DNA of 64,000 nt. Origin: Eledone cirrhosa. Its lineage: Eukaryota. The position numbers and the translations under genes were made by a program. The notes beneath the pieces are model-generated. The model had not been told where the DNA came from. It worked only from the letters and a program-made list of their open reading frames with translations, and searched no databases. The stretch covers positions 389,236,001-389,300,000 of the forward strand of contig OZ024740.1 of the NCBI GenBank assembly GCA_964016885.1. The letters are read 5' to 3'. Below, piece by piece: positions 1-64,000 of this stretch. The stretch's first letter is position 1; every line of letters begins with the position of its first letter.

Positions 1-57
1 AGGGTAATTTTTTTACTATTACTCTTGTTTCGCTTTGGAAGTGAAATTTATGTTTTC

Positions 58-694
58 GGCACTACCATGCTATTAGCTGTCAGAAGTGAAAGTTTCGTCA
101 ACCTTCTCAATCGTAAACATTGTTTATTTCCGTATTACCACGCATTATTTTAATAAAGCATATCGATGTAAGTGGAGTTACTTAAATGAAAATATAGGTG
201 GCCCTTAAAAGGGCCAAATTAGAAAACAAATTAAGTTAATTAGAAAACAAGTCATGGTTATCAAATAAATTGGATTTAATCATTTATATTTTCATAGTCA
301 TGGTTATCAATGTAGAAAACAAGTAATTTTCACCAACAGTGGAGTTAACTTAAATGAAAATATTGGTGGCCCTTAAAAGGGCCAAATTAGAAAACAAATA
401 TATGGTTATCAAATTTTTTTCACCAACCCTATACATGAAATTGATAACCATGACTATGAAAATATAAATGATTAAATCCAATTTATTTGATAACCATGAC
501 TTGTTTTCTAATTAACTTAAATTTGTTTACTAATTTGGCCCTTTTAAGGGCCACCTATATTTTCATTTAAGTAACTCCACTTACATCGATATGCTTTATT
601 AAAATAACGCGTGGTAATACGGAAATAAATGATGTTTACGATTGAGAAGGTTGACGAAACTTTCACTTCTGACAGCTAATAGCATGGTAGTGCC
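58..694. mobile_element. Long-TIR MITE/fold-back DNA element (GG-terminal, possibly Merlin-like)
   Basis: Arms 58-311 and 441-694 are near-perfect reverse complements (GGCACTACCATGCTATTAG...CTAATAGCATGGTAGTGCC). Flanking 8-mers atgttttc / atgtgttt match 6/8, a possible degenerate TSD. No ORF. Confidence 0.8.
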
Positions 695-873
695 ATGTGT
701 TTTGAACGAATATGTCCTTCGAAACGTCGGAATTTTTTTTTTTTCCTTGTAGTTAGTGGCGGGAGTAGACACTTGGAGTTGACAAGCTTTGAAGGTGAAT
801 ATTACATCCGTCTCGCTTTGGAAGTAAATATTATTGTTGTTGTTGTTTTATTTGTTTTGTTTTGTTATTTTGT

Positions 874-1100
874 ATTTTGAACGAATCTAACTATCAAAAC
901 TGTCGGAAAGTATTCGTTCTTAGTTAACAGAGGGGTATTAAGTGTAACATTTACCTCCAAGCCTTAGAACTCAGAGATTGACACCACCCCACCCCGTTAA
1001 CTAAAAAATGAATAATTTCCGACAATTTTAATGGTCAGATTCGTTCAAAACACATCAAATACAATAGGTAAACAAATTTCACCTCCAAACCGTGTCTGAT
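874..1100. repeat. Older degenerate inverted-repeat element; related sequence hosts the 58-694 MITE
   Basis: 874-935 (tttgaacgaatctaactatcaaaactgtcggaaa...ttagttaac) is an imperfect reverse complement of ~992-1050. The motif tttggaagtgaaattt...atgtgttttgaacgaat recurs at 35-50/695-710 and, reversed, at 1036-1092. Confidence 0.5.
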
Positions 1101-1220
1101 TAACAATAAAAATTTACCAGAAAAAAAGTTGTATGATGAACAAGTTACAGCACGCACACATAAAGATTTTAAAATAAAGCAGAGGACAACTCGTTCGTAA
1201 AACAATTCTTCTTCTCCCGT

Positions 1221-1610
1221 TTGCCAACAAATGTGCAAACCATACTGGCAAATATAGTCGACACCAGTTCTCTGGACCAAATTGCAGCCTCAGCGGACTG
1301 CATAATGGAATTTTCTCGAGTACCTACTTCGGCAGATCCACACATTGCTTCTTCTACTTTTAAAGCACAGCCTATTCCACCTCGTGAGGACTCTATATTG
1401 AGAGCCATTGACGCGCTAACTCGTCAAGTGACTAAACTGTGTCGGGAACGAACACATTCCAGATGGCGTCCACGAAGTCGTTCTACTTCTTTTCATCGTC
1501 GCGCCAAAACCCCCGCCAACAACTCGTCTTTATGTTGGTATCACGTGCGTTTTCGTGAAAAGGCGAATCATTGTATTCAACCCTGCTCTTTCGGGACTTC
1601 GGAAAACTAA
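1221..1610 (+). pseudogene. gag: gag C-terminal fragment with CHCC motif
   Basis: LCWYHVRFREKANHCIQPC is the C-x2-H-x9-C-x3-C gag motif typical of CsRn1-clade Gypsy elements. Confidence 0.85.
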
Positions 1611-4600
1611 ACCTGGAGAATCTGGGCGCGGCAGATCTCTCCACCATTAATTTTCCTTATCGTGCCTTTTTCATAAAAGATCGAATTTCAAACAAATCGT
1701 TTATGGTCGACACAGGATCTAGTTGCAGTATTTGGCCCCTTCGTTTCAGCTGTACCAAGCCAAATTTTTCCGGTATTTCCTTGTATGCAATAAACCAGTC
1801 TCCTATAAAAACTTATGGACAAATATCTCTATCATTGGACCTAGTTTTGCGTCGGGATTTCAAATGGATTTTCGTTGTAGCAGACCTACCCCACCCTATT
1901 CTCGGTGCGGATTTTTTACACCAGTACTCACTGTTAGTAGATGTCAGGAAACAGAAAGTTGTGGATGGCACCACATCTTTATCTACACCTGCTCATAGTT
2001 CTACTGTTGCCACCATAAATCCCGCGTGTTTCATAGCTGCCTCTGGAAACCAGTTTCATTCTCTTCTTGCCTCGTTTCCCGAGTTAACTGACATTTCATT
2101 TAAACCGAACCAAGTAATCCACTCGACTCGACATTTTATTACAACAACTGCTCCGCCTGTTTTTTTCTCAGCCACGTAGGCTGGCTCCAGACAGGCTAAA
2201 AAAGGCCAGGTATGAGTTCGATCACATGCTTCAGCTTGGTCTTATACGACCGTCCACCAGCCCATGGGCATCCCCGCTTCATTTGGCTCGTAAGGATGAA
2301 GCGGATTTTAGACCTGTGGGTGATTATAGACGACTTAACGCTATCACAACACCTGATCGTTATCCTCTACCAAATTTACAGGATTTTTCATCCGCTCTGC
2401 ATGGATGCAAGATATTTTCTAAAATAGATCTGGTACGTGCTTACCATCAAATACCCATGCATCCGGAAGACATACCAAAAACAGCTGTGACCACCCCTTT
2501 TGGTTCGTTTGAATTCCTATCCATGCCTTTTGGTTTGCGGAATGCTTCTAGTACGTACCAGCGTTTAATCGATGAAGTCACGCGTGGATTGGATTTCGTG
2601 TTTGCTTACGTTGATGATCTCCTGATAGCCAGTGATTCGAATGAACACCATCATCAACATCTATCTCAGTTATTTCAACGTCTCCAATCGTACCAAGTCA
2701 GAATCAACCCAGCTAAATGTGTGTTTGGTGCAGATTCACTGGAATTCCTCGGACACCTTATAGATTCAGAAGGCATTCGTCCTTTGCCAGCTAAACTAGA
2801 GGCGATTCAGCAATTAGCACCTCCAACATCCTTGAAACAATTACGCCATTTCTTAGGATTAATTAACTTTTATCGTCGCTTTATTCCTAACTGTGCGGAT
2901 AAGTTATTCCCCTTGACACAGTTTTTAAGGGCTGCAAAAAAGAAAGATGAAAAAATTTCACTTTCTGCCGATGCATTGCAGTCTTTTAAATCTGTAAAGT
3001 CTGAGATAAAGTTTCCTTCCTTGCCCATCCTGTTGCAAATGCGAGACTTTCCTTAACTGTTGATGCATCTGATCGTGCTGTTGGCGCAGTTTTGCATCAT
3101 GTAATCGATCACCAAGTTCAACCATTGGCATTTTTCTCTCGCCAATTAAAACCAGCAGAACAGAGATACAGCACCTTTGACAGAGAACTTTTGGCGATTT
3201 ATCTTGCCGTGAAGCACTTCCACCACCTTTTGGAGGGGCGGGAGTTCACGATATTCACGGACCACAAACCGTTAACGTTCGCTTTACAATCCAAGTCCGA
3301 CAAGTACTCTCCGAGAGCGTATAGGCATCTGGATCTCATCTCACAGTACACCAGTGACATTCGTCATATAGCTGGAACTTCCAACATACCTGCCGACGCA
3401 CTATCTCGACGTTCTGTGTGTCCTCTTGCGTCTCCTGCACATATCGATTTAGTTGCCATTGCAACTGACCAACCTACTTTGGATTCTCTGGACATTTTCT
3501 CTGACCAGTTCTCCTGCTGCAAATTAGAATATTTACCTCTTCCATCTTCTGAAGGGAAAATTCTCTGCGATGTTTCTACTGGCTCACCCAGACCACTTGT
3601 TCCAGATTGTCATCAGCGTACCGTTTTTGATGCACTTCATTCCTTGTCACATCCTTGCATAGCTGCCACGGTGAAGCTTATTACGGCCCGATTCTTCTGG
3701 CCTAATATGCGCCGTTTAATCACCAGTTGGGCACGCTCTTGCTTGAAGTGTCAGCGCTCTAAGATTCATCGGCATGTCCGCGCTCCTCTTCGGAATTCCA
3801 GCCCGCCAGACGCACGTTTCCGTCATATACACATGGATATTGTTGGTCCATGGCCCGTTAGTCGTGGATTCACATACATATTTACTTGTATCGATTGTTT
3901 CTCTCGGTGGCCTGAAGCCATACCCCTCATGGACATAACAGCAGAGTCCGTTGCCAGAGCTTTCATTTCCAATTGGATTGCTCGTTTCGGTGTTCCTACT
4001 AAAATAACTACGGATCGTGAACGCCAATTTGAAGCTTCCTTATTTCGTGAAATATCACGAGTCTTGGGTGTTCATCACATCCATACGACCAGCTATCACC
4101 CAGCCTCCAATGGAATGATCGAGAGGTTTCATAGACAGTTGAAAGCTGCACTTCGCGCTACTCCTGATCCACAACGATGGACTGAATTTTTGCCTATCGT
4201 GCTTCTTGGTAGTCGTGCTGCCATTAAGACAGATTTAGGTTTTTCTTCTGCTGAACTTCTTTATGGTACCACATTGTCTCTTCCTGGACAAATGTTAGCA
4301 CCAGTGGATTCATCACATCTTGACCCAGCATCATATGTCACCGGGATTCGTTCGTATTTCTTCTGCTGTCCCATCGGACATCTCTACGTGGACACACATT
4401 TTCATACGGAATGATTCTGTCAAGGAACCTCTTACGTCACCTTATAATGGACCTTTTCGTGTGCCTTCGCACACACCCAAACATTTCACAGTGGCTGTCA
4501 ATGGCCGAGAAGAGACAATATCCATTGACAGAGCAAAAAAGGCTTTCTCCGAAAGTCTCATCACACTGCCTGATACACCTCGTACATACACTCCCCAACC

Positions 4601-4676
4601 AACACTTTCACCTCCACCGCAAACACCACATACCACACAACCTTATGTCACACGAGGTGGCAGGACGGTAAAATGA
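1571..4676 (+). pseudogene. pol: pol polyprotein (PR, RT, RNase H, integrase), three frameshift/deletion lesions
   Basis: Protease VDTGSS; [26 protein letters not shown]; RNase H RYSTFDRELLAIY, TDHKPL, ADALSR; integrase HSLSH..C..C zinc finger plus D,D,E (MDIVGP, TTDRE, IERFH); GPF motif. Frame breaks near 2170, 3010 and 4360. Confidence 0.93.
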
Positions 4677-5049
4677 CCACGAAAACTCTCAAAAACAATA
4701 TACATTTAAACCCCAGTGGCATTAACATACCTCTTCTCTTTTTCAGTTTTCAGATAGAACTAGTGTCAGAAAAGTCTGTACACTAGTGATGTATGAACTA
4801 TTTGACTTTGAAAAACATTGATTTTACCATTGAACATCAATATTCTCTGCTCCTTTGTATGACTATGATTTAGCATTCGTTACATTCAAACATTCTTTTT
4901 AAAAATGCATTACTTGTTTTATGCTCATTTTGCTATTTGCTTGCTCATGTTTTATTCATTCATGTTCTTGTACCTTTTGTTTTGCTCCTCATGTTCTCGC
5001 TACAATGATTTCATTTGGTCATTCGACTTCTCGTCTGAGAGGGGAGTCT

Positions 5050-5305
5050 TGTAGCGCTCTCTAGACAGGGAAGTAGCTAGAGTTACTTCCCGTCGGAAGT
5101 CTAGAACCCTCTTTGAAACTTCCGGAAAGAGGATATAAATAGCGGCAACGCAGCCAAGCTCTCTCTCTCTTTTGGCGCCTTCCTTCGAACCGACAACACT
5201 GAAGACAAACATGTTAATTTTTCTCTGACTACCTATCATGGATCTGGACTATACCTAATTGTGTACGAGAATATTTGTGTACAACAATTATAACATGGAG
5301 CTACA
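5050..5305 (+). repeat. 3' LTR (~256 bp)
   Basis: Follows PPT gagaggggag. Termini TGTAGC...GCTACA. TATAAATA at 5134-5141. Confidence 0.85.
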
Positions 5306-5570
5306 ATAAAAATGAAGACTTATATTCGGTATGGTGTTTTGTAAAATATCTTATCCTTTTCTGTATAAAATTTAGTAGTTAGATTCCGGTGACATTTACT
5401 CGAGTAAATAACCCTGGGTCTGGCAGAACACTAAATATTCATTTATTATAGCTAAGCCTTGTTGCTCTGGTGTCTCACCTGTGTACTCACCAGACAAGAC
5501 TGGCGATCCTGTGAGTGCGCAGGTGAAATTTTAGAACAACAAAGCTCAACAATAACCATAATAAATGAAT

Positions 5571-5572
<2 letters not shown>

Positions 5573-5651
<79 letters not shown>
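5573..5651. repeat. (TA)n microsatellite
   Basis: Direct reading. Confidence 0.99.
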
Positions 5652-5653
<2 letters not shown>

Positions 5654-5719
5654 AGATGGATAAATTGGATATAATACCAAATGCGAAAAAGCTCGATTTA
5701 AAAAAAAATTATATATATG

Positions 5720-5943
5720 CAGTGGTGGTGGAACTGGTAGGGGCAATAATTATATTCTCTCCCCAAACTACCAAAACACACATCTATTTGGATATGCGCT
5801 ACAATTATGTATATGTTATGTTTATCGTGTATCGAAGTTTTCTTACCATTTTAAAGTGCAACGAGCTAAACTAATCACTACAATTAAATTGTCCAAATTT
5901 GCCCGCCCCCACCCCCAATTCAGAAATACTTCCCCCGCCCCTG
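5720..5943. mobile_element. Possible old hAT-type MITE
   Basis: Imperfect TIRs cagtggtggtggaac / cttcccccgcccctg; no clear TSD. Confidence 0.3.
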
Positions 5944-6120
5944 TCTCTGGTTAATTGTTAATAATAGATAAGTAGTCAGTACTATATGTAGCTAGTATGA
6001 TCACCTTGGACCTAAATGAACACAAAGAATTCATTTGTCACATGAGAGGTACAGTATTTATGTAGCAGTAGGTGTATATGTGTGAGAGATGAAACTGAAA
6101 AATAGTTAACAATCTATCTA

Positions 6121-7093
6121 TCTATATATTACTAAAATTCTGTGATTGCTTGCTTGATTGTCTGTAATGCAGCTAAAAGGGCGCATAATGGGAAAATACT
6201 TTGAAAGGAAGTTGACGCTAAAATGGGAATACAAATGGAATAAAACAAGTTTTGCGTAAATCGGAGCCCGGGTTCCCGAGATATGGGTTTTTCCGGGTAC
6301 TTTCATAAACAGAGAGAGTGAGAGAAAGATAGAGAGAAAAAGATAATGGTTGTGAGAGAGTAGATTGAAAGAGAGTGAGAGCTGGTGGTATTGTTGTGTA
6401 TATATATTGTTGTATATATATATACACTAGCATTAAAGCCCGGCGTTGCTCGGGGTCAGTAAGTTACCAAAGTTAGGTTGCACCACCCATTTTATGGCAG
6501 CACTTTTTTGTCTGCCAGGCACTGGGTGAATGAATTGCAGACCTGGACTGCCGAAGCAGGAGCTGCGCCAGCAGTGACAATTGTAGTTTCGTCTATGGAT
6601 ATTATCTCTGTGCAAAGAAGTGTTGAAATTTATTGTTTCGCAGTACTTGCGCAACAGGCGCATAAACGATGCCAGCCGAACAACAGAGCTGCGATGGAGT
6701 TGTTCTGCATGACATGTTTTAACGGTGGGGGGCGGAATGAGGAAACCGGAAACAGGGGCCTGAAAACATTGTCGAATTATGAGAACCAAAAAAGAGGAAG
6801 AGGGGTCATTGTATGGTTGGTGCATCATGTACGTCGGACGTAGAAGATGAGCTTGCTGCTGTGCCGACGGAGGGAGGGAAATAGAGCTGAGCGGAGGCCA
6901 GGTGTCGGTTTCTTCCACGTTCGTTAAGAGATGTTTTAAAAAAAAATTTTCGCTATTTTTTTTGTTGTTGAATAAATTTATCTGTTGCTTTTGAATAATT
7001 GTTGTTTGGTATGAAATGTAATAAGTTCTTTTCGTTGTTAGTTTCTTTCTTTGTTTCTCCTCCTTCCGCGTTCCTAACACACTCAAAAACAAA

Positions 7094-7168
<75 letters not shown>

Positions 7169-7279
7169 TCGCTCACTTCTTTTTTTTTTCTCTCTCTCCT
7201 CCACTTTCCGTGTTCCTAACACCCAAAAACAAATGTTCTCTCTCTCTGTCTCTCACTCTCTCACTCACTTCGCTCACTT

Positions 7280-7346
<67 letters not shown>

Positions 7347-7985
7347 TTCATTTCTTTCTCTCTTCTTTCTTCCGCGTTCCTAAAGGAAGTTTGTAAGGAA
7401 GGGGTTTAAGCGTATATAAGAGAAAGTTGCAGCATGTATGTAGTTTTATCGATTTTTAAGGGGAGTAGAGAGAGGTATTCAGATTGTATTAGAGGGGTAA
7501 AGCGTCATGTATTTAGTTTTATCGATTATTTCCGTAATTGGGGGTGAGTTGGAAATAATTAAATAGTCGTTGACTGAAGTTAGACCATTTACAACATTCT
7601 TACAGACTGAGTCAAATCGGTTTGAAATTGTGCAAATGTATAAACATGGAACATGCACACACACACACACAACAATCTGCCTTTTATAGATAATGATGAT
7701 GATGATATATATGAGTGTGTGTATATATATGTGTGTCTATGACCAGTGTATATAGATCACAGACACCCATATATATATATACACACACATAGATATATAT
7801 GTATACACACGCACATATTTATATATATACATACACACACGTATATATATGGGCCTTCCAGTTTTATTGCACATTATATACATATCTGTGTATATTTTAA
7901 TTATTTAAAAATTATTTTTAAGTGAACATGATTTTTTTTTTATATTTTGAAGTGAACGTAACCCAACAGATCACGGGTGGTCTAG
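6121..7985 (+). mobile_element. Non-autonomous Helitron family A, interrupted by Helitron B
   Basis: 5' a|TCTATATATTACTAAA; 3' hairpin (acgtaacccaacagatcacgg) followed by CTAG. Both halves match the reverse-strand copies at 14391-15320. Confidence 0.8.
6427..7690 (-). mobile_element. Non-autonomous Helitron family B nested in Helitron A
   Basis: Minus strand: A|TCTATAAAAGGCAG ... cccgagcaacgccggg hairpin ... CTAG|T. Inserted at an A|T junction with no TSD. Internal (CT)n tracts. Confidence 0.85.
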
Positions 7986-8996
7986 CTTTAAGAACTAAAC
8001 AATTTTAGCACAAAAAAATCAATGAAACAGTTGATAAAATAAATTGAACATACAATGTGTGTCATTGAAAAATAACAAAGCAAAACTAGGACGAGGTTTT
8101 AGAACTATATATAAGATTGTACCCAAAGGTAAGTCCTTCATGGATATGTCATGATACTGAACTACTAGAAAGAAATAGCTTTAACTTAAGTTAGGTTGTC
8201 ACACATTTATGAATATTACACATATTGAAGGGAGCCAATTACCATAGACAGTAGTGAAAAATATAATTTTCAATTTAAAATGTCTATTTTAGTTGATGAA
8301 TACACTATTATTAATGGTAAAACAGTTCTAGTAGCTTGCTTGAGAGTAACAGGGATTTAGAACATTAAAAACTCAGATAAAATCTATACATGATGAGCTT
8401 CTAGGTTGTTTACAAAAAGGTGGTTTTTCAGTGCAATACCTAAAAGAAAGTGTGACAGGATCTGTATGAAATCGCCAACGCTCTGCTGCACTCGTCTTAG
8501 AAATAACGTTGATTGTTGTTTTTAGCCCAATGTGGACCTTAATTGAACAGGTCTACTATTAAAATTGTTCTATATTACCCTTTTTTTTTAGGTAAATGTT
8601 AATATATGCAAGTCAGCGACCACACCGAGGCTACTTTGTTGGCTTGTAAACATATATAGACAGCAGAAGAACTATGTAATTGGCATGTGTTTTATTAGCA
8701 AAAATATTTTATAGACGTGGACTTTCTCTGAATATGCTACAGAGGTATCTCAAAGAATCAACGTGTTAAGAGACGCCGTATTGAGAGTAAGTTAAACAAA
8801 CAAAGCCGACTTTAGTTGAATTTCTTTCTTCTTGTTTTTTTTTCTGCGGGAAATAGGGCAATGGGTTTAAAAAAACCGATGAACTAATTCAGATTAATTA
8901 AAGAAAATAACATATGAATAAGGATTTAATATCTGCTGACCTTGTGTAAACAGCCGCAAAAATTATATGAGTATCTTTTTGTTTATGTACCGACAC

Positions 8997-9030
<34 letters not shown>

Positions 9031-9037
<7 letters not shown>

Positions 9038-9337
9038 GATGAGGTATCCGTTTACATGCATTAGATTTTTATTGTGCATTGAACTGTTACGCGCGTTTCA
9101 CAGAGGACTGGTTCAGGGTCACCCATAGGAGTTATGGACCCGACTCCGTTATCGATTTGTAAACAGTAACTATATTTTTTGTCGCATCGCCAGTCCGAAG
9201 AACAGATCGATAATAGAGTAGGGTCCATAACTTTTATGGGTGACCCTGAGCCAATCATCTGCGAAACGCGCGTAACAAGTCGATGCACAATAAAAATCTA
9301 AAACATGTAAACGAAACTTCATGGGTTTTTTTAATAT
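9031..9337 (+). mobile_element. Fold-back mini-element with hammerhead ribozyme next to (TA)n
   Basis: Arms ~9031-9160 and ~9203-9337 are diverged reverse complements; the right side carries a complete hammerhead-like fold. Confidence 0.75.
9178..9290 (+). ncRNA. Type I hammerhead ribozyme, degenerate (U4>C)
   Basis: Stem I ttgtcgcatcg..gt / ac..cgatgcacaa; core CCGAAGA (9195-9201); long stem II acagat...atctgc; GAAA-C-GCGC-GTA. Confidence 0.65.
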
Positions 9338-9405
9338 ATACGTTCTGTCTGTGCATAGAGTGCTTGTTTTGGTACCATCACCAGTAATTTACTGAACCAC
9401 CTACA

Positions 9406-9509
<104 letters not shown>

Positions 9510-10429
9510 AGGGGTGTAACGGTGAATGTTTGTGCTTACAAACAAAGAAAAAATATTCAATGTATAAAGAATGTGAGAAGTTGCGGATTTTTAAATCATA
9601 ATAAATTCCACGTTGCCGATTGTTCAAGCGAATAACTTAGGGGAACAGCATGGTAATACATATTAACAAACATATGTGTAAACATATTGAACTCTGACCT
9701 GCCATCGATATTTGATTAGTTACCGAAAAAACATTAAATGCGCCAACCATTTCATCTATCTATTCAGCGGAGTACTAGATATGTTTTTCTATTCACAAGC
9801 AAAAAGCATGTAATATTTCCATGTCTAACACGCAGTTTAAGACATTGTAAAAGGTTAGAAGCAATTAAAGGCTAGTTAGACATGGTGAGTCAGGAGATAC
9901 TGTCGTCATTGCTTGAAAGATGTAACTAACGAGTTTATTTTTAAAGTTATGATGTGTTTTAATGTATCTGATGTCTCTGATGTGTAGGTGTTTATAGAGG
10001 ATTAAGCTCTCAAAGGCATTTGTATAGTCTTTTGGACTTCCCGATTCAAGAAAAAAGTGTGCACAACTAATAGGAAAACATTGTTGTGACATGTGGAAAC
10101 AGAAAATAAGTGGATAGTTTCATTGGGGTAGGAATGTAGTTGAAATAAATGTTTCTACTTTAGGCACAAGGCCAGCAAATTACCCAGTGCATTACTTGAA
10201 ATTATACCAAGAAGTTTATTGAAGAAGATAAAGAGGACAGATAGCGGAGAGATGGCTGAACTCTGAGTTGCGGTCGAATAGAACTCTCGGGCTATGAAGG
10301 AACGAGATTTAAAAAAGGTTTCGATCAAATTGTTTATTTGTGTAAGGAACGCATTCAGCTTATAGTTTGCCTTTCAGAGTTTGATTAACAAGAAATCATC
10401 GTCATGTGAGATTTATGTTAATGGGTGTT

Positions 10430-10620
10430 AGTGTTGTTTAGTTTCGTATAAACTATGATTATATATGATGTTCCAACCGTAACGATTTCATCATTGTCTC
10501 TTTTTCAGAAAATACATTATCCAATGCATCGTCCTTTCTTATTTAAAGTGGTAGGTATGTGATTGCTGGGGTAGAGTTATCTGCTACTTCTAGTGAGTCT
10601 AACTACCACCTAGAGGCTTA
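10430..10620 (+). repeat. Old interspersed repeat family (related copies ~8515-8575 and ~11355-11520)
   Basis: Shared blocks gttgtttag.., agacc..tgatcaaaggcgttcca.ccgtaacc, gtgattt..gggagat.t..t.ctatttctag. Confidence 0.4.
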
Positions 10621-10774
10621 AATATTGTAGAACATTTAAATTGCTGTAGAGATGTTAGTTATATGAAACCTCTTGGCCAATAGATAGTTTTTCTTGGGCA
10701 TGTTTCTATAGTAATAGTTGATCTGCAAGTCAACCCTGATTAAGCATGTGGCGCATTTGTGGACTATTCGTGCG

Positions 10775-10905
10775 TGATTTGGCTAAATCAGGCCAATCGT
10801 GAGGCGCGCACGGATATATATTTCCAACTTCCGCCTAAACAGAGATTTTTCCCGCTTTCTTTCTATATACTGCCTCTTGCAGCTTTTATCATGGAAAGGT
10901 AAACA
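10775..10905 (+). promoter_or_regulatory. Possible Pol II promoter and short first exon
   Basis: CpG-rich patch; CCAAT at 10793; TATATA at 10815; CTTCCG at 10828; ATG at 10891 followed by AG|GTAAAC. Motif evidence only. Confidence 0.25.
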
Positions 10906-12724
10906 CCATTTTTCTTTTGCCGTTCGATCACTAGCCAATATGTAATGATAACAACATAACTACGGCCTGGCCAGCACCTCAGCCAGTCGACCGTACCTTC
11001 TAAACTCTTTATTTGTTTATTCCTTTGTTTGGCATGCCAGCTCAACCTTTGTAATCATTTTGTAAATAAAATATGTAAAAACATTGTAAATTCTTGTGAT
11101 GCTATTTACCACAGCCATAGCCTTTAAATGTGATATGGAAATATCCTTTCTAGAGTTATTATCACTGCAGCAACAGAACCTGGGACTTACAGCCGAACCT
11201 CAATTCAACTTACATTTATTGATATAACCAAACCATATTTCCTGATACACATGGCATAATATTATTTAACATCTAAACTGGTGACTATTAATTAAATTGC
11301 TATATTGGTGACCCCTGTTTATACAAATATAATTATCATTATTAATTCTCTGCTAAAAGCAGACCTGTGATCAAAGGCGTTGCAACCGTAACCATTACGT
11401 CTTTTAGTAATTGAGGTCAATATTATCCAATGTGTGTTTTTCTTTAAGGCATCAGCGTTTGTGATTTGAGGGAGATCTAATATTATTTCTAGCATATCGA
11501 ACGACCCTATACAACTCTCCCTTGAAGTAAGCAGCGTTTCTCAACCTTTTTGTCCCGCATCACTCTTTGATTTTCTAAAATAAAAAAAACATGCTTTCTG
11601 CCATGATCGAAGTTAGCATATTGCTAAAAGGCTATTCATTCTTTTGGAGAGGCACAACGAGCCAAAAGTAGGATGATGGTGGGGGGCTTGTTTTCCACTG
11701 GTTATAATGCTAATCAGCAATACAGTTAATAAGTTGCTATATATATTTTTTTTTTCATCAAAATGAATACGTGAATAAGTGGAATATGTGATTTAGTACA
11801 AAATGCATGAGGACAAATTTTCCTTTGTTGTCACGTGTTTCAACCCCCTCCCACGATATATTGCATCGTATGTATTCTGAAATACCACGTCCCACCTTTA
11901 TGGGGAAAGTAGAAAGGAAAATTCCTGAATGCTGTGGCTGGGCAATGGCAATTGGCTAGATATTGGTGTGTGTGTATGAAGATTAGCGGCATGCTAGTGG
12001 GGGTGAGTAAAAGTGTGGTATGTCCCCTTTTTAGACAGGTAAGAATTAAGAGGTCATTCACTGCACATATGCAAATGAAGACTGTTTTGTCTGTTAGCAT
12101 AACTAAATGTATGTATTCATATAAGAATGTGTTTTTTTTACCTGTTTCTCGGTAACCTTGTTTCTCCGCTATCAGAAAGTTTATAATCAGCATTGAGTAT
12201 GTTGTCCCCCTTATCGATAATAGTATTTCAAGTAAACTATATAATTACACGCATTAAGCCTAACCCAGGTGGCTTGTAAGTGTATTTAGAGAACATCAAG
12301 TACGCTCTCTGTATTATTGATAGTGGTTAAGTTTGTTTTTTATGTCGACCTGTCTGAAATACTTTCAGTTGAACAATTGATTATTTCTCTGGTGACAATA
12401 ACTAGTACGTCAATATCATTAGATTCAGTTGATGGAACATAGAAATCTTAACCACTATTTTACATCAGACACATACACTAAAACATTTTAATTCCTTTCA
12501 ACTTTTTCTGAGAAACCAGTCTCTGTAGTTCCAACTCTGAGGCGCCGTCCGCTTTTTAAAAAAATAGTCAAGTTAGTATTGACCTATTTAAAAGAGTGAG
12601 TAATAAAAATCGGACTAAAAATAATTGTGAAGAATATAATATTAGTGATTGATTGATATTGTTTTATTTCAACATGTACTCAAGACAACTCTGGATATGC
12701 TTCAGTTTTATCATGACCGCACCT

Positions 12725-12915
12725 AGGGTGGTGGATTGGCAGTATAGAGTTACGGCCCTTTACGTTCTGAGTTCCAATCCCGCCAGGCTTTGCTTTGCCT
12801 TTCATCCTTACGGAGTCGATAAAATAAAGTACCAGCAATGCACTGGGGTCGATTTAATCGACTTTCGTCTCCCCTTCAAACTGCTGGCCTTGTACCTAAA
12901 GTAGAAACAATTATG
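12725..12915 (+). mobile_element. tRNA-derived SINE
   Basis: B-box-like gagttccaatcc; central domain gcctttcatccttacggagtcgataaaataaagtacca; 3' ggccttgtacctaaagtagaaacaattat. Repeated several times in this window. Confidence 0.8.
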
Positions 12916-12927
12916 ACTGCACCTAAG

Positions 12928-13125
12928 AGGCAGTGGATGGATTGACAGAGTCGTTAGAGCGTCGGACAAATGTGTAGCCGTATTTGTTCCAGCCTCTTTG
13001 CATTCCTAGTTCAAATCCAGCTGAGGTCAACTTCGCCTTTCACCTTTTTGAAGTCGATAAAATAAGGTAATAGTCAAGTACTGGGGTTGATTAAATCAAA
13101 TTCGTCCTTCCTCCAAATTATTATG
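12928..13125 (+). mobile_element. tRNA-derived SINE (tandem second copy)
   Basis: A-box-like tggattgacagagtcgttagagc, B-box agttcaaatcc, same central domain. Confidence 0.75.
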
Positions 13126-13154
13126 ACTGCATCAATGTTAACAGCCGCAACGCA

Positions 13155-13440
13155 TGTTTTTGACTATAAAAATTTGTCTAAGCTGGGCATAAAAGCCGCT
13201 GGGCGGGAAAAATCGTAACATGGTCGACAATTCTAAAAATAAATTGTTCATTTATCCTGGCTGAATGATATAGCTTAAATTAACGGAGAAAAAGCGTCAG
13301 TGTCACTTTTGGTTTGCAAGTAACATAGTTGCATGATATACGGCAGGTGTGGTTTCGATTCCCATGGAAACACTGCCCACTTTTCATCGTCTTGGGGTTT
13401 TTATGCCCAACTTAGACTAATCCTCATCGTCAAAAATAGT
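13155..13440. mobile_element. MITE with ~50-bp imperfect TIRs
   Basis: tttttgactataaaaatttgtctaagctgggcataaaa vs ttttatgcccaacttagactaatcctcatcgtcaaaaa. Confidence 0.6.
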
Positions 13441-13459
13441 AGCTCTTAACTTTTTCTTC

Positions 13460-13815
13460 TTTGCCCACTTATTCCTGGGAAATTCGTGAGGGCAGAGTCC
13501 TCAAGCTCGCCTTCCAGCGGATCCTGTCAAAAGCAACCGTCTCCCATTCATCCGGCTAGATCCCTAAGCGAGATCAGCCGAGTTCATGGATGTTATCTTA
13601 TCATCTTGCTCGGGGTCTATCCCTGAGTCTCCTGCCGGTTGGCTTTGTCTGTAGAATCTGTTCAGCGATTCTTTCTTAGACATTCTGACCACATGTCCGT
13701 AATATCGGAGTCGTAGCGGCTCTATCTGAATTGATTCCCTGATCTCAGAGCTACGCATTCTATCGAATAACGTTTCTCCAAAGACTCTTCGGGGAAACAC
13801 CATTTCGGTCGCTTC
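13460..13815 (-). pseudogene. LINE (RTE-like) RT C-terminal/3' fragment
   Basis: RRVFGETLFDRMRSSEIRE...RLRYYGHVVRM, the typical post-RT C-terminus. Confidence 0.75.
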
Positions 13816-14279
13816 TAAAAATAGACTGTATATAACCCTACTCCTTGTATATAATATATTGGTTGCTTCATGGTTCTAACGAGGGGCTATTTTAGCATTC
13901 CTCTCAACCTGCCTGGTTCTATCCACTGATCGTTAACGAACGCATAGGGAGTTCATTGTATCATCTTCACCTTCAAGGCGGATGGTTTATATCGTATATG
14001 GTCCATAAGACGTGCCTATTAAAGAGAGCTAACGTCTTAACTTTGCCATTTATTTATCTAATAATGGTAATTGACATTGTTTCTCCCAATTCGAAAAAGA
14101 TCTGTCTAGGCTCTATGGATTGTGGTTTATCATTCTAATGTAATTTAAGGACGCCTACTAACCCTTTTCTTATGTCTTGTTTTATGTCTATGCAGGATAT
14201 TAAATATGTTGTCTCTATAATATTATCTTTTCGCAACAATTTTTCAAGGAGCGATTATTGAGCAACAAGTCAATTGGCA

Positions 14280-14388
14280 ATAGTTCAAATCCCGCCGAGG
14301 TTAACTTTGCCTTTCATCCTTACGGGGTCGATAAAATAAAGTACCAGTAATTGCTGGCCTTGTGCCTAAAGTAGAAACAATTATTATG
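14280..14388 (+). mobile_element. SINE fragment (other fragments ~10145-10195 minus, 16120-16195 minus, 16655-16775 plus, 17035-17140 plus)
   Basis: agttcaaatcccgccgaggttaactttgcctttcatccttacggggtcgataaaataaagtacca. Confidence 0.8.
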
Positions 14389-14390
14389 TA

Positions 14391-14490
14391 CTATACCATC
14401 CGTGACCCGTTGGGTCACGTTCACTTAAAAATAATTTTTAAATAATTAAAATATACACGGACATGTATATAATGTAAAATGAAATTGGAA

Positions 14491-14560
<70 letters not shown>

Positions 14561-15320
14561 TATACACACCTAACCCTTCCTATTTTAAGTCATACATATG
14601 ACTTAATGTTCAGTCAACAAATTCGAACTAGATACAGTAATGCTGTATTCGATTCTCTGCAGTTACATGTTATAATTTCATTCAACAACACCACCAGCGC
14701 TCTCTCTCTCTCTCTCTTTTTCATTTTCTTTCTCTGTCTCTTTCTCTCTCCCTCTCTCTCTATGGCTCCTTTCAATCTACTCTCTCACAACCACTATCTC
14801 TTTCTCTCTATCTTTCTCTCTCTCTATTTATGAAAGTACCCAGAAAACCCCATATCTCGGGAACCCGTTTTCCGATTTACGCGAAACTTGTTTTATTCCA
14901 TTTGTATTCCCATTTCAGGGTCAACTTCCTTTCAAAGTATTTTCCCAGTACGCGCCCTTTTGACTGTATTACATTACAGGCAAGCAAGCAAGCAATCACA
15001 GACTTTTAGTAAAATACTAGACCACCTGTGACCCGTTGTGTCACGTTCACTTCAAAATATTTTTTTTAAATCACGTTCACTTAAAAATGATTTTTAAATA
15101 ATTAAAATATACACAGACATGTATATGTGAAATGAAACTGGAAGGCCCATATATATATACGTGTGTGTATACAAATATATAAATGTTTGTGTGTATGTAT
15201 ATATATATGGGCGTCTGTGATCTATATACACTGGTCATAGATACACACACAGATATATATATATATACACACACAACACCACCAGCTCTCTCTTCCATTC
15301 TCCTCTCTCTCTCTCTGTAT
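14391..15320 (-). mobile_element. Two head-to-tail Helitron A copies (14391-15016; 15017-~15320, 3' part only)
   Basis: Two 3' termini (cta(g/t)acca.c.gtgacccgttg.gtcacgttcactt) at 14391 and 15017. 14830-15013 is the reverse complement of 6128-6310. Confidence 0.8.
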
Positions 15321-15337
15321 ATATATATATACAATAA

Positions 15338-15396
<59 letters not shown>

Positions 15397-15397
<1 letters not shown>

Positions 15398-15810
15398 GTT
15401 AACCTTGGTTTCCTCTTCCAGTATGTCCATGTAGGGGCTCCCACAGGAGCACTGAGTGCAATGTCAACTCTGAATGTCGGTGAGCATGTCCAGCTAATCT
15501 CAGTCTCCTCTGTGTCACTTTTGAGCTGACTTTTGGGAGGCTCCCATACAGCTCTGAGTTTTTCATCCTCAGTGTATACTGATTAATGTTCAGAGCCATC
15601 CTCAGCATTCTCGTGTAGCAACCATCCACCATCTGAGTGAGTTTCTTGGTCAGTGTCCAAGTCTCAGACCCGTACAGCAGCACAGACTCCACTACAGCAA
15701 TGAAGGACAGGCACTGGTCTGTTGGAGACGCAGGACATGGCAGCGATAATGGTGGACAGAGACCGCTGAAGAGAACTCGTCCATGGATCTCGGGAATTTT
15801 ACCCGCCCTA
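15397..15810 (-). pseudogene. LINE RT C-terminal fragment between (TA)n tracts
   Basis: VESVLLYGSETWTLTK...YTRMLRMALNI...[12 protein letters not shown]. Confidence 0.85.
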
Positions 15811-15822
15811 GATATATATATA

Positions 15823-15870
<48 letters not shown>

Positions 15871-16010
15871 TTACAAATAGAAATGACTTCTATATGAATA
15901 CTTCTGTTTCATTCGGTTGAGGAACGACGTAGTACTAATCGTATAGAAATCATTTCTATTGGGAATAAATTTTGTATTCTTTCTATTTGATGTATTGAGG
16001 AGTACTTTAA

Positions 16011-16266
16011 CCCTCTAGTATTTAAACCGGTCAGGTACAGCCAAAATTCTCTCACCTCTTTCTGTTCAAACCAGCCATAACTGCCCACTCACACTGACAT
16101 TAAGGTGTTCTCAAAATAAATAATTGTTTCTACTTTTGGCACAAGGCCAGCAATTACCCTAGTGTATTACTGGTACTTTATTTTATCGACCCAGTGAGAT
16201 AATATTGTGAGGTAAAGGCTTTACCATGAAAATATAATAGTATAGAGTAATGCAAATGCTAAAGGG
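16011..16266. mobile_element. piggyBac-type MITE containing a SINE fragment
   Basis: TTAA|CCCTCTAGTATTT ... AAATGCTAAAGGG|TTAA: TTAA TSD and 13-bp TIR. Confidence 0.85.
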
Positions 16267-17679
16267 TTAATTAACTGTGGTTTCTAGTAGTAATACAACT
16301 ATCATGTCTCAACAAGTCAATATTTCATGTGACGAATTAGAGCATGAACCTGGCGGCATTTATATACTAACTATGTCAACTTGAACGAAAAACGTTATAA
16401 TTTGAATACATTACGTTTCAAAGTTATTATAGGCTAGCGAAATTAGGAAAACATTTCCTAGGAGAAAATTACCAATAATAAGTTTAATTAACTAGTGTAA
16501 ACACTAGAAACATAAAAATATATTAATATTATTAAATATAAATATTATGCATCACTAATATTTATGATTAAAGCAACTAAGCGCCCTGGACTAGAGAATA
16601 TTTGCTCGAAAAAATCCTAATGAAAATTCAAAATTCATGAATGTAGGCCTGTACCTAGGTGGTGAATTGGTATTCGTTCTGGCTCTATGCTCTCTGAGTT
16701 CAAATCCCACCGAGGTCAGCTTTGCCTTTTATCCTTTCGAGGTCGACAAAAAAAGTACCAGTCTAGTACAGGGGATGATTCTTCCTCTGTCTGGAAGAAA
16801 TCTGCTGTACTCAGGACTGGAGAGGAATGGGCTTCGCTAGGCTTAAAAGGCCCAAGAAACGCCGTATGTCAATACAGCACCCCTACGACTGTATCAAGAG
16901 TTACGGGATCATACCTGGTCTGTATCTAGAACGACGCTAGGATTTCCAGCCTCAATCCATACAGACCTCTAAAACAAAGATTGATACTCAAAGAAAAAGA
17001 AATGTATTTGATAACAATTACAATATTTTATGTCGGTGTTTCTTTTCGCTCTCTGTGCTCTCAGTTCAAATCTCGCTGAAGCCAACTTTGCCTTTAGTTT
17101 TTCGAGGTTGATAAATAAAGTACCAATCAAGTACTGGGGTGAATTCTTCCTCTATATCACTTTCTTAATTCCAATACTCGTCCATCATTTAGCCATAATA
17201 AAGGATATTCAAACTCTACTTCGATATTGAAAACCCATTCTCAAGTCCGTCAATCATATGGATATATATATATGTACTTGTCTTATAAGTTGTTGATTAA
17301 ACAGGGTTGTAGACATAACACTTCAATCAGTAAACGATGGTGCAAATAGGATCTAGCACTCAACGTCCTGTGTGTCGTTCCAAATACGATTTGGTAATCT
17401 ATGGCGGAGTATACGTACAATAATAATATTTACAAAGGCCAGATGTTGAGATTCAAAGTTCATTTTATTCATAAGCTGCCGTAATAGATATTTCTGTGGC
17501 GTTAATGATTACGTAATCCTGTCATCACGCAACCACAAACACGACTTGACCAGACACTATCTTAAGTAATTTAATGCAGTGAGTCCTCATTCAATGAAAT
17601 TTGACTTTGATCCATTATTAACAGAAAAAGTTAAAATATTTAGATAAATAATAGTGAGATAGGAAGTTGCAAGCAAAAC

Positions 17680-18492
17680 ATGCCACCGAAGAATAAACCT
17701 TCATTTGGCAGAAGGTCTGATACAGCTATGGCAAAGTGAAGAGCAGCAGACAATAAATACTCGAAAAACAATGAAAAACAACAGCAAAATATAGGCGAAA
17801 TGAATCAGAAGAAACTGAAGTTCAAACAAGTCAAAGGCTATGGGAACAGAAACCAAGAAAGAAAGATTTACGATTTTAAAATGGCTGCCGAGTGGAAGTT
17901 TGCTGCTTTTAGTTACAATCCACATTAAGACTATGCCTCAGAACTTTTAATTCGAATTTCCTCAATGAACAAAATTTGTCTAAATTGTGGTGCTAAAAAT
18001 GGAATAGTGAGTCAATAGGATTGTGCTGTTTAAATCGAAATATTAAGTTTAAACTATTACCTGAACCGCCAGAACACTTGAGGGGACTGCTGATTAGTAC
18101 AATTACTGAATCAAGACATTTTCTTCAAAATAGCCGGAAGTACAATAATCATTTCAAATGACATCATTTGGTGCAAATGTCACACATGAAGGTGGCTTTA
18201 AACCTACTTTGAAGATCCAAGGGCAAGTGAAACATACAATTGGACCACTTCAGCCACTTTCAGAAGAAGAACCAAAATATTTACAACTGTCTTTCATCAG
18301 TGATATGAAAACCGAAGCACAGTCAAGATATGAAAGGAGTAAAGAAACAAAGAATGAAATCATATTGCAACTACAAGAAATGTTAAATACAAGAAACAGC
18401 TATATTAGAAGATTCAAATATACCATAGAAAAGATTTTGAATGAAATTTAATTATTTTCTTTAAGTCGAGCAACGCGGGGTACGTCTACTAG
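17680..18492 (+). mobile_element. Internally deleted Helitron: RepHel N-terminal pseudo-ORF fused to the 3' terminus
   Basis: CC..PEPPEHL..LL..SRHFLQNSRKYN..MTSFGA..GGFKPTLKIQGQVKHTIGPLQP..EPKYLQL is the Helitron RepHel N-terminal region. Ends cgagcaacgcgggg...CTAG|T. True 5' end lies upstream and was not located. Confidence 0.85.
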
Positions 18493-18577
<85 letters not shown>

Positions 18578-18600
18578 GAGAGTCGGGCCCGACGGCTGAG

Positions 18601-18689
18601 CTTAAACAAGTAAGACCATTATTCAGCAGAGTTCTCTATTATCCCAAGTATCTAGTACACTGGTGAATAATGGTCTTACTTGCTTAAAA
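18601..18689. repeat. Short inverted repeat between (TG)n and TA tracts
   Basis: aagtaagaccattattca / tgaataatggtcttactt. Confidence 0.75.
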
Positions 18690-18731
18690 CTGGTAAAATC
18701 GTGATATATATATACAGTATACATATATATA

Positions 18732-19972
18732 TAGTGTGAAAACTTGAACGGGAACAAAAACAGAGAGGCAGTACAAATAAAAGTTTATTAGGTTCACGCT
18801 CTTGAGAGTGGGGGAGGGAACGACGTTAAAAGTTTATTAGGTTCACGCTCTTGAGAGTGGGGGAGGGAACGACGTTTCGGGCATAAGCCCTTCATCAGGA
18901 GAAAAGTGGGTAGGAAGAGAGTCCCGAGGGTGTGTGGGTGAATGGTGGAGAGACATTTAGAAAAAGGGGGGAAGGGAGGAAAAACGGTGGAAGGGGTAAA
19001 AATTAAAATAAACAAAGATAAACAAGTGGTGGAAGGGTGTGAGGCGTGTAAGGGTGGTGGCGGGTGGGGTAGGGAGAGGGAGGAGGGGGGTCTGAGCGGG
19101 GAGGGCTGAAGATGGTGTTTGTGTATGTGTGTAGGTGTACGTGTGTGTATGTGAATGTGAGAGTTGGGGGAAGAACGAGGTTCCATGTTCAAGAAAAGGT
19201 GTGTGCGGGGGTGGGGTGTAGGTTGGTGTGTGCGTGCGTGTGGGTGGGGAGGGGTCAGAGGGGGGATTCTGGAGGCTGAGTGTGTATATGTGGGGGTACG
19301 CACGTGTGTGTTGGTGTTTATTCGTGGGTGGCGTGGTTCGAAAAAAAATTGTGAGTGTATGTCCGTGGGTAAGTTCCTAAGGTAGTTCCGTGGAGTGTGC
19401 GATGAGTTGCCGGATATTTTTCATGTTATGGAGTGGATAGCTGGAACGATGACCGGTGGTGTGAAATACGTTGGTTGTGGTGGTCGGAAGTAGAGAGATG
19501 TGGGGTGCGCACGCAACAGGAAGTGGTCAGAGGGTCAAGGCAGAGTGAAGTGATAGCAGTAGAGGAGAATGACAGGTGGAGAAATGATCAGTGTGTGGTG
19601 AGGAGTGTGTCTGTGTGTGCGGAGGTGCGGTGGACAGGGGAGAGGATTGGGAGGTGTGAAAGGTGGAGGGGGAGGTGGTTATGTGGGGGGATGCGGTGTG
19701 TTAGTATTGTTAGTTGTGGGGTGAGCCAAGGGGGGGGTGAAAAGGAGGAGTGTGTTTATTGGTGTTAGTGAGGGATGTGTGGGGGGAGGGCGGCCGAAGG
19801 CTAAAGGAATAGGGGTGGGGAGTTCAGGCCGGGGGGGGTGTTGGTCTGTAGGGTGAAGATGGTGCGTTGTTCAGCCGTGAGGCGAGTGGCGGGTGTTCCG
19901 TGACATTGGAGTAGGCCACAGACTGTGAGGTAGTGGACGGAATGTCCGGGGGAGCCAAAGTGGCGGGCATAT
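18732..19972 (-). mobile_element. 5'-truncated Penelope-like element (family 3): GIY-YIG C-terminus plus C-rich pseudo-LTR
   Basis: 19801-19970 encodes ARHFGSPGHS..LTVCGLLQC..RLTAEQRTIFTLQTNTPPGLN, a typical PLE endonuclease C-terminus. Minimal hammerhead near the 3' end. ~48-bp tandem duplication at 18781-18876. Confidence 0.85.
18871..18898 (-). ncRNA. Minimal hammerhead motif
   Basis: Minus strand CTGATGA-A-GGGC-TTAT-GCCC-GAAAC-GTC. Stem I pairing is weak. Confidence 0.6.
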
Positions 19973-20044
19973 ATAAGGACTATTTTTATCATATGTAACC
20001 CATGTGCAACCACGCAGTATTCAATTCTTCTCATGTTTTATATA

Positions 20045-20115
<71 letters not shown>

Positions 20116-20118
<3 letters not shown>

Positions 20119-20315
20119 GAAAGTGAACAACACAAAATATAATTACTCCATTACCAAAGGTTTCTGGATCCCAGACGTATATTAATATTGTCTGTGATCC
20201 AGAAATCTTTGGTAAAGGAGTAGTTATATTTTGTATTGTTCACTTTTTAATTAAATAGCTCTGTTCTATACATAGAGCACTCTTTTTTCCTTTGCTTTAC
20301 CTGCGAAATTACCTA

Positions 20316-20316
<1 letters not shown>
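20116..20316. mobile_element. Fold-back mini-element in (TA)n (palindrome 20116-20250 plus tail)
   Basis: ~65-bp arms. They contain GAAACCTTTGGTA, resembling the 3' half of a hammerhead truncated at the fold. Confidence 0.7.
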
Positions 20317-20361
<45 letters not shown>

Positions 20362-20682
20362 TATAAAGTATGTCCATAGAAACATTTGATAATATATATA
20401 TACACCATTTCCTCTCCCAATTAGCATAATTAACCACACAAAAAATCAATTAAACCAGGCTATAAGATTAAAAGGCACCTATGAAGAAATAGTAGATAAA
20501 TAAACGACACCAATTTATTCGCGATCAACCGCTATAGAATATTTACCCAACATTTCAATAGCACGTGGAAATCGATTAAATATACCTTCAACCATAGACA
20601 ATTAGGTATAAAATTAAAGTTAGGAGAAAAAATGCATATACACATGCCAGGATTACGTTTCAATGTCTTAACGACTCTTAAT

Positions 20683-20737
<55 letters not shown>

Positions 20738-20741
<4 letters not shown>

Positions 20742-21112
20742 GAGGTTATATTTAATTTGTTGGGATTCAACAAGCTTAAACATTTTTATAACTGATATAA
20801 AGCACTCAACAGATTAGTGGAGTAAATATACAATACAATATATTAACAAATGGAAACTATATTTATAAAACCATATTTATTTTATTATACATATTTATAA
20901 GGCCACCAAGGCAAATTATGGTGCGCTTTCATCAGATAAAATACAATACAGATTTGTTTTATAAATAAATATTGACATACCATGAAAAAAGACAACCTTA
21001 ACGGTTGGAGCTTCCTGTATTATATTTTGTCTGATGGCCCTTGAAATATGTATAATAAAATAAATATGGTTTTATAAATATAGTTTCCATTTGTTAATAT
21101 ATTGTATGGTAT
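20738..21112. mobile_element. Diverged solo inverted pseudo-LTR pair of the Naiad-like family
   Basis: 20738-20990 is similar to 27872-28120. 21020-21110 is its reverse complement with a hammerhead lacking stem II (ctgatggcccttgaaatatgtata). Confidence 0.8.
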
Positions 21113-21120
21113 ATATATAT

Positions 21121-21319
21121 AGTAATAATAATAAATTTGAAGACTAAAATCCAAAGGATAAATATATATCAAATATATAAGAACCCTAGAGCAAATATTT
21201 ATTAAAATAACAGATTAAAGATTAAGCAAAGAATCGTTGCTTTCACCCACAACGGGATCTTCTGAGTTTCAGAAGGTCCCGTGAAAGCAGCGATTCTTTG
21301 CTTAAACTTTAATCTGTTA

Positions 21320-21327
<8 letters not shown>
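21121..21327. mobile_element. Fold-back mini-element abutting (TA)n (palindrome 21200-21327)
   Basis: tattaaaataacagattaaag.ttaagcaaagaatcg.tgctttcac mirrored around cttctga-gtt-tcagaag. Confidence 0.75.
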
Positions 21328-21391
<64 letters not shown>

Positions 21392-21392
21392 A

Positions 21393-21448
<56 letters not shown>

Positions 21449-21449
21449 A

Positions 21450-21493
<44 letters not shown>

Positions 21494-21783
21494 AATATAT
21501 AATATATATATATATATATATATAAATATATAATATATATATATATATATATATAAATATATATATGTATGAATATATAATATATATATATATATAAATA
21601 TTTATATGTATGTATATATAATATATATATATAAATATATATATGTATGTATATATAATATATATATATAAATATATATGTATGTATATATAATATATAT
21701 ATATATATATATAAATATATATATGTATATGTATATATAATATATATATATATATATAAATATATATATGTATGTATATATAA

Positions 21784-21832
<49 letters not shown>

Positions 21833-21882
21833 TAGCGAGGTTTTTTATATGAAATCGTGTGTCGAAACAGATATTGTTATAC

Positions 21883-22197
21883 TAAGTTTTTACCGGTTGC
21901 GCATTTCTAAATGCTTTTCAAAAATAATTTTGAGATAGAGTGTCCGTGCTGTTTGCTCTGATCTGAGCAAACAGCACGGACACTCTATCTCAAAATTATT
22001 TTTGAAAAGCATTTAGAAATGCACAACCGGTAAAAACTTAAAAACTTAAAATCACAACTGAATACTAACCCATACAATCACTAATACTCTTTTATTCCTA
22101 ATTAAACCATTTTTCAACTGTGAACAATTTGTCAGCATTTTCTATTCCGTTTACCAATATATAATAACTTGTGTGTTACACCTCTATTCTTTTAACT
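21883..22197. mobile_element. Near-perfect 158-bp palindrome (21883-22040) plus right extension; U3:A8 hammerhead-like motif in both arms
   Basis: Centre gctc-tgatct-gagc. Arms read TTGAAAA-GCAT-ttagaa-ATGC-(G/A)CAA-CCGG-TA. Repeated at 36765-37070. Confidence 0.85.
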
Positions 22198-22228
22198 ATA
22201 TATATATATATATATAAATATATATATG

Positions 22229-22305
<77 letters not shown>

Positions 22306-23085
22306 TATATATGTATGTATATATATATATAATATATATATATATATAAATATATATTTCGTTTCTGAATTTGTTTAGCAAGATTCTTTATCTGAAATCG
22401 TGTGTTGAAACCGATATTGTTATACTTTGGGAGGGTCATGTTGCCAATAAGAAACACACGCACCAGTTGCTTTCACTTCAATTTATTATAATAAATTTAT
22501 AATAAATTTATAAGTTTATAAATATATAAATTTATAAATTTCTGGTTGGTTAGTTGGTTCCACAACCAGATAGTTGTTTATATATTGTCATAGTTCTTTC
22601 GTCACACACTCTGTGACCTCTTCAGTGACTGGGGATTCCTTTCTTTGTTTTTGTGCCTCTCTTTTGTTCTGTCCTACGCCATTTTGTTTCTGTGTGTGTG
22701 TTGTGTGCTCAGTCTGCGCATGCGCCACATCCGGGTGCCTGTGTGTGTTTATGTTCATGTATTTATTTGTTTATTTACATGTTACTGGTTGGTTGTTTGT
22801 TCTATGTGTGTGTGTGTATTCATTTTGTCCTTCATTATAAGTTGTGACGTTGCTGTTCCACTCATATTTTCTATTTAATTTTGGTTGTAATTCTTTTATG
22901 TTTATTGCCTCTGTGATTTGTCTAAACATTGCCTCTTTTCTGTGTGTAGATTCTATTTTTATTTCTATGTTCTCTAATTTACCCTTGTGTTCTATTTTAG
23001 CATGTTGGTAGAGTACAGATGATTCTTTACTATCTTGAAGGTCTCGCCAGTTGCTGGGCCTCCATTCTATTATGCTTCTTGCTAT

Positions 23086-24985
23086 ACTATTATGAACAAA
23101 CAGAAGCACAATTTAATATAGCTAGATCCGAACTTAGAAATATTATAGAACATTATAGCAAGAAACATAATAGAATGGAGGCCCAGCAACTGGGAAAAAA
23201 ATCTGCAAATGGCTTGCGTAATCTCATGCAGCGCTCGCGTAATGAAGAGATAGCATGCTTTCCAACAGACAAGTCTGGCAGAATGTCGGTTGACAGCCTG
23301 CCAAACTACATCCAGGCAATGCAACCCCACATCACCAACACAAGAGAGGTAACACCACAGGAGCATGAGGATAGAGAAAAAGCCCTCAATGCCCATATGG
23401 TGATGTGGACAAATATAATGCAGCCCAACAAAAGGACTGCCAACAACTTCCAGGCCTGGAACAATGACGTGCCGGCGTTGTATGGGCTTCGAAAAGACCA
23501 TAAAACGGGCAGTGACCCTGTCGCGGGACCACCAACACGGCCAGTCTGTGGAGCTAACATTGCTAGTAACTACAGACTGTCCTACTTCCTCTCCTTGATC
23601 ATACGCCCCTTCATTGAAATGTCCCCAGATGTATGTGACAGCACGGAGGACCTCCTCGGCAGGATCGGCGTGAGTAACCGATCTAGGGACCTAACAAACT
23701 GCATAATAGGTAGTATGGATGTTGTGTCCCTGTATCCATCTATTGACGTGTATTTTGCTGTGGATAAATGCGTAGAAATGATCAGTGAGAGCAATGTTGA
23801 GTTCCGTGGGATTGATACCAGTGAGCTGGGACTCCTACTTAAACTTACCTATAGTAATAATTACCTAGACACATATGACCTTAGCAACCTGTGCCCTACA
23901 AGACCAGCAAGAGGCAGACCACCTACCATTACCTCAATGGCCAAGAAAACCCACACAGATAGATGGAACGGGTGGACCAGAGCATTAGAGTTACTATAGA
24001 CTACCCAAGTAAACACCCCAACCACCGATTGCCTGTACTAGACACAGAGCTCTGGTTAGATACCATTAATAACAAAAAACAAATCCTCCATTCCCATTAT
24101 GCCAAACCCATGACTTCCAAACATCTGATCCACCGAAACTCGGCCGTTTCGGACCATACCAAAATCAACATACTGATTGCGGATTTGGTATGGGTGATGA
24201 GAAACGTGTCCCGCATGTGCAACCCCGAAGAACTAGAGAGACACATACAACACTTCATCCACCGTATGCAGTTCTCTGGCTACAATCAGAGAGATAAAAT
24301 CAGAGTATATAGAGGAGCCAGAACCAAATGGGAAAAAATGGTACATAATGACATAAATGGGACCTGCCCCTTGTATAGGAGCAAATTTTGGAATAGAATA
24401 GAAAGAACTAGGAACAAGACTAATAGAATAAACTCATGGTATGATAGCAATAAATACCAGAGTGTAATGTTCATCGATACAACCCCTAGATGTGAATTAG
24501 CTTACAAATTTAGAAGGGCCCTAGATAAACATAAACTCAATATTAAGATAGTAGAAAGACCAGGTACCTCCGTAAAAACACTTATTAGCAAGACATACCC
24601 TTTTCAAAGACCCTCATGTATAGATAAGAAATGTATAACCTGTAAAATAAGCCCCCATATTAACTGTAAAACTAGAAATGTAGTGTATAGCATAAGATGT
24701 ACCGAAGGACAATGTAGAGACAAAAATATAGTGTACATAGGTGAGACAGCTCGTAGTGTAGGGGAACGGATAAATGAACACTGGCGAGACCTTCAAGATA
24801 GTAAAGAATCATCTGTACTCTATCAACATACTAAAATAGAACACAAGGGTAAATTAGAGAACATAGAAATAAAAATAGAATCTACACACAGAAAAGACGC
24901 AATGTTTAGACAAATCACAGAGGCAATAAACATAAAAGAATTACAACCAAAATTAAATAGAAATATGAGTGGAACAGCAACATCA
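23086..24985 (+). pseudogene. PLE RT-GIY-YIG ORF with the RT catalytic core deleted
   Basis: ORFs 23019-23999 and 23963-25048 join by a frameshifting deletion near 23965. No GxxMG or YxDD motif is present. Confidence 0.85.
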
Positions 24986-25200
24986 CAACTTATAATGAAG
25001 GACAAAATGAATACACAGACACACATAGAACAAACAACCAACCAGTAACATGTAAATAAACAAATAAATAAATGAACATAAACACACACAGACACCCGGA
25101 TGTGGCGCATGCGCAGACTGAGCACACAACACACACACAGAAACAAAATGGCGTAGGACAGAACAAAGGAGAGGCACAAAAACAAAGAAAGGAATCCCCA

Positions 25201-25243
25201 GTCACTGAAGAGGTCACAGAGTGTATGACGAAAGAACTATGAC
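25201..25243 (+). ncRNA. Type I minimal hammerhead in PLE family 1 pseudo-LTR (also 22587-22629 minus, 37578-37620 minus, 40184-40226 plus, 53289-53331 minus)
   Basis: GTCA-CTGAAGA-G-GTCA..TGAC-GAAA-G-AA-C-TA-TGAC: stems I, II and III, CUA cleavage triplet. Confidence 0.85.
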
Positions 25244-25448
25244 AATATATAAACAACTATCTGGTTGTGGAACCAACTAACCAACCAGAAATTTATAAAT
25301 TTATAAATTTATAAATTTATTATAAATTTATTATAATAAATTGAAGTGAAAGCAACTGGTGCGTGTGTTTCTTATTGGCAACATGACCCTCCCAAAGTAT
25401 AACAATATAAATATATATATGTATATATAATATATATATATATATATA

Positions 25449-25816
25449 TTAGAAAGTGAGGTTTTTTTTACAAAATGAAAAATAACCGAGGTGTCCTACA
25501 CGAGTGGAAGTATAAAGAAAAAGGGATGAAATCGAAAATGCAACTGAAGTCTTATTTTTTTTTTTTTTTTTTTTTTAAAATATATATATTTATTTGGTTC
25601 CTTTACCGGTTTCGCAGTTCTTCTGCTTTTCAAAAGGTGAGTTGAGATGGAGGGTCTGTGGTTTTTCTCACATCTGTGAGAAAAACCACAGACCCTCCAT
25701 CTCAACTCACCTTTTGAAAAGCAGAAGAACTGCGAAACCGGTAAAGGAACCAAATAAATATATATATTTTAAAAAAAAATAAGACTTCAGTTGCATTTTC
25801 GATTTCATCCCTTTTT

Positions 25817-25823
<7 letters not shown>
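25449..25823. mobile_element. Fold-back mini-element (palindrome 25511-25823, 2-nt loop) in (TA)n; absent from the duplicated block
   Basis: Arms are identical apart from poly-T/A length. Centre ctcaca-tc-tgtgag. ~60-bp left tail. Confidence 0.92.
25710..25747 (+). ncRNA. Type I hammerhead with U3:A8 core (mirror copy 25600-25637 minus)
   Basis: CCTT-TTGAAAA-GCAG-aagaa-CTGC-GAAA-C-CG-G-TA-AAGG. All three stems pair; GUA triplet. Confidence 0.8.
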
Positions 25824-27871
<2,048 letters not shown>

Positions 27872-29017
27872 TATGCAAAAGTTCTATTTAAATTGTTGGG
27901 ATACAAGAAGTAAATATTTTTATAACTGATATAAAGCACTCGACAAATATTTGGAGTAGATATACGATATTAATAAATGGAAACTATATTTATAAAACCA
28001 TATTTATTTCATTATAGATATTTCAAGGATACCAAGTTAAATTATGGTATGCATTCATTAGACAAAATACAATATATATCAGTTTTACAAATAAGCATTG
28101 ACGTACCCTTTCAAAATGCGACCATGACTTTTGGAGGACATCAGGATAGTGGTTTGTTTATATTATTTTAGTAAGTGTTAGTGTTAAGGACAATTACAAA
28201 TGACGGAGAGAGAAAAGCGTGGAGAAAAAACAGAGAGAGAGAGAGAAAAGCGTGGAGAAAAAGGGAGAGATAAATAAAGAAAAATAGGAAAGAAAAGAAG
28301 AAAAAAGAAAAAAATAAGAAAACAGAGGAAAGCAACAGAGAGATATCAAACCATCAGACAGGAAGAAAAAACTCAAGAGAGAGAAATAAGAGATAGAGAG
28401 AGGGGGAGAGAACGAAAGCCTTAAGTCGTATCATATTAAGTTGAGTTAACAATTGAGATGAAATGAATAAATAAAATTAGAAATATTAATATTCATGAAT
28501 GGAATATACGTATATAATATGAGAAATTAATCATTGTTTAATTATGATTAGATATTTAGTTTAAAAATTGAGATCAATATACTAAAAATTGGAATTTAGA
28601 CATCACAAAATGTATATTGCTATAGAGATTACCTATCGTACAGCACGTATATATAGGCAAAGATACATAAATATATATATACACATACATTCAGAAAATA
28701 GACATTATATCTACTCCCGCATATATTATATACATACAGAGCATAAGTAATTTTTTTTATTACTGCTATACATTCCTTGTGTTATTAAATAAAAAATTCA
28801 CAGTATATATATATAAATATATAGGATTAACTTTCATGCATTTATGGGTGTTAAAATTATGCATATCTGCAATCAAAACTGTATGGGTAAGCATGCACAC
28901 ACATAACTCCTAGCTATACACACATATATATATATATATATATATAAATATGTGCGTGCATCTTCACCCGATTGGTAGACACGCGTCAATGCTTATTTGT
29001 AAAACTGATATATATTG

Positions 29018-29082
29018 TATTTTGTCTGATGAAGGCATACCATAATTTAACTTGGTATCCTTGAAATATCTATAATGAAATA
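29018..29082 (+). ncRNA. Type I hammerhead in the 5' pLTR of the Naiad-like element (also 43474-43538)
   Basis: tattttgt-CTGATGA-aggcATACCA..TGGTATcctt-GAAA-TA-tc-TA-TA-atgaaata. Confidence 0.75.
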
Positions 29083-29261
29083 AATATGGTTTTATAAATA
29101 TAGTTTCCATTTATTAATATCGTATATCTACTCCAAATACTTGTCGAGTGCTTTATATCAGTTATAAAAATATTTACTTGTTGTATCCCAACAATTTAAA
29201 TAGAACTTTTGCATATTCTCTGCTCCTTTATTGTTGAGCGCTTTACATTATAACTGAAAAA

Positions 29262-31491
29262 ATGGAATTCTTTAAGATCTCTTCTTCTCTAAAAGATATA
29301 CCTCTACCTAGGAACAAAGATTTTATTAAACAATTAATAGAAAAATCAGATTCTTTTATAAGAAGAATCAGGTGGCGTTTCCACTTCGATAAATCTAATC
29401 TAATTGAAAATGTTTCAAATCTGGATAAACTCTTCAAATCTAAAAAAAAATCCACCCCCCCCCCCCCCCCAACAAACTACTAATGGATTTTGAAAATGAT
29501 ATCATATCTATCATCCAAAGCATCAAATTCAAAAAAAACTTCAAAGGCCAAGATTACTTAAGAAATATTAAGGATAATATTGAAAACTTGGAGAAAACGG
29601 AGAAAATTCTAGTGAAGTCGGACAAAACTAATAATCTTTACGGAATACAAAAGGACATTTATAACGACCTTATATTGAAGGAACTAAGGAAGAAATACAA
29701 GGTAGCAAATAAGGACGAACTTGAAAAACTGAATACAGATGCCTCTTGTATAATTCATGAACTACACATTGAAAATAAAACACAACCCTTCATGCCAAGG
29801 AAACCTAAGATCAATATGAAGGATCACAAAAGAAACTTTGAAAATGATTTACCAGTCAGATTAATTGCACCATCTAAATCTGACCTGGGCAGACTTAGCA
29901 AAAATATTCTAGACAGAGTAATACAACAAATTAAGAATTTACCTAATTTATCTTAAAATTATGGAAAGGGACTAGTGAGGTTATCGATTGGTTTAAAGAA
30001 ATTAAATATAACTATAATAAGTTTATTCAGCTGGATATTGCTAACTACTACTCATCTATCATTCCAAATCTACTGAATAAGGCACTAACTTACGCATTTA
30101 AACATACAGACCTAACTAGCAATGAAATGCACATTATATTATCGGCACGGAAAACATTAATAGAATTTAATAACCAACTCTGGACTAGGGCAGATAGAAA
30201 TAATAATTTCGACATAACTATGGGTTCTTCAGACTCAGCTCAGGTAACGGACCTTGTGGGCCTATTTATAATTAATTCTCTACATAGAAAAATACCAGGT
30301 GTAACCGGAAGCTTATATCGTGACGACATGCTTTTACTTATAGAAAATAATAGCTGTGAACTAAATAGAAAAAGAAAACAAATTATACAATTTTTTAATT
30401 ACCTTAATCTAAAAGTAGAAATAGAGAATAACCATAAAATAGTCAATTTTCTAGATGTAACACTAAATCTCAACACATGTCTTCATTATCCATTTCACAA
30501 ACTAAATGAGAACTTGAATTATGTTAATTTTAACTCTAATCACCCCAGATCCGTAAAAAATACTATAGTGAACTCTGTTCAAGAACGAATTTCAAGAATT
30601 TCATCTAATAAGAATATATTTGATGAAAAAGCGCATTATTACAACGAAGCGTTAGGTAGAGCTGGGTATAGAAATAAAATTAAATACATCGATAATAATA
30701 ATAATAAACAAACTAACCAAAATAATAACAACTTTAATTATGGTAACAACTTTAACAACTATAATAGAAAACATTACAGTAATTCCGAAAGCCGAAAAAG
30801 AAATAGAACTAGGAATATATTATGGTTCGCCCCTCCTTTCTCACTAAATATTAAAACCCCTATTGCTAAACTATTCTTTAAAGCTCTTGACAAACGCTTC
30901 CCTAGAACACATAAATATTACTCAATTTTTAATAGACATACTATAAAATTAACTTACTCTTCCACCAAAAATTTAGCGCAAAATATTAATAGAATTAATA
31001 ATAGAAACTTAAAACCTAACCAAAATACCAATAATAACCCAAGCAATATTCAATCGAATAACTGTAACTGTAGAAATAAATCCAACTGTCCGTTAAATAA
31101 CAACTGCTTAGCTAAAAATGTAGTTTATAATTGTAATGTTAAAACTAATTTAAATTCATTTAATTATGTCGGTTCTACCTCTACAGAATTTAAATCCCGC
31201 TTCAATAATCATAAAAATTCTTTTACAGATCCAAACAAAAAATCTTCAACTTCGCTATCTAGCCTATTATGGGACCTAAAACGAGATAATGTTGAATATT
31301 CGCTGATTTGGAATATTATTTCAAAAGCTACTCCTTTTAATTCCTCTTCAGAAAATTGTGATCTTTGTATAGAAGAAATATTCTTTATATTAAAGACCAA
31401 AAATTCCCTTAATCTAAGGAATAATTTATTCAGTTGCTGCAGACATAGATTGAACTCAACGTTTAAATATAAATATAAATTTAAAATGTAG
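29262..31491 (+). pseudogene. Naiad-like PLE RT + GIY-YIG ORF, frameshifted
   Basis: SLKDIPLP, FIRRIRW, KSDKT, KDHK, RLIAPSKS, FIQLDI, FDITMGS, LYRDD, FLDVT, SNHP, ILWFAPP, CNCR..CP..C, NVVY..YVG, CDLCIEE, CRH. Breaks in the poly-C run (~29460) and at ~29950. Confidence 0.9.
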
Positions 31492-32270
31492 TATAATTAA
31501 TTAAGTAATTTGGTTAATATATGAAACCTGTCGATAGATCATTAGATTCCTTCACCTTTTTCTTTTTAAATTTTCTTCCTAAATATAAATATAGATATAA
31601 TAAAGTACTCTAAAATGTCTATCCTTCCAATATCTTAAATAAAATATACGTAAGATAAATTTCTATACTAAATATATTAAACATATTATTTTAGCTTAAA
31701 ATATTCTATAATTTTAAAATATTTTAATATTTTGATATCTGTAGAATCCTTGTTTTTTAAATTATATTGATATAATATTTTATTTATTTTTTATTAGGTT
31801 TGTTTTTATTCTGATAGCTTCTCATAATTTTCAAAAGTTTATCCTTTCAATATCTTGATTAAAATATACGTAAGATAAATTTCTATACTAAATCTATTAA
31901 ACATATTATTTTAACTTAAGATATTCTATAATATTTTAAAATATTTAATATTTTGATATTTGTAGAATTCGTTTGTCTTTTAAGTTATACTGATATAATT
32001 ATATTTCCAAAATATAATCCTTTTGTATTTTAAATATATATTGATATAATTATATTTCCAAAATATAATCCTTTTGTATTTTATATACTCAATTGTACTA
32101 TGTAATATATTGATGTATACTTATCTCTATACGAATATGTATATATATATATGTGTATTAACATACATATACATGTGTTATATGCTTTTTTGTGATTATA
32201 TATCTGTCTGTATATATGCATGAGTGACGCGTGTCTACCAATCGGGTGAAGATGCACGCACATATTTATA

Positions 32271-32315
<45 letters not shown>

Positions 32316-34436
32316 ATAGCTAGGAGTTATGTGTGTGCATGCTTACCCATACAGTTTTGATTGCAGATATGCATAATTTTAACACCCATAAATGCATGAA
32401 AGTTAATCCTATATATTTATATATATACTGTGAATTTTTTATTTAATAACACAAGGAATGTATAGCAGTAATAAAAAAAGTCACTTATGCTCTGTATGTA
32501 TATATTATATGCGGGAGTAGATATAATGTCTATTTTCTGAATGTATGTGTATATATATATTTATGTATCTTTGCCTATATATACGTGCTGTACGATAGGT
32601 AATCTCTATAGCAATATACATTTTGTGATGTCTAAATTCCAATTTTTAGTATATTGATCTCAATTTTTAAACTAAATATCTAATCATAATTAAACAATGA
32701 TTAATTTCTCATATTATATACGTATATTCCATTCATGAATATTAATATTTCTAATTTTATTTATTCATTTCATCTCAATTGTTAACTCAACTTAATATGA
32801 CATGACTTAAGGCTTTCGTTCTCTCCCCCTCTCTCTATCTCTTATTTCTCTCTCTTGAGTTTTTTCTCTCAGTCTGATGGTTTGATATCTCTCTGTTGCT
32901 TTCCTCTGTTTTCTTATTTTTTTCTTTTTTCTTCTTTTCTTTCCTCTTTTTCTTTATTTATCTCTCCCTTTTTCTCCACGCTTTTCTCTCTCTCTCTGTT
33001 TTTTCTCCACGCTTTTCTCTCTCTCTCCGTCTTTTGTAATTGTCCTTAACACTAAGACTTACTAAAATAATATAAACAAACCACTATCCTGATGTCCTCC
33101 AAAAGTGATGGTCGCATTTTGAAAGGGTACGTCAATGCTTATTTGTAAAACTGATATATATTGTATTTTGTCGGATGAAGGCATACCATAATTTAACTTG
33201 CTATCCTTGAAATATGTATAATGAAATAAATATGGTTTTATAAATATAGTTTCCAATTCGATATTGAGCGTTTGACAATCCAGTTAGAGAATCGTAGTCT
33301 GATGTTCTTTAGTTCAATACAGGAGGCTGTTACGTTTCGAGAAACGACATTGAATACCACCCGGAAGTGTGTGTGTGGCTAAGGGGAGTTAATGCATGAG
33401 GGGAGGTAACTCCGGGGTTTCTATACCTAGCTATTGAAATGTGTCTCAATATAGACCCTAATTTCTATGGTTATGCGCAACTTCCAAAAAATTTCTAAAG
33501 CATAAAGTGTTTTAACTATAGAGTAGTTTAATTAAGTTGTGCTGAAGGTGTTCGTATTATTATGGTGAATTAATGATCTCTGTGGTTGTAGTCTACTCAT
33601 AGGACCAGAGAACTTACCAGAGATCATTGTGTCTTGAAGTGATTCTGCAACCACCGCGAATTGTCGTGGATTATGTGAGGGGCATATAATCGATAAATAC
33701 ACTCCCCTGACCATGAAAATGTCGAAGTACATGAAGTACTTGTCATCCCTTCGCTGTGCATCTCCATTACTTTAATATTTTTAATATTTTTAATGCTTGC
33801 ACTATTTTTAATGCTTATATCATTTCTCCACACACAGACTATATCAATCATATAAAGAATCTGCCACCAGATCAACCAACCTAACACTCTTGTTTACCTA
33901 CCTAAGTGCCTCTACTACACGTATCTCTCTGCCACACTATATAAACAAGACGCACGTGCTTGCCACACATATAACATTTGCACTATATAACCGCTTATTT
34001 TCATGTTGTATTTTAACCTGTATTTTTGATTTTTGATTGTACCTTTTAATATGAATGTAATCTCGAAGTGTGTACTGCCACTCTAAATTCTGTAATGAAT
34101 GTTGACCCACAATATTTGCATATGTATCGGTATGTCTCTTGGCTGAAAAGGAGGTCATATAACTGTCCATCCATTAATAAATTGCTCCGAAGAATCCAAA
34201 CCTCGGTTTGGAAGAAACAGCTGTAAGCACAATAATGTTTTGAACAGTTCTTTGATTCTTATATTTCATATAACTGCTCTGTAAAGCATCTGATGTTTTT
34301 ACATTGAGCTACTTAACTTACTGGTAATAAGGTAGTAATACATTACTGCCTACCACTATTTAGGGTTTGTATAAAAAATACATATAACTGCATAAGGTTT
34401 TTGTATTTACATAACCATAAATAGTATAATTAATAC

Positions 34437-35797
<1,361 letters not shown>

Positions 35798-36027
35798 AAC
35801 TAAAACCTATTGAGAAAGTGGCTTTCTTGTTCAATCATCTTACCAGAAGCCTGACATTATTTATGTAAGCGGACGGTACTTGATTTAGGAGCCGCAGAAA
35901 CCCATATACTGGATTTTACCAACCTTCCAGGGGTCCCGGTAAATTTTCAATACACGAATTACTTGATCGTTTTTTTTTGGGGGGGGGGGGGGAGCTATGC
36001 AAATAATTGTTTAACCATCGTCTCAAT

Positions 36028-36227
36028 NNNNNNNNNNNNNNNNNNNNNNNNNNNNNNNNNNNNNNNNNNNNNNNNNNNNNNNNNNNNNNNNNNNNNNNNN
36101 NNNNNNNNNNNNNNNNNNNNNNNNNNNNNNNNNNNNNNNNNNNNNNNNNNNNNNNNNNNNNNNNNNNNNNNNNNNNNNNNNNNNNNNNNNNNNNNNNNNN
36201 NNNNNNNNNNNNNNNNNNNNNNNNNNN
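36028..36227. other. Assembly gap (200 N)
   Basis: Run of N. Confidence 1.
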
Positions 36228-36251
36228 CTTTGCTTAAACTTTAATCTGTTA

Positions 36252-36353
<102 letters not shown>

Positions 36354-36354
36354 A

Positions 36355-36392
<38 letters not shown>

Positions 36393-36554
36393 TATATAAT
36401 ATATATATATATATATATATAAATATATATATGTATGAATATATAATATATATATATATATAAATATTTATATGTATGTATATACAATATATATATATAA
36501 ATATATATATATGTATGTATATATAATATATATATATAAATATATATATGTATG

Positions 36555-36593
<39 letters not shown>

Positions 36594-36607
36594 TATATAT
36601 GTATATG

Positions 36608-36638
<31 letters not shown>

Positions 36639-36663
36639 AATATATATATGTATGTATATATAA

Positions 36664-36710
<47 letters not shown>

Positions 36711-37100
36711 TAGCGAGGTTTTTTATATGAAAGAAATCGTGTGTCGAAACAGATATTGTTATACTAAGTTTTTACCGGTTGCGCATTTCTAAATGCTTTT
36801 CAAAAATAATTTTGAGATAGAGTGTCCGTGCTGTTTGCTCTGATCTGAGCAAACAGCACGGACACTCTATCTCAAAATTATTTTTGAAAAGCATTTAGAA
36901 ATGCGCAACCGGTAAAAACTTAAAACCACAACTGAATACTAACCCATACAATCACTAATACTCTTTTATTCCTAATTAAACCATTTTTCAACTGTGAACA
37001 ATTTGTCAGCATTTTCTATTCCGTTTACCAATATATAATAACTTGTGTGTTACACCTCTATTCTTTTAACTATATATATATATATATAAATATATATATG

Positions 37101-37296
<196 letters not shown>

Positions 37297-37343
37297 TATA
37301 TGTATGTATATATATATAATATATATATATATATAAATATATA

Positions 37344-40300
37344 TTTCGTTTCTGAATTTGTTTAGCAAGATTCTTTATCTGAAATCGTGTGTTGAAACCG
37401 ATATTGTTATACTTTGGGAGGGTCATGTTGCCAATAAGAAACACACGCACCAGTTTATTATAATAAATTCAATTTATTATAATAAATTTATAATAAATTT
37501 ATAAGTTTATAAATATATAAATTTATAAATTTCTGGTTGGTTAGTTGGTTCCACAACCAGATAGTTGTTTATATATTGTCATAGTTCTTTCGTCACACAC
37601 TCTGTGACCTCTTCAGTGACTGGGGATTCCTTTCTTTGTTTTTGTGCCTCTCTTTTGTTCTGTCCTACGCCATTTTGTTTCTGTGTGTGTGTTGTGTGCT
37701 CAGTCTGCGCATGCGCCACATCCGGGTGCCTGTGTGTGTTTATGTTCATGTATTTATTTGTTTATTTACATGTTACTGGTTGGTTGTTTGTTCTATGTGT
37801 GTGTGTGTATTCATTTTGTCCTTCATTATAAGTTGTGATGTTGCTGTTCCACTCATATTTTCTATTTAATTTTGGTTGTAATTCTTTTATGTTTATTGCC
37901 TCTGTGATTTGTCTAAACATTGCGTCTTTTCTGTGTGTAGATTCTATTTTTATTTCTATGTTCTCTAATTTACCCTTGTGTTCTATTTTAGCATGTTGGT
38001 AGAGTACAGATGATTCTTTACTATCTTGAAGGTCTCGCCAGTTGCTGGGCCTCCATTCTATTATGCTTCTTGCTATACTATTATGAACAAACAGAAGCAC
38101 AATTTAATATAGCTAGATCCGAACTTAGAAATATTATAGAACATTATAGCAAGAAACATAATAGAATGGAGGCCCAGCAACTGGGAGAAAAATCTGCAAA
38201 TGGCTTGCGTAATCTCATGCAGCGCTCGCGTAATGGAGAGATAGCATGCTTTCCAACAGACAAGTCTGGCAGAATGTCGGTTGACAGCCTGCCAAACTAC
38301 ATCCAGGCAATGCAACCCCACATCACCAACACAAGAGAGGTAACACCACAGGAGCATGAGGATAGAGAAAAAGCCCTCAATGCCCATATGGTGATGTGGA
38401 CAAATATAATGCAGCCCAACAAAAGGACTGCCAACAACTTCCAGGCCTGGAACAATGACGTGCCGGCGTTGTATGGGCTTCGAAAAGACCATAAAACGGG
38501 CAGTGACCCTGTCGCGGGACCACCAACACGGCCAGTCTGTGGAGCTAACATTGCTAGTAACTACAGACTGTCCTACTTCCTCTCCTTGATCATACGCCCC
38601 ATCATTGAAATGTCCCCAGATGTATGTGACAGCACGGAGGACCTCCTCAGCAGAATCGGCGTGAGTAACCGATCTAGGGACCTAACAAACTGCATAATAG
38701 GTAGTATGGATGTTGTGTCCCTGTATCCATCTATTGACGTGGATTTTGCTGTGGATAAATGCGTAGAAATGATCAGTGAGAGCAATGTTGAGTTCCGTGG
38801 GATTGATACCAGTGAGCTGGGACTCCTACTTAAACTTACCTATAGTAATAATTACCTAGACACATATGACCTTAGCAACCTGTGCCCTACAAGACCAGCA
38901 AGAGGCAGACCACCTACCATTACCTCAATGGCCAAGAAAACCCACACAGATAGATGGAACGGGTGGACCAGAGCATTAGAGTTACTATAGACTACCCAAG
39001 TAAACACCCCAACCACCGATTGCCTGTACTAGACACAGAGCTCTGGTTAGATACCATTAATAACAAAAAACAAATCCTCCATTCCCATTATGCCAAACCC
39101 ATGACTTCCAAACATCTGATCCACCGAAACTCGGCCGTTTCGGACCATACCAAAATCAACATACTGATTGCGGATTTGGTATGGGTGATGAGAAACGTGT
39201 CCCGCATGTGCAACCCCGAAGAACTAGAGAGACACATACAACACTTCATCCACCGTATGCAGTTCTCTGGCTACAATCAGAGAGATAAAATCAGAGTATA
39301 TAGAGGAGCCAGAACCAAATGGGAAAAAATGGTACATAATGACATAAATGGGACCTGCCCCTTGTATAGGAGCAAATTTTGGAATAGAATAGAAAGAACT
39401 AGGAACAAGACTAATAGAATAAACTCATGGTATGATAGCAATAAATACCAGAGTGTAATGTTCATCGATACAACCCCTAGATGTGAATTAGCTTACAAAT
39501 TTAGAAGGGCCCTAGATAAACATAAACTCAATATTAAGATAGTAGAAAGACCAGGTACCTCCGTAAAAACACGCATTAGCAAGACATACCCTTTTCAAAG
39601 ACCCTCATGTATAGATAAGAAATGTATAACCTGTAAAATAAGCCCCCATATTAACTGTAAAACTAGAAATGTAGTGTATAGCATAAGATGTACCGAAGGA
39701 CAATGTAGAGACAAAAATATAGTGTACATAGGTGAGACAGCTCGTAGTGTAGGGGAACGGATAAATGAACACTGGCGAGACCTTCAAGATAGTAAAGAAT
39801 CATCTGTACTCTATCAACATACTAAAATAGAACACAAGGGTAAATTAGAGAACATAGAAATAAAAATAGAATCTACACACAGAAAAGTTTAGACAAATCA
39901 CAGAGGCAATAAACATAAAAGAATTACAACCAAAATTAAATAGAAATATGAGTGGAACAGCAACATCACAACTTATAATGAAGGACAAAATGAATACACA
40001 CACACACATAGAACAAACAACCAACCAGTAACATGTAAATAAACAAATAAATAAATGAACATAAACACACACAGACACCCGGATGTGGCGCATGCGCAGA
40101 CTGAGCACACAACACACACACAGAAACAAAATGGCGTAGGACAGAACAAAGGAGAGGCACAAAAACAAAGAAAGGAATCCCCAGTCACTGAAGAGGTCAC
40201 AGAGTGTATGACGAAAGAACTATGACAATATATAAACAACTATCTGGTTGTGGAACCAACCAACCAACCAGAAATTTATAAATTTATAAATTTATTATAA

Positions 40301-40383
40301 ATTTATTATAATAAATTGAAGTGAAAGCAACTGGTGCGTGTGTTTCTTATTGGCAACATGACCCTCCCAAAGTATAACAATAT
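37344..40383 (+). mobile_element. PLE family 1, copy B (counterpart of copy A)
   Basis: Same structure and RT deletion; an extra 8-bp deletion near 39887. Confidence 0.93.
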
Positions 40384-40396
40384 AAATATATATATG

Positions 40397-40466
<70 letters not shown>

Positions 40467-40632
40467 ATATAATATATATATGTATGTATATATAATATAT
40501 ATATATATGTATATATAATATATATATATATGTATATATAATATATATATATATGTATGTATATATAATATATATATATATGTATATATAATATATATAT
40601 ATATGTATATATAATATATATATATATGTATG

Positions 40633-40672
<40 letters not shown>

Positions 40673-40707
40673 TATATATGTATATATAATATATATATAT
40701 ATGTATG

Positions 40708-40747
<40 letters not shown>

Positions 40748-40782
40748 TATATATGTATATATAATATATATATATATGTATG

Positions 40783-40813
<31 letters not shown>

Positions 40814-40834
40814 ATATAGATATATATGTATATA

Positions 40835-40890
<56 letters not shown>

Positions 40891-41026
40891 ATATATATAT
40901 ATAATATATATATATATATATAATATATATATATATATGTATATATAATATATATATATATATAATATATATATATATGTATATATAATATATATATATA
41001 TATAATATATATATATATATATAAAT

Positions 41027-41059
<33 letters not shown>

Positions 41060-41083
41060 AATATATATATGTATATATATATG

Positions 41084-41128
<45 letters not shown>

Positions 41129-41276
41129 ATATATATATATAAATATATATGTATGTATATATATATATATATAAATATATATGTATGTATATATATATAT
41201 ATAAATATATATGTATGTATATATATATAAATATATATATGTATGTATATATATATATATAAATATATATATGTAT

Positions 41277-41346
<70 letters not shown>

Positions 41347-41371
41347 ATATATATATATAAATATATATATG

Positions 41372-41827
<456 letters not shown>

Positions 41828-41831
41828 TATG

Positions 41832-41972
<141 letters not shown>

Positions 41973-42033
41973 ATATATATATATAAATATATATATGTAT
42001 GTATATATATATATATATATAAATATATCTATC

Positions 42034-42082
<49 letters not shown>

Positions 42083-42101
42083 ATATATAAATATATATCT
42101 G

Positions 42102-42237
<136 letters not shown>

Positions 42238-42247
42238 TATATATATA

Positions 42248-42312
<65 letters not shown>

Positions 42313-42319
42313 TTATATA

Positions 42320-43367
42320 TATGCAAAAGTTCTATTTAAATTGTTGGGATACAACAAGTAAATATTTTTATAACTGATATAAAGCACTCGACAAATATTT
42401 GGAGTAGATATACGATATTAATAAATGGAAACTATATTTATAAAACCATATTTATTTCATTATAGATATTTCAAGGATACCAAGTTAAATTATGGTATGC
42501 ATTCATTAGACAAAATACAATATATATCAGTTTTACAAATAAGCATTGACGTACCCTTTCAAAATGCGACCATGACTTTTGGAGGACATCAGGATAGTGG
42601 TTTGTTTATATTATTTTAGTAAGTCTTAGTGTTAAGGACAATTACAAATGACGGAGAGAGAGAAAAGCGTGGAGAAAAAACAGAGAGAGAGAGAGAAAAG
42701 CGTGGAGAAAAAGGGAGAGATAAATAAAGAAAAATAGGAAAGAAAAGAAGAAAAAAGAAAAAAATAAGAAAACAGAGGAAAGCAACAGAGAGATATCAAA
42801 CCATCAGACAGGAAGAAAAAACTCAAGAGAGAGAAATAAGAGATAGAGAGAGGGGGAGAGAACGAAAGCCTTAAGTCGTATCATATTAAGTTGAGTTAAC
42901 AATTGAGATGAAATGAATAAATAAAATTAGAAATATTAATATTCATGAATGGAATATACGTATATAATATGAGAAATTAATCATTGTTTAATTATGATTA
43001 GATATTTAGTTTAAAAATTGAGATCAATATACTAAAAATTGGAATTTAGACATCACAAAATGTATATTGCTATAGAGATTACCTATCGTACAGCACGTAT
43101 ATATAGGCAAAGATACATAAATATATATATACACATACATTCAGAAAATAGACATTATATCTACTCCCGCATATAATATATACATACAGAGCATAAGTGA
43201 TTTTTTTTATTACTGCTATACATTCCTTGTGTTATTAAATAAAAAATTCACAGTATATATATATAAATATATAGGATTAACTTTCATGCATTTATGGGTG
43301 TTAAAATTATGCATATCTGCAATCAAAACTGTATGGGTAAGCATGCACACACATAACTCCTAGCTAT

Positions 43368-43406
<39 letters not shown>

Positions 43407-64000: not shown

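What the first reader, a model, noticed from the sequence alone, without database searches (positions are those of the whole stretch)
25449..25823. Young perfect palindrome with twin U3:A8-core hammerheads, present in only one copy of the duplicated block
Seen: CCTT-TTGAAAA-GCAG(aagaa)CTGC-GAAA-CCGG-TA-AAGG on both strands, identical arms, a 2-nt loop, and an empty TA site at the matching position (~40410). Known: hammerhead positions 3 and 8 form a Watson-Crick pair, and U3:A8 is a tolerated but rare alternative to C3:G8 that CUGANGA searches miss. A tiny palindromic stem III suggests dimer cleavage. Inference: a recently mobile, probably polymorphic element with a non-canonical ribozyme.
Basis: partly seen in the sequence, partly recalled or inferred. 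Interest (0 to 1): 0.85.

Follow-up and report, generated by a model that had tools for sequence, protein, structure and literature searches.

The report
Back-to-back Penelope retroelement ends with ribozymes
The palindrome is two short, back-to-back copies of the end of a common Penelope-like jumping gene (over 11,000 matching copies in this animal genome), each with a known variant of the hammerhead self-cutting RNA motif, and the pattern across copies suggests that one RNA is likely copied twice, once from each cut DNA strand.

Summary
The insert (25449-25823) is a head-to-head pair of 5'-truncated terminal repeats (pLTRs) of an RT + GIY-YIG Penelope-like retrotransposon with a Neptune-type linker; I found the parent. 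The hammerhead core has 11,539 exact genomic matches. U3:A8 minimal hammerheads, opposite-strand pairs and dimer cleavage are already described for Penelope-like elements (PMC4209133). The two ribozymes lie on opposite strands and cannot dimerise with each other; a read-through RNA is one long hairpin. The family adds three things. Fold points pile up 30 nt below a TATA box (47 of 88 arms; likely the transcription start). Pairs join one long and one short 3' end (32 of 33 typed pairs). The two arms share subfamily variants. Best model: one RNA is reverse-transcribed twice, from two TA patches, primed on both strands of a (TA)n target. A modest excess of arms starting at the predicted cut site (95 versus 13 at a matched control) hints at occasional cleavage in vivo, but neighbouring positions are also raised. 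New member of a known kind.

The parts
25449..25823 (.). Whole insertion: head-to-head pair of 5'-truncated pLTRs of a Penelope-like element, in a (TA)n tract
25449..25676 (-). Long arm: from position -43 (relative to hammerhead U3) to the distal 3' end at about +171, with tail
25449..25510 (-). Tail (about 62 nt) between the two 3' ends used by the family; present on this arm only
25675..25823 (+). Short arm: from position -39 to the proximal 3' end at about +108
25673..25676 (.). Fold junction (TC loop / 2-nt microhomology) at the family's 5'-end hot spot, the likely transcription start; same junction at L088 and L111
25710..25747 (+). Minimal type I hammerhead motif, U3:A8 core, palindromic 6-nt stem III; predicted cut after 25743
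25600..25637 (-). Mirror copy of the hammerhead motif; predicted cut after 25604
25496..25606 (-). Possible intron (GT inside the hammerhead at G16.2-U16.1, AG after a pyrimidine tract); read from sequence only, untested
   Evidence: sequence; no spliced genomic copy
22355..25408 (+). Neighbouring unrelated Penelope-like copy (inverted long pLTR, broken ORF 23001-25048, short pLTR end); the insertion sits in the TA tract at its end
25201..25246 (+). Canonical C3:G8 hammerhead motif in the neighbouring element's pLTR
40397..40460 (.). Empty TA tract at the matching place of the second block
21883..22195 (.). Sister-family palindrome (centre near 21961; second copy near 36765-37085) with the same U3:A8 core and compensatory stem changes

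Best explanation
The insert is a head-to-head pair of 5'-truncated terminal repeats of a Penelope-like retrotransposon with RT and GIY-YIG domains, likely made when the element's protein cut both strands of a (TA)n tract and copied one RNA twice. Shown: the parent reads pLTR, ORF (RT, CX4CxxC linker, GIY-YIG), about 1.1 kb of 3' UTR, pLTR, with the hammerhead about 200 nt before the ATG. The family has two fixed 3' ends 63 nt apart, each at a TA patch of its own sequence. Inverted pairs nearly always join one long and one short end. 5' ends pile up at -45 to -33. Inferred: the pile-up is the transcription start (TATA box 30 nt upstream). One nicked strand primes at the distal TA patch and the other at the proximal patch. 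Both cDNAs run off the same RNA 5' end and are joined blunt, by microhomology or with a short insert. Because the start sites lie only 150-215 nt from the RNA 5' end, most products are tiny pLTR palindromes. The hammerhead is a passenger of the pLTR. It is predicted to be inactive as a monomer and weakly active as a two-RNA dimer. Most templates were uncut; a small fraction were probably cut at GUA.
For: Parent ORF and tandem pLTRs; Pfam GIY-YIG above cut-off and RVT_1 at E about 1e-6, just under cut-off. Of 78 sites picked by the exact core, 38 had a true adjacent inverted arm after dropping 7 spurious simple-repeat hits: 32 long+short, 1 long+long, 0 short+short, 5 with one atypical end. Arms agree in subfamily variants at 19 of 19, 20 of 20 and 23 of 24 sites (shuffled means 11.6, 10.4, 8.5). 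Of 88 arms picked by a motif 3' of the ribozyme, 47 start at -45..-33; TATA box at -72; the sister family repeats this (8 of 24 at -45..-34). Both arms also end together away from the hot spot (-148/-148, -62/-66, -27/-27, -773/-799; +30/+30 at L189/L190). Neither arm is regularly longer (16 versus 13, 3 equal). PMC11167929 shows both-strand cleavage and extension, two internal RT start sites matching the tail, and a predicted dimer.
Against: No RNA data, so the transcription start is inferred only. Arm concordance could also come from two RNAs of one source locus or from gene conversion. Later deletions at the palindrome centre could blur which arm is longer. Half of the sites (38 of 78) are solo or their partner was not seen. 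[quoted passage not shown] The sample comes from the first 36 Mb of one chromosome plus this window. No full-length uninterrupted ORF was seen among 10 long loci, so present activity is not shown.
Confidence: 0.62

Rival explanations
1. Same element, but the palindrome forms by fold-back: a single long cDNA (or an antisense RNA, as proposed in PMC3846280) primes on itself at the template end, is copied back, and joins the other target end at the internal TA patch.
For: Explains long+short pairing, arm concordance and matched ends equally well. Short microhomologies at 14 of 32 junctions. Self-priming is the published proposal.
Against: Fold-back from the long cDNA requires the long arm to reach at least as far 5' as the short arm; the short arm reaches further at 13 of 32 sites. 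9 of 32 junctions carry inserted letters and 9 are blunt. A 2-nt loop is a very tight hairpin.
Confidence: 0.27
2. Two independent RNAs each prime one target strand, and ends coincide only because both stop at the common transcription start.
For: 18 of 32 long+short pairs have both ends at -45..-27; the protein of a related element is a predicted dimer (PMC11167929).
Against: Does not explain matched ends away from the hot spot or, by itself, 32 of 33 long+short pairs; concordance needs one source locus.
Confidence: 0.08
3. The hammerhead motif is a non-cleaving relic or a protein-binding structure, and the excess of 5' ends near +30 reflects RT pausing at structure plus A/TA microhomology. 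This concerns the ribozyme only and is compatible with any insertion model.
For: Monomer fold is unremarkable (z -0.5). No Rfam hammerhead match. Positions +26..+36 are all raised; +30 versus +29, +31, +32 gives p 0.055. The sister family has C at position 13. A subfamily in run X1 and organism C reads breaks a stem II pair. One main subfamily loses a stem I pair.
Against: Core, stem II and the palindromic stem III are kept between families whose proteins are only about 52-56% identical, with both-sided changes in stems I and II (only two families, so weak). +30 is the highest single position; 36 of 95 are TA-flanked versus 0 of 13 at the matched control. Rfam also misses the canonical hammerhead next door.
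Confidence: 0.35
4. The palindrome is a chimeric fold-back read or an assembly artefact.
For: This locus was not genotyped in reads; it lies among TA arrays in a block that may be an uncollapsed haplotype.
Against: The flanks are not mirrored and are colinear with the second block on both sides. The arms have different, family-typical 3' ends. Many loci show varied junctions. Opposite-strand joints and the same three ends appear in raw Illumina reads of another organism (joints from only 2-3 read start places).
Confidence: 0.03

Closest known systems
Minimal hammerheads of metazoan Penelope-like elements, including the U3-A8 variant of Schistosoma Cercyon (Cervera and de la Pena 2014, PMC4209133)
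   Same: Type I minimal motif in the pLTR, U3-A8 core (about 1,300 hits there), palindromic 15.2-16.2 region, dimer requirement, pairs 100-700 bp apart on opposite strands.
   Different: Here stem II is only 4 bp with no bulge after position 9, the family is nearly invariant (11,539 exact cores), and the carrier has a Neptune-type linker.
Neptune/Nematis EN+ PLEs (as described in Craig et al. 2021, PMC8557442)
   Same: RT followed by a CX2-5CxxC linker and C-terminal GIY-YIG; partial tandems; inverted 5'-truncated copy; tail at one end; microsatellite targets.
   Different: Tail is 63 nt rather than 30-40. Clade not placed on a tree here. Tiny palindromes of pLTR alone are very frequent.
Poseidon PAc of Anolis, in vitro (Frangieh et al. 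2024, PMC11167929)
   Same: Two RT start sites that define the tail; AT-rich target; most templates uncut by the hammerhead.
   Different: Start sites here coincide with TA patches that match the target and lie before the ATG. That paper does not discuss inverted insertions (its one use of 'inverted' concerns a blocking group) and found no reads ending at the cut site.
Twin priming of LINE-1 (recalled, not read here)
   Same: Both target strands prime on one RNA and the cDNAs join by microhomology, giving an inversion.
   Different: L1 segments barely overlap. Here both cDNAs copy the same stretch, giving a palindrome, and the second start site is fixed.
Non-LTR retrozymes (PMC7229834 search listing; 10.64898/2026.07.22.740005 part 1)
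   Same: Short PLE-derived sequences with type I hammerheads.
   Different: Retrozymes are head-to-tail tandems that give circular RNA; this is head-to-head and a direct truncation product of a coding family.

Membership tests
EN+ Penelope-like element | ORF with RT and C-terminal GIY-YIG linked to this repeat | tested here: met
   motif lies about 1 kb after the stop codon in most of 25 loci; Pfam GIY-YIG above cut-off, RVT_1 just under
EN+ Penelope-like element | Partial tandem giving direct pLTRs | tested here: met
   L125: 321-nt direct repeat before and after the ORF; sister family L248
EN+ Penelope-like element | Inverted 5'-truncated copy and a tail at one end | tested here: met
   32 of 38 adjacent inverted pairs are long+short
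Neptune clade | CX2-5CxxC linker before GIY-YIG | tested here: met
   KKCGRSNCGTC; shared with Nematis per PMC8557442
Neptune clade | Phylogenetic placement of the RT | not tested
   No reference PLE proteins were fetched
Hammerhead ribozyme (minimal type I) | Conserved core with a 3:8 Watson-Crick pair, GAAA, UH, and stems I and II | tested here: met
Hammerhead ribozyme (minimal type I) | Covariation of stems | tested here: inconclusive
   2 of 11 pairs change on both sides between two families; one stem I pair is lost in 3 of 4 rows; almost no variation within the family
Hammerhead ribozyme (Rfam models) | Match to an Rfam hammerhead model | tested here: not met
   the canonical neighbour is missed too
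Hammerhead ribozyme (minimal type I) | Self-cleavage after position 17 | not testable with these tools
   Indirect only: excess of genomic 5' ends at +30
Non-LTR retrozyme | Head-to-tail tandem monomers, each with a hammerhead | tested here: not met
   Arrangement is head-to-head
MITE / DNA transposon | Equal terminal inverted repeats around a spacer, fixed centre, no link to an RT | tested here: not met
   Unequal 3' ends, variable centres, RT parent

The most novel reading that the evidence does not exclude
This family records the Penelope integration reaction in thousands of copies. A dimeric RT-endonuclease copies one RNA twice from two fixed TA patches, one per target strand, down to the RNA's 5' end, which explains the inverted repeat and the one-sided tail in a single step. 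A minority class that begins exactly at the GUA cut is a genomic footprint of a U3:A8 hammerhead cleaving in vivo. A splice donor overlapping the cut site could make splicing, cleavage and retrotransposition alternative fates of the same RNA.
Probability: 0.3. Interest if true: 0.7.

Novelty: new member of a known kind. Interest (0 to 1): 0.42.

Why it matters
The motif and the architecture are known. The value lies in the numbers. How Penelope-like elements make inverted repeats with a tail at one end is named as open in PMC8557442, and whether their hammerheads cut in vivo is unresolved (PMC11167929 found no such RNA ends). A young family with more than 11,000 near-identical copies gives sharp, testable predictions for both, and names short RNA substrates for an in vitro assay.

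Tried and rejected
A DNA search of the genome with the 86-nt arm returned nothing, probably because very common words are skipped; patterns worked. An exact 33-nt pattern for the upstream region hit one place only; a BLAST-type search then found the family. Rfam: no hammerhead at gathering or E-value level; the miRNA hits are generic hairpin scores below cut-off. Pfam gave no RT or GIY-YIG hit on the window's own four PLE-like ORFs. Sequencing runs: no RNA holder listed, which is no evidence either way. No spliced genomic copy for either of two candidate acceptors; PLE copies retain introns, so this is uninformative. An anchored downstream control could not be run; a shorter unanchored one was used and checked on 30 loci. 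Lunse et al. (PMC5785218) is not held; I know it only from its title in the reference list of PMC6765202. No earlier scan findings. Rejected: intramolecular dimer within the palindrome, MITE, retrozyme, read artefact. No homologue search, fold or tree was run. Supplements were not read; those of PMC4209133 may list this or a related family.

Full report
Observation. The longest perfect arm is 105 nt around a TC loop at 25673-25674, and the arms match further once a 22 versus 9 nt A/T run is allowed for. The insert runs 25449-25823. It is not symmetric: the left arm has about 62 nt more. The hammerhead-like motif occurs once per strand (U3 at 25714 on +, at 25633 on -), with the predicted cut after 25743. 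Blocks 22193-25449 and 25894-32896 match 37186-40424 and 40372-47346, and the second copy has only a TA tract at the matching place. The blocks are 98.8-98.9% identical and meet at a 200-N gap, so they may be two haplotypes; either way the insert is younger than the split, or was lost from one copy.

It is a large family. The 30-nt core has 5,818 + 5,721 exact matches in the 3-Gb genome and the reversed control has 0. A 20-nt motif just 3' of the cut site has 15,418. Runs from 8 studies, labelled with 8 organisms, hold the stretch or part of it; one may be the source of this DNA. The species was not determined.

Parent. Walking 5' from one long copy led to an ORF with RT motifs, a CX4CxxC linker and a GIY-YIG domain ending about 1 kb before the hammerhead. 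Pfam gives GIY-YIG above cut-off and RVT_1 at E 2e-6 to 4e-6, just under cut-off. L125 is a partial tandem: a 321-nt repeat, an ATG about 40 nt after the tail, the ORF, a 3' UTR and the repeat again. This is the structure of an EN+ Penelope-like element; the linker is that of the Neptune/Nematis clades (PMC8557442, passages). None of the 10 long loci had an uninterrupted full ORF; copies are 96-99% identical. The window's long arm is identical, outside the run, to 2 of 109 long arms compared.

Anatomy of insertions. I analysed 78 sites that hold the exact core (the first 36 Mb of contig 1 plus the window). The script flagged 45 with an adjacent inverted hit; 7 were simple-repeat hits and were dropped. 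Of the other 38, 32 join one long and one short 3' end, 1 is long+long, none is short+short, and 5 have one atypical end. Two more short arms have an inverted long arm further upstream, and 38 sites are solo or their partner was not seen. Both 3' ends fall at TA patches of the element's own sequence, 63 nt apart. The arms of a pair agree in subfamily variants at 19 of 19, 20 of 20 and 23 of 24 informative sites, against shuffled means of 11.6, 10.4 and 8.5. The long arm reaches further 5' at 16 sites, the short at 13, and 3 are equal; junctions are microhomologous (14), blunt (9) or have inserts (9). L088 and L111 have the same junction as the window.

Where the fold lies. Among 88 arms chosen by the downstream motif (88 of the first 100 listed, those up to 24.3 Mb), 47 begin at -45 to -33 relative to U3, 28 further upstream, 6 at -32 to -5 and 7 inside or after the ribozyme. 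A TATA box lies at -72 and an initiator-like CCAGATG at -44, so the hot spot is likely the transcription start. This is an inference; no RNA run was listed. A sister family (6,670 exact matches; also in this window at 21883-22195) has the same ORF type, two 3' ends, a similar box at about -75 and 8 of 24 arms starting at -45 to -34. Raw Illumina reads of organism C show loose ends at the long end and at -42/-43, and opposite-strand joints, the latter from only 2-3 start places; X1 contigs show both 3' ends.

Mechanism. I favour one RNA copied twice. The endonuclease nicks both strands of a (TA)n tract; one end primes at the distal and one at the proximal TA patch; both cDNAs run to the same RNA 5' end and are joined. 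Matched ends away from the hot spot (-148/-148, -62/-66, -27/-27, -773/-799, +30/+30) need a shared template end or a fold-back. Fold-back from the long cDNA predicts that the long arm always reaches furthest, which fails at 13 of 32 sites, though later deletions could mimic that. PMC11167929 (parts 1-2 and passages read) shows both-strand extension, two start sites matching the tail and a predicted dimer, but no strand difference in start site. PMC3846280 (passages and discussion read) proposes self-priming on an antisense template. A search for 'Penelope', 'twin priming', 'inverted' and 'retrotransposon' listed 2 papers, neither on this by title or abstract; searches listed none that places the fold at the transcription start, judged from listings and the passages read. 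Subscription papers are not covered.

The ribozyme. Core, stems I and II and a palindromic ACCGGU stem III fit a minimal type I hammerhead. The monomer cannot close stem III (2-nt loop), while the two-molecule double hammerhead scores -21.1 kcal/mol against a cofold optimum of -22.5. The palindrome's own two motifs are on opposite strands, and a read-through RNA folds into one hairpin of -255 kcal/mol, so they cannot act together. Between the main and sister families one pair in stem I and one in stem II change on both sides; one stem I pair is absent in 3 of 4 rows. Against: monomer z-score -0.5, no Rfam match, C at position 13 in the sister family, and a subfamily in X1 and organism C that breaks a stem II pair.

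Footprint of cleavage? 81 of 88 arms start upstream of the ribozyme, so most templates were uncut. Three of the other 7 start exactly at +30, the predicted 3' product. Genome-wide, 95 arms start at +30 versus 13 at a matched control, +22; 29 of 30 checked belong to the family; by my hand count 36 of 95 versus 0 of 13 are TA-flanked. The neighbours are raised too. Of the first 100 of 280 matches, I counted by hand 21, 12, 25, 19 and 15 at +28 to +32, and 8 point mutants. +26/+27 together have 76. +34 to +36 have 176 matches; 20 of 30 checked were family members and 5 of those were mutants with an intact upstream part. Filters differ between these searches. So +30 is the top position but only about 1.3 to 2 times its neighbours (p 0.055). 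Occasional cleavage is somewhat more likely than not; RT pausing plus microhomology remains open.

Known versus new. PMC4209133 (parts 1-2 of 4 read) already reports U3-A8 minimal hammerheads in Cercyon PLEs (about 1,300), opposite-strand pairs, palindromic helix III and low dimer activity. PMC3088659 (section 8 read) reports natural U3-A8 covariation. PMC8557442 lists inverted copies, one-sided tails and microsatellite bias. The finding is therefore a new member of a known kind. The interest comes from the family statistics, which make the integration mechanism and in vivo cleavage directly testable. Overall interest 0.42.

Noticed in passing
window 21883-22195 and 36765-37085: Sister PLE family palindrome with the same U3:A8 core but GCAA instead of GAAA (C at hammerhead position 13); 6,670 exact genomic matches; Neptune-type ORF at L248, L247, L259.
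   Followed up: partly
window 25606-25496 (-); sister family L248: A GT donor-like site overlaps the hammerhead cut site in both families, followed about 100 nt later by a pyrimidine tract and AG; the sister family has a TACTAAC in between. Possible 5' UTR intron that would compete with cleavage.
   Followed up: partly
L116-L125, ORF junction about 400 codons in: The parent ORF changes frame at one A-run in most long copies and reads through in L116; either slippage damage or a programmed frameshift.
   Followed up: no
window 22355-25408, 37300-40400, 53151-54684: A second PLE family with a canonical CUGAAGA hammerhead; it too has an inverted long pLTR on one side and a short end on the other.
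   Followed up: partly
window 27871-33258 and 42319-47346: A third PLE-like family (ORF 29444-31491) with inverted repeats and a CUGAUGA motif at 29026.
   Followed up: no
window 58-694: Inverted repeat (255 nt, 98%) holding three matches to the histone 3' stem-loop model at gathering score, without a histone ORF among the listed ORFs.
   Followed up: no
window 49929-50340 and 60205-60852: Two further head-to-head inverted pairs with perfect arms of 106 and 188 nt; probably other PLE ends.
   Followed up: no
window 36028-36227: 200-N gap exactly between the two 98.8%-identical blocks; the duplication may be an uncollapsed haplotype.
   Followed up: partly
window 1173-4676; 50676-53000 and 56167-59241: A broken Gypsy-like pol region, and two copies of a LINE (one with a 1,024-aa open frame); assigned by eye from motifs.
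   Followed up: no
L183, L186: Tandem duplications that start exactly at the predicted cut site behind an intact hammerhead, as expected from a template jump off a cleaved RNA.
   Followed up: no
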